A DNA stretch of 64,000 nucleotides from an uncultured Solirubrobacterales bacterium (lineage in GTDB: Bacteria > Actinomycetota > Thermoleophilia > Solirubrobacterales > 70-9): contig CAVZIP010000002.1 of assembly GCA_963775475.1 (NCBI GenBank), positions 25,609 through 89,608 of the forward strand, in the 5' to 3' direction. Each line of letters begins with the position of its first letter. The first letter of the stretch is position 1. Below the pieces are notes generated by a model. The model did no database searches. It worked only from the letters and a program-made list of their open reading frames with translations, and was not told the DNA's origin. This document shows, one piece after another, positions 1 to 64,000 of the stretch. The translations under genes were made by a program, and so were the position numbers.

Positions 1-347
1 TCGGCATTGACCTGCTCGAGATCGACCGCGTCGAGCGCGCCCTGGCTCGCTACCCCCGGCTCGCCGAGCGCGTCTTCACCGCAGCGGAGCGCGAGTACGC
101 GGCGGCGCGAGCACGGCCGGGGCGGCATCTCGCGGCCCGCTTCGCCGCCAAGGAGGCGGTGGTCAAGGCGCTTGGCCTGCGGGGTGGTTTTGGTCTGCAT
201 GAGATCGAGGTGGTCGCCGGGGAGCCACCGACCGTACGGCTCTCGGGGCGTGCTGCGGAGGCCGCGGCGGGCCGGCGGGTCGACGTCTCGCTGACCCACT
301 CGCGAGGGGACGCCGCTGCCATCGCGGTAGTTCACGATATTTATTAA
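1..347 (+). CDS. acpS: holo-[acyl-carrier-protein] synthase, 5'-truncated by window edge
   Basis: Frame 3 reads GIDLLEIDRVERALARYPRLAERVFTAAEREY...RFAAKEAVVKALG...SLTHSRGDAAAIAVV, the AcpS 4'-phosphopantetheinyl transferase pattern. Stop at 345-347. Confidence 0.8.
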   Translation, partial: GIDLLEIDRVERALARYPRLAERVFTAAEREYAAARARPGRHLAARFAAKEAVVKALGLRGGFGLHEIEVVAGEPPTVRLSGRAAEAAAGRRVDVSLTHSRGDAAAIAVVHDIY

Positions 348-431
348 GTATCAAACGATCATTAGCCAGATTTGCAGGCATTTTGCGAGTGTTGCCTTGT
401 TCGACGGGGTGAGCCGTACGATGCGGCTCTT

Positions 432-1217
432 ATGAGTCCGCCGAGCCGCGATCTTTTTAAGCCCCCTCCGGAGAAGACCTACTCAAAGGAAGCGGTCAAC
501 AAGGCAGGGGAGGTTCTGCGGCGCTTCTTCCATGAATCGCGAGCGTCCGGTCAGGATGTCTGGGATGGCTGGGATTCAGACATGGTCATAGAGGCGATGT
601 TCGCTGTGACGTGGTGGAAACAGTTGCATGCCGTGCCGTTGAGCAAAGTAGCTTCCAATCTGCGCTACCACGTAATGAAAGAGCAGGGCGAGATCGAAGG
701 GAAGCTCGATGTCGCGCAGCGACTCAAGAAACGCGACACGATTATTGACAAGCTCGATCGTTATCCGAGCATGAAGCTGACGCGAATGCACGATATCGGT
801 GGGGTTAGGGCACGACTTCCCTCGCTTGACTGCTTGCAGGCTGTGAGCCGTCGGTTACGGAAGACCTGGACGATCGTCAACACGCGTGACTACGTGGCGG
901 AACCAAAAGACTCCGGCTACCGCGCGATTCATCACGAAGTTCGCCGCGACGGGCGCGTTATCGAGGTCCAGCTCCGGACGATCCGTCAGCACGCCTGGGC
1001 TAACCAGGTTGAGGATGACGGACGCGCACTTGGAACTGGCTACAAGTTTGGTTTTGGTAGCAACGACATCCACGCCTTCTACCGTGTGATGAGCGAGGTC
1101 TTCTGGACACTCGATACCCACCGACCACTTTCCGAGGAGCTGCGTGCTGAGCTGAATGCTCGGTATGACAAGATTCGAGACGAGTTGAGGCCTCAATCGC
1201 CGCGGAGGGCGAAATGA
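432..1217 (+). CDS. RelA/SpoT-domain protein (stand-alone small alarmone synthetase-like, toxSAS candidate)
   Basis: ORF 372..1217, with the likeliest ATG at 432. The RelA_SpoT nucleotidyltransferase core is visible: MHDIGGVRARL, GYRAIHHEV, EVQLRTIRQHAWANQVE. No HD hydrolase, TGS or ACT region. The segment is visibly lower in GC than its flanks. Confidence 0.8.
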   Translation: MSPPSRDLFKPPPEKTYSKEAVNKAGEVLRRFFHESRASGQDVWDGWDSDMVIEAMFAVTWWKQLHAVPLSKVASNLRYHVMKEQGEIEGKLDVAQRLKKRDTIIDKLDRYPSMKLTRMHDIGGVRARLPSLDCLQAVSRRLRKTWTIVNTRDYVAEPKDSGYRAIHHEVRRDGRVIEVQLRTIRQHAWANQVEDDGRALGTGYKFGFGSNDIHAFYRVMSEVFWTLDTHRPLSEELRAELNARYDKIRDELRPQSPRRAK

Positions 1218-1477
1218 CCGATGTTGAGATCCGACACTTTCTCGTTGTCTACAACCTTGCAGAGGGTGAAGCCAAGGTCGAGTCTTTCGAGACCGATTAC
1301 GAGGGCGCCCTGGCTGCTTACGCCAGGGCCGAGGAAGACTTCGCAAATCGAGACACCTACGACATCGTTCTGCTCGGGGCCGACTCAATCGAGACGATCA
1401 AGCGCACGCATTCCAGCTACTTCCACACCGAGGAGACCTTCGAGAGCTTGCTCCCGCCCGGTGTCTTGATCAGCTAA
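1214..1477 (+). CDS. hypothetical 87-aa acidic protein, candidate cognate antitoxin/partner of the RelA/SpoT-domain protein
   Basis: Its ATG overlaps the upstream stop (ATGA at 1214-1217), so the two are translationally coupled. No recognisable domain. The partner role is inferred from position and size. Confidence 0.6.
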   Translation: MTDVEIRHFLVVYNLAEGEAKVESFETDYEGALAAYARAEEDFANRDTYDIVLLGADSIETIKRTHSSYFHTEETFESLLPPGVLIS

Positions 1478-1569
1478 GCGCTGGCGTGGTCAGGGCTGGC
1501 CATTTTCACACTGGGATAATCCAAGAGATGGTCGCTGCTGCTCAGCGAGGAGGACACTAGGCTGAGCGG

Positions 1570-3039
1570 ATGGATTCGTGGCTTGAGCCGCTCTACGATG
1601 CTGAGGGGATTCGGGCGGTCGACGCCTGGGCAATCGAACAGCAGGGGATTCCCGCCGAGCAGCTGATGGAGGCTGCCGGGACGGCATTGGCGGAGGCGGT
1701 ATCGGCGCTGGCTCCGCAGGGACCGGTGCGCCTTGTCTGCGGGAAAGGGAACAACGGAGGCGATGGCCACGTTGCCGCTCGGCACCTGAAGGAGACGGGG
1801 TTCGAGGTCGAGGTCGTCGACCTCTGGGGGGACGAGGCGCCGGACGATCTCGACGTCTGGCTGGCCGGCTCCGGCGCCGTCGTCGACGCGATCTTCGGGA
1901 CCGGGTTCTCGGGGGCGCCGCGGGAGCCGGCGCTGGCGGCGATCGAGGCGATCAACCGCTGTGGGGCGCCGGTGGTCGCCTGCGACGTCGCCTCCGGGGT
2001 CGACGCCTCCAGTGGCGAGGTCGAGGGCATGGCGGTCGAGGCCGATCTGACGGTGAGCTTCCACGCGGCAAAGCTGGGGCAGCGGATCGCGCCGGGCAGG
2101 TGGCACACGGGCGAGCTGCGGGTCGTGCCGATCGGGATCCCGGAGGGCGCACCGAGCCCGCCCTTGGGGGGGATCATCGACCCGTCGATCCTCTCCCTCG
2201 CTCCGCGCCGCGGCCCGCGATCGACCAAGTTCAGCTCCGGCCAGGTGGCGATCGCCGGCGGCTCGCGCGGGCTGACCGGGGCGGTGCGGATGTCCTCGAC
2301 CGCGGCGATCCGGGCCGGTGCCGGCTACGCCACGGTGGTCGTTCCCGCCGACCTCGAGCCGGTCTTCGAAGCCGGTGAGCCGGAGGTGATGTCGGTCGGC
2401 TGTCCCGGCGGCGACGGCTGCCTGGCGCCGGCCTCGGCAAAGCCGCTTCTGCGCACCTTCGAGCGCGCCGCGGCGGGGGTGCTCGGGCCCGGCATGGGCC
2501 GCGATCCGGGCTCGGTCGAACTGGCGCGGGAGGTGGTGGGGGCGATCGCGGCGCCGCTGGTCATCGACGCCGACGGCCTCAACGCCTTCGCCGGGCAACT
2601 CGGTCCGGTCGCGGCCCGCGAAGCCGCGACCGTGCTGACCCCGCATGCCGGCGAGCTGGGCCGGCTGCTCGGCCGCGACTCCGAGCAGGTCGCCTCTCAC
2701 CGGCTCGCGTCGGCCCGCGAAGCCGCTCGCGAGGCGGGAGCGGTGGTCGTGCTGAAGGGCGACGACACGATCGTCTGCGACGGCGAGCGGGTCGCCGTCA
2801 ACGCGATCTCCGCCCCGGCTCTGGCGACGGCGGGCAGCGGCGACGTCCTCTCGGGCATGGTCGCCGCGCTCCTCGCTCGCGGCTTGGAGCCGTTCGCGGC
2901 CGCCTGCGCCGCGGTCGTCGCCCACGCCCGCGCCGGCCGCGATGCCGCGGTTCGCATCGGTGCCGCCGAGTCGGTGATCGCAACCGACGTGATCGACTCG
3001 ATCGCGGTGGGCCTGCGCCCCGACGAGCCGGTCGAATAA
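1570..3039 (+). CDS. nnr: bifunctional NAD(P)H-hydrate repair enzyme (epimerase / ADP-dependent dehydratase)
   Basis: 489 aa. N-terminal YjeF_N motif GKGNNGGDG and a C-terminal carbohydrate-kinase-like half (LKGDDT...ATAGSGDVLSG). Confidence 0.9.
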   Translation: MDSWLEPLYDAEGIRAVDAWAIEQQGIPAEQLMEAAGTALAEAVSALAPQGPVRLVCGKGNNGGDGHVAARHLKETGFEVEVVDLWGDEAPDDLDVWLAGSGAVVDAIFGTGFSGAPREPALAAIEAINRCGAPVVACDVASGVDASSGEVEGMAVEADLTVSFHAAKLGQRIAPGRWHTGELRVVPIGIPEGAPSPPLGGIIDPSILSLAPRRGPRSTKFSSGQVAIAGGSRGLTGAVRMSSTAAIRAGAGYATVVVPADLEPVFEAGEPEVMSVGCPGGDGCLAPASAKPLLRTFERAAAGVLGPGMGRDPGSVELAREVVGAIAAPLVIDADGLNAFAGQLGPVAAREAATVLTPHAGELGRLLGRDSEQVASHRLASAREAAREAGAVVVLKGDDTIVCDGERVAVNAISAPALATAGSGDVLSGMVAALLARGLEPFAAACAAVVAHARAGRDAAVRIGAAESVIATDVIDSIAVGLRPDEPVE

Positions 3040-3049
3040 CCTCGCCGCC

Positions 3050-3514
3050 GTGAACACCGCCGCCGACATCATGAACGCCGACGTGCCGAGCGTCTCGCCC
3101 GACGACGATGCCCGCAAGGCGATCGACCTGCTCGCGCAGACGGACATGGGCGCGATCCCCGTCGTCGACGAAGACCGGCGCGTGATCGGCATCGTCAGCG
3201 AGTCGGACCTGGTGCTCAGCGACGAGGAGTCCGACCTGCACCTGCCGCATTACCTCAACATCATGGGCGGGATCGTCTTCGTCGGCTCGATGAAGGGCTT
3301 CGAGGAGCGCCTCGACAAGGCATTCGCCACCAAGGTCTCGGAGCTGATGACGCCCGACCCGGTCGTGGCACGCGACTACGAAGCGGCCGATCGCGTCGCC
3401 AAGAAGATCGCCGATTCCCACCACAATCACCTTCCTGTGGTCGACGCCGACGGGCGCCTGGCGGGCATGGTCACGAGGGCCGACGCCCTCGCCGCGCTGG
3501 TCGACGACGAGTAA
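3050..3514 (+). CDS. CBS domain-containing protein
   Basis: 154 aa with two CBS-like repeats (IMNADVPSVSPDD...IPVVDEDRRVIGIVSESDL and LMTPDPVVA...HLPVVDADGRLAGMVTRADAL). Confidence 0.85.
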   Translation: MNTAADIMNADVPSVSPDDDARKAIDLLAQTDMGAIPVVDEDRRVIGIVSESDLVLSDEESDLHLPHYLNIMGGIVFVGSMKGFEERLDKAFATKVSELMTPDPVVARDYEAADRVAKKIADSHHNHLPVVDADGRLAGMVTRADALAALVDDE

Positions 3515-3518
3515 GCCG

Positions 3519-4627
3519 ATGGAGCGGGCGCTCGCCCGGATCGATCTCGACGCGGTTCGCGGCAACTGCGCTCGCCTGCAGGCGGAGCTGCGCGGAGGCG
3601 CCGAGCTCTGCGCCGTGGTCAAGGCCGACGGCTACGGTCACGGCGCCGACGGCTGCGCCGCCGCGGCGCTGGCCGGGGGGCGACGCGGCTGGCCGTCGCG
3701 ACCGCGACCGAGGCCGAACAGATCGGCCGGCGTTTCCAGCACGTCCCCCTGCTGACGATGGGGGCGCTGACGGCGGCGGAGGTCGACGTCGTCCTCTCGG
3801 CCGGCTCGGAGGTGGCGGTCTGGCGCGAGGGCTTCCGGGCGCTGCTCGCCGACCGCGCTCGCGCCCAGGGGCGGCCGGCGCGCGTTCACGTCAAGCACGA
3901 CAGCGGCATGGGTCGGCTCGGCAACCCCGACGCCGACGAGGTCCTGGCGCTGGCGCGGGCCTGCGACGGGGACCCCTATCTGGAGCTGGCGGGCGTCTGG
4001 ACCCACTTCGCCACCGCCGACGAACCCGACTCCCCCTTCTTCGACGAGCAGCTCGGTCGCTTCGAGGCCCTCGCCGAGGCGGTGAAGGCGGAGTTCCCGG
4101 GGACGATCGCCCACGCCGCCAACAGCGCCGCGGTCTTCCGCGACCCGCGTTCCCACTTCGACATGGCCCGCTGCGGCGTCGCCGTCTACGGGCTCGACCC
4201 CTTCCAGGGGAACCCGGCCGAGCGTGGCCTGGTCCCCGCGCTCTCGCTGCGCTCTTACGTCGCCGACGTGAAGCGCTTCGCGCCCGGGGCCAGCGCCGGC
4301 TACGGCCAGCGCTGGCGGGCGCCGGAGGAGACCTGGGTCGGCGTCGTTCCGCTCGGCTACGGCGACGGCGTTCGCCGCGGCCTCGGCAACAACGCCGAGG
4401 TGCTCGTCGGCGGCCGCCGACGGCCGTTGGTCGGAACGGTCTCGATGGACAACGTCACGATCGACCTTGGACCCGAGACCGAGATCGAGCCGGGCGAGGA
4501 GGCGGTCCTGATCGGCACCCAGGGCGAGGAGGCGATCCTCGCCGAGGAAGTCGCTGCCCGCCTCGGCACGATCAACTACGAGGTCACCTGCGGGATCTCC
4601 GCCCGGGTGCCCCGGCGGGAGGCATGA
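3519..4627 (+). pseudogene. alr: alanine racemase, reading frame broken by a 1-nt deficit in a G6 run (possible sequencing artefact)
   Basis: The N-terminal piece (3519 frame) carries the PLP-lysine motif AVVKADGYGHG. After ...AAAALAGG at the G6 run 3675-3680, homology continues in the 3758 frame as ATRLAVATATEAEQIGRRFQHVPLLTMGALT... through to ...GTINYEVTCGISARVPR. Length 1109 nt, not a multiple of 3. Confidence 0.85.
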
Positions 4628-4670
4628 GCGCGATCGGCGACTTTGTTGCCGTAGGGGCAATGAAGTTGCC

Positions 4671-6131
4671 ATGCGCAGGCGGTTCACCGGAATGAGCCTG
4701 GTCGAGCGCCTCCAAGGCTCCCCCCTCGTCGCCGCGGTGCGCCGAGCCCTCGCTGACGATCGTGAAGCTTGGATCGTCGGCGGCGCCGTCCGCGACGCGG
4801 CGCTGGGGCGGGAGGTCGCCGACCTCGACCTCGCCGTCGCCGGCGATCCCGGCGCGGCGGCGCGGGCGATCGCGGCGGAGCTGGGGGAGCACGCCTTCGA
4901 GCTCTCGGCCGAGTTCGGGACCTGGCGGGTCGTCTCGCCGAGCCGGGGCTGGCAGGTCGACGCGACGGTGCTGCGCGGCGACGGGATCGACGCCGACCTG
5001 GCCGCGCGCGACTTCACGATCGGCGCCGTTGCCGTGCCGCTCGGCGGCGGCGGGCCGATCGACCCCCGTGGCGGCCTCGCCGACCTCGAGCGCCGCGTCC
5101 TGCGGGCTGTCGGCGAGCGCAGCTTCGCCACCGACCCGCTGCGCCTGCTGCGGGCCACCCGCCTCGCGGCCGAGCTCGGCCTGGAGATCGATCCCGGCAC
5201 GGTCGCCCTGGCCCGCGCCGCCGCCTCCCGCGCCGCCGAGCCCGCCGGCGAGCGCCAGCTGACCGAGCTGCAGCAGCTGCTCGGCGGGCCGGACCCGTTG
5301 CGCGGCCTCGCCCTGCTCGACGAGCTGGAGCTGACCGCGGTCGTGCTGCCGGAGCTGGAGAGCCTGCGCGGGGTCGAGCAGGGCCCCAACCACCACCTCG
5401 ACGTCCACGGTCACACGCTGGCGGTGCTGGAGCACACGCTGGAGGTCGAGGGGAACCTCGAGCGTTTCGCCGCCGAGCGGTCCGCCGAGGTCGCCGAGCT
5501 GCTGGCGGATCCGCTCGCCGACGAGGTCAGCCGCGGCACGGCGCTGCGCTTCGGCGCCCTCTTCCACGACATCGGCAAGCCAGCCACCCGCGCCGAATAC
5601 GACGGCTTCATCGGCTTCCGCGGCCACGACAGCGTCGGCGCCGAGATCGTCGGCGAGATCTGCCGCCGCCTCCGCGCCAGCCGCCGCCTCACCCAGCACC
5701 TGCAGGGCCTGACGCTGCATCACCTGCGGCTCGGATTCCTCATCCCCGAGGCGCCGCTGCCGCCGCGACGGGTCCACGAGTACCTGCGCGCGACCGAACC
5801 GGTGGCCGTCGACGTCACCCTGCTCACCGTCGCCGACCGGCTCTCCGCCCGCGGCGCCGGGCCGCTGGCCAGCCCGGAGATGGTCGAGGCGCACCTCACC
5901 CTCGCCCGGCAGATGGTCGCCGCCGCGCTCGACTGGCGCCGCGACGGCCCACCGCAGCCGCTTCTGCGGGGTGACGAGCTCGCCCGGGAGCTTGGGATCG
6001 AGCAGGGACCGCGACTGGGAGAGGTGCTGGCCGAGCTGGAGGCGGCCCAGTACGCGGGCGAGGTCGGGGACCGGGCCGCGGCGGTCGAGCACGCCCGCAA
6101 CTGGACGAGCTGGACCGCCGAGGACCTCTGA
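4671..6131 (+). CDS. cca: CCA-adding enzyme / tRNA nucleotidyltransferase with HD domain
   Basis: 486 aa. Poly(A) polymerase head motif GGAVRD...DLDLAV, and an HD-domain region with HDIGKP. Alternative ATG at 4692. Confidence 0.85.
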
Positions 6132-6171
6132 CGCGCGTCGGCAGCGTCGTGTCAGGTACGCTCCCCGCCGC

Positions 6172-6390
6172 ATGGCCAAAGAGGAAAAGATCGAAATGGA
6201 GGGGGAGATCACCGAGGCTCTCCCCAACACCATGTTCCGGGTCAAACTGGACAACGGCCACGACGTGCTCGGCCATATCTCAGGCAAGATGCGCCGCCAC
6301 TACATCCGCATCCTCCCGGGCGACCGGGTCAAGATCGAGCTCTCGCCGTACGACCTCGATCGCGGCCGAATTACCTACCGCTACAAATAG
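6172..6390 (+). CDS. infA: translation initiation factor IF-1
   Basis: [72 protein letters not shown] is an unmistakable IF-1 S1-fold sequence. Confidence 0.95.
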
Positions 6391-7613
6391 CTCGTCCTCG
6401 CGGATTCATCCGGATTCGCCATCTCCGCGATCAAGGCGGACCAGGCGAAGTCCTTCGCGCCCAGGCCCTTGCCCGTGCGCGGGTCGTAGTACTCGCGCAG
6501 GCCTTCGCGCTCGACCGTGGCAATGAGGCCGTCGGCGAGAAGCTGGGCCTCGTCCACGTAGCCGAGCCGGCGCATCCCCAGCCAGACCATCCAGGCGGAG
6601 TTGACCCAGGTCGGGCCGCGCCAGTAGCGGCGAATCGGGCCGCCGCCGCCATCGGGCTCGTAGCTGGGCTCGTCGGCCGCGACCGAGGGCGGCGCCACCG
6701 CGGTCAGGAACTCGCGCTCGTTCAGCAGGTGCTCCTCGACGAGGCGGCGGCCGATTTCCTCCGGCAGGTCCGGCAGCGCCAGCGGCGCCAGCGAGGCCCA
6801 GGTAAGGGGTCCGGGCCTGATCGCACCCGGCTGCGCCTCGTCGACGAAGAGACCGCGGCGCTCGTCCCAGAGCCGCTCGACCAGGGCCGGGGTCGCCGAG
6901 GGCCGGCCCAGCGCCTGCAACGAGAGCGACCACATCGTGTTGACCAGGGTCTCGCAGAGGAGCGGGTGGCCGCGTTCGCGCAGTCGCCGCGCGTCGAACC
7001 CGAGCCTGCGGTTGCGCCGCACCAGCAGCGGGAAGCCGATCCGCCCGTTCGAGCGCCAGCCCCAGACCGGTTCGAACTTCGGCGAGGCGTCCAGCCCCGA
7101 CTCGTCGGGCTGCAGGATCCAGAGCAGGCCGTCGCCCTCGAGGTCGCGGTTGGCGGCGAGCCACTCGATCTGGGCGCCGATCCGCGGCTCCGCGGCCGGG
7201 TCGCCGACGGCGATCCGCCAGGCCCAGGCCAGCAGCGGCGGCTGGATCGTCTCGGTCTGGAGGGAGCCGCGCGAGGCGACGTTGTAGAAGGCGAGGCGAG
7301 GCAGCGAGACGGGGCGGTCCCAGAAGATCGTGTGGCCGATAAAGCCGTCCGAGCGCTGCGCGGCGAGCAGGCTCTCCAGCTCGGTTCGCGCCCGCGCCAG
7401 ATCGAAACGCCGCCAGACGATCGCCGCGAAGCACGAGTCCCAGTACCACTGCCACGGATACCGCCCCGGGCTCGGCCGCGTATACGCATAGCGAGTCCCG
7501 CCCCGCTCCCCCTCAACCCAGCCTCCCCGCAACACGAGCTCGGCCAGCTCAGTGGCCGACGGGCCTGAAACACCCCTATATGGAGGAAAATCGGCCCGTC
7601 GGCGGGGGGTCAC
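6381..7613 (-). CDS. glycoside hydrolase, (alpha/alpha)6-barrel GH63/trehalase-like (glucosyl-/mannosylglycerate hydrolase-like)
   Basis: This is the C-terminal 410 codons of the 1740-aa chimeric ORF: ...[16 protein letters not shown]...[17 protein letters not shown]...[17 protein letters not shown]...[20 protein letters not shown]. The GTG at 7613 overlaps the upstream stop (GTGA). The start is uncertain. Confidence 0.7.
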
Positions 7614-8417
7614 TTGCCGGTGCGGCGCATCTCGCGCAGGGCGAGGGCGCCGAGCAGGGCCAGCATCCCGGCCAGCGCCACCAGCCCGGGCCAGGTTTCG
7701 GCCCAGGTGACGCTGCCGACGAAGCCCTGCCGCGCCGCTTCGACCACCTCGGTGACCGGGTTGACGCGGGCGACGTCCTGGAGCCAGCCCTGCAGCAGCG
7801 CCAGCGGCGCGTAGGCGGTGGTGGTGAGGATCAGCGCCATCATCCCGGCCTGCATCAGCGGCGCCGCCGACTGGCTCTTGAAGCGCAGGGCGAGGAACGA
7901 CCCCCAGCAGGCGGCGACCGCGGCCATCGCCGCGACCATGAGGTAGGTGACGAGCAGCCCGTCGATGCCCGGCCAGCCGGCCCCGAGCGCCAGCGCGATC
8001 GCCAGCACGAAGGTCGCCGGGATCAGCGCCCGGGTGCTGGCCGAGAGCACGGTCCCGAGCAGCAGCACCCAGCGCGGGGCGGGGGAGACGAGCAGGCGGT
8101 CGAGCCAGCCCTGCTCGATGTCGCGGGCCATGTTGACGCCGGCTGCGGCGCCGGTGAAGCCGGCCCCCTGCAGCATGCTGATCGGGACGATGAAGCTCTC
8201 GTAGGTGCCGGTGGTCGAAGCCGTTGAGCTGGGTCAGGGCGCCGAAGACGCCGTTGAGGCCGAGGAAGAAGATCGTCGGCGCCAGCACGCCGGGGATCGC
8301 CGCCCCCGGGACCCGCACCAGCTCGTTGCGGGCTCGCGCCATCAGCGCGCCGATCGTCGCCAGGTTGGCGCGCCAGGCCGGGATCGTCGCGGCCGCGGTT
8401 GCCGTCGCCGCCTCCAT
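7610..8417 (-). pseudogene. ABC-2 type transporter permease, +1 frameshift near 8207-8217
   Basis: The N-terminus MEAATATAAATIPAWRANL...PTIFFLGLNGVFGALTQLNGFD lies in one frame. The continuation TGTYESFIVPISMLQGAGFTG...REMRRTGK lies in the 7610..8176 frame. Length 808 nt. The ATG at 8417 overlaps the upstream stop. Confidence 0.75.
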
Positions 8418-9256
8418 CAGCCGACCCGCAGCCGGTGTCGCAGCGCGCGGGCGCTGAGGATCAGCCCGAGGACGACGATGCCGAGGATCGCCAGCACCGC
8501 ATAGAGCGTGTCGGCGGCGTCGATCCCGGAGATGATCGGCTCGCGGACTCCTTCGACGACGAGGCTGAGCGGGTTGTATTCGGCGATCGTCTTCGCCGGC
8601 TCGATCATCAGTTCCACGGGGAAGAAGGCGGAGGAGAGGAAGAGGACGACGAGGACCAGCGGGAAGAGCCCCTGGACGACGCTGGCGCTGCCGGTGCGCA
8701 GGGCGATCGCGGCGCCGATCCCGCCGACCGCCATCGCCGCCGCGGTGACCAGCACGATCGCCACCAGCGCCCCGGCGACGCCGCTCTCGATCTCGGCCCC
8801 GAAGATCAGCCCGATCGCGAGGAACCAGAGCGCCGCGAACAGCCCCAGCGCCGCCGTCCCGGCGAGCCGTCCGAGGACGATCGCGAAGCGCGGGATCGGG
8901 GCCGAGAAGAGGCGGTCGGTGAAGCCCATCTCGATGTCGACCGCGAGGGCGATGCCGCCGCTGTTGCCGGCCAGCATCAGCGACTGCATCATCGCCCCGG
9001 CCAGCATGAACTGGAGGAAGCTCTGGACCGGCGGGAAGCCGGGCAGTTCGACCGCGCCGCCCGCGCCGCCGGTCTGGATCGCCAGCAGCAGCGTCGGGAA
9101 GACGATGATCGGCGCGATCAGCTGCGGGCGGCGGAAGGTCTGGCGGATCGAGCGCAGCCCCAGGGCTCGAACGACGCGAAGGTTCGTGGCAAATGCTGAG
9201 CCGAGCGAGCGAGCATCCATATCCGATTCCTTTGCGAGTGAGCGAGGCGAAGCCAT
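8417..9256 (-). CDS. ABC-2 type transporter permease
   Basis: 279 aa, polytopic and hydrophobic, with typical ABC-2 membrane-domain architecture. It lies 3 nt downstream of the ATPase gene. Alternative ATG at 9220. Confidence 0.8.
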   Translation of the reverse strand: MASPRSLAKESDMDARSLGSAFATNLRVVRALGLRSIRQTFRRPQLIAPIIVFPTLLLAIQTGGAGGAVELPGFPPVQSFLQFMLAGAMMQSLMLAGNSGGIALAVDIEMGFTDRLFSAPIPRFAIVLGRLAGTAALGLFAALWFLAIGLIFGAEIESGVAGALVAIVLVTAAAMAVGGIGAAIALRTGSASVVQGLFPLVLVVLFLSSAFFPVELMIEPAKTIAEYNPLSLVVEGVREPIISGIDAADTLYAVLAILGIVVLGLILSARALRHRLRVG

Positions 9257-9259
9257 TGC

Positions 9260-10228
9260 CTATGCCTCGACCGCCTCCTCGGCGCCCTCCTCGTCCTCCT
9301 CCTCGAGGTGGTAGCCGGTCTTGGCGACGAAGACGTCGTCGAGGGTCGGCCGCACCAGCTCCAGCGACTCGACCGCGATGCCGGCGTCGTCGAGCGCGCG
9401 CACCACCCGCGGGATCTCGGCGGCGCCGTTCTCGACCTCGACCAGCACGGTCCTGCCGTCCTTGGGCGGCAGCAGCTTGCCGATCGGCGCCAGGATCGAC
9501 TCCGCCTCCGCGACCGAGCCCTCCGCCAGCTGCAGCTGGATGTGGGGATCGCCGATTTCGGCTTTGAGCGACTCCGGCGTCCCTTCGGCGACGATCCTGC
9601 CGCTGTCGATGATCCCGACGTTGTCGGCGAGCTGGTCGGCCTCCTCCAGGTACTGGGTGGTGAGGAAGACGGTCGTGCCCTCGTCGTTCAGCGCCCGCAC
9701 CTCCTCCCAGATCGTCTTGCGGCTGACCGGGTCGAGGCCGGTGGTCGGCTCGTCGAGGAAGAGGACGCGCGGCTCGTGGACGAGCGCGGCGGCGAGGTCG
9801 AGCCGGCGCTGCATGCCGCCGGAGTAGGTGCCGACGCGGCGGTCGGCGGCGGCGACGAGGTCGACCCGTTCCAGCAGGCCGTCGGCGCGGCGCCTGCCCT
9901 CGGCGGTGGGGATGCCCTGCAGGGTCGCCTGCAGCCGGATCAGCTCGCGGCCGGTCATCAGCGGGTCGAGCGCCGCTTCCTGCAGGGCGACGCCGATCGT
10001 CGCGCGCACCGCCCGCGCCTCCGCGACCACGTCGTGGCCGGCGACGGTGGCGCTGCCGCCGGTCGGCAGCAGCAGCGTCGTCAGCATCCGCACCGTGGTC
10101 GTCTTGCCGGCCCCGTTGGGGCCGAGGAAGCCGTAGATCTCGCCCTCCTCGACGTCGAGGTCGATGCCCTGCACGGCCAGCACCTCCTCGAAGGCGCGCT
10201 CCAGCCCTTCGACGAGGATCGCCGGCAT
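9260..10228 (-). CDS. ABC transporter ATP-binding protein (DrrA/ABC-2 exporter type)
   Basis: Walker [10 protein letters not shown], signature YSGGMQRRL, Walker [13 protein letters not shown]. Confidence 0.9.
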
Positions 10229-10231
10229 GGC

Positions 10232-11603
10232 CTATGCCCCCGTCGTCTCGGCCTGCTGTGCCAGCGGCGGCAGCGACTCGACCCAGCGGCGGCCGTTGGC
10301 CCGCTCCAGCGCCTCCGCCGCGTCGAGCAGCAGCTCGTCGCGGCCCCAGGCGGCCTGCAGCTGCAGGCCGATCGGCAGCCCCTCCGAGAGCCCGACCGGG
10401 ACGCTGATGGCGGGGATGCCGGTGAGGTTGGCGAGGCCGGCGCCGCGCACGTTGGCCGCGTCGGCGGTGAGCGTGCCGGAGGGCAGCTCGACCAGCGGCG
10501 CCTCCAGCGGTGGCGCCACCGCTGGGACGGTCGGCCAGGCGATCGCGTCGACTTCCTCGAAGGCGGCTGCGAGGCGGTGGCGCATCAGCGTCCGCACTCG
10601 CTGCGCCTTCATGCTCGCGGCCGCGGGCAGCAGCATCCGGTACTTGGCGAAGCCGCGCGCGATCGGGCTCAGCTCGGGATCGAGCTTGGCCAGGCGGCTG
10701 GGGCTGAGCTCCGCCGAGGCTCTCGGTGTTGGCGATCAGCACCGTCGCCAGCGCCGCCGGCTCGATGTCGGCCAGCTCGATCTCCCGCACCTCGCCGCCG
10801 GTCTCGGCTCGCAGGGCCTCGACCGCCTCCTCGCAGGCCGCGCGCACGTCGGCGGCGACGTCCTCGGAGACGCTGTCGCGAACGACGCCGATTCGCAGGC
10901 CGGGCGCCTCGCCCGCCTCCAGGGTCGCGCCGAACAGCGCCCCGCCCAGCAGGCGGCAGTCGGCGGCGTCGGCGCAGAGCGGCCCGGAGACGATCGTGGT
11001 CGAGACGTCTGCCATGTGGTGGCCGTCCATCGCTGCGCGGCCGAAGGTCGGCTTCAGCCCGGTCAGGCCGCAGTAGGCGGCGGGGAAGCGGATCGAGCCG
11101 ATCCCGTCGGCGCCGACCGCGCCGGCGACGAGGCGGGCGGCCACCGCGGCGCCCGGCCCGCTCGAGGAGCCGCCCGGGCAGCGCTCGGTCTGCCAGGGAT
11201 TGCGGGCGGGGCCGTAGACCGAGATGTTGCCGGTGCTGCTGGCCCCGAGCTCGTGCATGTTGGCGACGCCGACGATCATCGCACCGGCGTCGCGCAGGGC
11301 GCGGTAGGGGCCGGACTCGCCGGGGGCGGTGGGCATCAGCATTTCGGCGGCGCCGAAGCGCTGCGCCCGCCAGGGCAGCGGCCACTCGTCCTTGATCACG
11401 ACCGGAACCCCGTGCAGCGGCCCCGGCGGCGCCTCGTCGAGCATCTGCCGCGAGCGCTCCGGGAAGGTCTCGACGACGGCGTTGATCGCGGGATTGCGCT
11501 GGCCGATCCGCTCCAGCGCCTCCTCCAGCAGCTCGGCCGGGTCCGCCTCGCCGGCCGCGATCGCCGCGGCCTGGCCGCGCAGCGTCAGATCGAGCGCGCT
11601 CAC
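10232..11603 (-). pseudogene. amidase-signature family amidase (GatA/AtzE-like), +1 frameshift near 10707-10716
   Basis: GTG start at 11603. Catalytic Lys context VVIKDEW and AS signature GGSSSGPGAAVA...GSIRFPAAYCG. After ...IANTESLG the homology continues in the 10232..10636 frame (ELSPSRLAKLDPELSPIARGFAKYRMLLPAA...GIPAISVPVG...). Length 1372 nt. Confidence 0.85.
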
Positions 11604-11800
11604 GATGCCGGCGGTCGGGAGAGGTCGGGGGCCAGCTCGGGGGTGACGCCGCCGGTGTCGAGGTCGAAGAGATCGAGGATCGCCGGCCAGAACAGCTCGT
11701 GCGCGGCGCCCATCACCGCCAGCTCGATCTCGTCGGCCTCGATCCCCAGGGAGGCGAGACCGGCGGGAATGAATTCGTCTGCACGGTTCGAGGCCTCCAT
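11600..11800 (-). CDS. small 66-aa protein, possible AtzG/GatC-like amidase accessory subunit
   Basis: MEASNRADEFIPAGLASLGIEADEIELAVMGAAHELFWPAILDLFDLDTGGVTPELAPDLSRPPAS. Its stop overlaps the amidase GTG (GTGA). Size and position resemble the small partners of AtzE/GatA-type amidases (inference). Confidence 0.5.
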   Translation of the reverse strand: MEASNRADEFIPAGLASLGIEADEIELAVMGAAHELFWPAILDLFDLDTGGVTPELAPDLSRPPAS

Positions 11801-11930
11801 CTGGGCTGGCAACCCTACAGAGCCCGAATGGCCGGGATCGTGCAAAGCGGCCGACTCAGCGCCATTCCGCGCGCCGGAAAGGCAGAATCCTGGCGCAACC
11901 GGGGTCTTTGGCCCGTGTTTGCGTGAATCA

Positions 11931-12692
11931 ATGCCCGTAGCCGAGAAGAAAAGCCGCGACGGTCGCGCCTGGGCGCTGCTTGCCGCCGCCTGCCTGCTGG
12001 CCGGGCTGGTCGCGGTCATCGCCCCCGGCCAGGCCGACTCGGCGCCGCTGCGGGTCGTCGTCCTCGGCCAGACCGCGGAAACCCCGCCGGCCTCCTGCCC
12101 GGGCAAAATCGTCAACAACGTCGAGATCACCCCCTGCCGGGTCGAGGGCCACGTGACCGGCTTCCAGGCGATCGCCGACGGCATCGCCCGCCCCTACGAG
12201 GCGCCGTTCGACGGCAAGATCGTCGCCTGGTCGATCACCCTGGCCAAGCCCTCGACCGTGGAAACGCCGACCACCTCCAACGAGGTCGGCTTCTTCGACG
12301 AATTCCTCGGCCGCCCCTCGCAGGCCCGGATCGGCGTCCTGCGCCCGGTCGAGGAATCGAAACCGCCCAAATACACGCTCGTCCGCCAGAGCCCGCTCGA
12401 GGTCCTCAACCCCTACTTCGGCACCACCCCGATCTTCGCCCTCGACCACCCCCTGACCGTCCTCAAAGGCCAGGTCGTGGCGCTGACGATCCCCACCTGG
12501 GCCCCGATGTTCGCCTTCAACGTCGACGCCGACAACACCTGGCGCGGCAGCCGCCTGCCCGAGCACTGCGCCTCCAAGGAAGACATCCAGACCGGGAATC
12601 CCCAACAGGGGGTCGGCAAAACCAAGACCTACGGCTGCTACTACTCCAACGCGCGGCTGCTCTACACGGCGACCCTGGTCAAAAAGCCGTAG
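11931..12692 (+). CDS. secreted hypothetical protein
   Basis: 253 aa. N-terminal signal-like segment RAWALLAAACLLAGLVAVIAPGQADSA. Good GC3 bias. No recognisable domain. Confidence 0.7.
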   Translation: MPVAEKKSRDGRAWALLAAACLLAGLVAVIAPGQADSAPLRVVVLGQTAETPPASCPGKIVNNVEITPCRVEGHVTGFQAIADGIARPYEAPFDGKIVAWSITLAKPSTVETPTTSNEVGFFDEFLGRPSQARIGVLRPVEESKPPKYTLVRQSPLEVLNPYFGTTPIFALDHPLTVLKGQVVALTIPTWAPMFAFNVDADNTWRGSRLPEHCASKEDIQTGNPQQGVGKTKTYGCYYSNARLLYTATLVKKP

Positions 12693-12767
12693 TCCGTCTT
12701 TCCCTCGTGACGCACGCTTGACGTTCGACGCACCACGCGTGCGCCTTATCTCGCCAGCATCGAGGTC

Positions 12768-13028
12768 GTGGCGGTGTTTGCTGCGCTCCCTATCTTGATT
12801 CTGGCCTCTGCTCTACCGCAGGTGGAAGACCCGATCCCCGACAGAATCGGACTTCAGCTTCCGTTCGCGATTGCCGGTGCAGGCGGCGTACTCGGCAGCG
12901 TGATCTGCGCTACCTCACCGGCTGCGAGACGAGAGTGGGCGATGAGAATAGGTGGACTGATCGGGTTCGGGCTGGGGACCGTCCTCTACTTGCTGGCGCT
13001 GATGGTTCAGCTATCATCGGGCCGATGA
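12768..13028 (+). CDS. small hypothetical membrane protein
   Basis: 86 aa with hydrophobic segments, in a visibly lower-GC stretch. No homology recognised. Confidence 0.4.
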   Translation: MAVFAALPILILASALPQVEDPIPDRIGLQLPFAIAGAGGVLGSVICATSPAARREWAMRIGGLIGFGLGTVLYLLALMVQLSSGR

Positions 13029-13202
13029 AATCTTTTGTCCGAGATAGGCGAAGGGACTGGTGGCTCCCCGTCGCGATTGGGGTCACCGCCACTTTGGTCG
13101 TTCTGGCGGCGGCGATCAATGAACTGATCTATCTGCCTTTTGTTTTGTTTCTCGCGATCGAGTTCGCCAGACAGCGACTGCGACAGGCGACCAGAGGCAA
13201 GC

Positions 13203-13468
13203 CTAAAGAGCGCTCTGACGCAGCCCGCAGTAGGGGCAATCGGACTGACGTCCAGCCCGATCAGTTGGTCGCAGCGGCGGCAGGCGCGGAGGTTCTCCGG
13301 TGCGCGGGGGAGGGACGAGGCGGAGGGGGCGAGCGGGAGGACCATCGCCACCGGCTCCATCTCCTCGCCGGTCTCGCGGTCGACGTAGACCTGGCCGGGC
13401 TCGGCGGGGGCGATCGCCTCGCGGCCGGAGGCCGGGGCGCGCATCCGGTAGAGCTGACGCTCGTTCAT
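13203..13468 (-). pseudogene. small zinc-ribbon protein, apparent 1-nt deficit near 13240-13255
   Basis: A good-GC3 frame gives MNERQLYRMRAPASGREAIAPAEPGQVYVDRETGEEMEPV...ENLRACRRCDQLIGLDV. The second half of a CxxC...CxxC ribbon (QSDCPYCGLRQSAL-stop) lies in the adjacent frame. Length 266 nt. Confidence 0.45.
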
Positions 13469-13500
13469 CGCCGCGAAGACTAATAGCTTGGGCGGCAGCG

Positions 13501-14945
13501 ATGCGCGTCCTCATCTTCCACGGCTACATGCTGCGCGGCACCGGCAGCAACATCTACAACGTCAACCTGGCCCGGGCGCTGGCCCGGCTCGGCCACGAGG
13601 TCCACCTCCTCTGCCAGGACCGCCAGGTGCGAATCGAGGGGGTCGAGGTCCACAACCCCGACATCCACGGCCTGCTTGCCGGTCTACGTCAAGGACCCCT
13701 ACGAGGGCTTCGAGGTCAAGGCCTTCCCGGAGCTGACCGAGGCCGAGCTCGACCGCTACATCGAGGCCAACGTGGCCGCGGTCCGCGACGTCGCCGCCGC
13801 GGCGGGCGGGATCGACGCCGCCCTCGCCAACCACCTGGTGATGGGGCCGGCGATCCTCGCCCGCGCCGAGGTCGGCCCCTTCGCCGCCAAGATCCACGGC
13901 TCGGCGCTGGAGTACACGGTCAAACCGCACCCCCGCTTCCTTCCTTACGCCTACGAGGGAATGGAGGCGGCCACCGGAGTCCTGGTCGGCTCCAGCCACA
14001 CCGCCGAGTCCCTCTGGGCCGCCCTGCCAAACCTTCCACAGCTCAAGGAGAAGACGCGCTTGGGGCCGCCTGGCGTCGATGTCGAAGAGTTCAGTCCAGA
14101 CGGTCCCACCCGCGGGTGGCGCGGGGGCGGGGGTCCCCCGCGGCGCGGAGGATGCGGAGCATCCGAGCACCGTGGGGGAGGCCCCCGCGACAGGACCCGC
14201 GGTCGGAACGGTCGGTCCCTCGTCGTCTTCGTCGGCAAGTTGATCGTCTCCAAGGGGGTCGATCTGCTGCTGGCCGCCTGGCCGCTGGTGCGGGCGGCCC
14301 ATCCCGCGGTTCGTCTCCAGGTCGCCGGCTTCGGCGAGTACGAGGAGGCGCTGCGGCGGTTGCTGGCGGCGCTCGAACGGGGAGACCTGGGAGAGGCCCG
14401 TGAGATCGCGCGCCGCGGCTGGGCGCTGGAGGGCGGCGAGGAGAAGCCGCTGCCGATCCTCTCGGCCTTCCTGGCCGACCCCCCCGAGGGGTACGCCGAC
14501 GCCGCCCGCGCCATGACCGGCTCGGTCGAGCTGATCGGCCGGCTCGAGCACGACGAGGTTGCGACCCTGATGACGCGAGCGGAGGCGGTGGTGATGCCGA
14601 GCACCTTCCCGGAGGCGTTCGGCATGGTCGCGGTCGAGGCCGCGGCCTGCGGCGCGTTGCCGGTCTCGGCCGGGCACTCGGGGATGCTCGAGGTCTCCCG
14701 CCAGCTCGCCGACTGCGCTGCCGGCGGAGACCGGCCGCCTGACCTCTTTCACGGTCGAGCCCGGTGCCGTCGAGGCGATCGCCGACCGCCTCGACGGCTG
14801 GCTGCGGCTGTCGCCGCCGGAGCGCGAAGCGGCTCGCCGGACCCTGGTCGAGACCGTCGGCAGGCTCTGGAGCTGGGAGGGAGTGGCCCGCGGCGTCCTC
14901 GCCGCTTCCGCCGGAGAGCTGGGGGATCTGCCGCGCCCGGCCTAG
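13501..14945 (+). pseudogene. glycosyltransferase family 4, two +1 frameshifts (near 13673-13678 and 14711-14716)
   Basis: Homology runs across three frames. MRVLIFHGYMLRGTGSNIYNVNLARALARLGHEVHLLCQD...DIHGLL is followed by PVYVKDPYEGFEV...VVFVGKLIVSKGVDLLL...STFPEAFGMVAVEAAACGALPV...EVSRQLAD, then ALPAETGRLTSFTVEPGAVEAIADRLDGWL...WSWEGVARGVLAAS, ending at TAG 14943-14945. Confidence 0.8.
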
Positions 14946-15012
14946 CAAGTGCGAAGCGTCACCTGGGGCGGAAAACCTCCCGCCGCCGCTTCAATAGAAT
15001 GCCCGCCGCCTC

Positions 15013-15801
15013 ATGTACGGCCGCCTCCCGATAGCGAAGATGCTCGCCGCCACGGCTGCGGGCACCGCGATTATTTCCGCCGTGATGATCCCGATCAACT
15101 GGGACGGCCAGCAGGCTTCGACGGCGGCGCCGAAGATCGACAACCTGCTCAACGTGATGATCGTCCTCTCCGCCTTCGTCTTCTCGCTGGTGATGGTGAT
15201 GCTCTTCTACGCGCTGTGGAAATTCAAAGCCAAGCCGGGCGACGAATCGGACGGCGAGCCGATCCACGGCAACACCCGGCTCGAGGTCGCCTGGACGCTG
15301 ATCCCGACGATCATCGTGCTCTTCGCCGGCGGCTACAGCTGGAAGGTGCTGGACGACATCGAAGAGCCGGCCAAGAACCCGCTGACCGTCTCCGTCTTCT
15401 CCCAGCAGTTCGCCTGGAGCTTCGCCTACCCGGGCAAAGGCTACGTCTGGAGCGAAGGCGAGCTGCACGTCCCCGTCGACCGCCAGGTCCACTTCAAGCT
15501 GCACGCCCTGGACGTGATCCACTCCTTCTGGGTCCCCGAGTGGCGGATCAAGAAAGACAACGTGCCGGGCATCACGACGACGGCGATCGTCACCCCGGAC
15601 AAGGTCGGCACCTACCAGCTCATCTGCACCGAGCTCTGCGGCTTCGGGCACTCTTCGATGCGGGCCAAAGTCGTCGTCGAGTCCCCGGCCGACTTCAACG
15701 AATGGGTCGCCGGCCTGGAGCAGAAAGTGCCGGCGCCGCTGATGGAAGTGGTTGCCGACGAGGAGAGCGACCCCACCCCCGTTGGCGCGGGCGGGGCATA
15801 G
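15013..15801 (+). CDS. ctaC: cytochrome c oxidase subunit II
   Basis: Two N-terminal TM helices, and a cupredoxin domain with the intact CuA motif DVIHSFWVPE...CTELCGFGHSSM. Confidence 0.9.
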   Translation: MYGRLPIAKMLAATAAGTAIISAVMIPINWDGQQASTAAPKIDNLLNVMIVLSAFVFSLVMVMLFYALWKFKAKPGDESDGEPIHGNTRLEVAWTLIPTIIVLFAGGYSWKVLDDIEEPAKNPLTVSVFSQQFAWSFAYPGKGYVWSEGELHVPVDRQVHFKLHALDVIHSFWVPEWRIKKDNVPGITTTAIVTPDKVGTYQLICTELCGFGHSSMRAKVVVESPADFNEWVAGLEQKVPAPLMEVVADEESDPTPVGAGGA

Positions 15802-15820
15802 GCATAATGGAGAGGATCGA

Positions 15821-17725
15821 ATGACGGCTGCGATCAAGCGACCGGGATGGATTCGAGGCGCGCTTGGCGCCCTCGCCGCTGGGGCATTCGGCTTTGGCCT
15901 GGTGATCGCGTTGCGGGCGATTTCCGACCTGCCGCTCTACCAGACCGAGCAGACCGGCTACCCGCATGTGGTCGTGCCGCTGATCCTCGCTCCGCTCGGC
16001 TTCCTCGCCGGCTTCGGCTGCTTCGACTACTGGCTGCGCTGGGCGATCGGCGCGCCGACGATCCCCGAGGACCACTCCCAGCACGGGGCGACGAGCTGGA
16101 AGGACTACTTCCGCTTCAACACCGATCACAAGGTGATCGGGATCCAGTACATCGTCACCACCTTCTTCTTCTTCTTCGTCGGCGGCCTGATGGCGATGCT
16201 GATCCGGGCCGAGCTGGCCCAGCCGGGCACCCAGATCGTCGACGCCGCCACCTACAACAGCCTCTTCTCCACCCACGCGGTGCTGATGATCTTCGTCTTC
16301 GTGATCCCGGTCTTCGCCGGCATCGCCAACTACGTGCTGCCGCTGATGATCGGCGCCCCGGACATGGCGTTCCCGCGCCTCAACGCGCTCAGCTTCTGGA
16401 TGCTGCCGCTGGCCGGGCTGATGTTCATCGGCAGCTTCCTGGCCCCCGGCGGCGCCTTCGACGCCGGCTGGACCGGCTACGCGCCGCTTTCCACCGGCGC
16501 CCCGTTAGGGCAGTCCTTCTTCAACCTCGGCGTCCAGTTCGCGGGCGCCTCCTCGATCGCGACCGCGCTCAACTTCCTGGTCACGATCATCACCATGCGT
16601 GCGCCCGGAATGACCTTCTGGCGGATGCCGCTGCTGGTCTGGGCGAACCTCTCGACCTCGCTGCTGGTCGTCGCCGCGACCCCGTTCATCGCCGGCGTCC
16701 AGTTCATGGTCCTCTTCGACCGCGTCCTCCACACCAACTTCTTCGACTTCGCGGCCGGCGGCGACGTCATCAGCTACCAGCACATCTTCTGGTTCTACTC
16801 GCACCCAGCCGTCTACATCATGATGCTGCCCGGCTTCGGGATCATCAGCGAGGTCATCTCGACCCACGCCCGCAAGCCGATCTTCGGCTACCGCTTGATG
16901 GCGCTGGCGCTGATCGGGATCGTCGTCCTCAGCTACTCGGTCTGGGCCCACCACATGTTCGTCGCCGGCATGTTCAGCTGGCTGCGGGTGCCGATGATGA
17001 TCACGACGCTGCTGATCGCGGTGCCGACCGGGATCAAGATCTTCTCCTGGCTGGGCACGCTCTACTTCGGCAAGATCCACACGTATTCGACGGCGATGCT
17101 GTTTGCGCTCGCCTTCATCGTCACCTTCACGATCGGCGGCATCAGCGGCGTCATGCTGGGCATGGTGCCGATCGACATCCACGTCTCCGACACCTACTTC
17201 ATCGTCGCCCACATCCACTTCGTCCTCTTCGGCGGCTCCGTCTTCACGATCTTCGCCGGGATCTACCACTGGTTCCCGAAGATGACCGGGCGCATGTACG
17301 ACGAGAAACTGGGCCGGGTCCACTTCTGGGGCACGCTGCTCGGCACCTGGGGCACCTTCGTCCCGATGCACTGGGTCGGCATGGACGGGATGCCGCGCCG
17401 CGTCGCCGACTACGCGACCCAGTTCGGCGAGTGGAACCTCTTGATCAGCGTCTTCGCCTTCATGCTCGGCGCCGCCCAGCTGGTCTTCCTCTACAACATG
17501 GTCGTCAGCTGGCGCTTCGGGCCGCGCGCCGAGGCCAACCCGTGGCGCGCCAACTCGATCGAGTGGCAGGTCTCCTCGCCGCCGCCGATCTTCAACTTCC
17601 CCGAGATCCCCCGCGTGGTCGGCGGTCCCTACGAGTTCGGCGTTCCCGGCGCCAAACACGCGATCATGCCCGGCGAAGGGGCCGAGGTGCCGGCGAAAGA
17701 GCCGAGCGTGGTGGGCTCGCCATGA
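15821..17725 (+). CDS. ctaD: cytochrome c oxidase subunit I (canonical)
   Basis: ATG at 15821 follows GGAGAGGA. All canonical ligand contexts are present: STHAVLMIF, WFYSHPAVYIMMLPGFG, WAHHMF, VAHIHFVLFGG. Confidence 0.95.
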   Translation: MTAAIKRPGWIRGALGALAAGAFGFGLVIALRAISDLPLYQTEQTGYPHVVVPLILAPLGFLAGFGCFDYWLRWAIGAPTIPEDHSQHGATSWKDYFRFNTDHKVIGIQYIVTTFFFFFVGGLMAMLIRAELAQPGTQIVDAATYNSLFSTHAVLMIFVFVIPVFAGIANYVLPLMIGAPDMAFPRLNALSFWMLPLAGLMFIGSFLAPGGAFDAGWTGYAPLSTGAPLGQSFFNLGVQFAGASSIATALNFLVTIITMRAPGMTFWRMPLLVWANLSTSLLVVAATPFIAGVQFMVLFDRVLHTNFFDFAAGGDVISYQHIFWFYSHPAVYIMMLPGFGIISEVISTHARKPIFGYRLMALALIGIVVLSYSVWAHHMFVAGMFSWLRVPMMITTLLIAVPTGIKIFSWLGTLYFGKIHTYSTAMLFALAFIVTFTIGGISGVMLGMVPIDIHVSDTYFIVAHIHFVLFGGSVFTIFAGIYHWFPKMTGRMYDEKLGRVHFWGTLLGTWGTFVPMHWVGMDGMPRRVADYATQFGEWNLLISVFAFMLGAAQLVFLYNMVVSWRFGPRAEANPWRANSIEWQVSSPPPIFNFPEIPRVVGGPYEFGVPGAKHAIMPGEGAEVPAKEPSVVGSP

Positions 17726-18598
17726 GCGAGGCGGATGAGGGCCGGCCGCTGCTGGTCTTCCTCAACGAGGTCGCCGGCGGCCGCAAGCTGCTGCAGGCGG
17801 TGCGCGAGCGCCAGGACGAGGTCTCCGGCGTGGTCGTCGCGGCGCCACAGAACGAGCCCGCCGTCGGCCAGCTGATCGACCCCGGCGAGCTGCGCGACGC
17901 CGCCCGCGCCCGGGTCGAGGTGACGATGGCGGTGCTGGCCGAGTTCGGCATCGACTCGGTCGGCGAGGTCTTGGACCCGGAGCCCTGCGCTGGCGCTCGA
18001 CGACGCCGTCCGCGCCCACGAGCCCGGCGAGGTGCTGCTGTCCTGCCTCTACGACACCCGCTTCGGCCTCACCCGCAAAGACCTGGTCGAGTGGGCGAAG
18101 GCGCAGCTCGAGCCCGACACGGAGGTGACCCACATCCCGGTCCGGATCGAAGACGACGCGATCCGCTGGGACGTGATCCACACCCTGGTCGTCGCGACTC
18201 AGACCGTCGCCACCCCCGACCTCGTCGAACGCCTGAGGGAGCGAGCCGCCGCCCGTCCCCACCGCTACACGATCATCTGCCCCCGCGCCGACGACGTCAG
18301 CGAGGCGGAGATCGTCCGCGACCTCGCCGCGACCCTGGCCGAGCTCTACAAGGCCGATATCGACGCGACCGGCCAGCCGATGAGCCCCGATCCCTTCCAG
18401 GCCGTGAAGAACGCGATCGAGCACTACCGGATCGACGAGGTCCTGATCTCGACCTTCGCCGGCGAGGACTCGCGCTGGCTCGAGGAGGACCTGATCGGCC
18501 GGGTGCGCGAGATCACCGAGAAGCAGGTCGAGCACATCGAGGTCGGCCGCCCGGCGGCCGCTGTCGCCGCCGCCGTGGCCGAGGGAGGGGAGGCCTGA
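17722..18598 (+). pseudogene. tandem USP-like (adenine nucleotide alpha-hydrolase-like) domain protein embedded in the cta operon, +1 frameshift near 17984-17988
   Basis: The ATG overlaps the ctaD stop (ATGA) and the stop overlaps the ctaE ATG. The first half, MSEADEGRPLLVFLNEVAGGRKLLQAV...GEVLDPEP, continues in the 18032 frame as ALALDDAVRAHEPGEVLLSCLYDTRFG.... The second half repeats the same pattern (IHTLVVATQTVATPDLVERL...IDEVLISTFAGEDSRWL). Length 877 nt. Confidence 0.65.
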
Positions 18599-19224
18599 TG
18601 GAGAGCGCTACCGTCGCCCTCGGGCACGCCGAAGAGCACGACCACCACGGCCCTCCGGAGGCCAACGAGAGCTCGCGCATCGACAAACAGACGCTGGGGA
18701 TCCTGCTCTTCATCGTCTCCGAGGTGATGCTGTTCGGCGCCTTCTTCGCTTCCTATTTCTTCCTCCGCGTCGTCGTCGCCCCCGAGAGCTGGCCCCCCGA
18801 CCCCTACGAGCTTCCGGTCGCCGTCGCCGGGATCAACACGGCGATCCTCGTCTCCTCCAGCTTCACGATCCACTACGCCCTGGAGTCGATCCGCCGCGGC
18901 AACCACGCCGGCCTCAAAATCGGCCTGTTCCTGACCTGGCTGCTGGGAGCGACCTTCCTCTTCATCCAGGTCAACGAGTACGTGCATATCGGCTTCAGCG
19001 CCCGTGACCTCGGCTTCGGCTCGATCTTCTACAGCCTCACCGGACTGCACGGAGCCCACGTCTTCGTCGGCCTGCTGCTGCTCACCTTCGCGACGATCCG
19101 CGCCTTCCGCGGGCACTTCGGCCCGGCGGCCAAGGACCACCTCGGTGTCGAGGTGCCGGGGATCTACTGGCACTTCGTCGACATTATGTGGATCATCGTC
19201 TACGTCACGGTGTACATCCTTTAG
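18598..19224 (+). CDS. ctaE: cytochrome c oxidase subunit III
   Basis: 208 aa, ...FIVSEVMLFGAFFASYF...YSLTGLHGAHVFVGLLLL...YWHFVDIMWIIVYVTVYIL, a typical subunit III. Confidence 0.9.
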   Translation: MESATVALGHAEEHDHHGPPEANESSRIDKQTLGILLFIVSEVMLFGAFFASYFFLRVVVAPESWPPDPYELPVAVAGINTAILVSSSFTIHYALESIRRGNHAGLKIGLFLTWLLGATFLFIQVNEYVHIGFSARDLGFGSIFYSLTGLHGAHVFVGLLLLTFATIRAFRGHFGPAAKDHLGVEVPGIYWHFVDIMWIIVYVTVYIL

Positions 19225-19375
19225 GCGCGGACGCTGCAAACCGGCGCATCTCGGCGTCCTCGGTCGCTGAGGCGGCTGCAAATCGGCGTCTGGGGGTGTC
19301 CTCGGTCGTTCCCCTTCGGGTCACGCACTGGAGTGCGTTCCCCTCGTCTCACTCCCTGCGTCCTACCCAGACTTG
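19225..19375. repeat. intergenic repeat element, copy A (internal about 40-bp duplication plus hairpin-containing tail)
   Basis: Two tandem units contain GCTGCAAA(C/T)CGGCG...GTCCTCGGTCG. The tail is GGGTCACGCACTGGAGTGCGTTCCCCTCGTCTCACTCCCTGCGTCCTACCCAGACT. The tail and unit 2 recur at 40541-40631, and unit 1 recurs at 42672-42703. Confidence 0.55.
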
Positions 19376-19405
19376 ATTTTCGCCGCCTCAGTACGCTGGC
19401 CCGGA

Positions 19406-19588
19406 ATGAAGATCTCGGAGGCGGCGGTTTTCAGGTGGGTCGTGATCGTCGGGGTCGCGGCCGCTTCGATCATCGTGCTGACTCTGCTGACCCGCCCGCT
19501 GGTTGGGGCGATCTGGGGGCTGGTGCTCGTGATCGCCGCTGGCTGGCACGGCTATCGCTGGGCTGCGCGCAAGCGGCGCGGAAGTTGA
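19406..19588 (+). CDS. small hypothetical two-TM membrane protein
   Basis: MKISEAAVFRWVVIVGVAAASIIVLTLLTRPLVGAIWGLVLVIAAGWHGYRWAARKRRGS, hydrophobic with a basic tail. No homology recognised. Confidence 0.4.
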   Translation: MKISEAAVFRWVVIVGVAAASIIVLTLLTRPLVGAIWGLVLVIAAGWHGYRWAARKRRGS

Positions 19589-19645
19589 TCCAGAGACGTA
19601 ACCCACGCAGACAACTCATTACACCTGTCGCGGTAATCTGCCACC

Positions 19646-19906
19646 ATGAGTGTCACTGTGAGAGAGAGTTGGACCGACGAGCGGCTGGATGACTTCAAGG
19701 AGCGGGTGGATCAGCGCTTCGACGAAGTAGACAGGCGCTTCGATGACGTCGATAAGCGCTTTGACAAGGTCGATGCTCGTCTCGACCGCATCGACGGCCG
19801 TCTCGACTCGATGGGACGAGCCTTCGTCTTCGGCGCGATCGCGATGTCATCGACGATGGTCGCGGGCTTCGGCGCGATGGTCGCCGTCATCGCGACCAAG
19901 CTGTAG
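19646..19906 (+). CDS. tail-anchored coiled-coil protein with five 7-aa (21-bp) repeats
   Basis: QRFDEVD RRFDDVD KRFDKVD ARLDRID GRLDSMG (19712-19816), followed by a C-terminal TM segment AFVFGAIAMSSTMVAGFGAMVAVIATKL. Confidence 0.6.
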   Translation: MSVTVRESWTDERLDDFKERVDQRFDEVDRRFDDVDKRFDKVDARLDRIDGRLDSMGRAFVFGAIAMSSTMVAGFGAMVAVIATKL

Positions 19907-20659
19907 CCAGCGTCGCACCAGTTCCAGCACCGCCAGCGTCAGCGCGATCGGGACGGTGGCGGGGAGCTGGTCAAAGGCGAAGAAGAGCAGGTCGAAGCTG
20001 AGGCAGAGGAGGGCGGCGAGGGCGGCGCCGGTCAGCTGTAGGCGCCGGTCTGCGGCCAGCAGGGCGCCCAAGACCGCGGCGATGAAGATGTCGCCGAAGC
20101 CCATCACGGCCGAACCGAAGGAGACGAACTGGAGCTGGGGCAGACCGCCCGGGGAAGCCGCGTTGAGAACGGCATTGGGCCCTTGCAGGAGGTTCGAGCC
20201 GACCAGCCAGGCGTCGATCGCGGCCATCGCGTAGATCCCTAGCTTCAGCCAGCGAGCGGGGACGACGCAGACGAGCAGCCAGCCGAGGCTGACGCAGGCA
20301 AGGGCTGACAGCACCAGGCCTGCCGTCTCCCCGGCGAGCGAATCCCTGGTCGCCCATGCAAGCGCGAACAGGGGGATGACCAGGAGGGCAAGCGGCGGGC
20401 GCCCGCCGCGGACGACCGCCGCCAGCGCCAGCGCCGCCAGGGGTGGGACGGCGATCAGCGCCAGGTAGGTGAGGAAGTCGGCGACGGCCGAGTCGAGGGC
20501 AATTGCCGCAACGACGACGACGATCGAGAGCGGCAGCACCAGCGCCCAGGAACGGTTGCGCAGGCCCGAGAGCAGCGGAGTGGTGGCAGGACGTGGCGCC
20601 GCCACGAGCGCCGCCTGGACGAGGCTGAGGACGCCGATCGAGAGGGAGAAGGGGAGCAA
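19847..20659 (-). CDS. polytopic membrane protein with GxGD motif (presenilin/SPP- or prepilin-peptidase-like intramembrane aspartyl protease candidate)
   Basis: 270 aa, starting 1 nt after the ctaA stop. Motifs occur in order AIDAW ... GFGDIFIAAVLG ... LPATVPIAL. The last 20 codons are antisense to the TM tail of the 19646 gene, so the 3' end is questionable. Confidence 0.6.
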   Translation of the reverse strand: MLPFSLSIGVLSLVQAALVAAPRPATTPLLSGLRNRSWALVLPLSIVVVVAAIALDSAVADFLTYLALIAVPPLAALALAAVVRGGRPPLALLVIPLFALAWATRDSLAGETAGLVLSALACVSLGWLLVCVVPARWLKLGIYAMAAIDAWLVGSNLLQGPNAVLNAASPGGLPQLQFVSFGSAVMGFGDIFIAAVLGALLAADRRLQLTGAALAALLCLSFDLLFFAFDQLPATVPIALTLAVLELVRRWLQLGRDDGDHRAEARDHRR

Positions 20660-20660
20660 C

Positions 20661-21638
20661 CTAGAGGGCGCCGGCGGTGGCCGATGCGGCGCGGTCGGGC
20701 TGCTCGCCCACGCCGGCGGCCCTGTCCCGTGGCTCCAGCCGCCCGGCGGCGGCGACCGTCCACAGCATCGCCAGCCAGTTCAGCGTGGCCAGGGCGACAT
20801 GGACCCAGACGATCTCACTGGGCAGCTCCAGCCCCCACTGGACGCCGCCTATGACGCCCTGGAGGGCGAGGAGGCTCAGGACCACGGTCAGGGGCCTGAC
20901 AGCGCGCCTGTCGCCGCCAGGGCGGCGCAGAAGGAACCAGACGGCGATCGCCGCAAAGCCGTAGAGGGCCGCGATTCCGGCGTGACGCTGGACCACCCAT
21001 TCCAGCGTCTCCCCGCCCTGAAAGTCGAAGCGGTGGACGAGCTCGCCTTCGTGGGCGCCGGCGTGCGGTCCGGAGGCGGTGGCGATCGTCCCGGCCAGGA
21101 TCGTCAGCTGGCCAAGCGGGATCAGCGCTCGCACCGACCAGACGCCGAGTCGGTCGCTGGAGCGCCGCCGCTCCCACGGCTCATAGCGCGAGCACCAGGC
21201 GAGGGCGAAGGCCGCGTCGAGCAGCATCATCGAGAGGATGAAATGGGACATCACCAGGCCCGGGGCGAGGTGGTGCTTGACGACGAGGGCGCCGAGAATC
21301 GCTTGGCCGAGCACGCCCAGCGGCAGCAGGGCGCCGAACAGGGCCAGGTGCCAGCGGTAGGGCACGCGGAAGAAGGCGAGGGCGCAGGCGGCGATCACGG
21401 CGAACCCGACGAACCCGGTCAGCAGCCGGTTGCCGTACTCGATCACCGCGTGGGTCTCGAGCGGCGGGGTGGTGCCGCCGTAGCATTTGGGCCAGTCCGG
21501 GCAGCCGAGGCCGGAGCCGGTCAGCCGCACCGCGGCGCCGGTGAGGACGATCAGCGCCAGGGCGGCCAGGGCCACCGCGGTGACCTGCGCGTAGCGGTGG
21601 GGGGAGATCGCGAGGCGGGCTTTGAGTCGTTGCCGCAT
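20661..21638 (-). CDS. ctaA: heme A synthase (COX15/CtaA)
   Basis: 325 aa, TGSGLGCPDWPKCYG, with a multi-TM His-containing pattern typical of CtaA. Confidence 0.9.
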   Translation of the reverse strand: MRQRLKARLAISPHRYAQVTAVALAALALIVLTGAAVRLTGSGLGCPDWPKCYGGTTPPLETHAVIEYGNRLLTGFVGFAVIAACALAFFRVPYRWHLALFGALLPLGVLGQAILGALVVKHHLAPGLVMSHFILSMMLLDAAFALAWCSRYEPWERRRSSDRLGVWSVRALIPLGQLTILAGTIATASGPHAGAHEGELVHRFDFQGGETLEWVVQRHAGIAALYGFAAIAVWFLLRRPGGDRRAVRPLTVVLSLLALQGVIGGVQWGLELPSEIVWVHVALATLNWLAMLWTVAAAGRLEPRDRAAGVGEQPDRAASATAGAL

Positions 21639-21675
21639 CGTCGCAATGATCGCAGCGGCCGAGCGGCCGCCGGGC

Positions 21676-22386
21676 TCAGCCGGCCTGGGCTTTCGAGCCG
21701 GCGGATTTGCCGCCGGAGGTGCTTTCGATCAGGTATGCGACGAGGTCTTCGAGTTCTTTCGGCGACAGCGTGTCCGCATAGGTCGCCGGCATCACGTTGG
21801 CCGGATAGCCTTTGGCGATCACTTTGTTCGGATCGACGATGTCCTCCTCGATCGTCGCCGCGCTCTGGCCGGGCAGGACTTCGTCGAGGTTGGGCCCGGT
21901 GACGCCACCCGATTTCGCCTCGGCCAGGGTGTGGCAGCCGCCGCAGCCGTTGTTGGCGAAGACCTGAGCGCCGGGGCCGCCGGGAACTTTGGGAGGGGCC
22001 GCGCCTGGAACGCCGGCGTACATGCCGATGTAGGCGGCGACATCGTCGAGGTCCTGCCCGGTGACGATGTCGGCGGGCATCGAGACCGCGGGATTGTCGG
22101 TGCTGGGGCGGGGGAACTCGACCTGGGCCTTGACGATCCCTTCGATCGTGTCGCTGTTCTGGCCCGATTCGCGGGCGGAGGCGAAGGCGTGGTCGAGATC
22201 GGGGCCGATCTGAGCCGTCGTCCCGGCCTGGGCGAAGGCATGGCAGGTACCGCACTTTTGTATGAAGAGGACGCGACCGCGAGTCTCGTCGGCGGTGGTC
22301 GTGCCGCAGCCGGAGACGACCATGACGACGCCCACGAGGGCGGCAAGGGCGAGCAGCGGGCGGATGAGTTGCGAGGGACTGTGCAT
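21676..22386 (-). CDS. di-heme c-type cytochrome, lipoprotein
   Basis: Two CxxCH motifs (CGTCH, CGGCH). Lipobox-like VVSGCG after the signal peptide when started at ATG 22386 (MHSPSQLIRPLLALAALVGVVMVVSGC). Confidence 0.85.
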   Translation of the reverse strand: MHSPSQLIRPLLALAALVGVVMVVSGCGTTTADETRGRVLFIQKCGTCHAFAQAGTTAQIGPDLDHAFASARESGQNSDTIEGIVKAQVEFPRPSTDNPAVSMPADIVTGQDLDDVAAYIGMYAGVPGAAPPKVPGGPGAQVFANNGCGGCHTLAEAKSGGVTGPNLDEVLPGQSAATIEEDIVDPNKVIAKGYPANVMPATYADTLSPKELEDLVAYLIESTSGGKSAGSKAQAG

Positions 22387-22505
22387 ACGGCTGGCGGCGG
22401 GCCGGAGTCTATATGTCGAGGCAGCCCGAAAGCGTCCTGTCGGCGGTCGCGATTGGAGTAATCTTGCAGCGATTCGCACTATCTCCAGAGGCTGCCCAAA
22501 GGAGG

Positions 22506-22913
22506 ATGCCGATGCAGGTGAGGGACGGGATGTCGGAGGTGTCGTTGACGGTCGGTCCTTCGCACACGTTGCGCGAAGCCGCCACGATGATGGTCGAGAA
22601 GGGCACCGGGGCGGCCCTCGTCAACGACGCCGAGTCGCCGACGCCTGGCATCGTCACCGAGCGCGATCTGCTGGTCTCGGTCGGCGCCGGCGAGGATCCC
22701 GACGTGGAGCTGGTCGGCGACCACATGAGCGAGGGCGTGATCGCCGCGGCGCCGGACTGGAGCCTGGAGCGCGCCGCCGCCGAGATGTCTCGCCGCGGCG
22801 TCCGCCACCTGGTCGTCTTCGAGGGTCCCGACCCGGTCGGCGTCCTCTCGATGCGCGACATCGTCCGCGTCTGGACCTCAGAGGGTGCGACCTCAGGCAT
22901 GACGCCCGGCTGA
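22506..22913 (+). CDS. CBS domain-containing protein
   Basis: ATG at 22506 preceded by AAAGGAGG. A CBS pair (...GIVTERDLL... and ...VRHLVVFEGPDPVGVLSMRDIV). Confidence 0.8.
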   Translation: MPMQVRDGMSEVSLTVGPSHTLREAATMMVEKGTGAALVNDAESPTPGIVTERDLLVSVGAGEDPDVELVGDHMSEGVIAAAPDWSLERAAAEMSRRGVRHLVVFEGPDPVGVLSMRDIVRVWTSEGATSGMTPG

Positions 22914-22922
22914 GCGCAGCCG

Positions 22923-23216
22923 CTAGGCCTTGGGAGGAACGGTGATCGTCTCGACCGGCAGGGCGGCGCTGCGGACCTTCTGCCGGCGGGGCAGTCGGTA
23001 GTAGTCGCGGATCGCGCCGCGGACGATGCTGCGGAAGGCGGCGAGGGCGATGATCGCGCCGGTGATTCCGTAGATGTAGGGCGCGAAGATGAAGCCGGAG
23101 GCGAAGGTGCCGCAGACCAAGCCGACGACGCCGAGGGCGAGGAAGAGCGGTGCCCAGGAGGACTTCGGCGGGTAGATCAGCTCGCCGGGCTCGGGGACGT
23201 GTCGGTGGTCGCTCAT
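22923..23216 (-). CDS. hypothetical two-TM membrane protein at the end of the ctaB operon
   Basis: 97 aa, ...WAPLFLALGVVGLVCGTFASGFIFAPYIYGITGAIIALAAF.... Same strand as ctaB and downstream of it. A role as an oxidase small subunit is speculation only. Confidence 0.55.
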   Translation of the reverse strand: MSDHRHVPEPGELIYPPKSSWAPLFLALGVVGLVCGTFASGFIFAPYIYGITGAIIALAAFRSIVRGAIRDYYRLPRRQKVRSAALPVETITVPPKA

Positions 23217-23459
23217 CTCGCTACTGGGCGATGTAGAGGAGGGCGGCGACGAAGCAGAGGGCGAAGACCGTTGCGGACAGCGCCCCGGCGGTCAGCCCGG
23301 CGCTCATGCTCTTCCGTGCGGTCTCGCGATCCACGGCTCGGATTTGTATCAGGCTGCTAAGAGGCTCGGATTTTGGGATGGGGAGTGGCACCCGACCCTC
23401 CGACCGATTCCCAGCTCCAAATTCAGAAAGCGATGCAGCCCTCCCGGCCTCGAACTGTT

Positions 23460-24383
23460 CTAGGCGTTGGCGTCGATCGCCATCGCCAGGAACAGCAGCG
23501 CCAGGTACGCAAGCGAGAAGAGGTACGTGCGCAACGCCCACTTCCGATCCGCCGTCCGCCACAGCTTCGTTGCGAAGCCGATGAAGACGGCGCCGAGCAG
23601 CATCGAGGGGACCAGGTAGGCGACGCCGAGGCCGCCGGCGCAGAAGGGCAGCTGCGTGACCGCGTAGAGGAGGACGGTGTAGAGGAGGATCTGGCGCCGC
23701 GTCTCCTCCTCGCCCCGGACGACCGGCAGCATCGGGATGCCGGCCTTCGCGTACTCGTCCTTCATCAGCAGCGAGAGCGCCCAGAAGTGGGGCGGCGTCC
23801 AGAAGAAGACGATCGCGAAGAGATAGAAGGCCATGCCGCTGAGCTCGCCGGTGACCGCCGCCCAGGCGACCAGCGGCGGCACCGCGCCGGCGGCGCCGCC
23901 GATGACGATGTTCTGCGGCGTCGTGCGCTTGAGCCAGAGCGTGTAGACGAAGACGTAGCCGAACAGGCCGGAGAGCGAGAGGGCGGCCGCCAGCGGGTTG
24001 ACGGTCAGGGCCAGCAGGGCGAAGGAGGCGCAGCCGAGCAGGGCGCCGAAGGCGATCGCGGCGCGGGCGGAGATCCTGCCCGAGGCGACGGGGCGGTCGG
24101 CGGTGCGCGCCATCGTGCGGTCGATGTCGCGGTCGACGGCGTGGTTGATCGCCCCGGCTCCGCCGGCCGAGAGGGCGCCGCCGAGGCAGGTGAGGAAGAT
24201 CAGGCCGAGCGAGGGGTCGCCGGCGACGTACATCGTCGTCACCGTCGTGAACAGCAGCAGCGACTGCACCTTCGGCTTGGTCAGCGTCAGGTAGTCGCGG
24301 ACCACCGCCATCGCGGCGGAGTGCGGAGCAGGGGTGGCTGCGGTCGGGGTGGGCGCGGTGGGTGCGCCGGCGCCGGGTGGCAT
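23460..24383 (-). CDS. ctaB: protoheme IX farnesyltransferase (heme O synthase)
   Basis: ...LTKPKVQSLLLFTT...GAGAINHAVDRDIDRTMARTADRPV...WTPPHFWALSL... ATG at 24383 lies 6 nt after the upstream stop. Alternative ATG at 24311. Confidence 0.9.
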   Translation of the reverse strand: MPPGAGAPTAPTPTAATPAPHSAAMAVVRDYLTLTKPKVQSLLLFTTVTTMYVAGDPSLGLIFLTCLGGALSAGGAGAINHAVDRDIDRTMARTADRPVASGRISARAAIAFGALLGCASFALLALTVNPLAAALSLSGLFGYVFVYTLWLKRTTPQNIVIGGAAGAVPPLVAWAAVTGELSGMAFYLFAIVFFWTPPHFWALSLLMKDEYAKAGIPMLPVVRGEEETRRQILLYTVLLYAVTQLPFCAGGLGVAYLVPSMLLGAVFIGFATKLWRTADRKWALRTYLFSLAYLALLFLAMAIDANA

Positions 24384-24388
24384 TCCGC

Positions 24389-26072
24389 TCAGGCTACCGG
24401 CTGCGACTCGCGCGCCGATGCCTCGGGACGGCTGGTGCGGTGGGCGATCGCGGCGCGGATGTCGTGCATCGGGTGGGCGCTGCGGACGTCGGGCACGACG
24501 TCGAAGTTGTGCGGCTCCGGCGGCGACAGGGCGAACCACTCGAGCGACTCGCCGCCCCACGGGTCATGCCCCGCCACGGGGCCGTTGACGCGGCTCTGGA
24601 TCGCGTTGACCAGCGTCATCACGATCCCGGCGGCAAGGACCAGGGTGCCGATCGAGGCGATCAGGTTGTAGGCGTTGACGCCGGTGCCGTCGAAGAACTT
24701 GTAGGCGTCGATCACCTGGCCCTCGAGGCCACCGGCGAAGAAGAGCGGGACGAAGGCGAGGACGAGGCCCAGCGCCGTGGTCCAGAAGGAGATGCGGGCG
24801 AGGCTCTCGCCCATCGTGCGGCCGGTCATCTTCGGGAACCAGTAGTGAAGGGCGGCGAAGCCGCCGAAGACGGCGCCGCCGACCAGCGCGAAGTGGGTCG
24901 ACGCGGTGGCGTCGGTGGTGTTCTTGAGCTGCCAGGCGGCGGCCACCATCGAGTGCGAGAGCTCGCCCGCGAGGCCGATCGAGATCGCCGAGAGCGCCCC
25001 GACCGCGTACAGCAGCGGCGCCCGCATCCGCAGCGCGCCGCCGGCCATCGTCGCGATCAGGTTGAAGAAGATCAGGCCGAAGGGGACGATCAGCGCCAGC
25101 GACATCAGCGTCGCGAAGTACATCCAGCCGATGCCGATCGGTGCCGTCAGCATGTTCTGCATCCAGGCGAGGGTGCCGAGCACGGCGATCGCGACCATCG
25201 ATCCCATCACGACGCCGCGGTTGAGGAGCGGCCTGCCGGAGAAGCGCGGCGACGATTTCGGCGATCGCGCCGAGGGCGAAGATCAGGATCAGCATGTAGG
25301 CGCCGGAGAAGAAGATCCAGCTCAGGTGCTGCCAGAGCAGCGGCGCGCCGCCGGAGCCGTCGGCGAAGAAGATGCCGTCGTAGTTGCGGTCGATCATCAG
25401 CATCGTCAGCGCCGCGAGGAGAACCGGGCCGATCGCGAGCACCAGCCAACAGCTGACCGCCGCCGCCCAGGCGAAGACCGGCACGCGGCGCCAGGCCATG
25501 CCCGGCGCCCGCACGTTGCGCAGCGTCGCCAGCAGGTCGATCGCGAGGAAGACGAAGCCGAGCGTGCAGAGTCCGGTCGCCGCGGCCCAGGCATCGACGC
25601 CGTTGCTGGAGAGGAAGGTGAGCTCGGTCAGCGGCGCCAGCGGGTTGACCCCGGCCTCCGACGGGGTGAAGAGGAAGCCGGCGTAGAACACGATCGTCCC
25701 GGCGGCCCACAGCGCCACGCCGATCTGGCCGAGGCGGGGCAGGGCGGTGCCGCGGGCGCCGATCTGCAGCGGCGTCACGTAGTAGAAGAGACCGAGCGCC
25801 AGCGGGAGCGCGAAGAAGAAGACGGCGGTGGCTCCGTAGGTGGAGAGCATCCGGTTGAAGGTGACCGGCGAGAGGAAGGTGTTCTCGGGGATCGCCAGCT
25901 GCAACCGCATCAGCAGCAGCTCGATCAGGGCGAGGAAGAGGAAGCCGAGCGCGCCGCAGACGAGGATCCGGCCGAGGTCCTTGTGGTCGGCTCTGGTCGT
26001 CAGCTCGATCCAGCGCGGGCGCCGCTTGGGAAAGCCGTCGACGACCAGCTCGGGGCGCGGTTTCTCGCTCAT
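24389..26072 (-). pseudogene. heme-copper oxidase subunit I-like protein lacking most metal ligands, +1 frameshift near 25241-25250
   Basis: Clear collinear similarity to CtaD over 12 TM helices, but ligand contexts read STYGATAVF, WIFFSGAYMLIL, AWMQNML and ASTHFALVGG. The N-terminal part (to ...GAIAEIVAA) is in the 24564..26072 frame. The continuation (FSGRPLLNRGVVMGSMVAIAVLG...) is in the 24389..25210 frame. Length 1684 nt. Confidence 0.8.
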
Positions 26073-26767
26073 GGGACCTTGCCGCTCTCGATCAAGCCGA
26101 CGACGCGGTCCTGGGCGGCCTCGATATCGGCTTTCTGCTGTTTGACGAAGTCTTCGTAGGCCTGCGGCGAGACGACCTCGACCGCGGTCCGCATCGAGGC
26201 GTAGGCCTGGCCCGAGAGGGTTGCCGACTCGCCGCCATAGGTGCCTTCTTCGTCGGCCCGGAAGAGGACCTCGTTGACCTTGCCGGGGACCGCGTCGCGC
26301 TTGCCGGAGAGGTCGGGGACGTTCCAGGTGTGGACGACGTCGGTCGAGAGCAGTTCCAGCTTGACCGCGGTATCGACCGGAACCACGAGCTTGTAGTAGG
26401 AGAAGGCGTCGTTGGGGTAGTCATAGCGCCACACCCACTGCTGGCCGGTGGCCCGGATCGTCAGCGGCTCGGTTTTGGCCGCGGCGAGTCCGGCGGCGCC
26501 GGGGGCGGGCGTCTCGCGCGCCTTGCCGGTGAAGATGACGCTGACGACGAAGATCGCGGCGGCGAAGACGGTGAGGAGGGCTCCGACCCGGAACTGGAGC
26601 CGCCGGCCGCCGCCGGTCTCGCTCGGGGCGGTGCCGCGCTTGGCACGGTTCCGGCGCAGCGCGTAGAGCAGCGCGACGTTGATCGCGACGACAATGATGG
26701 CCGCGGCGACGAAGCCGATCCAAAGCAGGGTGTCGATCTGGTCAGTGCCAGGGGAGTGCGGCGTCAA
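26069..26767 (-). CDS. cytochrome oxidase subunit II-like protein lacking CuA ligands
   Basis: Two N-terminal TM helices plus a cupredoxin-like domain (DVVHTWNVPDLSGKRDAVPGK). The CuA site reads GESATLSGQAYASM instead of CxExCxxxHxxM. The stop overlaps the start of the subunit I-like gene. Confidence 0.8.
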   Translation of the reverse strand: MTPHSPGTDQIDTLLWIGFVAAAIIVVAINVALLYALRRNRAKRGTAPSETGGGRRLQFRVGALLTVFAAAIFVVSVIFTGKARETPAPGAAGLAAAKTEPLTIRATGQQWVWRYDYPNDAFSYYKLVVPVDTAVKLELLSTDVVHTWNVPDLSGKRDAVPGKVNEVLFRADEEGTYGGESATLSGQAYASMRTAVEVVSPQAYEDFVKQQKADIEAAQDRVVGLIESGKVP

Positions 26768-26855
26768 AGCGCGGCCATTCTAATCACGTGGAAGACGTCC
26801 AAGGCGGCGTGCCGCCGCTCCCGCTACCGGGTCCCTACCTATACTCGCCGACCCT

Positions 26856-27800
26856 ATGGGCAGGCGCTCCAGGCCATCACCCGCACTGCGACTCGCGGTA
26901 CGGGCCGGGGCGGCGGGCATCGTCGGGGCCGCCTTCGCGGTTCCGCTCCTGCGCAAGCGCCTGCGGATCCCGGCCCCGGTGACGGTCGCCGCCTGCGCCG
27001 GCGGCCCGCTCGCGCTCGCCGTGCTCTACCCGCGCTCGAAGAAGCGCGACGTCGCCCTCTACGCGCTGCAGATGTGGGCCTTCACGATGGCGCACGAGAT
27101 CCCGTACGACGATCCGGAGGCGCTGCGCCGACGCCTGCGCAGCCGCTACCCGATCGCCGTCGACCGGCTCGTCGGCGGCGGTCAGCTGCCGAACGTGCGG
27201 CTGCAGCGCGCGCTCTCGCGCCTGCCCCGGAACGGCGCCGTCAACCGCTTCCTCACCTGGGTCCACTGGCTCTGGTTCGTCGAGCCCTACCTGGCGCTGG
27301 TCCTGATCCTGCTGCGCGACAACGAGCGCTTCCCCCGCGCCGCCCGTCAGATGGCGGTCGTCTTCGACCTCGGCTGCGCCGTCTACTTCGCGCTGCCGAC
27401 GGCGCCGCCCTGGTGGGCCTCCGAGGAGGGCGTGACCGACGAAGAGGTGCGGCGGATCATGGTCGAGGTCGGCGAAGGCACCTGGCGCTCGGCCTGGCCG
27501 GCGATGTACGGAGCTCTCGGCGGCAACCCCTGGGCGGCGATGCCGTCGCTGCATTTCGCCACCTCGGTGACCGCCGCCCTCTCGCTGGCCGAGGCCGGCA
27601 AGGTCGAGGGGGCGATCGGCTGGGGCTACGCGGGAACGCTCGGCTTCGCCCTCGTCTACCTCGGCGAGCACTACGTGACCGACCTGATCGCCGGGGCGGC
27701 GTTGGTGGCCCTGGTCAGGCGCGGCGAGCCGCTCGCCGAACCGCTCGTGCACGGCGTCAATCGTGCCCTTCGTCGCTTGGAGCGCCTGGCGAACGGGTAG
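26856..27800 (+). CDS. PAP2 superfamily (PAP2_3-like) membrane phosphatase/phosphotransferase
   Basis: 314 aa, polytopic, with C-terminal motifs PSLHFATS and GEHYVTD typical of PAP2-type enzymes. Confidence 0.75.
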   Translation: MGRRSRPSPALRLAVRAGAAGIVGAAFAVPLLRKRLRIPAPVTVAACAGGPLALAVLYPRSKKRDVALYALQMWAFTMAHEIPYDDPEALRRRLRSRYPIAVDRLVGGGQLPNVRLQRALSRLPRNGAVNRFLTWVHWLWFVEPYLALVLILLRDNERFPRAARQMAVVFDLGCAVYFALPTAPPWWASEEGVTDEEVRRIMVEVGEGTWRSAWPAMYGALGGNPWAAMPSLHFATSVTAALSLAEAGKVEGAIGWGYAGTLGFALVYLGEHYVTDLIAGAALVALVRRGEPLAEPLVHGVNRALRRLERLANG

Positions 27801-27852
27801 CGTCCATGGAGTGTCTGGAGTGGACCCGGGGAATCGCAACGGGACCGTCGAG

Positions 27853-28992
27853 ATGCCGATCCTCACCGCGCGGCGCCTGGTGCAGACCGGCTTCGTCGTC
27901 GTCCTGCTGCTGGTCGGGATCTACTTCCTCTTCCCGAAGCTGGTCGGGCTCGACCAGGCGCTGGGCCGGCTCGATCAGGCAGATCCGCTCTGGATCGGCG
28001 TCGCAATCGGGTTCAGCGTCCTTGCCATCGCCACCTACATCGCCCTCTTCAAGGCGGTGGTGGGGGGCGACGCGCTGCGCCTGCGCTGGGTAGAGACCTA
28101 CGAGATCAACATGGCCGGGGTGGCGGCGACCAAGCTGTTCTCGGCCGGCGGTGCCGGTGGCATCGCCCTCACCTACTGGGCGCTGCGCAAGGCGGGGATG
28201 GGGCGCCGTGACGTCGCCCGGCGGATGGTCGCTTTCCTCACCCTCCAGTACGCCTTCTATCCGCTGGCGCTGATCCTCTTCGGGGTGCTGCTGCGGACCG
28301 GTGTGCTCAACGGCAAGGGCTCGGTCGAGCTGACGATCGTCCCCGCGGGCGTCGCCGGGGCGCTGCTCGTGGTCGGGATCCTGATCGCCTTCATCCCCTC
28401 CGACGTCGAGCGCCGCCTGGCGCCCTTCGCGCACAGCGACCGCGCCCGGTCCCTCCTGCACAGCGTCGCCAAAGTGCCGGCGACCGTGGGGGAGGGGTTT
28501 CGCTTCGCGCTCGATCTCTTCGCCCACCCCTCGCGCGGTTGGCTGGCCCTGGTCGGCGCCGCCGGCTACTGGGCGACCAGCATCGGCGTGCTCTGGGCTT
28601 CATTCCACGCCTTCGGCGTGCAGGTCCCGCTGGCGGTCGTGGTCCAGGGCTTCTTCCTCGGCATGGTCGCCAACCTCTTCCCGCTGGCGCCGGCCGGGGT
28701 CGGCGCGGTCGACGCCGGCATGATCGGCGCCTTCGTCCTCTTCGGCATCCCCGAGGAGACGGTCTTCCCGGCGATCCTCGTCTTTCGCCTCGTCGCCTTC
28801 TGGCTGCCGATCCCACTCGGCATAATCGCCTTCTTCCAACTGCGTAAAACGGTTCATCGCTGGGAAACAGAGGGGCTGCCGATCCAACGCGGCGGCAGCG
28901 CCGAATCGGACCTCGAGCCGCCGACCGGAGAGCTTGCCCCCGACCCGGCCGAGGTAGTGGGTCAGTTTGATCCTCCGGAGGATCAGCGTTAG
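27853..28992 (+). CDS. flippase-like / lysylphosphatidylglycerol-synthase TM-region family (UPF0104) membrane protein
   Basis: 379 aa starting at MPILTARRLVQTGFVVVLLLVGIYFLFPKL. Multi-TM. Architecture and pairing with a PAP2 gene fit UPF0104. The family call is an inference. Confidence 0.6.
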   Translation: MPILTARRLVQTGFVVVLLLVGIYFLFPKLVGLDQALGRLDQADPLWIGVAIGFSVLAIATYIALFKAVVGGDALRLRWVETYEINMAGVAATKLFSAGGAGGIALTYWALRKAGMGRRDVARRMVAFLTLQYAFYPLALILFGVLLRTGVLNGKGSVELTIVPAGVAGALLVVGILIAFIPSDVERRLAPFAHSDRARSLLHSVAKVPATVGEGFRFALDLFAHPSRGWLALVGAAGYWATSIGVLWASFHAFGVQVPLAVVVQGFFLGMVANLFPLAPAGVGAVDAGMIGAFVLFGIPEETVFPAILVFRLVAFWLPIPLGIIAFFQLRKTVHRWETEGLPIQRGGSAESDLEPPTGELAPDPAEVVGQFDPPEDQR

Positions 28993-29213
28993 CTTCGCCG
29001 CCGAAAATTGAAAGCGCCGGGAGCGCCGCGCAAACGGCCTCCCGGCTTGCACCGAAAGGCGGAACCTTCCGATGCAAGCCAATCCTACGCCTGCGGATAC
29101 GGCGGCTCAGCGGGCGATCCTCGCCCTCGCTCTGTCTCTGCGGGCCTGCTGGAACCACGCGAAGCCGCGTTCCTCGCAACGCCCGCCGCGATCCTCTGCC
29201 ATCGACTGGACGC

Positions 29214-29294
29214 ATGGTGAGCGTGGCGCAGCGGTTTGGAGAGAACCTGATGATCTACCGGCGCCGAGCGGGCCTCTCGCAGGAAGAGCTGGGC
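29214..29294 (+). pseudogene. 5' fragment of an XRE-family HTH gene
   Basis: MVSVAQRFGENLMIYRRRAGLSQEELG is the typical start of an XRE HTH domain. Sense is lost at about 29295, where the opposite-strand IS630 fragment ends. Confidence 0.3.
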
Positions 29295-29494
29295 TTGTGG
29301 ATCGCCTCGCGGACGGTGTCGGGGTCGGTGAAGACGACCTCGCTGACCTTTGCCGGGCTCATCCGCTGGGCCGAGAGCAGCACGATCTGCGCCCTGCGCC
29401 AGGTGACGACCGAACCGCTGTCGCGGCGCACGATCCGCAGCAGCCGGTTGCCCTCCTCGTTGGTGATCTCCCGCAGCTGCACCCTCGCCGCCAT
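29255..29494 (-). mobile_element. IS630-family transposase N-terminal HTH fragment (remnant)
   Basis: MAARVQLREITNEEGNRLLRIVRRDSGSVVTWRRAQIVLLSAQRMSPAKVSEVVFTDPDTVREAIHK matches the characteristic IS630 N-terminus (...WRRAQ.VLLSAQGM...). Similarity stops after about 67 codons. No DDE domain or terminal inverted repeats seen. Confidence 0.6.
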
Positions 29495-29594
29495 CGTTAC
29501 CCCCGATCGTCGGTTGCGTGCGGGGAGCCACTTCGGCGGCGGGCCTTGGAGCCTGGTTATGGAAACCGGCAGACGTTGCCGGTCACACCACTAG

Positions 29595-30026
29595 CTACTC
29601 GTCTAGGAGCGCTCTCTCCTCTTTGCGAGTCTGGATCTCCCGGTAGACGAACAAGCCGCCCAAGCCGCCAATCGCAGCAACCAACGGAACCAGTCCCTCT
29701 GCGCTATTGCCGAGCGCGATTAGAACAATTCCGCCCAGTAGGGCCACGAGCGCAAGAACGAAGGTGAAGATCTGTGCACGAGATTCAATTGACTGTCGAT
29801 GCTTCGCTTGATTCTCGGTGAGCTTCACGATTCGATCCGCTCCGTTGGGAACTGCTTCGTTGTACTGCCCGAGCAGTTGGGGGTGTGGCAGGGGGCCGCT
29901 GAATTCAACTCGAACGGCTTGGACAACCGCTTCTGCGCCGGGTTGAGGTCCCTGGGGATCTCCGCCGGGCGAGGGATCAGGCTCAGGGACTTCGCCTTGC
30001 GCATCCCCCTTGTCTAGCTCAGTCAC
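29595..30026 (-). CDS. DUF2335 domain-containing membrane protein
   Basis: ...FSGPLPHPQLLGQYNEAVPNGADRIVKLTENQAKHRQSIE..., followed by two TM segments. This is the DUF2335 pattern. Confidence 0.75.
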   Translation of the reverse strand: MTELDKGDAQGEVPEPDPSPGGDPQGPQPGAEAVVQAVRVEFSGPLPHPQLLGQYNEAVPNGADRIVKLTENQAKHRQSIESRAQIFTFVLALVALLGGIVLIALGNSAEGLVPLVAAIGGLGGLFVYREIQTRKEERALLDE

Positions 30027-30029
30027 CTG

Positions 30030-30272
30030 CTAACGCTGCTCGAAAAGATTTCCCTGGCCGGGATGAACAAAGAACCCGGTCTGGTGAAAGGTTGCAACCG
30101 CTCCCCAAAAGTCTCGCGCAATCGCGAGCTGATCCCCTCGCAGGGCCACAGCGTCTGCTAGCGCCGGGTTGTTAGGTGCGCCCGTTGGGACTGATCCTAA
30201 GACCGTGCCAGCACCATTGAGGACCGAACTCGTGATGGACGGGGCCACTATCGCTTCGCGGGGGTCGGGCAT
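30030..30272 (-). CDS. hypothetical protein
   Basis: 80-aa ORF 3 nt upstream of the DUF2335 gene on the same strand. No recognisable domain. Confidence 0.45.
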   Translation of the reverse strand: MPDPREAIVAPSITSSVLNGAGTVLGSVPTGAPNNPALADAVALRGDQLAIARDFWGAVATFHQTGFFVHPGQGNLFEQR

Positions 30273-30337
30273 GGGCCGAATGTTAGCCGCTAGGGGGTAG
30301 ATGGGATCTGACGCCCGATCAGGTCGCGGCGATCAGG

Positions 30338-30374
30338 CGTCGTCTCGGTCGATAGCTCGCCGAGACGGCGTTTT
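30338..30374 (+). terminator. intrinsic-terminator-like hairpin plus T-run
   Basis: CGTCGTCTCGG (30338-30348) pairs with CCGAGACGGCG (30360-30370): 11 bp including one G-U pair. TTTT follows at 30371-30374. No plus-strand gene ends nearby, so it may be orphaned by the islet insertion. Confidence 0.3.
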
Positions 30375-30448
30375 CTCGTCAAATTGACCCACCACCCCGG
30401 CCGAGGGTTACTATAAAAAGTAAAGTATTAGACTCCAGGCGGCGAGAA

Positions 30449-31447
30449 ATGGCTGATTCGAAGAAGGTCGAGAACGTAATCGTCATCGGCGGCGGGCCCG
30501 CCGGCTACACGGCAGCGCTCTACACGGCTCGGGCCAACCTCGAGCCGCTCATCTTCGAGGGCTTCCAGTGGGGCGGTCAGCTGCAGAACACGACCGACGT
30601 CGAGAACTACCCGGGCTATCCCGAGGGGATCATGGGCCCGGAGATGATGAGCCAGTTCCGCGCCCAGGCCGAGCGCTTCGGGACCCGCTTCGTCACCGAC
30701 GACGTCGACCGGGTCGAGCTCACCGACGGCGGCGTCCAGAAGGTCTTCCTCGGCGACGAGGAGCACCGCGCCAAGACCGTGATCCTGGCGATGGGGGCGG
30801 AGCCGAAACGGCTCGGCGTTCCCGGCGAGATGGAGCTGGGCGGCCGCGGCGTCTCCACCTGCGGCGTCTGCGACGGCGCCTTCTTCAAAGGCCAGAAGGT
30901 GATCGTGATCGGCGGCGGCGACTCGGCGATGGAGGACTCGATCTTCATCTCCAAGTACGCCGGCGAGCTGACGATCGTCAACCGCCGCGACGATTTCCGC
31001 GCCTCGAAGATCATGTTCGACCGCGCCCGCGAGCAGGACAACATCAGCCTCAAGACCCCCTTCGTGGCGGAGGAGTTCGTCGCCGGCGAGGACGGCAAGC
31101 TGGCCAGCGTCCGCCTCCGCAACCCCGGGACTGGCGAGCAGGAGGAGATCGCAACCGACGGCGCCTTCATCGCGATCGGGCACATCCCCAAATCGGAGAT
31201 CGTCGTCGGCCAGGTCGAGACCGACGAGGACGGCTACGTCGTCACCGAGCCGGGCTCGACCCGGACCAACCTCGCCGGCGTCCTCGCGGTCGGCGACCTC
31301 GTCGACCACACCTACCGGCAGGCGGTCACCGCCGCCGGCACCGGCTGCATGGGCGCCCTCGACGCCGAGTGGTACCTGCGCGACAGCCCGCCCCCCGTCG
31401 AGGCCCACTGGATGCCCGGCGGCGAGCCGATCGAGATCGCTCCCTAG
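30449..31447 (+). CDS. trxB: thioredoxin-disulfide reductase
   Basis: GGGPAGYTAALY FAD motif, redox CxxC (CGVCDG), second Rossmann motif VIGGGDSAMED, C-terminal AGTGCMGALDAE. Confidence 0.95.
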   Translation: MADSKKVENVIVIGGGPAGYTAALYTARANLEPLIFEGFQWGGQLQNTTDVENYPGYPEGIMGPEMMSQFRAQAERFGTRFVTDDVDRVELTDGGVQKVFLGDEEHRAKTVILAMGAEPKRLGVPGEMELGGRGVSTCGVCDGAFFKGQKVIVIGGGDSAMEDSIFISKYAGELTIVNRRDDFRASKIMFDRAREQDNISLKTPFVAEEFVAGEDGKLASVRLRNPGTGEQEEIATDGAFIAIGHIPKSEIVVGQVETDEDGYVVTEPGSTRTNLAGVLAVGDLVDHTYRQAVTAAGTGCMGALDAEWYLRDSPPPVEAHWMPGGEPIEIAP

Positions 31448-31467
31448 CTTTCCCTTATGTTGGGGCG

Positions 31468-31638
31468 ATGGGCGAGCGCCTCAGCCTCTACTTCCCGTTC
31501 GTCCTCGCCGTCCTCTTCCCGCCGGTGGGGATCCTGCTGGGGGCGATCGAGTGGCCCAAGGACCGTCAGCTCGGGATGCGGCTGATCGCGGTCTCGCTGC
31601 TGGCTGTGGTCGTCTGGGTTTTGTTGCTGCTGGTCTGA
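31468..31638 (+). CDS. small hypothetical membrane protein
   Basis: 56 aa, MGERLSLYFPFVLAVLFPPVGILLGAIEWPKDRQLGMRLIAVSLLAVVVWVLLLLV, with two hydrophobic helices. Confidence 0.4.
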   Translation: MGERLSLYFPFVLAVLFPPVGILLGAIEWPKDRQLGMRLIAVSLLAVVVWVLLLLV

Positions 31639-31664
31639 GAGCGCCGGCCTGCGATCGCCCGTCG

Positions 31665-32861
31665 CTACCCGTCCCGTTCCGCTTCGGCCCGCAGCAGCGG
31701 CGCCGGACGGTAGGCCTCGCCCTTCTCCGCCCGCAGCGCCTCGAGCGCCTCGACCGCCCGCGCCGAGCCGATCTTGGCGGCGATGCCGAACGGCCCCAGC
31801 GGCCAGTTGAAGCCCAGCTGCATGGCCGTGTCCATGTCCTCCGGCGAGGCGATGTCCTCTTCCAGGGCGAAGGCGGTCTCGTTGGCGATCTGGGCGAAGA
31901 GGCGGGTGAGGACCTCGCTCGCGGCGGGGTCGATAAGAGCCAGCTTCTCCGGGTCGAGGGTGGGGGCGAGGATGCCCAGCTCGGGGTCGATCTCGCGTTC
32001 GCTGCCGTCGCCGTAGCGGTGGTAGCCCTGGCCGCTCTTGCGGCCGAGCTTGCCTTCCTCGACCAGCCGTTCCTGGATCGGGCTCGGGCGCCAGCGCTCC
32101 GGTTCGTCGCCCTGGGCGAAGAAGGAGCGGGCGATGGTCAGGTTGACGTCGAGGCCGATCAGGTCGAGCAGCTCGAACGGGCCCATGCGGAAGCCGCCGC
32201 CGAGGCGGATGACGCGGTCGATCGTCTCCGCGTCGGCGACCCCGTCGCCGAGCATCCGCAGCGACTCCAGCGAGAAGGGGCGGGCGAGCCGGTTGGCGAC
32301 GAAGCCGGGGCTGTCCTTGGCCCGGATCGGGGTGCGGCCCATCTGCTCGGCGACGGCGGTCGCCGTCGCCAGCGCCCGCTCGGAGGACTGCTCCGCCGCC
32401 ACGACCTCGACCAGCTTCATCAGCACCGGCGGGTTGAAGAAGTGCATCCCCACCACCCGCTCGGGGTTCGGCACCCCGCGGGCGATCTCGGAGACCCGCA
32501 GCGAGGAGGTGTTGGAGGCGAGGATCGTCTCCGGGCCGCAGACCGCCGCCACGGAGGCGAGCAGCTCGCGCTTCAGCTCGAGGACCTCCGGCACCGCCTC
32601 GATCACCAGATCGCAGTCGGCCAGGTCTCCCAGCTCGGTGGTGCCGTCGAGGAGCTCGACGGCCGCATCTCCTTCGGCAAGGCTCCAGCGGTCGCGTTCG
32701 ACGCCCTTCGCCAGCGCCTCGCCGATCCGTTCCTGGCCGCTCTCCAGCGCCTCGGGGTCGGAGTCGTAGACGATCGCCTCGAGCTCCCCGAGGGCCGCCA
32801 CCTGGGCGATGCCGGCGCCCATCGTGCCGGCGCCGAGGATGCCGACGCGGGCGACCGTCAC
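31665..32861 (-). CDS. 3-hydroxyacyl-CoA (3-hydroxybutyryl-CoA) dehydrogenase
   Basis: GILGAGTMGAGIAQ NAD motif, ...NTSSL...HFFNPP..., and an extended C-terminal 3HCDH domain. Confidence 0.9.
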   Translation of the reverse strand: MTVARVGILGAGTMGAGIAQVAALGELEAIVYDSDPEALESGQERIGEALAKGVERDRWSLAEGDAAVELLDGTTELGDLADCDLVIEAVPEVLELKRELLASVAAVCGPETILASNTSSLRVSEIARGVPNPERVVGMHFFNPPVLMKLVEVVAAEQSSERALATATAVAEQMGRTPIRAKDSPGFVANRLARPFSLESLRMLGDGVADAETIDRVIRLGGGFRMGPFELLDLIGLDVNLTIARSFFAQGDEPERWRPSPIQERLVEEGKLGRKSGQGYHRYGDGSEREIDPELGILAPTLDPEKLALIDPAASEVLTRLFAQIANETAFALEEDIASPEDMDTAMQLGFNWPLGPFGIAAKIGSARAVEALEALRAEKGEAYRPAPLLRAEAERDG

Positions 32862-33631
32862 CGGCCCTTGAAGTTCGGCTCGCGCTTCTCGAGGAAGGCC
32901 TGCATGCCCTCGACCCGGTCCTCCGTCGCCATCGCCTCGTCGAACAGCCGGCGCTCGGCTTCGAGGCCCGCCGGCAGCGCGGTCTCGCCGGCCGTGAGCA
33001 CGGCCCGTTTGGCGAGGCGGGTGGCGATCGGCGGCCGCTCGGCGACGGTGCGGGCCAGCTCGATCGCGTCGTTCAGCCAGGCGCCCTTGCGGCTCGCCTT
33101 GTTGACCAGCCCCCAGCCGGCCGCCATCTCGGCGTCGAAGCGACGGCCGGTCAGCACGTACTCCATCGCCCGCTGCCTGCCGACCACCCGCGCCAGGCGC
33201 TGGGTGCCACCGCCGCCGGGAATGATCCCCAGGGTCACCTCGGGGAGGCCGAAGCGAGCGTCCTTGTCGGCGACGATCATGTCGCAGGCCAGCGCCAGCT
33301 CGCAGCCGCCGCCGAGCGCGTAGCCGCAGACGGCGGCGACCAGCGGCGTCTCGACCGCCGCCAACCGGGTCCAGAAGGCGGCCGCCTCGGGGTCGGCCGG
33401 GGCGCCGATGTCGCGTTCGGCCAGGGCCCTGATGTCGGCGCCGGCGGCGAAGGTCTCCTCGGAGCCGGCGATCACCATGCAGCGGACCTCAGGATCGGCG
33501 TCGAGCCGCTCCAGCTCGGCGATCAGCCGCTCCTTCATCTCCGGCGAGAGGGCGTTGCGCGCCTCCGGCCGGTTGAGGCGGAGCAGGGCGACGTGGAGCT
33601 CGTCGACCGTGGTCTCGACCAGGTCGGCCAA
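32858..33631 (-). CDS. enoyl-CoA hydratase (crotonase family)
   Basis: The in-frame tail of ORF 32858..34483 reads ...LNRPEARNALS...FAAGADI...GYALGGGCELALACD...GLPEVTLGIIPGGGGTQRL.... The only plausible start is TTG at 33631. Confidence 0.8.
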   Translation of the reverse strand: MADLVETTVDELHVALLRLNRPEARNALSPEMKERLIAELERLDADPEVRCMVIAGSEETFAAGADIRALAERDIGAPADPEAAAFWTRLAAVETPLVAAVCGYALGGGCELALACDMIVADKDARFGLPEVTLGIIPGGGGTQRLARVVGRQRAMEYVLTGRRFDAEMAAGWGLVNKASRKGAWLNDAIELARTVAERPPIATRLAKRAVLTAGETALPAGLEAERRLFDEAMATEDRVEGMQAFLEKREPNFKGR

Positions 33632-33639
33632 GCCCGGCC

Positions 33640-34809
33640 TCAGCTCTCCTCGAACGGCAGCATCGCGTTGATCCCGGTGGCGGCGCGGCCGATGATCAGC
33701 TTCTGGATCTGCGAGGTGCCCTCGTACAGGGTGGTGACGCGGGCGTCGCGCAGGTAGCGCTCGACCGGGTAGTCGTCGACGTAGCCGGCGCCGCCGTGGA
33801 CCTGGATCGCCAGGTTGGCGCACTCGACCGCCGACTCGGTCGCGTAGAGCTTGGCGACCGAGGTCTCGGTCGTGTTCGGCATGCCTTCGTCCTTCAGTAG
33901 ACCGGCGCGGTAGACCAGCATCCGGCTGGCGTCGCGCTTGAGGATCATGTCGGCGATCATCTCCTGCACCAGCTGGAAGCGGGCGATGGGAACCCCGAAC
34001 TGCTTGCGCTCCTTGGCGTAGGCGACGGAGGCGTCGACGCAGCCGTCGCAGATGCCGACGCAGCCGGCGGCGACGCTGTAGCGGCCGTTGTCGAGGGCGC
34101 TCATCGCGACCTTGAAGCCGTCGCCGATCTGACCCAGCATCGCGTCCTCGCCGACCTCGACCGAGTCGAGCGAGATCTCGCCGGTGTCCGAGGAGCGCAG
34201 GCCGAGCTTGCCGTGGATCTCCTGCGTGGTGAAGCCCTCCGATGCCGTCGGCACGAGGAAGCACGCCAACCCCTTGTGCTTCTTCTCGGGGTCGGTCTGG
34301 GCGAAGATCAGCGCCACCTCGGAGAAGTTGGCGAGTGAGATCCACATCTTCTGGCCGCTGATCGACCAGCCGGAGCCGGTCTTGGTCGCGCGGGTGCGGA
34401 GGTTGGCGGCGTCGGTGCCGGTGTCGGGCTCGGTCAGGCCGAAGCAGCCGAGTGCCTCGCCCGAGCAGAGGCGGGGCAGCCACCGCTGCTTCTGCTCCTC
34501 CGTGCCCCAGCGCTCGATCGAGCCGGCGACCAGCGAGGTCTGCACGGAGACGACGGTGCGGGCGGAGGAGTCGGCGCGGCCGACCTGCTCGACGATCAGC
34601 CCGTAGCCGATGTAGTCGAGGCCGCGGCCACCGTACTCCTCGCTGACCGGGGCGCCGAGGTAGCCGACCTCGCCCAGCTTGCTGGCCAGCTCGCGGTCGA
34701 AGCGGCCGGCGCGGTCGTTCTCCTTGACCCGCGGGAGGATCTCCCTGTCGGCGAATTCGCGCGCCGCTTCGGAGATCAGTCGCTGCTCGTCGCTGAGCTG
34801 GAAGTCCAT
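33640..34809 (-). CDS. acyl-CoA dehydrogenase
   Basis: 389 aa with typical ACAD N, middle and C domains (...GCFGLTEPDTGTD...ISGQKMWIS...YEGTSQIQKLIIGR). Confidence 0.95.
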   Translation of the reverse strand: MDFQLSDEQRLISEAAREFADREILPRVKENDRAGRFDRELASKLGEVGYLGAPVSEEYGGRGLDYIGYGLIVEQVGRADSSARTVVSVQTSLVAGSIERWGTEEQKQRWLPRLCSGEALGCFGLTEPDTGTDAANLRTRATKTGSGWSISGQKMWISLANFSEVALIFAQTDPEKKHKGLACFLVPTASEGFTTQEIHGKLGLRSSDTGEISLDSVEVGEDAMLGQIGDGFKVAMSALDNGRYSVAAGCVGICDGCVDASVAYAKERKQFGVPIARFQLVQEMIADMILKRDASRMLVYRAGLLKDEGMPNTTETSVAKLYATESAVECANLAIQVHGGAGYVDDYPVERYLRDARVTTLYEGTSQIQKLIIGRAATGINAMLPFEES

Positions 34810-34834
34810 CTCGCTCCTGTCTTTCTTGTGGTCG

Positions 34835-35635
34835 TCAAAGCTCTCGCAGCTCGCGGCCGAGCGTCTCGGCGAAGGCCTGCTGCGCCTCTCGGGTGCGCGG
34901 ACCGGGCGCGGCCGGGAGGTCGGTGCCGTCGATCGCGGCGACGGCCTGGATCTCGCGCGTGGTCGAGGCGAGGAAAGCCTCGCTGGCGGCGCGCAGGTCT
35001 TCGACGTCCCAGGTTCCCTCGGCGACGTCGAGCGCCTTGACCAGGCGGTCGCGGGTGATCGACTCGAGCACCCCGTCGCTGAGCGCCGGCGTGCGCAGCT
35101 CGCCGCCGGCCGAGACCCAGAAGACCGCCGAGGTTGGCGGCTCCAGCACCGTGCCGTCGGGCCGCACCAGCACCGCCTCGTCGGCGCCGCGCCCCTTCGC
35201 GATTCGGCTGGCCTGCATGTTGGCGGCGTAGGAGAGCGACTTGACCCCGTTGAGGATCACCGTCGGGGTGTAGGTGACGGTGGCCAGCTTCAGCGTCTCG
35301 CCGTGGTCGGGGATCGGCTCGGTGGCGGCGATCCGCCGGCCGCCGCGGGTGACGATCAGCCGCATCTGCCCTTCGACGTCGCCGGCCTCGGCCAGCAGCG
35401 CCTCGATCTCCCGCTCCAGGGCCCCGCGGTCGAACTGCAGCTCGATCGCGGCAGCGGAGCGCTCGAGCCGACCGAGGTGGTCCACCAGCGCGAATGGCTT
35501 CCCTCCGTAGAGCCGGATCACCTCGAAAGCGCCGTCGCCCCGGTAGAGCCCGTCGTCCTTCATCGGCACCATCGCCTCGGCCGTCGGGGTCACCTCCCCG
35601 TCGACGCTGGCCAGCTCTTCGAACGCGCCCGTCAT
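34835..35635 (-). CDS. aminotransferase class IV (branched-chain amino-acid / D-amino-acid aminotransferase or ADC lyase-like)
   Basis: 266 aa, ...DGLYRGDGAFEVIRLYGGKPFALVDHLGRLERSA...NGVKSLSYAANMQA...GVLESITR... fold-type IV pattern. Confidence 0.85.
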   Translation of the reverse strand: MTGAFEELASVDGEVTPTAEAMVPMKDDGLYRGDGAFEVIRLYGGKPFALVDHLGRLERSAAAIELQFDRGALEREIEALLAEAGDVEGQMRLIVTRGGRRIAATEPIPDHGETLKLATVTYTPTVILNGVKSLSYAANMQASRIAKGRGADEAVLVRPDGTVLEPPTSAVFWVSAGGELRTPALSDGVLESITRDRLVKALDVAEGTWDVEDLRAASEAFLASTTREIQAVAAIDGTDLPAAPGPRTREAQQAFAETLGRELREL

Positions 35636-35685
35636 CGCTGGGCGAGGCTACCTCAGGCGAAGGCCGACCTCATTTCGATAGGCCG

Positions 35686-36807
35686 TCAGGCTGCCGGCTG
35701 GCCGCGCCGAGTCCAGGCTGGCTTGTGGTCGCGGACCCAAACGTGGAGCAATGGATTGCTGAGCGACCACCGCCGCTCCTCCGGCTGCCAAACCAACCCC
35801 AGCCCCCGCAGTCGACGCAGCGCGTCGTTGATGCTCTTCGAGTTCCCCGTGGCTGCATGCGGACCGAGGCCCACCGCCATCGCCGCTACCACGGGCTGCG
35901 CCAGCGGGTGGACGCGGCGCAGCAGGTCCCACTCGCAAGCGGTGCTCGGCTCGTTGGTCCAGCACAGCCGCTGCCAGCCCTCCAGCACACCGCTCGCTGG
36001 GTTCTCGTCGTTGCGAGGCGCCAGTTCCAACGTGCGCCAGGCGAGGAACGGGACGCCAGCCGCCAGCTCTGCGGCGGCACCGATCGACGTGGCCGGCAGA
36101 TCGGTCCAGGCACGTCCGACGGCAAGGTCCTGGGTGAAGCGCTCGGCCTCGGCGCGACGCAGGCGCATGGCCTCCCCGGCTCGGAAGAGCGGATGGTCGG
36201 GGTCGACGAGCGCCCGGCTCGCATGGCCGTCGGCGTGCTCGACGAGGACCAGGTCGAGTCCAGGATGCCGCTGCCGCGCTCCTCGCAGCTCGGCCAAGAG
36301 CGCACGGGCGTCGGCGGCCGGCAGGGCAGAGAGAAGCAGTCCGAGGTGGTCGATCGCCAGGATCCCGCCTCCGCGGGCGAGGGTGACCATGAGCGCGACC
36401 GCCTCGGCGAGGCGTCGCAGGCCGTCGCCGTTGCCATCGCGGAGACCGTCTGGTTCGACTCCGGCGAGGTTGAGGTCGCGGAGGAGAGAGAGACCGGACC
36501 TGCCGGGGGGTGCCGTGCCGAGCCACGAGGGCAGGGCGTCGCGGGCGAAGACGGAAATGCTGGCGTCGGCGATCGCCATGGCAAGGTCGAGGGCATCGAG
36601 GCAGGGCCGCGCGTCGACGGTCACCTGCGCGCTCTCCGTCTCCGTCAGCGCGGCATTGAGCAGAGCGCTGGTGCCGCTCAACGGATCGGCCGAGATTACG
36701 AGCAGCCCGGGGCGCTCCGCCAGCAGTTCGAGCAGCTCTCCGTACTCGACCAGGTGGCCGATTAGGGCTTCGGCGTCGGGGCTCGGCTGTCGATCGGCCC
36801 TAGTCAT
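35686..36807 (-). CDS. ATPase-like protein with degenerate P-loop and C-terminal winged-helix (Arch_ATPase/DUF234-like)
   Basis: The ATG at 36807 overlaps the upstream gene by 8 nt. The Walker A position reads ADPLSGTSAL (no GK[ST]), and the Walker B-like motif is ILAIDHL. The C-terminal SKSINDALRRLRGLGLVWQPEERRWSLSNPLLHVWVRD resembles a wHTH. Confidence 0.65.
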   Translation of the reverse strand: MTRADRQPSPDAEALIGHLVEYGELLELLAERPGLLVISADPLSGTSALLNAALTETESAQVTVDARPCLDALDLAMAIADASISVFARDALPSWLGTAPPGRSGLSLLRDLNLAGVEPDGLRDGNGDGLRRLAEAVALMVTLARGGGILAIDHLGLLLSALPAADARALLAELRGARQRHPGLDLVLVEHADGHASRALVDPDHPLFRAGEAMRLRRAEAERFTQDLAVGRAWTDLPATSIGAAAELAAGVPFLAWRTLELAPRNDENPASGVLEGWQRLCWTNEPSTACEWDLLRRVHPLAQPVVAAMAVGLGPHAATGNSKSINDALRRLRGLGLVWQPEERRWSLSNPLLHVWVRDHKPAWTRRGQPAA

Positions 36808-37705
36808 CGTCCGCCAGGTGTCGCCGGGCCTCTGAAATCCCTTCCTGCGCCTCGAAGCTCCCCACCTTCTTGCTCCCGAGCTTGCGGGCGTTGAACGCGG
36901 TGTAGCGGGCTGCGGCCATCGTTGCGTACGGGCGTCCCTCGCCGAATGCCAAGAGGGACTCCAGCTCGGTCGCTCCGAGCTCGAGCCCGGCTTGGCGAAA
37001 TCGCTTCGGGAGGCCGAGCTTCCAGTCGGTGCGCCCGATCGTCGGCGCCAGGGGCTGGCGGTCACACAGCTTGGCGAACTGAACCGGATCCCCGAGCATC
37101 CCCTCGAGGGCGCGCTCGTCGCTTCCGTCGACCAGCAGGACGACGTCGGTGCGGCCGCTGTAGAGGTCGACCAGGTCGCCCAGGATCTCCGCTCCGTCGA
37201 TGTAGTCCACCGCACGCTGAAGCTCGTCGAGATAGAGGATCACCGGGCCTCCGGTCCGTTCGGCGAGACACAGGGGAAGCGAGAGGATCTCGCGCGAGGG
37301 CAGCGGAGCGCCGTCACCCCCCAGCTGGCCGAGGTCGAGCGGTACCCCGCTTTCCTGGAGCAGCTTCTCGATCGTCGGACGCGCCACCCGTAGGGCCCGG
37401 AGTCCCTTGGCGGCGATCGTTGCCTGACTGGAGCGATCGATCATCTGCTGGAGAAAGGCCGTTGCTCTGTTGCGCTCCGGAACCTCGATCTGGACGACAG
37501 TTTTGCCGTCCTTTCTCATGCGATCGCAAACCGCGTTGCAGACCGTCGTCTTGCCGATGCGCCGATTGCCGGTCAGCATCGTGTGAATGCCTTCCTCCAG
37601 GCGCCGCTTGACCTCCGCGATGTCGCTGTGCCGACCGATGACCAGATCCGGAGGCACGGGGCCGCCAGCGGGGAAGAGGCTGCCGATGCGATCGTCAGTC
37701 AACAT
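36800..37705 (-). CDS. P-loop NTPase (Arch_ATPase/AAA-like)
   Basis: Walker A TGNRRIGKTT, Walker B VILYLDELQ. Preceded by an AT-rich 83-bp spacer (37706-37788). Confidence 0.75.
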   Translation of the reverse strand: MLTDDRIGSLFPAGGPVPPDLVIGRHSDIAEVKRRLEEGIHTMLTGNRRIGKTTVCNAVCDRMRKDGKTVVQIEVPERNRATAFLQQMIDRSSQATIAAKGLRALRVARPTIEKLLQESGVPLDLGQLGGDGAPLPSREILSLPLCLAERTGGPVILYLDELQRAVDYIDGAEILGDLVDLYSGRTDVVLLVDGSDERALEGMLGDPVQFAKLCDRQPLAPTIGRTDWKLGLPKRFRQAGLELGATELESLLAFGEGRPYATMAAARYTAFNARKLGSKKVGSFEAQEGISEARRHLADDD

Positions 37706-37788
37706 GGCAGGAGATTATAAGCACAAGTAATAAAGATATTACCCAGAGGTATTAAGACTTTGCGGGAACTCCGAACGGTCGTTGGGAC

Positions 37789-38988
37789 TTAGACGGTTTC
37801 GAAGACCGTTGCCAGACCCTGGCCGACGCCGACGCACATGGTGGCGATGCCGTATTTGGCGTTGCGGCGGCGCAGCTCGCGGACGAGGGTGGTGGAGAGG
37901 CGGGCGCCGGAGCAGCCGAGGGGGTGGCCGAGGGCGATGGCGCCGCCGTTGACGTTGAGGCGCTCCTCCTCGATGCCGAGCTCGCGGGCGCTGGCGAGGA
38001 CCTGGGAGGCGAAGGCCTCGTTGAGCTCGACCAAGTCGATCCGCTCCAGAGAGAGGTCGGCGGCGGCGAGGGCGCGGGGGATCGCTGCGACCGGGCCGAT
38101 GCCCATGTGGGCGGGGTCGACACCGGCGACGCCGCTGGAGACGATGCGGGCAAGTGGCTCGATGCCGAGCTGGCTCGCGCCCTCCTCGGAGCCGATCAGC
38201 AGGCAGGCGGCGCCGTCGTTGAGGGTCGAGGCGTTGCCGGCGGTGACGGTGCCGCCCTCGCGGAAGACCGGGCGCAGCTTCGCAAGCTTCTCGAGCGAGG
38301 CATCGGGGCGGGGGCCCTCGTCGGCCTCGACCAGGACCGTCTCGCGTCCCCGCGGGGCCTCGATCGGGGCGATCTCCTCGGCCAGCACGCCGGCCTCGGC
38401 GGCGGCGACGGCGCGCCGGTGGCTGCGCAGGGCGAAGGCGTCCTGGTCCTCGCGGCTGATTCCGTAGCGCTCGGCGACGTTCTCCCCGGTCTCGCCCATC
38501 GACTCGGTGGAGACGCCGAGCTCGGCCATGCGGGGGTTGACCATGCGCCAGCCCAGGGTCGTGTCGTGCATCGTCTGCGGGCCACGGGGGAGGGGGCGCT
38601 CGGGCTTCTCGACCACCCACGGCGCCCTGCTCATCGACTCGACGCCGCCGGCCAGGTAGAAGTCGCCCTCGCCGAGCTTGACCGCGCGGGCGGCGGCGTT
38701 GACGGCCTCCAGCCCGGAGGCGCAGAGGCGGTTGACGGTGGCGCCGGGAACGCTCTGCGGGAGCCCGGCCAGGAGCGCCGCCATCCGCGCCACGTCGCGG
38801 TTGTCCTCGCCCGACTGGTTGGCGGCGCCGAAGTAGACGTCGACGATCCGCTCCGGGTCGGCCCCGCTGCGCTCGACCACCGCCCGGATCGTGTGCGCGG
38901 CGAGGTCATCGGGGCGGACGCCTGAGAGGGCGCCGCGGTAGGCGCCCATCGGGGTGCGGATCGCGTCCAGTACGTATGCCTCGGCCAC
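37789..38988 (-). CDS. acetyl-CoA C-acetyltransferase (thiolase)
   Basis: AYVLDAIRTPMG..., NRLCASGLEAV (active-site Cys), GHPLGCSGARL, CVGVGQG. The GTG at 38988 is chosen to avoid the divergent gene. The track ORF extends to 39054. Confidence 0.9.
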   Translation of the reverse strand: MAEAYVLDAIRTPMGAYRGALSGVRPDDLAAHTIRAVVERSGADPERIVDVYFGAANQSGEDNRDVARMAALLAGLPQSVPGATVNRLCASGLEAVNAAARAVKLGEGDFYLAGGVESMSRAPWVVEKPERPLPRGPQTMHDTTLGWRMVNPRMAELGVSTESMGETGENVAERYGISREDQDAFALRSHRRAVAAAEAGVLAEEIAPIEAPRGRETVLVEADEGPRPDASLEKLAKLRPVFREGGTVTAGNASTLNDGAACLLIGSEEGASQLGIEPLARIVSSGVAGVDPAHMGIGPVAAIPRALAAADLSLERIDLVELNEAFASQVLASARELGIEEERLNVNGGAIALGHPLGCSGARLSTTLVRELRRRNAKYGIATMCVGVGQGLATVFETV

Positions 38989-39013
38989 TGGAGAAGAACC
39001 GTATCCTGATGGA

Positions 39014-39307
39014 ATGTGGTTCATCCTCGGGACCCTGGCCATGCTCGCGTTCATGATCGGCGTGCTGGTGCTGGTCGGTCGCTTCTACCCGGGCAGCGAC
39101 GCCGACCTGATCGACTGGAAGCCGACCCGTTCGCCCGAGGTCGAGGTGCAGAACGAGATCGACGACGTCCGCCAGATGATGGAAGCCCAGAACGAGCTGC
39201 GCCGCCGCCGCGGCGCTCCCGAGATGACCGAGGCCGAGCTGCAGGAAAAGGTCGCCGAAGACGAGCGGCTCCGCCTGCGCTGGCGCGATCCGTTCGACGC
39301 GACCTAG
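39014..39307 (+). CDS. hypothetical N-terminally membrane-anchored protein
   Basis: MWFILGTLAMLAFMIGVLVLVGRF..., followed by a charged helical region. No domain recognised. Confidence 0.5.
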   Translation: MWFILGTLAMLAFMIGVLVLVGRFYPGSDADLIDWKPTRSPEVEVQNEIDDVRQMMEAQNELRRRRGAPEMTEAELQEKVAEDERLRLRWRDPFDAT

Positions 39308-39316
39308 GCAGCCCGG

Positions 39317-39823
39317 TTGGCGCGGGCGCTGATCGTCGGCTGCGGCTGTCGCGGCAGGGAGTTGGGAGGACACCTGCTCGCCGCGGGCTGGGCGGTGCGG
39401 GGGACCAGCCGCCGTGAGGACGGCCTGGCGGCGATCGAGGCGGCCGGGATCGAGCCGGCGCTGGCCGACCCCGACCGGGTCGGGACGGTGCTCGAGCTGG
39501 TCGGCGACGTCGCCGTCGTCTGCCTCCTGCTCGGCTCTGCCGAGGGCGACGCCGGGGCGGTTGCGGCGATCCACGCGCCGCGCCTGGAGCGGCTGCTGGA
39601 AAAGCTGGTCGATACGCCGGTGCGGGGGGTGGTCTACGAGGCCGCGGGGAGCGTCGAGCCCGGCCTGCTCGAGGCTGGAGCGGAGATCGTGCGGACGGCT
39701 TCGCGCACCTGGCGGATCCCGGTGGAGATCGTCGCCGCCGAGCCGAACGATCTCGTCCGCTGGTCCCAGGAGATGGTGGACGCCGCTCTGGGCCTGCTCT
39801 CCCCGGCCGGCGAAGTCAAATAG
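39317..39823 (+). CDS. short NAD(P)-binding Rossmann-like protein
   Basis: ALIVGCGCRGRELGGHL is a GxGxxG-type dinucleotide fold. TTG start. Function unknown. Confidence 0.55.
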   Translation: MARALIVGCGCRGRELGGHLLAAGWAVRGTSRREDGLAAIEAAGIEPALADPDRVGTVLELVGDVAVVCLLLGSAEGDAGAVAAIHAPRLERLLEKLVDTPVRGVVYEAAGSVEPGLLEAGAEIVRTASRTWRIPVEIVAAEPNDLVRWSQEMVDAALGLLSPAGEVK

Positions 39824-39871
39824 CTAAGCTCGGATAGGAATTAAGGACTTTGACGCGAGAGGAGCAGTTCG

Positions 39872-40540
39872 ATGGCGCTGCAGCTTGGTGACGTAGCACC
39901 AGATTTCGAGGCCGACACGACCGAGGGCCGGATCGAGTTCCACGCCTGGATCGACGATTCGTGGGCGGTCCTGTTCTCCCATCCGAAGGACTTCACCCCG
40001 GTCTGCACGACGGAGCTCGGCTACATGGCGAGCATCGAGCCCGAGTTCAAGAAGCGCAACGTGAAGATCATCGGGCTCTCGGTCGACCCGCTCGACAAAC
40101 ACGAGGCGTGGGCGAGCGACATCGAGGCGACCCAGGGGACGGCGCCGAACTACCCGATCATCAGCGATGCCGACTTCAACGTCTCCAAGCTCTACGGGAT
40201 GCTGCCGGCCGAGGTCTCCGGCGACGCCGCCGACCGCACGCCGGTCGACAACCAGACCGTGCGCAACGTCTTCGTCATCGGCCCCGACAAGAAAGTCAAG
40301 CTCATCCTCGTCTACCCGATGACGACCGGGCGCAACTTCGACGAGGTCCTGCGAGTGATCGACTCGCTGCAGCTCACCGCCCAGCACAAAGTCGCGACCC
40401 CGGCCCAGTGGCAGCAGGGCGACGACGTGATCATCGCCGGCTCGGTCTCCAACGACCAGGCGAAAGAGATCTACCCGGATGGCTGGGAGGAGCCGCGTCC
40501 CTACATCCGCATCGTTCCGCAGCCGTCTGAGGCGCCGTAG
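39872..40540 (+). CDS. peroxiredoxin (1-Cys Prx6 type)
   Basis: LGDVAPDFEADTTEG...WAVLFSHPKDFTPVCTTELG... Confidence 0.95.
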   Translation: MALQLGDVAPDFEADTTEGRIEFHAWIDDSWAVLFSHPKDFTPVCTTELGYMASIEPEFKKRNVKIIGLSVDPLDKHEAWASDIEATQGTAPNYPIISDADFNVSKLYGMLPAEVSGDAADRTPVDNQTVRNVFVIGPDKKVKLILVYPMTTGRNFDEVLRVIDSLQLTAQHKVATPAQWQQGDDVIIAGSVSNDQAKEIYPDGWEEPRPYIRIVPQPSEAP

Positions 40541-40631
40541 CCGGCGCCTGGCGTTGTCCTCGGTCGGTCGACTGCGGGTCACGCACTGATGTGCGCTCCC
40601 CTTGTCTCCCTCCCTGCGTCCTAGCCAGGCT
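40541..40631. repeat. intergenic repeat element, copy B
   Basis: CGGCGCCTGGCGTTGTCCTCGGTCGGTCGACTGCGGGTCACGCACTGATGTGCGCTCCCCTTGTCTCCCTCCCTGCGTCCTAGCCAGGCT aligns by eye over about 90 nt with 19283-19373, including the ACGCAC-N4-GTGCG hairpin. Confidence 0.55.
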
Positions 40632-40643
40632 TGGCTACGCACC

Positions 40644-41144
40644 TCAGACCTGATCTAGCAAGTCGCCGAGGATGCGGGCCGTTGCGCCCCAGATCAGGTG
40701 GCCTTCCACCTCGTAGGTGGGGGTGTGGATGGGGACGCCGCGGCGGATCAGGCGGCGGATCTCGTAGCTCTCCCGCAGCAGGTCGAGCGAGAAGGTGAGG
40801 ACGGTCTCGACCTCGGCCGGGTTGGGCTGCAGCGACAGCTCGCCGGGGTGGGGGATGCGCCCGACGAACGGGTGGACAACGTAGTTGGTGACGAAGGTCC
40901 TGGTCGCCGGCAGGCCCTCGCCCAGCTCGACCACGGCGGGGTCGAGGCCGATCTCCTCCTCGGCCTCCCGCAGCGCGGTCGCCCTCAGGTCGGTGTCGTC
41001 GTCGTCGCGGCGGCCGCCGGGAAAGGAGATCTCGCCCGCGTGGCGGCGCAGGTCGGCCCGGCGCTCGGTGAAGACGAGCCCTGGGTCGTGCGGCCAGCCG
41101 TAGAGCGGCAGCAGCACGGCCGCCTCGACCGAGCCGCCGATCAA
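40644..41144 (-). CDS. NUDIX hydrolase, CoA pyrophosphatase-like
   Basis: Nudix box GEISFPGGRRDDDDTDLRATALREAEEEIG, preceded by the CoA-pyrophosphatase-type context FTERRADLRRHAG. Confidence 0.85.
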   Translation of the reverse strand: MIGGSVEAAVLLPLYGWPHDPGLVFTERRADLRRHAGEISFPGGRRDDDDTDLRATALREAEEEIGLDPAVVELGEGLPATRTFVTNYVVHPFVGRIPHPGELSLQPNPAEVETVLTFSLDLLRESYEIRRLIRRGVPIHTPTYEVEGHLIWGATARILGDLLDQV

Positions 41145-41953
41145 ATGATGACCTGGACGGTGCCGCCGTCGACCGACCAGGCGGCGCCGGCGACGTAGGA
41201 GGCGCGCTCGGAGCAGAGGAAGACGATCGCGCTGGCGATCTCGGCGGGGTCGGCGAGGCGGCCGATCGGGCGCTTGGAACCGGCTTCGGCCAGCGCCTCC
41301 TCACGGCTGCCGGCGCCGCTCAGGTCGCGCGATTGGTCGAGCAGGCCGCCCGGGTCCATCCACATCTCCGATTCGGTCGGGCCCGGGCAGATCGCGTTGA
41401 CGAGGACGCCGATCTTCGCGTAGCGGTCGGCGAAGAGGCGCGAGAGCGAGAGCTCCGCCGCCTTCGCCACCGAGTACTCCGGCATCGCCGCCGAGGGGCG
41501 CTTGCCGGCCGTCGAGCAGACGTTGACGACGCGCCCCCAGCCGCGCTCGGCCATTTTCGGGACGGCGGCTCGCATCGCTCGCAGCGGCGCCATCACGTTG
41601 AGCTCGTACTGGGCATACCAGTCCTCGTCGGGGACCTCGTCGAGGTGGCGCCAGGCGGCGGCGCCGGCGTTGTTGACGAGCACGTCGAGGGAGCCGAAGC
41701 GCTCGCGGGACTCGGTCAGCATCCGCTCGCCCGCATCGTTCGCGGTGATGTCGAGGACCAGCGCCCCCGCCTGCCCTCCCGCCTCGGCACCGGCGGCACC
41801 GGCTTCCGCCACCGCCTCCGCCAGTCGCTCTTCGTGGCGGCCGACCAGCAGCACGCCGGCCCCCTCGGCGCAGAGCTGGCGCGCGGTCTCGCGGCCGATG
41901 CCGCGGCTGGCGCCGGTGACGACGCAGGCGCGCCCCTTCAATCCCAGGTCCAT
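41141..41953 (-). CDS. SDR family oxidoreductase
   Basis: VVTGASRGIG cofactor motif. 270 aa, classical SDR. Confidence 0.9.
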   Translation of the reverse strand: MDLGLKGRACVVTGASRGIGRETARQLCAEGAGVLLVGRHEERLAEAVAEAGAAGAEAGGQAGALVLDITANDAGERMLTESRERFGSLDVLVNNAGAAAWRHLDEVPDEDWYAQYELNVMAPLRAMRAAVPKMAERGWGRVVNVCSTAGKRPSAAMPEYSVAKAAELSLSRLFADRYAKIGVLVNAICPGPTESEMWMDPGGLLDQSRDLSGAGSREEALAEAGSKRPIGRLADPAEIASAIVFLCSERASYVAGAAWSVDGGTVQVII

Positions 41954-42085
41954 CTAGAGGGCCTCGGCCCGGTCGCTGACGGTCACCGAGGCCTCGCCGA
42001 CGACGTCGATAACGAGCGTGTGGCCGCCCACGAGGTCGACCTCGTGGGCGAGCCCGCCGAGGCGGTGGGCGACGACCCCACGCGC

Positions 42086-42652
42086 TCAGCCTTTGCCGCG
42101 GCCCTCGAACAGGGCCGGGTCGTCGACGTCGGCGAAGCGGGCCATCGCGTAGGCGAGGTCGGAGGCGCGGTTGACGAAGTGGATCACGGTCTCGCCGCTG
42201 AGCTCGCCCGCCTCGGCGAGGGCGGAGATGCGGCGCTCGGCACGGCGGATCACCGTGCGGGCGACGTCGAGCTGGGCCGAGAGCGCGGTGCCGCCGGGGA
42301 TGACGAACTTCGGCGGCAGCTCGACCTCGGCCATGTAGCGGTCGATCAGGCGCTCCAGCTCGGCGACCATCGCCTCGGTGGTGCGGCTGACGCCGTCTTC
42401 GAGCCGCGCGGCCGCCTCCGGCGCGGTCGCCAGCTCGGCCCCGGCGACGAAGAGGTCGTCCTGGAGGCGGAGGATGTCGGCGGCCAGCTCGGCCTCGCCG
42501 GGGCCGCAGAGGGCGCGGGCGACGCCGAGTTGCGAGCAGGCCTCGTCGAGGGCGCCGTAGGCCTCGGTGCGGCCGTGGTGCTTGGGGACGCGGCCGCCGT
42601 ACCAGAGCGAGGTGGTGCCGTCGTCGCCCTTCTTCGTATAGATCTTGACCAC
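42086..42652 (-). CDS. pduO: ATP:cob(I)alamin adenosyltransferase, PduO type
   Basis: MVKIYTKKGDDGTTSL... is the canonical PduO-type N-terminus. 188 aa. Confidence 0.9.
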   Translation of the reverse strand: MVKIYTKKGDDGTTSLWYGGRVPKHHGRTEAYGALDEACSQLGVARALCGPGEAELAADILRLQDDLFVAGAELATAPEAAARLEDGVSRTTEAMVAELERLIDRYMAEVELPPKFVIPGGTALSAQLDVARTVIRRAERRISALAEAGELSGETVIHFVNRASDLAYAMARFADVDDPALFEGRGKG

Positions 42653-42671
42653 GGTGGGCTCATCCTACGTG

Positions 42672-42703
42672 GGCGCGGCCGCTGCAAACGTCGCATCTCG
42701 GCC
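42672..42703. repeat. partial copy (unit 1) of the intergenic repeat
   Basis: GGCGCGGCCGCTGCAAACGTCGCATCTCGGCC compares with GGCGCGGACGCTGCAAACCGGCGCATCTCGGCG at 19225-19257. Confidence 0.4.
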
Positions 42704-42715
42704 GTGTGTGCTTCG

Positions 42716-44005
42716 TCAGGCGACCGGGTTGAAGGCGAAGCCGGTCATTACCTTGGGGAAGAAGTAGGTCGACTTCGGCGGCATGTTCGCCTCGGTCTCG
42801 GCGACGGCCTTGACCTGCTCGACCGGGACCGGGCGCTGGACGAAGGCGACGTCGTACTCGCCGCCGTCGACCATGGCCAGGGCGTCGGGAACGCTCTTGG
42901 CGTACTCGAGGCCGCGCCGCTCGTCGATGTCGTGGTCGCTCATCCCGGCCAGGTCCTTGAGGACCAGGGTCTCGAGGATCGCCGAGTCGAGGCGGCGGTA
43001 GGCCTCGGGCTTGCCCTCGAGGCGGCGGTCCAAGGCAGCGACGTCTTTCAGCCGCAGCCGGTACGCCTGCTTGTGGAAGCTGTCGTAGAGGCCGAAGACG
43101 CCGACGCCTTCCTCGGCGGCCGGGTCGATCTCCTCGACGGCGATCTCGCTCACCTCGAACAGCTCGCGCAGGCCGTTGCCGAGGCGGCGCTGGCGCTCGG
43201 GATCGTCGGCGAAGCCGGAGAGCAGGCGGTGGGTGGGGAAGACGGTGAGGCCGGGATCGTCGAGCCCGGTCAGTGCCATCAAGGTGTAGTTGTGGGGTCC
43301 CTCGCCGCCGATCTCGTCGCGGAAGGCGCGCGCGGTCTCGTAGCGGTGGTGGCCGTCGGCGATCAGCAGTTCGGCGCCGGCCAGGCGCTCGCTGACCGCG
43401 GCGTGGACAGCCGGGTCGGTGACCTGCCAGACGCGGTTGACGGTGCCGCTCTCGTCGGTCGCCTCGCCCCAGGGCTCGGGCCCCAGCGCCGGCTCGACCA
43501 GCGGCCAGGCGTCCTCGGTGCTGAGCGAGAAGATCGGCGAGAGGTTGTAGCCGGTCGCCCGGGTCAGCAGCAGCCGGTCCTCGAGCGGGCCGGGGTGGGT
43601 GCGCTCGTGCGGGCGAACGCCTTCGTCGTAGTCGACGACCCGCACCCGGGCGAGGATCGCGTTGCGGCTGTAGCTGTTGCCGTCGGGGGCGGCGTAGTCC
43701 TGGGTCAGCGCCCAGATCGATGGCTCCGTGTCCGCGACCAGCGCGCCCTCGGAGCGCCAGGCGTCGATCGTCCGCGCCGCCTCCTCGTAGGGATCGCCCG
43801 TGGGATTGCTCGCCGGGTCGGCGGGATCGAACGGCTTCGGCAGATCGATCGCGACCGCGTTGTGGGGGGATCGGCCCAGCAGCCGGGCCCGCCCGGCGGC
43901 GTCGATCACGTCGTAGGGCGGCGCCGCGACCGCGTCCAGCGCCCCGACCGCCCCCAGGTCGTAGTGCAGCGCCTTGAACGGCTGGACGTCCGCCATGGTC
44001 GCCAA
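42716..44005 (-). CDS. DUF1015 domain-containing protein
   Basis: ...MADVQPFKALHYD...VAAPPYDVID...NAVAIDLP... is characteristic of the DUF1015 N-terminus. 429 aa. Confidence 0.85.
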   Translation of the reverse strand: MATMADVQPFKALHYDLGAVGALDAVAAPPYDVIDAAGRARLLGRSPHNAVAIDLPKPFDPADPASNPTGDPYEEAARTIDAWRSEGALVADTEPSIWALTQDYAAPDGNSYSRNAILARVRVVDYDEGVRPHERTHPGPLEDRLLLTRATGYNLSPIFSLSTEDAWPLVEPALGPEPWGEATDESGTVNRVWQVTDPAVHAAVSERLAGAELLIADGHHRYETARAFRDEIGGEGPHNYTLMALTGLDDPGLTVFPTHRLLSGFADDPERQRRLGNGLRELFEVSEIAVEEIDPAAEEGVGVFGLYDSFHKQAYRLRLKDVAALDRRLEGKPEAYRRLDSAILETLVLKDLAGMSDHDIDERRGLEYAKSVPDALAMVDGGEYDVAFVQRPVPVEQVKAVAETEANMPPKSTYFFPKVMTGFAFNPVA

Positions 44006-44058
44006 CGCTAACGGTTGCCGCCCCCCAACCCTGTGGCTCGGCTCTAGACTGGCCCGGT

Positions 44059-44132
44059 CGGGGCGTGGCGCAGCCTGGTAGCGCGCCGCCTTTGGGTGGC
44101 GGAGGTCCCCGGTTCGAATCCGGGCGCCCCGA
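44059..44132 (+). tRNA. tRNA-Pro (anticodon TGG)
   Basis: Cloverleaf read by hand: acceptor CGGGGCG/CGCCCCG, D arm GCGC-AGCCTGGTA-GCGC, anticodon arm CCGCC-TTTGGGT-GGCGG, T arm CCCGG-TTCGAAT-CCGGG. CCA is not encoded. Confidence 0.9.
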
Positions 44133-44159
44133 TTTCACTGCTCGGCCCGGCAGGGCCGA

Positions 44160-44552
44160 CTACCAAACCGTCAGCGACCGAGGCTTGTCGTGATCGCGGA
44201 TTGCTCGATCCTTGGTGACGAGGTCGAGGCCGTGCTCGATCGCCGTTGCGTAGATCAGCCGATCGGCGGGATCGCCCGGGAAGGAGGCGGGAAGGCCGAC
44301 GGCGGTGTCCGCCACCGCTGGGGTTACGCCGATCGTGCGCAGCTGTGAGGCCAGGCCGCCGAGCCAGGACCGGATCGGAACCGTGACGGCGATGCGCTCG
44401 TGTCTCGCCAGCCATGCCAGCTCATACCAGGAGATCGCCGCTACTACGAGCTCGTCTGCGCCCTCCAGGGCCTTGCGCGCGGGCGAGCTGACTCGCTTCG
44501 GCTCCGCCGACCACCAGTGGACGACGTGGGTGTCGAGAAGAACCGCGCCCAC
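44160..44552 (-). CDS. vapC: type II toxin, PIN-domain ribonuclease VapC
   Basis: LLDTHVVHWW...WYELAWL...PGDPADRLIYATAIEHGLDLVTKD fits a PIN domain with conserved acidic residues. Confidence 0.85.
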   Translation of the reverse strand: MGAVLLDTHVVHWWSAEPKRVSSPARKALEGADELVVAAISWYELAWLARHERIAVTVPIRSWLGGLASQLRTIGVTPAVADTAVGLPASFPGDPADRLIYATAIEHGLDLVTKDRAIRDHDKPRSLTVW

Positions 44553-44554
44553 GC

Positions 44555-44782
44555 CTACGCGGCGTTCCAGCGCTCGCCGGTCGAGAACAGCTGCTCCTCA
44601 TCGACCGCGGTCATCGCGACACCCTCGAACGACCCCTTCAGCGAGCGTGCGCCGGCGGCGGGTATGAGACGGGCGACCGGACGACCATGACGGGTGATCT
44701 CGATTTCTTCGCCTGCGGCGGCATCGTCCAGGAGACGAAGAATCGTCGCCTTCGCGTCGGTAGCGGTCACTTGTCTAGACAT
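44555..44782 (-). CDS. type II antitoxin, Phd/YefM family
   Basis: VTATDAKATILRLLDDAAAGEEIEITRHGRPVARLIP is the Phd/YefM pattern. It lies 2 nt upstream of vapC. Confidence 0.8.
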   Translation of the reverse strand: MSRQVTATDAKATILRLLDDAAAGEEIEITRHGRPVARLIPAAGARSLKGSFEGVAMTAVDEEQLFSTGERWNAA

Positions 44783-44805
44783 ATGGCCAGTATAGCGGCC
44801 ATGTC
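44778..44805. promoter_or_regulatory. imperfect inverted repeat over the antitoxin start codon (candidate operator)
   Basis: GACATATGGCC-N8-GGCCATGTC, with core ATGGCC/GGCCAT at 44783-44788 and 44797-44802. Confidence 0.3.
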
Positions 44806-44911
44806 AGTAGCCGCCAACCTTCCTCAGCTTCTGGGCTTCGATGAGCCCGATTTCCTCGCTGGACGTTTGTACACTCGCGTTTGCAGGAGTTTTTACCGAT
44901 AGGGACGGGGC

Positions 44912-45172
44912 ATGAACGAGAGCGACCAGATTGCGCGCCGCGTCGAGCGGGCTGTGTTCGAAACCGACAGGCAGTTAGTCATCGGCGACGTGACGCTGCC
45001 GCCGGAGGGCTATCAGGCCCGTTTCTCGGACGTGCTCAACCGGCGCGACTCCGATTTCCTCTCGCTGACCAACGTCGAAATCACCTCGCTGACCGACGGC
45101 ACAGTCAGCGAGCGGCCGTTCGCCGTCCTCTCCAAACGTCAGATTCGGATCGCCTACCCGTTCTTTGCCTGA
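44912..45172 (+). CDS. hypothetical protein
   Basis: 86-aa ORF preceded by GGGACGGGG. Moderate GC. No domain recognised. Confidence 0.5.
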   Translation: MNESDQIARRVERAVFETDRQLVIGDVTLPPEGYQARFSDVLNRRDSDFLSLTNVEITSLTDGTVSERPFAVLSKRQIRIAYPFFA

Positions 45173-45190
45173 GGCGTTGGGAGCGAGCGC

Positions 45191-45466
45191 TCAGGCGCTG
45201 CCCCGCCGCGCCCGGTCCCGGCTCGCGTAGGCGCCGAGGTCGATCACGAAGGCGAGGATGACGATGAACCACTCGAAGCCGGAGACGCGGTCGGAGCTGC
45301 TCCACATCACCGCGTAGGCCAGCGTCGTCCAGGGCAGCAGGAAGAAGCCCAGCAGGGGCACGAACCAGCTGTCGAAGGCGCGGCTGAGCAGGTCGCTGAA
45401 CAGCCACAGGGCGAACAGCGCCAGCCGTGGCGAGATGAGGGCGAAGAGGACGAGCAGGCAGCCCAC
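45191..45466 (-). CDS. small hypothetical membrane protein
   Basis: The tail of ORF 45191..46411 is hydrophobic (GCLLVLFALISPRLALFALWLF...FFLLPWTTLAYAVMW...FIVILAFVIDLGAY). The start is assumed at GTG 45466 and is uncertain. Confidence 0.4.
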   Translation of the reverse strand: MGCLLVLFALISPRLALFALWLFSDLLSRAFDSWFVPLLGFFLLPWTTLAYAVMWSSSDRVSGFEWFIVILAFVIDLGAYASRDRARRGSA

Positions 45467-45532
45467 GAGAAGACCGTACCCGCCGAAGCGGCTGGACAGC
45501 TTCCGTAACGTAGGTGGCAGGAGGTAACGCGG

Positions 45533-46210
45533 ATGAACCGACTTGGAAGGCTGATGACGATGCTGAATCCCGAGAAGACGCGGATGCCCTCGCCGGATGA
45601 GGCCCTGCCCGGTCGCAGCGAGCCCGTTTTCGAGGTCCCCGACACCCATGCAGTGCTCGGTACCCCGATCAAGCCGCCGTTCCCCGCGGGGACCGAGGTC
45701 GCCCACTTCGCGCTCGGCTGCTTCTGGGGGGCGGAGCGGCTGTTCTGGGATCTCGACGGCGTCTACACGACCGCGGTCGGCTACCAGAACGGGACCACGC
45801 CGAACCCGACCTATGACGAGGTCTGCTCGGGGCGAACCGGCCACGCCGAGGCGGTGCTGGTCGCCTTCGACCCGGAGCAGATCTCCTACGCCGACCTGCT
45901 CAAGGTCTTCTTCGAGGAGCACGATCCGACCCAGGGAATGCGCCAGGGCAACGACGTCGGCACCCAGTACCGCTCCGGTATCTACTTCGCCGACGACGCC
46001 CAGAAGGCGACGGCGGAGATGGCGCGGGACGCCTACGACGCCTCGCTGCGGGCCGCCGGGCACGAGCCGATCACGACCGAGGTCGAGCCGGCCGGGCCCT
46101 TCTACTACGCCGAGGAGCACCACCAGCAGTACCTGCACAAGGTGCCGAACGGCTACTGCGGCCTGGCCGGGACCGGGGTCTCCTGCCGCATTCCGGCCCC
46201 GGCCTCCTGA
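45533..46210 (+). CDS. msrA: peptide-methionine (S)-S-oxide reductase
   Basis: [11 protein letters not shown] active-site motif, ...[12 protein letters not shown]...[13 protein letters not shown]... Confidence 0.95.
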
Positions 46211-46254
46211 CCGCGCGGATGCACCACCGGCGCGGCGAATAGCATCACGCGCCC

Positions 46255-48433
46255 GTGGCACCCTCCTTCGGCTCCTACATAGCCGGCTGCCTCGCCCTGA
46301 TCGGCATCGTTGCGGCACTCGGCCTCGGCGGCTACTGGCTGCGGCGCTGGATCGTGCCCGAATTCTCCGGCGCGCTGGCGCGGCTCGCCGACGCCACGAT
46401 CGCGGTCGCACTGCTGATCGTCTCGCTGCAGATCCTCGGCGCGCTCAGCCTTCTTTACTTCGGCTGGATCGTCGTCTTCTGCGTCGGCGTCGGCCTCGGG
46501 GCGGCCTGGCTCGGTCGCTCCAAGGCGCCGGGCGAGCGGCGCGAAGTGGCGGCGCCGCGGGTGGAGACGATCGCTCTCCTGATCGCGATCGGCGTCGCCT
46601 CCTTCACCGTCGCCGAGTGGACCTTCCCGACCCAGTCGAGCCTCGACTTCGGCATGTTCGGCGGCGACACCACCTGGTACCACATGCCCTTCTCGGCGGC
46701 GATCGCCCAGGACCACTCGACCGTGCCGCTGCACTTCACCGATCCGCTGCGGTTGGCGGCCTGGTTCTACCCGGCCAGCACCGAGCTGGTCAACGGCGCC
46801 ACGATCGTCCTCTTCAAGAGCGACTGGCTGGCGCCGCTGCAGAACCTGATCTGGCTGCCGATCGCGCTGCTTGCCGCCTGGTGCGTCGGCCGCCCCTACA
46901 AGGTCGGGCCGGCGACGCTGGTCGCCGCCGCGATCGTCCTCGACTCCGGGGTGATGATCGAAACGCAGCCCGGCGAGGCCCGCAACGACATCATGGGGCT
47001 GGCCTTCCTGCTCGCCTTCGTCGCCTTCCTGATCAACGGCCACCAGCGGCGGGCGCCGGCGAGCGGCGCGGTGCAGGACGCGCCCGAGCGCGACGCGCCG
47101 CTGCTCGACAAGGGCCCGCTGGTGATGGCCGGGATCGCGGCCGGGCTCGCCGCCTCGGTGAAGACCACCTTCCTCGTTCCCGTGGTCGCGATCACGGTCG
47201 GGGTCGTCCTCTTCAGCGGCAGGGGGCGGCGCTGGACCACCGCCTGGGTGATGGCGGTTCCGATGCTGGTGGTCGGCGGCTACTGGTACCTGCGGGCGGC
47301 GATCAAGACCGGCGGCAACCCGATCCCGATCACCAAGTTCGGGCCGCTCAACCTGCCGACCCCGGACCAGATGCCGCTCGACCCGCGGCCGCGCTTCGCT
47401 GTCGCCGACTACCTGACCGAACCGACGATGTACCGCAGCTGGTTCTTCCCCGAGCTCGACAACGCGCTGGGGCCGCTCTGGCCGCTGATCCTGATCATCG
47501 CCGTCTCCGCCGCCGTCTACATCGCCTGGCGCTCGCGCAACAAGATCCTCCGCGTGGTCGCGGTCGCGGCGCTGGCGACCGCGGTCGTCTACATCTTCAC
47601 GCCGCTGACCGCCGCCGGGCAGGAGGGCTCGCCGACCGGGTTCTTCACCAACACCCGCTACCTGGTCACCGGGCCTGGTGCTGGCGATGGTGCTGTTACC
47701 GATCGCGCGGCCGCTGCGGGCGCCGGACCGGCGCGCCTGGCAGACCCTGCTCTTCTTAACCGGGGTCTACGGGATCACGGTGCTGTCGACGCCGCGCTGG
47801 TTCACGACCTACATCTTCGGGACGATCTTTCTCACCCTGGTGCTGGTCTGGGCGCCGGCCGGGTTTGGTCTCGGGCGCGCTCGCGGCCAGGTCAGCCGCG
47901 CCGTCGTCGCCGGGGCGGCAGTGGTCCTGGTGCTGATGGCGGTGGTCCTGGGGCGGGCGCAGCAGGTCCAGTACGCCGACCAGCACTACGCCAACCCGTT
48001 GCCGTTCCTCGGCGAAGGAGGTCCGCGCAAGGCCTACGACTTCGCCCGCAACCAGCGCGACCAGCGGATCGGCATCGTCGGCTCGAGCGAGATCATCTTC
48101 GGCCAGTACGGCTTCTACGGCGGCGACCTCTCCAACGAGGTCGAGTTCATCGGCCAGGAGGGGCCGAACGGCACCTACCGCCTGGCGACCAGCTGCCGCC
48201 AGTTCCGTCGCCTGATCGACGAAGGCGAATACGACTACGTGATCATGAGCCAGTACACCCAGGATCTCGGCCCCTACAACGCGGGCATCCCCAACCCGTA
48301 CCAATTCCCCGTTTACGCCTGGGTCAAAGACGACCCGGCGCTGAAGCTGGTGATCGAAGAGCCGGCGATCGTGCCCCAGCCCGATTACGTCTTCAAGGTC
48401 AACGGCAAGCTCGACCCGGCTGGCTGCAAGTAG
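46255..48433 (+). pseudogene. large polytopic membrane protein with extracytoplasmic C-terminal domain (GT-C/ArnT-like glycosyltransferase candidate), +1 frameshift near 47671-47677
   Basis: There are about 470 in-frame codons up to ...GFFTNTRYLVTG. The sequence then continues in the 47678 frame as LVLAMVLLPIARPL...YADQHYANPLPFLGEGGPRKAYDF...VNGKLDPAGCK. Length 2179 nt. The family call is an inference from topology. Confidence 0.65.
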
Positions 48434-48449
48434 CCCGCCCGCCGACCTA

Positions 48450-49253
48450 CTAGGCGGGTGCGAGGGCGTGCTCGCGGATCAGCTCGGCCGAGCGCTCGGG
48501 CTGCTCCCACCAGAACATGTGACCGACCTCCTCGAGGGTCTCGAGGCGGGCGCCGGGGATCAGCGAGGCGATCAGCGGGCCGTTCGGGTAGCCGAGCACG
48601 CGGTCGACCGTTCCGTGGATGACCAGGGTCGGGACGGCGAGGCCCGGGAGGCGCGCGTTGGTGTCATGGGCGGTTATCGCCTGCAGCTGGAAGCCGATCG
48701 TCTGGCGCGAGGCCGGCAGCGCTTCGGCCATCGCGATGAACTCCGCGTAGCCGCTCTCGTCCACGCGGAAGCCGGGGGAGAGGTTGAGGTCCCACATCGC
48801 CCGGTGCACCCGCCGGGGATCGCCGGAGGACATCGCCTCGACCAGGCCCTGGAAGTCGGCGGGGTCCATCAGCTGCGAGCCGGGGCCGCCGCAGTAGCTG
48901 CAGCCGATGGTCAGCGAGCGCAGGCGCCCGGGATGGGCGAGCGCCAGCTCCTGGGCGATCATGCCGCCCATCGAGATGCCGAGGACGTGGGCCCTCTCGA
49001 TCTCCAGCGCCTCCAGCAGGGCCGCGGTGTCGGCCGCCATCTCGGCGATCGAGAACGCCTCGGTGGTGGGACTCGACAGCCCCATGCCGCGGTTGTCGAA
49101 GGCGATCACGTCGAAGCTCTGCTCGAGCAGCGAGGAGAAGGGCCGCCCCCAGGCCAGGTGGTTGGCGGTCATCCCCTGGATCAGCAGCAGCGGCTCGCCC
49201 TCGCCGGCGCGCTCGTAGTTCAGCTCGGTTCCGGGCAGGGAGACTTTCGGCAC
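48450..49253 (-). CDS. alpha/beta hydrolase
   Basis: GTG at 49253 (VPKVSLPGTELNYERAGEGEPLLLIQG). Nucleophile elbow GISMGG. Confidence 0.85.
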   Translation of the reverse strand: MPKVSLPGTELNYERAGEGEPLLLIQGMTANHLAWGRPFSSLLEQSFDVIAFDNRGMGLSSPTTEAFSIAEMAADTAALLEALEIERAHVLGISMGGMIAQELALAHPGRLRSLTIGCSYCGGPGSQLMDPADFQGLVEAMSSGDPRRVHRAMWDLNLSPGFRVDESGYAEFIAMAEALPASRQTIGFQLQAITAHDTNARLPGLAVPTLVIHGTVDRVLGYPNGPLIASLIPGARLETLEEVGHMFWWEQPERSAELIREHALAPA

Positions 49254-49318
49254 GCGGCGATGGTATGCGAAGGGGGCCCCGTGGGGCCCCCTTCGGCCGG
49301 GCCGACTGCTGCCGAGCG

Positions 49319-49939
49319 TTAGACGCCCGGGGCGAAGACGGTGAAGGCCAGTGCGTTCGACGGCAGCGGGATCCACGCTTCTTCTTCTTCGAAGAGCTCG
49401 AAGGTGCGTACCTCGAGCTGACCCGCCTCGCAGACGAAGACGACTCCGTCGGCCAGCGGTTCGACGAATCTGGCTTTGCCTCCCCCCGAGCCGGCCCAGT
49501 CGATCGAAGCGATGGGATGTTCGATGTTCGTTCCCGGCGTAGGCGTCAGGCAGTAGACGCCGTTGGCTCCAGGCTTCTCGACCGCCGCAAAGCCGGGATG
49601 GCTGCCGACGAAGGTGGGATTTTCTTCTTCGACTCCGATCGTGGCGTAGGCGCCGCCGTTGGTCAGGCCTTGTGGTCCCTGGGCGCCCTGCGGACCTGCC
49701 GGCCCCGCATTCCCCGTGGCCCCTTTCAGGGTCGCGATCGCGCTCGCGGTGAGCTTGCCGGCGTCGATCGTTCCTTTCTTGATCTTCTTGCCGGTGATCG
49801 CGTTGTTCTTGATCTGCTTGGTGCCGACGCTGTTCTTCGGCAGCTGGGTTGCGGCGTAGGCGCCGCCGCCCAGGAGCATGAACAAACAGAGGGTCGAGAT
49901 CACGTTCGCGTACGTCAGCTTGCTGCGTAGAGCTCGCAT
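49319..49939 (-). CDS. secreted protein with short collagen-like G-X-Y run
   Basis: Signal peptide MRALRSKLTYANVISTLCLFMLLGGGAYAA. Lys-rich repeats (SVGTKQIKNNAITGKKIKKGTIDAGKL). Then GATGNAGPAGPQGAQGPQG. Confidence 0.7.
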   Translation of the reverse strand: MRALRSKLTYANVISTLCLFMLLGGGAYAATQLPKNSVGTKQIKNNAITGKKIKKGTIDAGKLTASAIATLKGATGNAGPAGPQGAQGPQGLTNGGAYATIGVEEENPTFVGSHPGFAAVEKPGANGVYCLTPTPGTNIEHPIASIDWAGSGGGKARFVEPLADGVVFVCEAGQLEVRTFELFEEEEAWIPLPSNALAFTVFAPGV

Positions 49940-50012
49940 TGGTCCTCCCAGTAGGTCTTTCTCTCCCTTGACCGGCGGCAAAACCGCCGGTACGGCGTCA
50001 AACTAACACCGA

Positions 50013-50085
50013 GCCCCCGTAGCTCAGTGGACAGAGCACCGGCCTTCTAAGCCGATGGTCGCTGGTTCGAATCCAGCCGGGGGCG
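50013..50085 (+). tRNA. tRNA-Arg (anticodon TCT)
   Basis: Acceptor GCCCCCG/CGGGGGC, D arm GCTC-AGTGGACA-GAGC, anticodon loop CTTCTAA, T arm GCTGG-TTCGAAT-CCAGC. Confidence 0.9.
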
Positions 50086-50087
50086 TT

Positions 50088-50906
50088 TCAAAAGCCCGGC
50101 GGGTGGCGGACGACGTAGTCGGCGGTCGGGCGGGCCTGGAGGTGCCAGCGCGGGCCGGTGCCGCTTTCGGTGCCGGAGGTGTCGAAGCGCAGGCCGGCGA
50201 TCTCGGCGAAGGTGTGGCTGGCGTTGGCGTAGACGGTGATCCACTTGCCGGGGCCGGGGGCACCCCAGCCCTCGAGCTCACCGGAGGTGAGCGGGCGCGG
50301 GATCATGCCGCCGCCGAAGAGGGCGAAGCTGACCGAGCCGGAGCAGTCGTAGCCGTGGGAGTAGAAGGAGCCGTGGCCGCCGCCCCAGATATAGGGGCGG
50401 CCGATGATCATGTTGGCGTTGTTGACCACGTCCTTGACGGCCTGCGGGGCGTCCGGCGGCGGCAGGGCGATGCCGGTGAGCAGGATCGAGGTGGATTCGC
50501 CGCCTCCCGCGCGCATGTTGGCGAAGATCTTTTCCCGCTCGGCGCTGCTGTGGCGGGGGATCTCGGTGCCGTTGGAGCCGGCGGAGGCGGGTGGCAGGGT
50601 GGAGGGGTCGCCGGGGACGATTGGGCCGGGCGGGTCGTGGTTGGCTGCGGCGGCCGCCTGTTTCTCGGCTTCGGCCTCGACCCGCTCGCTCGCTTCCATC
50701 AGCGCCAGGCCCCGGCCGAGCGAGCCGAGGGCCTCGTCGGCGTTCGTGCTCGAGACGATCGCGCCCAGAACCGTCTCGCCGAGCGCGCTCAGGGTCGCGT
50801 CATCCTGCTGGCTCCGGGGATCCCCGGCCGCGCTCGCGGAGGTGCAGGGCAGCAGCACCAGGAGGGCGAGGAAGCAGCCAATTGCAGCTTTGCGAAGAGT
50901 TTCCAT
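50088..50906 (-). CDS. NlpC/P60 family (C40) cell-wall peptidase, secreted
   Basis: Signal peptide, then C-terminal PYIWGGGH...GYDCSGSVSFAL with the catalytic Cys context. Confidence 0.9.
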   Translation of the reverse strand: METLRKAAIGCFLALLVLLPCTSASAAGDPRSQQDDATLSALGETVLGAIVSSTNADEALGSLGRGLALMEASERVEAEAEKQAAAAANHDPPGPIVPGDPSTLPPASAGSNGTEIPRHSSAEREKIFANMRAGGGESTSILLTGIALPPPDAPQAVKDVVNNANMIIGRPYIWGGGHGSFYSHGYDCSGSVSFALFGGGMIPRPLTSGELEGWGAPGPGKWITVYANASHTFAEIAGLRFDTSGTESGTGPRWHLQARPTADYVVRHPPGF

Positions 50907-50932
50907 TTCGAAAACGAGGAAGGGACACGATA

Positions 50933-51733
50933 ATGGCCGACATGAACGGAGTTCGCCTCACTCACATCGGCGGGCCGACGGTCCTGATCGAGGTCGGCGG
51001 CCGGCGCCTGCTGACCGACCCGACCTTCGATTCGCCCGGCCGCAAATACAACTTCGGCTGGGGCACGAGCTCGCGCAAGCTGGCCGGGCCGGCGATCGCG
51101 GCCGCGGATCTGGAGCCGATCGACGCGGTCCTGCTCTCCCACGACCACCACGACGACAACCTCGACGACGCCGGGCGGGCGCTGCTGCCGTCGGCGGGGA
51201 CGGTCGTCACCACCGTGCCCGGCGCCAAGCGGCTCGGCGGCAACGCCCGCGGGCTGGCGGCGTGGGAGACGACGCGGCTGGAGGCGCCGGGCCGGGCCCC
51301 GATCGAGATCACCGCGACGCCGTGCCGGCACGGGCCGCCGTTCAGCCACCCGATCGTCGGCGAGGTCGTCGGCTTCGCCCTGAGCTGGGAGGGCCAGGAG
51401 GGCGGTGTGCTCTGGATCTCCGGCGACACCGTGCTCTACGACGGCGTCCGCGAGGTCGCCCACCGGCTCGACGTCGACACGGCGCTGATCCACCTCGGCG
51501 GCGTCCGCTTCCCGGTCTCGGGCCCGCTGCGCTACACGATGAACGCGGCCGAGGCGGTCGAGCTCTGCGGGGAGATCCAGCCGCGGACGGTGATCCCGAT
51601 CCATTACGAGGGCTGGAAGCACTTCCGCCAGGGGCGCGAGGCGATCGAGCACGAATTCGAGGGCGCTCCGCCGGCGTTCCGGCGCAGCGTCCGCTGGCTG
51701 CCGATCGGCGACTCGGTCGACCTCGGCACATAG
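50933..51733 (+). CDS. MBL-fold metallo-hydrolase
   Basis: MADMNGVRLTHIGGPTVLIEVGGRRLLTDPTF... with metal motif LLSHDHHDDN. Confidence 0.85.
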   Translation: MADMNGVRLTHIGGPTVLIEVGGRRLLTDPTFDSPGRKYNFGWGTSSRKLAGPAIAAADLEPIDAVLLSHDHHDDNLDDAGRALLPSAGTVVTTVPGAKRLGGNARGLAAWETTRLEAPGRAPIEITATPCRHGPPFSHPIVGEVVGFALSWEGQEGGVLWISGDTVLYDGVREVAHRLDVDTALIHLGGVRFPVSGPLRYTMNAAEAVELCGEIQPRTVIPIHYEGWKHFRQGREAIEHEFEGAPPAFRRSVRWLPIGDSVDLGT

Positions 51734-51783
51734 GGCGGTGGTCCTTCCTCCCGCTATCCGGAGGAAAGGACGACCGCACCCGC

Positions 51784-53520
51784 TCAGGTGCTCTGGTAAA
51801 GCGGCCCGTCGCCGCCCTCGGGCGGAGTCAGGCGGCCGCCCTTGGCGGTGATCGCGCCGCACTGGACGCAGTTGGTGTAGTTGACGATCACCTCGACGTC
51901 GCCGCTCTCCGGCGCGTCCTCGGGGATCTCGTAGACGCCGGCGGGGCACATCCAGACCCAGGTCTCGGCGATCTCCCGCGGCACCGTCTTCCGCACGCGG
52001 ATGTGGTTCGGGGCGTCGTCGCGGGTGACGTTGCCGCTGATGAAGACGCTGGAGAGCTTGTCGAAGGTGTACTTGCCGTCGGGCTGCGGATAGCCGTCCT
52101 TGGTCTTGCCGACGAACATCGGCTGGGCGTCGTTGCGGTGGATCTTCCAGCGCCCGCCGGGGAAGCGGCCCTTGGTCGCGATCATCAGGTTGACCAGCGG
52201 CCCGCCTTTGATCAGCCCCTTCTGGAACGGCTGCCGGGTGTTGCGCTGTTCGTAGAGCTCCTTGCCGATGAAGGAGTCCTCGATCGCCTGCTCGTAGGCG
52301 CTGAAGTCGTTGCTTCCCTCTTTGAGGCTGGCGTAGATCGACTCGGCGGCGAGCATCCCGGCTTTGATCGCGTAGTTGACGCCCTTCAGCGCCGCCAGGT
52401 TGATCATCCCGGCGGCGTCGCCGGCGATCACGGCCCCCGGTGCGGATAGCTTCGGCATTGCCCAGTAGCCGCCGGCGGGCAGGGTCTTGGCGCCCCAGCC
52501 GACCCGCTCGCCGCCGTCGAGGATGTCGCGGACCAGGGGGTGGGTCTTGAGCTGCTGCAGCAGGTCGTGGGCGGAGGTGGTGGCGTCGGCGTAGTCGAGG
52601 TCGAGGATCCAGCCGATCGAGACCAGGTCCTCGCCGGTCTTCTCGTCCACCATCGGGTAGATCCAGGAGCCGCCGATCTGGTGGTACCTGGCGCGGATCT
52701 TCAGCGGCCAGCCGGCGAGGGTGTGGATGACGCGGTCGAGCGGCTTCTTCACCTTCCAGACCTCTTTGACGCCGAGCTCCCAGACCTGCGGCTCGCGCCC
52801 CTCGTCGAGCTCGAGCTCGCGCACGGCGGCTTCGGTCAGGTGGCCCCAGCAGCCCTCGGCGAGGACCGTGGCCTTGGCGGCGATGTCGGTGCCGGGCTCG
52901 AAGTTGCCGAGCAGCTCGCCGTCCCTGCCGCGGCCCTTGTCGCCGGAGCGGATGCCGAGGACGGCGCCGTCCTCGACGATCAGCTGCGTGGCCGAGGTCT
53001 CGGTCAGCAGGTAGGCGCCGGCCTCCTCGGCCTGGGCCTGCAGGTAGCGGCAGAGGGCGGAGACCGAGACGACCTCGTTGCCCTGGTTGTGCTGCGGCGG
53101 TGGCGGCGGGATGCGCAGCTTGCGCTTGCCGTTGGGGAGGACGTAGACAGCCTCCTTCTTCACCTCGCCGAAGCCGAAGCCCTCCTGGCGCCACTGCTCG
53201 CGGCTGAGGTCGGGGAAGAGCTCTTCGAGCGCGCCGGGGCGCATCACGGCGCCGGAGAGGTTGTGGCCGCCGCAGGTCTTCGCCTTCTCGATCACCGCGA
53301 CCGGGACCTCGCCGAGCTTCTCCATCGTCTCCGGGTCCTCGGCCAGCAGCTGCAGCAGGCGGTTGGCGCAGGCGAGACCGGCGGTGCCGCCGCCGACGAT
53401 CGCGACGCCGATCTCGATGCGGTCGTCCTCGCCGTCGAGCGAGCGCTTGACGAACTCCTGCTCGACGTCGACGGGGGGCGGGAGGTCCGCCGGGGAGACC
53501 TTGCCGCTGCTGGAAGCCAT
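51784..53520 (-). CDS. electron transfer flavoprotein-ubiquinone oxidoreductase
   Basis: VAIVGGGTAGLACA FAD motif, C-terminal CPAGVYE...NCVQCG iron-sulfur region. ATG at 53520 is preferred; the track ORF extends to 53556 across a palindrome. Confidence 0.9.
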   Translation of the reverse strand: MASSSGKVSPADLPPPVDVEQEFVKRSLDGEDDRIEIGVAIVGGGTAGLACANRLLQLLAEDPETMEKLGEVPVAVIEKAKTCGGHNLSGAVMRPGALEELFPDLSREQWRQEGFGFGEVKKEAVYVLPNGKRKLRIPPPPPQHNQGNEVVSVSALCRYLQAQAEEAGAYLLTETSATQLIVEDGAVLGIRSGDKGRGRDGELLGNFEPGTDIAAKATVLAEGCWGHLTEAAVRELELDEGREPQVWELGVKEVWKVKKPLDRVIHTLAGWPLKIRARYHQIGGSWIYPMVDEKTGEDLVSIGWILDLDYADATTSAHDLLQQLKTHPLVRDILDGGERVGWGAKTLPAGGYWAMPKLSAPGAVIAGDAAGMINLAALKGVNYAIKAGMLAAESIYASLKEGSNDFSAYEQAIEDSFIGKELYEQRNTRQPFQKGLIKGGPLVNLMIATKGRFPGGRWKIHRNDAQPMFVGKTKDGYPQPDGKYTFDKLSSVFISGNVTRDDAPNHIRVRKTVPREIAETWVWMCPAGVYEIPEDAPESGDVEVIVNYTNCVQCGAITAKGGRLTPPEGGDGPLYQST

Positions 53521-53537
53521 GTGACAGCCTTTCGTGT

Positions 53538-53559
53538 CGATTGACTCGTCAGTCAATCG
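53538..53559. promoter_or_regulatory. 22-bp inverted repeat upstream of the ETF-QO gene (candidate operator)
   Basis: CGATTGACT-CGTC-AGTCAATCG has perfect 9-bp arms. It lies 18-39 nt upstream of ATG 53520. Confidence 0.35.
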
Positions 53560-53628
53560 TACCGAGAGGCCGGGCCAGCCCCGCGTTGCGCGGTTCGAAA
53601 TCCACGTATATGGCGGGAAAGGAACCCC

Positions 53629-54627
53629 TCAGCAGATGTGGATGCCGGCGGCGCTCTTGACGACCTCGAAGGCGCTGCCCGGGATCCGCTTCAGCTGGTT
53701 CAGGTTCTCGTCGTCCCAGCGGCGGTCGCTGCTGCCGCTGAAGAACCAGTTGGAGCCGTTGTCGGCGACGATCAGGCCGTAGCGCTTCATCGCCTCGGCG
53801 ATCGTGCGCGCGTGGCCGCCGAAGCGGCCGAGTCCGTAGTCGGCCTCGAGCCGCAGCCGCAGGCCCATCGGCGGGGCGGCGGGGTTGGCGGTGTCGCCGG
53901 CGCAGTGGGAGGCGGGGTGGATCCAGGCGTCGCGGGTGCTCTCGAAGGTGACGCGGATCGCATGCTCGAGGCGGCCGGCGGCGACTTCGTCGTAGCGGAC
54001 CAGGCCGGGGTAGATCGGCAGCCCGGCGGCATCGGCGGAGGTCCAGCCGTCGGGGCGCAGCGCGGTCGATTCGAGGTCCCAGGCGACGCCGGAATCGGCG
54101 TTCCAGTGCGGGCGTGGGCGCGGCACGTAGAAGGCGCGGTAGAGCTCGTGGAGCGTGCAGCTCGACCTGTCGACGGCGAGCACGTGGCGGTCGCCGTCGC
54201 TGCCCTTGCCGCCCTCGACCGGTGCGCCGGGCGGGATCGGGAAGGGCCCGCGGTCGCTCTCGTCGCCGTAGGCGGTGTAGTTGACGGGCAGGCGGCGCTG
54301 GCCCGGGCCGACCACGGCGAAGGGGAAGCCGTAGGGGCGGGGTGAGCCGAAGTCGGGGTGGAGGTGGTCGCCGCCCTGGGAGTCGATGTAGGAGATGTAG
54401 GCGGCCGAGCGCGGGTCGCGCGGCGCCTTGGTGATGTCCTGGTTCCAGGCCGCCTGGTTGGGGAGGGACGGAGCGCTGGGCGAGAGCGAGGCCGGCGGGT
54501 CGGGGAAGACCTGGCAGGAGCCGAGGTCGGGGTAGGGGCCGAGAGCTCCGGCGCGGCTGGCCAGGACGGCGAACACCATGGCTATCGCGATCGCGATGGA
54601 GCCGATGGCGAAGCGCTTCCAGGTCAT
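53629..54627 (-). CDS. secreted hypothetical protein
   Basis: 332 aa. N-terminal anchor/signal FAIGSIAIAIAMVFAVLA. Strong GC3 bias. No domain recognised. Confidence 0.75.
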   Translation of the reverse strand: MTWKRFAIGSIAIAIAMVFAVLASRAGALGPYPDLGSCQVFPDPPASLSPSAPSLPNQAAWNQDITKAPRDPRSAAYISYIDSQGGDHLHPDFGSPRPYGFPFAVVGPGQRRLPVNYTAYGDESDRGPFPIPPGAPVEGGKGSDGDRHVLAVDRSSCTLHELYRAFYVPRPRPHWNADSGVAWDLESTALRPDGWTSADAAGLPIYPGLVRYDEVAAGRLEHAIRVTFESTRDAWIHPASHCAGDTANPAAPPMGLRLRLEADYGLGRFGGHARTIAEAMKRYGLIVADNGSNWFFSGSSDRRWDDENLNQLKRIPGSAFEVVKSAAGIHIC

Positions 54628-54634
54628 GCGCTGG

Positions 54635-54973
54635 TCAGGACTCGGCGGGCGGAGTGGCGCGATCGGCGCTGGGGATCGTCTCGCGCACGGTCAGGCGACC
54701 GACCTCGAGCTCCTCGATCTCGACCCGGCCGAACTTGGCGCGCTTGACTGCCAGGCGGCCGACGGCGAGGCGGCCGATCGCGAAGCCGCCGATCGCGGCG
54801 GCGCCGACGGCGAGGGCCCCGACCGCCATCGCGCCGCGCGCCTGGGCACCGGTTGCGGTTGCGGGGGCCGCCTCCGGTCGCAGCTTCGCGATCTGGCGTC
54901 GCCTGGCCATCGTCAGGAGCCCTTCCTGACCGAAGTCGCGGGCCAGCATGGTGTCGCGGGAGTGACCCTTCAT
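54635..54973 (-). CDS. hypothetical protein with Gly/Ala-rich hydrophobic repeat
   Basis: 112 aa, GAMAVGALAVGAAAIGGFAIGRLAVGRLAV then KRAKFGRVEIEELEVGRLTV. It lies 7 nt upstream of the secreted-protein gene. Confidence 0.5.
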   Translation of the reverse strand: MKGHSRDTMLARDFGQEGLLTMARRRQIAKLRPEAAPATATGAQARGAMAVGALAVGAAAIGGFAIGRLAVGRLAVKRAKFGRVEIEELEVGRLTVRETIPSADRATPPAES

Positions 54974-54998
54974 GGCCTGAGGCTAGCCTGACGGTCCG

Positions 54999-55718
54999 AT
55001 GAGCGCGGACGAGCGTCCCACCCTGCTGGCGGTCCAGCACGTGCCCTGGGAGGGACCGCATCGCATCCTCGACGCCTGCGGGGCGCTCGACGTCCACACC
55101 GTGAAACCGCTCGCCGGCCAGGCGCTGCCGGCCCACGACGAGGTCGCCGGCGCGGTCGTGATGGGCGGGCCGATGAACGTCGACGAGGTCGAGCGCTTCC
55201 CGGCTCTGGCGGCGGAGCGGGAGTGGCTGGCCGAGGCGGTGGGGCGGGAGATGCCGGTGCTCGGCATCTGCCTCGGTGCGCAGCTGCTGGCGCGGGCGCT
55301 CGGAGCGGAGGTGAGGCCGGGGGCGGGGCCGGAGATCGGCTTCGCCCCGGTCGAGGTCAGCGATCCCGCCGATCCGCTCCTCGGCGGCCTCGCTCCCAGC
55401 ACCGACGTCCTCCACTGGCACGGCGACGTCTTCGACCTTCCCGACGGCGCCAAGTCGCTGGCCTCCTCCGCCCGGACCGAGCACCAGGCCTTCCGCGCCG
55501 GCAACGCCTGGGGCGTGCTCTTCCATCCCGAGGCCGACTTCGCCCTGGTCGAGGCCTGGCTCGCTGTCCCGGAGATGATCGACGCCGCCTGTGCGGCGCT
55601 GGGCAACGACGGCGCCGCCGGGCTGCCGGGTCAGGCGAGCGCGGCCGAGGCCACGTTGGTCGAGTGCACCAGGCCGGGATTCGAGACCTTCGCGCAGCTT
55701 GTTGCCGCAAACGGGTAG
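54999..55718 (+). CDS. class I glutamine amidotransferase-like protein
   Basis: GICLGAQLLA nucleophile-elbow motif, and HWHGD.F.LP further on. Confidence 0.85.
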   Translation: MSADERPTLLAVQHVPWEGPHRILDACGALDVHTVKPLAGQALPAHDEVAGAVVMGGPMNVDEVERFPALAAEREWLAEAVGREMPVLGICLGAQLLARALGAEVRPGAGPEIGFAPVEVSDPADPLLGGLAPSTDVLHWHGDVFDLPDGAKSLASSARTEHQAFRAGNAWGVLFHPEADFALVEAWLAVPEMIDAACAALGNDGAAGLPGQASAAEATLVECTRPGFETFAQLVAANG

Positions 55719-55761
55719 TGCATGCGCGACAGCGTCGATGTCCGACCGAAGGAGGAGCGCC

Positions 55762-56715
55762 GTGGAGGTCTGTCTGATGATCGAGGGCCAGGAGGACGTG
55801 ACCTGGGAGGACTGGCGGGCGATCGCGGCGGCCTGCGAGGAGCACGGGGTGGGGACCCTGTTCCGCTCCGACCACTACCTCTCGGTCGACGACCGGCGCG
55901 AGCGCGGCTCGCTCGATGCCTGGACCACGATCGCGGCCCTGGCCGCCATCACCGGCGACCTGCGCCTCGGGACCCTGGTCTCACCGGCGACCTTCCGCCA
56001 TCCGGCGGTGCTGGCGAAGTCGGTGGTCACCGCCGACCACGTCTCCGGCGGCCGGGTCGAGCTCGGTATCGGCGCCGGCTGGTGGGAGCGCGAGCACGCG
56101 GCCTACGGCATCCCCATGCCCGAGGTCGGCCCGCGCATGGACGCGCTCGAGGAGCAGCTGGAGCTGATCCCTCGCTACTGGGAAGACGGCCCCTTCAACT
56201 ACGAGGGCCGCTGCTACCGCGCCGAGAACCTCGACGCGCTGCCAAAGCCGGTTCAGCAACCGCGGCCGCCGCTGATCCTCGGCGGCAAAGGCGGCCCCCG
56301 CAGCCTCCGTCTCGCCGCCCGCTTCGCCGACGAGTACAACACGGTGATGTCGACGGCGGCTGAGATCGCCGACGTCCGCAAGCGGCTCGACCAGGCCTGC
56401 GAAGCGGCGGATCGCGATCCCGCCAACCTGCCGCTCTCGATGATGACCGGCTGGCTCGTCGCCGCCGACCGCGACGAACTGCGCAACCGCGCCAGCCGCC
56501 TTTCGCGATGGGGAGGTGAGGGCGACGACGGCGACGCCTTCCTGGCCGACATCAGGAAGGGGACGATCGTCGGCACCGTGCCCGAAGCCCTCGAGCAGCT
56601 GCAGGAGCTGGAAGACGCGGGCCTGACCCGCCTCATGGCCCAGCACCTCCTCCACCGCGACCTCGACGCCATCGAGCTGATCGGCCGCGACGTAATCCCC
56701 GCCCTGGCCCGCTAG
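55762..56715 (+). CDS. LLM-class (luciferase-like) flavin/F420-dependent oxidoreductase
   Basis: GTG start giving VEVCLMIEGQEDVTWEDW...FRSDHYLSV...GRVELGIGAGWWEREH..., the luciferase-like TIM-barrel pattern. Confidence 0.8.
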   Translation: MEVCLMIEGQEDVTWEDWRAIAAACEEHGVGTLFRSDHYLSVDDRRERGSLDAWTTIAALAAITGDLRLGTLVSPATFRHPAVLAKSVVTADHVSGGRVELGIGAGWWEREHAAYGIPMPEVGPRMDALEEQLELIPRYWEDGPFNYEGRCYRAENLDALPKPVQQPRPPLILGGKGGPRSLRLAARFADEYNTVMSTAAEIADVRKRLDQACEAADRDPANLPLSMMTGWLVAADRDELRNRASRLSRWGGEGDDGDAFLADIRKGTIVGTVPEALEQLQELEDAGLTRLMAQHLLHRDLDAIELIGRDVIPALAR

Positions 56716-56729
56716 ATTGAAAGCCGCGA

Positions 56730-56803
56730 GGTGGCTGTAGCTCAGCTGGTAGAGCTCCTGGTTGTGGTCCAGGCGGTCGCCGGTTCGAATCCGGTCAGCC
56801 ACC
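56730..56803 (+). tRNA. tRNA-His (anticodon GTG)
   Basis: G-1 plus acceptor GTGGCTG/CAGCCAC, D arm GCTC-AGCTGGTA-GAGC, anticodon arm CCTGG-TTGTGGT-CCAGG, T arm GCCGG-TTCGAAT-CCGGT. Confidence 0.9.
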
Positions 56804-56947
56804 CCTCTGAGATCGCGGCAAACGGCGAGCTTTGACAGCCGACCTCTCACGCTCACCGCCACCGCTTTGCATCGCTCTGCCATTGGCCGTGCGCCGCGAC
56901 GCGCAGGGGTTTGCAAACGAAACTCGTCATGGTACTAATACTTAATC

Positions 56948-59275
56948 TTGAGTAGAGCGGGAGCAGCCGATTGCTGGCGAGGCCGGCGCGGGGTGGCGCT
57001 GTGGATGGCGTTCGGGTGTGGTCTGCTCGCGTGGCTGCTCGCTCCTGGGCCTGCCGCCGCCAGCCAGGCCGGGCCGTCGTTTGATGCGCATGGGAGCGTC
57101 GAGCAGGTTTATGCCACGGGCCTTCCGCCGGGCGCTCAGGTGTCTCTTTACGACAGCGAAGGGGGCGAGGTCGCTACGAAGAGCGCCGGCGACCTCGGGG
57201 GGACCCTCTTTCGCGAAGTGGCTCCGGGCGGCGGCTATACCGTCGGTCTGACGTCCGGGGGCCCCAGGTCGGATCCGCTCCAGGTCCTCACGACCCAGTC
57301 CGCGCCGCCCAGCACCGACATCTACAGCCAGTCGATCCCCTCGAGCGGGTACGGGTACCTCACCACCCGCGACGGGATCAAGCTGGCGATCAACGTCCAT
57401 CCGCCGCAGGACGTGACGAAAGTCCTTCCCGGAGTCGAGCTGCCGCCGCTGCCGAGCGGTCCGACGCCGACCCTGATCGAGTACTCGGGCTACGGGTACG
57501 CCGACCCGGCCGGGCCCGAAAACGGGCTCTCGATCCTCGCCAACCTGATGGGCTTCACGGTCGTCGACGTCAACATGCGCGGCACCGGCTGCTCCGGCGG
57601 CGCCTTCGACTTCTTCGAGCCGCTGCAGAGCCTCGACGGCTACGACGTGATCGAGACGATCGCGCGCCAGCCGTGGGTCCTGCACGACAAGGTCGGGATG
57701 ATGGGCATCTCCTACGGCGGCATCAGCCAGCTGTTCACCGCCGCCACCCAGCCGCCGAGCCTGGCGGCGATCTCGCCGCTGTCGGTGATCGACAACACCC
57801 AGACGACGCTCTATCCGGGCGGCATCCTCAACACCGGGTTCGCGCTCGAATGGGCCAAGGATCGGGTCCACGATGCCGAAGCGGCGTCTCCGACCGCGGG
57901 TCAGGGATGGGCCTACAAACGCATCCAGGAAGGCGACCAGACCTGCGCGGCCAATCAGGCCCTGCACCCCGAGGCGGTGGATCTCCTCAAAAAGATCGAA
58001 GAAAACGATCACTACAAACCCGAGGTCGCCGACCCGCTCTCGCCGATCACCTTCGTCGACAAGATCGACGTGCCGACCTTCCTGGCCTGCCAGTGGACCG
58101 ACGAGCAGACCGGTGGCCACTGCCCGGCCCTGGCCAAGCACTTCACCGGCACGCAACGGAAGTGGTTCACCTTCACCAACGGCACGCACGTCGACTCGCT
58201 GGACCCGGCGACGTTCAACCGCTGGTACGACTTCCTCCAGCTCTTCGTCGCAAAACGGCCGCCGATCCTCGGTTCCGCGGCGATCCGCGCTGGGGCGCCG
58301 CTGATCTACCAGGAAGCGATGGGCATCCCCGCGGTCACGCTGCCTCTGGATTCCATCCAGCTGCTGCCGACCTATGGATTGGCGCTGGCCGCCTTCGAAA
58401 AACTGAAGCCGGTCAGGGTTCTCTTCGACAGCGGCGCCGGAGGGCTCTTGCCGGGCCGGCCCTACCCCAGCTACGAGAAGTCCTTCGACGAGTTCCCCGT
58501 GCCGGGCACCGAAGCCAAGGCCTGGTACCTCTCGCCGGGTGGCGGTCTGAGCGGCACTCCGCCCGCCGGCTCGGGTGCCGACGAATTCACCTGGGACGCG
58601 GACGCCCTGCCGAGGACCGATTTCAGCGGCGACACCGGCGCCGGCTCCGGTGGTCTCTGGACGGCGATGCCCAAATACGAATGGGCGCAGAGCCCGCCGG
58701 GAAGCGCCGCCTCCTACCTCACCGCCCCGCTGACCGCGAACGCGACCGTGCTCGGGGCCGGCGCCGTGAACGTCTGGGTCCGCTCCTCCACCCCGAACGT
58801 CGACCTGCAGGCGACGATCAGCGAGGTGAGGCCCGACGGCAAGGAGACCTTCGTCCAGAACGGCTGGGTGCGAGGCAACGAGCGCAAGCTCGACCCCGAG
58901 AAGAGCACCCCGCTCGAGCCGGTGCTGAGCCTGCGGGAATCCGACGTCTCCCCGCTTCCGGCCGACCAGTTCGTGCCGGTCACGATCCCGCTCTACTACG
59001 AGGGGCACGCCTATCGAGCCGGCTCGCGGATTCGGGTGACGATCGCCGCCCCCAACGGCACCCAGCCGATCTGGGCCTTCGATCAAACCGAGCCGGAGGG
59101 CACCGCGCAGGTCGTGATCGCCCACGGCGGCGACACGCCTTCGAACCTCCTGCTGCCCGTCGTGCCGGGGCTGAGCGTGCCGGCCGGCCTGCCTCCCTGC
59201 CCGGGTCTGCGGGGGGAGCCGTGCCGTGACTATCAGGCCTTCGCGAACCAGCCGTTCGAGGCGCTCGCGGGGTGA
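56948..59275 (+). CDS. CocE/NonD family hydrolase (S15 X-Pro dipeptidyl-peptidase-like), secreted
   Basis: Signal-like RGRRGVALWMAFGCGLLAWLLAPGPAAA, ...YGYLTTRDGIKLAINV..., nucleophile GISYGG. Start uncertain (TTG 56948 or ATG 57005). Confidence 0.85.
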   Translation: MSRAGAADCWRGRRGVALWMAFGCGLLAWLLAPGPAAASQAGPSFDAHGSVEQVYATGLPPGAQVSLYDSEGGEVATKSAGDLGGTLFREVAPGGGYTVGLTSGGPRSDPLQVLTTQSAPPSTDIYSQSIPSSGYGYLTTRDGIKLAINVHPPQDVTKVLPGVELPPLPSGPTPTLIEYSGYGYADPAGPENGLSILANLMGFTVVDVNMRGTGCSGGAFDFFEPLQSLDGYDVIETIARQPWVLHDKVGMMGISYGGISQLFTAATQPPSLAAISPLSVIDNTQTTLYPGGILNTGFALEWAKDRVHDAEAASPTAGQGWAYKRIQEGDQTCAANQALHPEAVDLLKKIEENDHYKPEVADPLSPITFVDKIDVPTFLACQWTDEQTGGHCPALAKHFTGTQRKWFTFTNGTHVDSLDPATFNRWYDFLQLFVAKRPPILGSAAIRAGAPLIYQEAMGIPAVTLPLDSIQLLPTYGLALAAFEKLKPVRVLFDSGAGGLLPGRPYPSYEKSFDEFPVPGTEAKAWYLSPGGGLSGTPPAGSGADEFTWDADALPRTDFSGDTGAGSGGLWTAMPKYEWAQSPPGSAASYLTAPLTANATVLGAGAVNVWVRSSTPNVDLQATISEVRPDGKETFVQNGWVRGNERKLDPEKSTPLEPVLSLRESDVSPLPADQFVPVTIPLYYEGHAYRAGSRIRVTIAAPNGTQPIWAFDQTEPEGTAQVVIAHGGDTPSNLLLPVVPGLSVPAGLPPCPGLRGEPCRDYQAFANQPFEALAG

Positions 59276-59317
59276 GGAGGTCGGTGCGGGGCGGTAGCTC
59301 GACCGCCCCGCCCCAGC

Positions 59318-60160
59318 TCACGATCGCCTTTTTCCGATCGCGAGCAGGTACTCCATCTCGAAGCGGGCGTCGTCGGCGCTGCCCAGGTTCTGCTCCTCGT
59401 AGTAGTTGTCCAGCGCCTGCTCGAACTCCGCCTCGCGGTCGTTGCGGCGCGCGTTCGCCTGGGCTGCGATCGTCGGGCCGTAGCGCTGCTTGAAGTGTTC
59501 GGCGTAGTCGGCGGGGCGCTCGAAGGCGGTCACCTCGAGCATGTCGCGCTCGAGCGTGTCGAGCTCGACGCGGTCGCCGAGCAGCTCGCGCAGGTGCTCC
59601 TCGCTGCCCCAGAGCGGCGGCGGCTGCGCCCCCGGAGGCGGCGCCGGGGCGAACGGCCCGATCGTGCGGAAGAGGCCGCCGATCATCCCCTCCGGGGTCC
59701 AGCTCAGCAGCCCGATCGTCCCGCCCGGGCGGCAGACCCGCACCAGCTCGTCGGCGGCCGCCTGGTGGTGGGGCGCGAACATCACCCCGATCGAGGAGAT
59801 GACGACGTCGAAGCTGGCGTCCTCGAACGGCAGGTCCTCGGCGTCGGCCTCGGCCCATTCGAGCTCCACGCCCTCGGCCTCGGCGCGGGCGCGGCCGGCC
59901 TCGAACAGCTCCGGCGTCAGGTCGCTGGCGACGACCTCCGCTCCGCGGCCGGCCGCGGGGATCGCCGCGTTGCCGGTCCCGGCGGCGACGTCGAGGACGC
60001 GCATCCCGGGGCCGATCTCGCAGGCCTCGACGAGGCGCGGACCGAGCGGCAGCAGGAACGTCTCGACCATCGAGGGGTAATCGCCGGACGCCCACATCGA
60101 CCGGTGGCGGGCCTTGAGCTCGCGGTTCGCATCCTTCGCCTGCTCGGCAACGTCGTTCAT
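59318..60160 (-). CDS. class I SAM-dependent methyltransferase
   Basis: Motif I VLDVAAGTGN, followed by FDVVISSIGVMF. Confidence 0.9.
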   Translation of the reverse strand: MNDVAEQAKDANRELKARHRSMWASGDYPSMVETFLLPLGPRLVEACEIGPGMRVLDVAAGTGNAAIPAAGRGAEVVASDLTPELFEAGRARAEAEGVELEWAEADAEDLPFEDASFDVVISSIGVMFAPHHQAAADELVRVCRPGGTIGLLSWTPEGMIGGLFRTIGPFAPAPPPGAQPPPLWGSEEHLRELLGDRVELDTLERDMLEVTAFERPADYAEHFKQRYGPTIAAQANARRNDREAEFEQALDNYYEEQNLGSADDARFEMEYLLAIGKRRS

Positions 60161-60265
60161 TAGATCTCCTTCTCGCGTGTGCTGTTGGAGACGGTTTACG
60201 CCTCGCCGGGGATCGATTCAACTTCTAAATCTGCAGTTGGGCACGTACACTCGCGGCGAGGTCCC

Positions 60266-60970
60266 ATGCCAGAGAGCTACGGACAGTTCTGCCCGGTTGC
60301 ACAAGCGGCAGAGGTTCTGACCGAGCGCTGGACGCTGCTCGTCGTTCGTGAGCTGCTGATGGGGAGCACGCGCTTCAACGAGATCCAGCGTGGCGTCCCG
60401 CGCATGTCCTCGTCGCTGCTGAGCAAGCGGCTGCGGGAGCTGGAGCGCGCGGGGCTGCTCACCAGGCACCCGCTGCAGGGAGAGCGCGGGCACGAATACC
60501 GGCTGACCCCCGCCGGCGAGGCGCTCGGTCCCCTCGTCGTCTCGCTCGGGACTTGGAGCCGGGACCACCTGAAGCGGGAGATAACCACCGAGGAGGCCGA
60601 CCCGGCGCTGCTGATGTGGGACATGGGGAGGAGCCTTCGCCTCGACCGGCTCCCGGCGGACCGGGTCGTGACCTTCTTTCGCTACCGCGACGCCGAGGAC
60701 GGCAAGCGCGCCTGGTGGCTGGTGGCGCAGGGCTCGGGTACCGACGTCTGCTTCTCGGACCCGGGCTTCTCGGTCGACCTGAAGGTCGACGCCGAGGCGC
60801 GGGCGATGGCCGAAGTGTGGGTGGGGCAGCTCGCGCTGGGCGCGGCGATGCGCTCCGGGCGGGTGCGGATCACCGGCCCGGAGGACCTGGTGCGCAGTGT
60901 CCCGGACTGGCTGGGGCTGAGCTCGTTCGCCTATCCGGACCCGGCGGCCGTGCTTGCCGAACGGAGCTGA
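60266..60970 (+). CDS. HxlR-family winged-helix transcriptional regulator with SCP2-like C-terminal domain
   Basis: MPESYGQFCPVAQAAEVLTERWTLLVVRELLMGSTRFNEIQRGVPRMSSSLLSKRLRELERAGLL is the HxlR pattern. Divergent from the methyltransferase gene. Confidence 0.85.
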   Translation: MPESYGQFCPVAQAAEVLTERWTLLVVRELLMGSTRFNEIQRGVPRMSSSLLSKRLRELERAGLLTRHPLQGERGHEYRLTPAGEALGPLVVSLGTWSRDHLKREITTEEADPALLMWDMGRSLRLDRLPADRVVTFFRYRDAEDGKRAWWLVAQGSGTDVCFSDPGFSVDLKVDAEARAMAEVWVGQLALGAAMRSGRVRITGPEDLVRSVPDWLGLSSFAYPDPAAVLAERS

Positions 60971-61009
60971 CGCTCGGGCGTTCGACGGGATGCGTTCGGG
61001 ATGGAGGAT

Positions 61010-61348
61010 TCAGTTTTCGAGCAGGCGACTGATTGCCTGTTCGAGTGGCGGAAGATCCTTCTCCACGATCTCGAGTACGCGCTGGATGTCGATCCTGAAG
61101 TACTCGTGGGCGATCAGGTCTCGGAGCCCAGCGATATCGGTCCAAGGAATTTCGGGCGACGACTCCCGTGTCTTGGGAGCGAGATGCTTGACGGCCTCGC
61201 CGATCACCACGAACTGGAAGAGAAGGGCGTCGTGCAGCAACAGGTCCTCCTTGGCTCCGGTGATCTCCCCAACGTTTGCCAAATGAGCGCGGATCGCAGC
61301 GATCGCGTCCCTTATGTCGCGTAGGCGCTCTTGCTCATCACGGCTCAT
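61010..61348 (-). CDS. hepT: HEPN-domain toxin HepT (DUF86)
   Basis: 112 aa. R-x4-H motif in GLRDLIAHEY. The ATG overlaps the stop of the upstream MNT gene (ATGA at 61345-61348). Confidence 0.85.
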   Translation of the reverse strand: MSRDEQERLRDIRDAIAAIRAHLANVGEITGAKEDLLLHDALLFQFVVIGEAVKHLAPKTRESSPEIPWTDIAGLRDLIAHEYFRIDIQRVLEIVEKDLPPLEQAISRLLEN

Positions 61349-61872
61349 AAGGGCAGCGCCTCGGCTAGCACCTTGTCGCGAATGCGCTCCTTGAGCATGT
61401 CTGCGGTTGCGACGTCGACGGGTAGATCGAGAATCTCCGCAACCTCGCGGCGAAAGGCGGCGAGGTTGAGAAGCGTGCGGCCTGGCTTGAGGTCGACCAA
61501 GAGATCGACATCGCTTGCGGCTTTTGCTTCGCCGCGAGCGAGCGATCCGAATACACGCAACCTGCCGACACCATGCTTTTCGGCGGCGTCGAGCAGCCGG
61601 CGACGCTGGCGGCGCAGCTTGTTGGCCTGTGGACCGAGCTGACTGCGCATGGAGGTGATGGCGGCAGAAGGCTGGGCGGGGGGGGTCTGGATCTCCAGAC
61701 GTCGACCGCACCCGGCCAGGAGCCGCTCCAGCGTTGGCAGGGTGGGAAGGGCTGCGCCCGTCTCATACCGGGCAAGTGCCGACTGAGAGGTCCCGGCGCG
61801 TGCGGCTAGGTCTACCTGTGAAAGATTCGCGTCGAATCGCGCTTGGCGAAGAGTGTCAGCGAGCGAAGGCAT
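61345..61872 (-). CDS. mntA: XRE-HTH-fused minimal nucleotidyltransferase (MntA-type antitoxin)
   Basis: The N-terminal LRQARFDANLSQVDLAARAGTSQSALARYETG is an XRE HTH. The C-terminal RVFGSLARGEAKAASDVDLLVDL is the GSxxRG...DxD nucleotidyltransferase motif. Confidence 0.85.
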   Translation of the reverse strand: MPSLADTLRQARFDANLSQVDLAARAGTSQSALARYETGAALPTLPTLERLLAGCGRRLEIQTPPAQPSAAITSMRSQLGPQANKLRRQRRRLLDAAEKHGVGRLRVFGSLARGEAKAASDVDLLVDLKPGRTLLNLAAFRREVAEILDLPVDVATADMLKERIRDKVLAEALPL

Positions 61873-61909
61873 AGGAGCAATATACCGATATCGGTATATT
61901 GCTCCTATG
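61870..61909. promoter_or_regulatory. perfect 40-bp palindrome spanning the mntA start codon (candidate operator / 5' hairpin)
   Basis: CATAGGAGCAATATACCGAT|ATCGGTATATTGCTCCTATG, checked base by base. The same peptide RHRSNIPISVYCSYA appears in track ORFs on both strands. Confidence 0.6.
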
Positions 61910-61971
61910 CCGGCCGCAGCCGAGTCGCGAGGTTGCGTGCGCGGGAGTCGTCCGCCAAGCTAGGGGCAAGC

Positions 61972-63312
61972 ATGAGGTCGCGCTCCGCCCTACCCCCGGG
62001 CCCCTCGCTCCCGGCGGCCATGCAGATGGCCGGCTTCTGGACGAGGCCACTCGCCTTCCTCGAGCGTTGTCGCGCCCGCTACGGCAAGCGGTTCACGATC
62101 CAGCTTCCGGCCACGCCGCCGTTCGTGATGATCACCGATCCCGACCAGGTGAAGCAGGTCTTCACCGCCCCTCCCGACGTTCTCCGCCCCGGCCAGGGCG
62201 CCCGCGTGCTGGAGCCGGTCGTCGGCAGCAACTCGGTGATCCTGCTCGACGAAGGGGCGCACATGGAGCAGCGCAAGCTGATGCTCCCGGCCTTCCACGG
62301 CGAGCGCATGGAGCGCCTCGCCGGGCTGATGGAGGAGGTGACGGCCGAGGAGGTCGCGGCGCTGCCGAGGGAAACGCCGGTCGCGCTGCACCCGCGGATG
62401 CAGGACCTGACGCTGAAGGTGATCCTGCGCGCGGTCTTCGGCCTCGACCCCGGGGCCCGCTTCGACGCCCTGCGGGAGCGGCTGCAGCGGATGCTTGCCT
62501 TCGGCGATAGCCCGATCAGCCTGGTGCCGCCGAAGCCGGACAGCCCGCTCAGGCGCACGCTGGAAAGCGTCGGCCCCTTCGTCAAGTTCGTGCGGATGCA
62601 GGAGGAGGTCGACGAGATCGTCTTCGCGCTGATCGCCGAGCGGCGGGATGAGGGCGCCGGGGGCGACGACGTGCTCGCGATGCTGCTCGAGGCCAGGCAC
62701 GAGGACGGCTCGCCGATGAGCGAGCAGGAGATCCGCGACGAGTTGCTCACCCTGCTCGTCGCCGGTCACGAGACGACCGCTTCCTCGCTCGCCTGGGCCT
62801 TCTCGCGCCTCGTCCACGAGCGCCCGGTGCTCGATCGGCTGGTCGAGGAGATCGACGCCGGCGAGGACGCCTACGTGACCGCGACGATCCAGGAGACGCT
62901 GCGGGCCCGTCCCGTCCTCCCGAACGTGGCGCCGCGGCTGGTGGCGAAGCCGATCGAGGTCGGCGGCTGGAGCTATCAGCCGGGCTGCAGCCTGGTCGCG
63001 AACGGCTACCTGATCCACCACGACCCGGACATCTACCCCGACCCGTACGCCTTCCGCCCCGAGCGCTTCCTCGACGACCCTCCCGGCACCTACACCTGGA
63101 TCCCGTTCGGCGGCGGCCGGCGGCGCTGCCTCGGCGCCAGCTTCGCCATGCTCGAGATGAAAGTGGTCCTCCGCACCCTGCTCGGGGCCTGCGAGGTGAG
63201 TGCCGCCGGCGACGGGGTCGAGGTCGCCCAGCGGCGGAACATCACGGTGCGCCCCGTCCGCGGTGCGCGCGTCGTGCTCGGTGCCCGCTCGCGAGTGCCG
63301 GCAGCGGCTTAG
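61972..63312 (+). CDS. cytochrome P450
   Basis: Heme-thiolate loop FGGGRRRCLGASFA, ExxR (ETLR), I-helix LVAGHETT. ATG at 61972 (MRSRSALPPGPSLP). Confidence 0.9.
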   Translation: MRSRSALPPGPSLPAAMQMAGFWTRPLAFLERCRARYGKRFTIQLPATPPFVMITDPDQVKQVFTAPPDVLRPGQGARVLEPVVGSNSVILLDEGAHMEQRKLMLPAFHGERMERLAGLMEEVTAEEVAALPRETPVALHPRMQDLTLKVILRAVFGLDPGARFDALRERLQRMLAFGDSPISLVPPKPDSPLRRTLESVGPFVKFVRMQEEVDEIVFALIAERRDEGAGGDDVLAMLLEARHEDGSPMSEQEIRDELLTLLVAGHETTASSLAWAFSRLVHERPVLDRLVEEIDAGEDAYVTATIQETLRARPVLPNVAPRLVAKPIEVGGWSYQPGCSLVANGYLIHHDPDIYPDPYAFRPERFLDDPPGTYTWIPFGGGRRRCLGASFAMLEMKVVLRTLLGACEVSAAGDGVEVAQRRNITVRPVRGARVVLGARSRVPAAA

Positions 63313-63400
63313 CACCCGCGGCCGGCTACCGGATTCGGCTCCCCTTCCTCCGGGCCGCCCTATACTGGCCCGCTTGATTTCTCAGGGGATCTTTCGGCTG

Positions 63401-64000
63401 ATGCGTTTAGGGCTCGGCGTGGCGCTGGTCGCAGTCTTGGCAGCCCCCGCCACGGCGAACGCCGCGACCGGGGCGATCGCCGGCACGGTCAGCGATGAAA
63501 CGACCCACTTGGGGATCGAGGAGATCCGGGTCTGCGCCTATCCGGTCGGTGAAGAATCCGAATGGTGGTGCGACCTGACCGGGCCGGGCGGGTCCTATGA
63601 GGTCGGCGAACTGTCTGGCGGCCAGTACCTGCTCGAATTCTCGGCGCGCCCGAGTCACCTCAACTATGTCGGCGAGAACTACGACGATGAGTCGAATTTC
63701 GAACTGGCGGATCCGGTCGAGGTCCTCGAAGGTTCGACCACGGCAGGGATCGACGCCGAGCTTGAAGTGGGGGGTCGAATCCAGGGTGAGGTGCGAACGG
63801 CACTCGGTGCGCCGCTGGAAGAAGTCTACGTCTGCGCCAACGCAGAATTCTTCGGTCCCTGTGCGGAAACCGACAGCGGCGGCGACTACGAGTTGGTCGG
63901 GCTGGCCACGGGCTCCTACCGGGTCGGCTTCTCACCTGTCTTTACCGAACAGAACCTCCAGTTCCAGTATTGGGACCACGAGACGAGTTGGGCCAGCGCC
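63401..64000 (+). CDS. secreted protein with repeated carboxypeptidase-regulatory/Cna-B-like beta-sandwich units, 3'-truncated by window edge
   Basis: The ORF is not in the track because it is open at the window edge. It reads MRLGLGVALVAVLAAPATANA, then two units of the pattern G.I.G.V....L....V.A..........TD..G.YEL.GL..G.Y.V.F. There is no in-frame stop through 64000. Confidence 0.6.
   Translation, partial: MRLGLGVALVAVLAAPATANAATGAIAGTVSDETTHLGIEEIRVCAYPVGEESEWWCDLTGPGGSYEVGELSGGQYLLEFSARPSHLNYVGENYDDESNFELADPVEVLEGSTTAGIDAELEVGGRIQGEVRTALGAPLEEVYVCANAEFFGPCAETDSGGDYELVGLATGSYRVGFSPVFTEQNLQFQYWDHETSWASA

Follow-up and report, generated by a model that had tools for sequence, protein, structure and literature searches.

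Gene content of the locus

The window analysed here is a 64,000-nt stretch of one contig from an uncultured Solirubrobacterales bacterium; its relevant genes and codons are listed in Table 1. A second pair of oxidase subunit genes, named ctaC2 and ctaD2, spans positions 26767..24389 on the minus strand, approximately 5 kb from the genes of the canonical oxidase. The ATG of ctaD2 overlaps the stop codon of ctaC2 (ATGA). CtaD2 comprises 560 aa with one inserted base taken out, and ends in a conserved ...QPVA. This overlap, the reading frames and their junctions were found as described in the original prediction, which had also placed ctaB directly downstream. The ctaB start (24383) lies 5 nt past the ctaD2 stop, not 6 nt as stated there. 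The ctaB product scored above both NCBIfam cutoffs (NF003349, 361.5 bits, cutoff 246; TIGR01473, 334.6 bits, cutoff 210.3).

The 97-aa membrane protein is kept 3' of ctaB in nearly all homologous loci with the ligand-less pair and may be an operon member. The cytochrome c carries an N-terminal signal region with a Cys and is a possible lipoprotein; its start codon is uncertain. The syntenic gene in locus L001 matched PF00034. Upstream of the pair, the PAP2 gene serves as a synteny anchor, being present both where the pair is dead and where a live oxidase occupies the locus. A promoter and terminator scan of positions 22800-27000 gave no minus-strand signal and was uninformative.

Table 1. Genes, codons and sequence features of the locus, with positions in the window.
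Feature	Position	Strand	Description
ctaC2, subunit II-like gene	26069..26767	-	232 aa, TTG start; two N-terminal TM helices and cupredoxin domain
ctaD2, subunit I-like gene, N-terminal part	25245..26072	-	276 codons, M1..A276
ctaD2, C-terminal part	24389..25243	-	284 codons and stop, F277..A560
Single extra base	25244..25244	-	In run gccgcgc, relative to intact homologues
Y79 codon (CtaD2)	25838..25836		Former heme a His
S256 codon (CtaD2)	25307..25305		Former CuB His
Q305-N306 codons (CtaD2)	25159..25154		Former CuB His-His
S391 codon (CtaD2)	24901..24899		Former heme a3 His
H393 codon (CtaD2)	24895..24893		Relic heme a His
D455 codon (CtaD2)	24709..24707		Former propionate Arg
ctaB, heme O synthase	23460..24383	-	307 aa; NCBIfam match and junction sequence
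Small membrane protein	22923..23216	-	97 aa, apparently two TM segments
Cytochrome c	21676..22479	-	Two CxxCH (CGTCH and CGGCH); upstream of ctaA
ctaA, heme A synthase	20661..21638	-	Pfam COX15-CtaA, 93 bits
Canonical ctaC	15013..15801	+	CuA site complete; internal reference
Canonical ctaD	15821..17725	+	A2-type (YSHPAVY), all ligands; Pfam COX1, 500 bits; internal reference
Canonical subunit III (ctaE)	18598..19224	+	Translation; tblastn conservation across loci
PAP2-family gene	26856..27800	+	Divergent; Pfam PAP2_3; tblastn across loci

Apparent frameshift in ctaD2

The ctaD2 frame changes by +1 after the codon ending at 25245. Aligned with L001 at the DNA level, the gene shows a single 1-nt gap there and no other frame-breaking indel. 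The closest homologues, more than 100 in number, are unshifted and read AEIVAAFSGRP through the site. The two sides of the shift have the same GC3 (0.96), in line with the predicted preservation of the GC3 bias, and dN/dS is not raised downstream of it. Because the window contains at least three further frameshifts in conserved genes, the shift looks like assembly noise and is, judged from these alignments, most likely an assembly indel. A real frameshift in an unexpressed gene had been named as fatal to the original prediction; the shift is missing from the homologues, and the window has at least four of this kind in all.

Homology and predicted fold

CtaD2 matched Pfam COX1 (PF00115) with 273.6 bits (E 4e-81, cutoff 34.8) and CtaC2 matched Pfam COX2 (PF00116) with 72.6 bits (cutoff 22). 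BLASTP against the canonical proteins of the same window gave 30% identity for CtaD2 (E 2e-64, collinear across 515 residues) and 29% for CtaC2 (E 6e-25). A phmmer alignment of CtaD2 to M. smegmatis CtaD (6ADQ_F, E 4e-77) left the register unchanged. The second pair is thus collinear with canonical CtaD and CtaC, with similarity well above chance level, as had been claimed from the letters, and the ligand losses described below stand in these alignments. The more specific profiles were not reached: CtaD2 scored 355.5 with the NCBIfam CtaD equivalog TIGR02891 (cutoff 670.75), 310 with the actinobacterial aa3 profile NF050116 (cutoff 880), 328.7 with QoxB (cutoff 1015.5) and 297.1 with CyoB (cutoff 1020). 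CtaC2 scored 135.4 bits with TIGR02866 (CoxB), below the cutoff of 147.7, and aligned full-length (positions 6-201 of 202).

An AF2 model of P0002, a 90%-identical homologue of CtaD2, showed 12 TM helices (pLDDT 84.3, pTM 0.88). Top Foldseek matches of this model were actinobacterial and proteobacterial CtaD proteins with TM-scores of 0.84-0.89, and CtaD2 is predicted to retain the 12-helix oxidase fold. COX1 homology and the 12-TM fold place CtaD2 among the heme-copper oxidoreductase (HCO) subunits I; CtaC2 has the COX2 cupredoxin domain and the N-terminal TM hairpin.

Loss of ligands, proton channels and heme anchors

Ligand positions of CtaD2 were mapped by three independent alignments, which were all concordant. 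Five of the six His ligands that define an HCO subunit I are replaced in the window: the heme a His of helix II by Y79, the CuB His of helix VI by S256, the CuB His-His by Q305-N306 and the heme a3 His by S391. Only the second heme a His remains, as H393. All losses in helices II, VI, VII and X that had been read from the sequence were recovered in this way. The one His reported as kept in helix X is present in the window, and its position is variable across the family.

Further residues typical of the A family are missing, and the channel and Arg-pair losses are additions to the earlier list. The cross-linked Tyr is M260, the D-channel residues N80/D91/N98 (bovine numbering) are Y/G/G, the K-channel residues T316/K319 (bovine numbering) are F/I, and the heme-propionate Arg pair R438/R439 is I454/D455. 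The channel losses extend throughout the ligand-less family, and the corresponding residues are all present in the liganded relatives described below and in the canonical oxidase.

In the alignment of CtaC2 to CtaC of the same window, the CuA pattern reads H..S..S..Y..M versus H..C..C..H..M. The two Cys are S181 and S185 and one His is Y189, as predicted, and H146 and M192 are retained. The loss of CuA would fit a quinol oxidase, but CtaD2 is without ligands and channels. It also does not resemble a nitric oxide reductase, since no family-wide His is found at the FeB and heme His positions. Because metal sites, proton channels and propionate anchors are lost, the pair is predicted to be incapable of transferring electrons, reducing O2 or pumping protons.

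Conservation across Solirubrobacterales

Loci with the ligand-less pair were termed class 1, and loci with a fully liganded pair at the same position class 2. The ligand-less pair was found with conserved synteny in about 46 species-level Solirubrobacterales genomes, and all carriers are MAGs, some of them under the label Conexibacter or Conexibacteraceae. ORFs are intact (single full-length HSP) in 42 of the 46 species-level loci. The four split loci come from MAGs with MFD... isolate names, and further genes of their operons are broken up as well. Residue tables were compiled from 45 class-1 sequences for subunit I and from 46 loci for the ligands of subunit II.

Identity within class 1 goes down to 42-45%. 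Despite this divergence, 95 residues that also occur in real oxidases are conserved in at least 93% of the sequences, as are 19 residues specific to the family. The replacement residues are themselves conserved rather than random among homologues. At the CuB His-His positions, Q is found in 44/45 and N in 45/45 sequences, and the first CuB His position is T or S in 44/45. The heme a3 His position is occupied by A, D, T, S or E, the helix II His position by Y, F, A or G, the Lys319 position by I, L or V, the D91 position by G, S or R and the cross-linked Tyr position by Met, Val or Leu. In 44/45, V, I or A followed by Asp stands in place of the Arg pair. This Asp at a former heme-propionate position argues against any heme. 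M304, Q305, N306 and D455 are family-specific and invariant; T/S256 is likewise located at the former binuclear centre. The class-1 consensus at the CuA positions of CtaC2 is H, S/A, S, Y, M, and CuA was lost in the same genomes as the CtaD2 ligands.

None of the six ligand His is conserved across the 45-member family. The only family-conserved His are H30 and H249, which are non-ligands in real oxidases as well. The retained His393 is a relic, because it is not conserved across the family.

These tables bear on the alternative that the pair still binds a redox metal through unconventional ligands, for example heme at His393/Tyr79, Cu(I) at M304-x-x-M307 or a mononuclear H146/Y189/M192 site in CtaC2. 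Within the subclade of the window, Y79 and H393 do show conservation (30/45 for Y, 27/45 for H); M304 is specific to the family, M307 is conserved, and the H, Y and M of subunit II are conserved throughout class 1. However, the helix II/helix X positions vary family-wide (F/F, G/G, A/L, A/I and others), and the borderline relatives P0128 and P0137 retain different leftover His, as would be expected for drifting relics. The change of the propionate Arg pair to a hydrophobic residue and Asp, the restriction of conserved His to the two non-ligands and the variable electron-entry Trp of subunit II also speak against metal binding, which is regarded as very improbable. A hemophore-like His393/Tyr79 heme site was discarded as a family feature, since both positions vary outside the subclade and the Arg pair became x-Asp. 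The original prediction had named alternative His, Cys or Met ligands at the metal sites as a way in which it would fail; across the family, no conserved set was present.

Purifying selection on the pair

Class-1 dN/dS was 0.18-0.33 (bootstrap 97.5th percentile at most 0.45), compared to 0.12-0.36 for neighbouring genes. Constraint on the pair is real but weaker than on ctaB and ctaA, because its dN/dS is approximately 1.5-2 times their values. Relaxation was located mainly in TM6 and in loops II-III, VI-VII and IX-X, where the catalytic elements sit. Outside the membrane, the loops are constrained as strongly as in the live paralogue, and so is the C-terminal domain. The scattered stops and frameshifts and the dN/dS near 1 of a decaying pseudogene were not found.

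A neutral relic, kept open only for read-through or translational coupling to ctaB and already broken here, would account for the apparent frameshift, for the 5-nt spacer between its stop and the ctaB start and for a dN/dS somewhat above that of the neighbours. Coupling keeps a frame open, not its amino acids, yet omega is far from neutral, and 45 sequences with overall identity down to 42% share 114 positions with at least 93% conservation. Intact ORFs predominate, with the exceptions confined to MAGs that have other split operon genes, and in deeper lineages ctaA, not ctaB, lies next to the gene. The frameshift itself is accompanied by the other shifts in conserved genes of the window and is followed by no rise in omega. 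Such a relic therefore carries a very small probability, and translational coupling alone was rejected as the cause of retention, as the constraint sits at the amino-acid level. By its substitution pattern the pair appears to be maintained rather than decaying. The expectation of a maintained unit beside ctaB, with the same substitutions conserved in homologues under purifying selection, was borne out in the approximately 46 genomes. Since a redox function is missing while purifying selection acts, a conserved pair unable to respire must serve another function.

Origin from a second oxidase, of A1 type

Class 2 consists of 24 other Thermoleophilia genomes with a fully liganded A1-type pair at the same position. 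The order PAP2, subunit II, subunit I, (ctaA), ctaB, CBS is common to class 1 and class 2. The live operon ctaC2-ctaD2-(ctaA)-ctaB was found in Thermoleophilaceae, Solirubrobacteraceae and Paraconexibacter MAGs (L047-L069, L073), with PAP2 and LPG-synthase genes upstream, ctaB and CBS genes downstream and a canonical oxidase nearby, as in class 1. Class-2 subunit I is 36-41% identical to CtaD2 of the window and differs by the presence of ligands, channels, Glu242, Tyr and Arg pair in 24/24 sequences; CuA is present in subunit II in 23/23. Among the loci retrieved, no genome bin had both a dead and a live pair.

A liganded A1-type oxidase occupies this position in sister lineages (Thermoleophilaceae, Solirubrobacteraceae), so the pair goes back to a genuine second oxidase. 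It is the positional orthologue of that A1-type enzyme and not a recent duplicate of the A2-type pair of the window. In an NJ tree, class 1 was monophyletic on a long branch. The tree was dismissed as proof that class 1 lies inside class 2, as the branch is long and the midpoint root uninformative, and the origin argument therefore rests on synteny.

Linkage to heme O and heme A synthase

A ctaB gene was found 3' of the pair in every class-1 locus whose contig reaches far enough past ctaD2. In deeper class-1 and some class-2 lineages, ctaA is flanked directly by the subunit I gene and ctaB (L028, L050 ORFs). Other, independent ligand-degenerate COX1 lineages (P0160, P0178, P0157, P0128) abut a gene scoring as heme O synthase; P0128 is a degenerate COX1 in the same synteny as the pair of the window. 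Lineage P0169 abuts a UbiA-family gene. For the degenerate lineages P0201, P0194, P0221 and P0202, which had some readable context, no ctaB was found nearby. The 'GAR' motif of loop II-III was rejected as a shared derived character of degenerate COX1, since GARD occurs in many fully liganded oxidases.

With moderate confidence, CtaC2/CtaD2 is considered a dead, almost certainly cofactor-free descendant of an A1 oxidase that acts as an assembly-intermediate mimic for CtaB and CtaA. The redox-metal sites of both subunits were lost together in an ancestor of one large Solirubrobacterales clade; subunit I was stripped of its two proton channels and its heme-propionate anchors as well, with the folds kept. 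Purifying selection has since maintained the pair in the ctaB operon, in many lineages with ctaA too. By permanently imitating the subunit I/II intermediate of assembly in its unhemylated state, the pair may offer CtaB and CtaA a platform for docking or activation, or may regulate them; the two synthases would provide heme a for the canonical oxidase about 5 kb away. It is gene order that points to the partnership with CtaB and CtaA. The scaffold, channel or assembly-factor role suggested in the original prediction is likewise hypothetical. Oxidase operons often include ctaB anyway, so the adjacency could be inherited and not functional. The invariant polar cluster T/S256, M304, Q305, N306 and D455 is left unexplained by a pure scaffold role.

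This cluster is the starting point for a different repurposing, outside heme a synthesis, as an ion or proton leak channel or a transporter derived from the old pump scaffold, or as a structural or regulatory subunit of the bcc-aa3 supercomplex. The family-specific polar residues at the former CuB and heme-propionate positions would then form a new site; fold and extramembrane surfaces are conserved, and the nearest structural relatives are supercomplex-forming CtaD proteins. On the other side, both known proton pathways are destroyed and no new conserved protonatable chain was seen, the linkage is to ctaB/ctaA rather than to qcr or transporter genes, and the ctaB adjacency of independent degenerate lineages would be unexplained. 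Such a role is judged unlikely.

A generalisation of the mimic for CtaB and CtaA, in which bacteria repeatedly turned a spare oxidase into a cofactor-free subunit I/II copy that docks, activates or gates heme O/A synthases and so serves as an oxidase-derived module for heme a delivery, is doubtful. Solirubrobacterales, with all ligands gone, would be its most extreme case, beside at least three other independent degenerate lineages next to ctaB.

Comparison with known systems

The closest known relatives are CtaD and CtaC of actinobacterial aa3 oxidases (M. smegmatis 6ADQ/6HWH, C. glutamicum 7Q21), which gave the best sequence matches at roughly 30% identity (E about 1e-77). Actinobacterial CtaD was also the best structural match (TM-score 0.88-0.89). 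Shared features are the 12-TM subunit I, the subunit II with 2 TM helices and cupredoxin domain, and the loops PLxIGAR..A.PR, RAPGM, YWFPKMTGR and DPW..SLEW..SPP.HNF. Unlike these oxidases, the pair of the window is without the CuB His, the heme a3 His, the helix II heme a His, the cross-linked Tyr, the channels, the Arg pair and the CuA Cys-Cys-His, and it scores well under the NCBIfam CtaD/CtaC thresholds.

The E. coli bo3 quinol oxidase (cyoABCDE) has a CuA-less subunit II and a heme O synthase gene in its operon. CyoB belongs to a working oxidase, with all six His ligands and both proton channels in place. The pair resembles bo3 in the CuA-less subunit II and in the ctaB of its operon but differs in that subunit I is stripped too. 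The bo3 structures 1FFT and 7CUB were among the phmmer and Foldseek matches. In gNOR and nitric oxide dismutase-type HCOs only single ligands are replaced, whereas all are replaced in the Solirubrobacterales family.

Mitochondrial bc1 Core 1/2 are catalytically dead structural subunits derived from a processing peptidase. As in Core 1/2, an enzyme fold has outlasted catalysis in a respiratory context. Core 1/2 belong to an unrelated protein family and are part of a larger complex, whereas the pair is known here from genes.

For an unhemylated subunit I as partner of heme O/A synthases, yeast apo-Cox1 offers a functional precedent: apo-Cox1 assembly intermediates trigger oligomerisation of Cox10, the heme O synthase (PMC7140478). 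Apo-Cox1 is a transient state of a real subunit, whereas in the window the apo state would be hard-wired in a separate gene, and the parallel serves as a working analogy. If the CtaB/CtaA link is functional, the pair would be a substitute for the elusive apo-subunit I intermediate that is stable and can be isolated.

In a literature search on ligand-free subunit I, pseudo-oxidases and the oxidases of Solirubrobacterales, which covered few subscription journals, no prior description of such a pair was found. A conserved family across dozens of species from which all ligands, channels and CuA are gone points to a second, non-redox use of the oxidase fold. Annotation pipelines label CtaD2-type proteins as cytochrome oxidase subunit I, and the NCBI name is 'cbb3-type'. 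This mislabelling inflates the inferred respiratory capacity of the abundant soil Thermoleophilia.

An oxidase fold without its ligands

The frame-corrected 560-aa subunit I-like protein was matched over its whole length by Pfam COX1 at 273.6 bits (500 for the window's canonical CtaD), and the 232-aa subunit II-like protein was matched by COX2 at 72.6 bits. Both fell well short of the NCBIfam thresholds for CtaD, QoxB, CyoB and CoxB, neither Pfam nor NCBIfam holds a model specific for them, and source annotations are generic ('heme/copper-type cytochrome/quinol oxidase subunit 1', 'cbb3-type cytochrome c oxidase subunit I'). In BLASTP, the subunit I-like protein aligned collinearly with the window's CtaD (30% identity, E 2e-64) and the subunit II-like protein with its CtaC (29%, E 6e-25). 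Top phmmer matches of the former among PDB sequences were CtaD of M. smegmatis, M. tuberculosis and C. glutamicum, QoxB of B. subtilis and caa3 of T. thermophilus (E 1e-77 to 1e-73), and the register to 6ADQ_F was that of the BLASTP alignment. An AF2 model of the 90% identical homologue P0002 (561 aa) had a mean pLDDT of 84.3, a pTM of 0.88 and 12 long helices. With Foldseek, it was matched in the PDB to the actinobacterial supercomplex CtaD, the R. sphaeroides and P. denitrificans oxidases and cytochrome bo3 (TM-scores 0.84–0.89, RMSD about 2.5 Å for most). The oxidase fold is kept in the predicted structure.

Residues were compared in an alignment of 45 class-1 members (the ligand-free pair and its counterparts at other loci), 24 intact paralogues (class 2, the fully liganded A1-type pair at the same genomic position in other Thermoleophilia), 12 canonical CtaD (11 from retrieved loci plus the window's own) and 9 outgroup oxidases. 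In the window subunit I-like protein, the heme a His of helix II is replaced by Y79, the CuB His of helix VI by S256, the cross-linked Tyr by M260, the CuB His-His pair of helix VII by Q305-N306 and the heme a3 His of helix X by S391; the second heme a His of helix X is kept (H393). The CuA pattern H..C.E.C...H..M of subunit II reads H146..S181.T.S185...Y189..M192. With all alignments concordant, the original prediction of replaced ligands in both subunits was accurate, its description needing a single correction: the spacer before ctaB measures 5 nt rather than 6. Beyond its list, D-channel N80, D91 and N98 (bovine numbering) are Y, G and G, K-channel T316 and K319 are F and I, the Glu242 position is Ala, and the heme-propionate Arg pair is I454-D455. 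As read from the alignment, the window protein retains none of the residues on which electron transfer, O2 chemistry and proton pumping depend; the pair is unable to bind the canonical cofactors, and protons cannot pass through it by the known paths. Full-text literature searches returned no description of a ligand-free subunit I.

Features of the window and of related loci (window positions unless a locus is named)
Feature	Position	Strand	Remarks
Subunit II-like ORF, 232 aa	26767..26069	-	ATGA overlap with subunit I-like ORF
Subunit I-like ORF, 560 aa frame-corrected	start 26072, stop 24389	-	frame change past codon ending 25245
Conserved C-terminus of subunit I-like ORF	24389..24410	-
Codons of invariant cluster	25154..25159, 25305..25307, 24707..24709	-
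ctaB, heme O synthase	24383..23460	-	ATG 5 nt past subunit I-like stop; 361.5 bits (NCBIfam equivalog cutoff 246)
Small membrane protein, 97 aa, conserved	23216..22923	-	downstream of ctaB
c-type cytochrome	about 22479..21676	-	two CxxCH motifs; downstream of ctaB
ctaA, heme A synthase	21638..20661	-	downstream of ctaB
Canonical ctaC	15013..15801	+
Canonical ctaD	15821..17725	+
N-terminal extension of canonical CtaD	15821..16130	+
Canonical ctaE	18598..19224	+
Frame change, tandem-USP-like gene	~17,985	+	between ctaD and ctaE
Frame change, amidase-like gene	~10,700	-
Frame change, membrane protein gene	~47,680	+
P0128	L085 4303-6027
P0160	L082 6001-7677		ctaA; ctaB - ligand-lacking COX1 - COX3, then canonical caa3 operon
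P0178	L086 6001-7641		COX2 - COX1 - ctaB
P0157	L088 1729-3366		COX2 - COX1 - ctaB
P0169			COX1, then UbiA-family gene
P0201	L091 6001-7668		GCA_039809495.1

The canonical CtaD carries an N-terminal extension of about 100 aa before the usual COX1 domain start, apparently with two extra hydrophobic segments (Pfam match from ORF residue 129).

A maintained gene

The N-terminal frame of the subunit I-like ORF ends ...AIAEIVAA, and the next frame runs FSGRPLLNRG... to the stop. More than 100 homologues of 83–90% identity are intact (558–562 aa), and those that were aligned read AEIVAAFSGRPLL across the site. Compared with L001 (the closest long contig, 90% nucleotide identity), the window carries exactly one base more, in gccgcgc; no further indel breaks the frame. 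Past the frameshift, dN/dS is 0.20–0.32, not above control pairs (0.19–0.39). GC3 is 0.96 both upstream and downstream. At least three further single-site frame changes were found in conserved window genes from the GC3 frame plot and translations, which suggest indel errors in the assembly. Because of these, and because several related MAGs show like splits in multiple operon genes, the subunit I-like frameshift is most likely assembly noise and, with lower probability, a very recent real mutation.

Scanning with a profile across GTDB species, each represented by one genome, gave 80 loci. The same pair stands in the same order in 45 of them and in L001 (46), all carriers being MAGs labelled Solirubrobacterales, Thermoleophilia, Actinomycetes, Conexibacter or Conexibacteraceae. 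Gene order is PAP2 (divergent), subunit II-like, subunit I-like, ctaB. Class-1 proteins are 91% down to 45% identical to the window protein. The CuB His-His positions hold Q (44/45) and N (45/45), the first CuB His position T or S (44/45), the second Arg of the propionate pair D (44/45), and the CuA positions H, S/A, S, Y and M throughout. Changes from His to Gln, Asn or Tyr and from Cys to Ser are single-base steps, and the replacements stayed fixed though pairwise identity within the class fell to 42%. Both former heme a positions vary (helix II Y/F/A/G; helix X H/F/G/L/A and others), so His393 is no functional ligand but a relic within the window's subclade. The only class-wide conserved His residues, H30 and H249, are non-ligand residues common to real oxidases.

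For the closest pairs, dN/dS (Nei-Gojobori) of the subunit I-like gene was 0.18–0.33, with a bootstrap 97.5th percentile of at most 0.45; the ctaB, ctaA and PAP2 neighbours gave 0.12–0.36 and the subunit II-like gene 0.28–0.54. Together with the conserved replacements and a single full-length HSP in 42 of the 46 loci, these values bear out the earlier view of a maintained unit, not a decaying one. By column entropies, constraint is most relaxed relative to the live paralogue in TM6 and loops II–III, VI–VII and IX–X, segments that once held CuB, the Glu and Tyr, the D-channel entrance and the Mg site, and is equal to that of the live enzyme in the remaining extramembrane loops and the C-terminal domain. 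Such a pattern is the signature of a protein kept for shape and surfaces, not chemistry.

Most class-1 subunit I-like proteins end in a conserved ...(Q/E/A/S)PVA-COOH; QPVA-like strings also lie near the C-terminus of some live paralogues.

Descent from a second oxidase

The same flanking genes surround an A1-type oxidase in 24 other loci, labelled Thermoleophilaceae, Solirubrobacteraceae or Paraconexibacter. In its subunit I the ligands, channel residues, Glu242 and Tyr are all present, and in its subunit II the CuA site is complete. Class-2 subunit I is 44–50% identical to the window's canonical CtaD and 36–41% to the ligand-free protein. None of the genome bins among the retrieved loci held both versions. 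Since synteny is shared with class 2 and the canonical CtaD is A2-type (YSHPAVY), the ligand-free pair did not arise by recent copying of the canonical one; by position it is orthologous to a genuine second oxidase.

In an NJ tree, class 1 was monophyletic on a long stem; the root could not be placed from the tree alone. P0128, a homologue sharing the Thermoleophilia synteny, is intermediate: it retains the helix II His and the first CuB His, has L-R in place of the His-His pair, and shows Y and G for the helix X His residues. The class-1 HMM outscored the real-oxidase HMM only marginally for P0128 and for a second homologue, P0137. Their leftover His residues differ, as would be expected if ligand positions drifted once function was lost.

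A Thermoleophilia-type oxidase locus (PAP2, ctaC2, ctaD2, ctaB, canonical ctaCD) was also found in L047 (CAMCVN010000003.1), labelled 'MAG: Bifidobacterium breve'. It is nearly identical to L048 ('Actinomycetes bacterium') and is probably mislabelled or a bin contaminant.

Association with heme synthase genes and possible function

In every class-1 locus with enough downstream sequence, ctaB lies 3' of the pair. In deeper class-1 lineages and several class-2 loci ctaA sits between subunit I and ctaB; in the window's subclade it lies 2–3 kb further on.

A search of 1.8 billion proteins gave, among the best 150 cluster representatives, about 40 full-length COX1 homologues without at least one ligand, scored by alignment to a real-oxidase profile. 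Most of these are independent of class 1, to judge from pairwise identity and from differences in HMM score. Gene context was looked up for 11 and was usable in 9. A heme O synthase or UbiA-family gene adjoins five: P0128 and the independent ligand-degenerate homologues P0160, P0178, P0157 and P0169, from other metagenomic lineages. In the four with DNA (all except P0169), the neighbour passed NCBIfam heme O synthase cutoffs. In P0160 both low-spin heme His remain, and the CuB and heme a3 ligands are lost. Four others had no ctaB neighbour within the sequence available: P0221 and P0202, both on short contigs, P0194, which lies next to a caa3 operon, and P0201, which follows an alternative complex III operon. 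Among intact outgroup oxidases, ctaB lay within 6 kb in only 2 of 10. In this small, non-random sample, the tie between degenerate COX1 and ctaB adjacency is suggestive only.

P0201, in which Gln replaces one CuB His and Ala the heme a3 His, follows ActC/ActD-like genes and is accompanied by weak COX2, COX3 and COX4 homologues; it is a degenerate oxidase of another kind.

The class-1 pair has kept its fold under purifying selection, descends from a real oxidase and is tied to ctaB and ctaA through gene order. It could act as a permanent mimic of apo-subunits I and II that would dock, activate or regulate the heme O and heme A synthases, to the benefit of the canonical oxidase. An analogous precedent is offered by yeast, where apo-Cox1 assembly intermediates trigger oligomerisation of Cox10, the heme O synthase (PMC7140478). 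Such a scaffold leaves unexplained an invariant polar and Met cluster, T/S256, M304-Q305-N306-M307 and D455. The cluster lies where the binuclear centre (CuB site) and the Arg that bound the propionates used to be, and it may be a new binding site; the pair could then, with lower probability, be a transporter, a channel or the seat of an unconventional metal site.

The 97-aa membrane protein, apparently with two TM segments, is encoded just 3' of ctaB in nearly all class-1 loci (31–83% identity) and is barely detectable in live-oxidase loci. It may be an additional subunit or partner.
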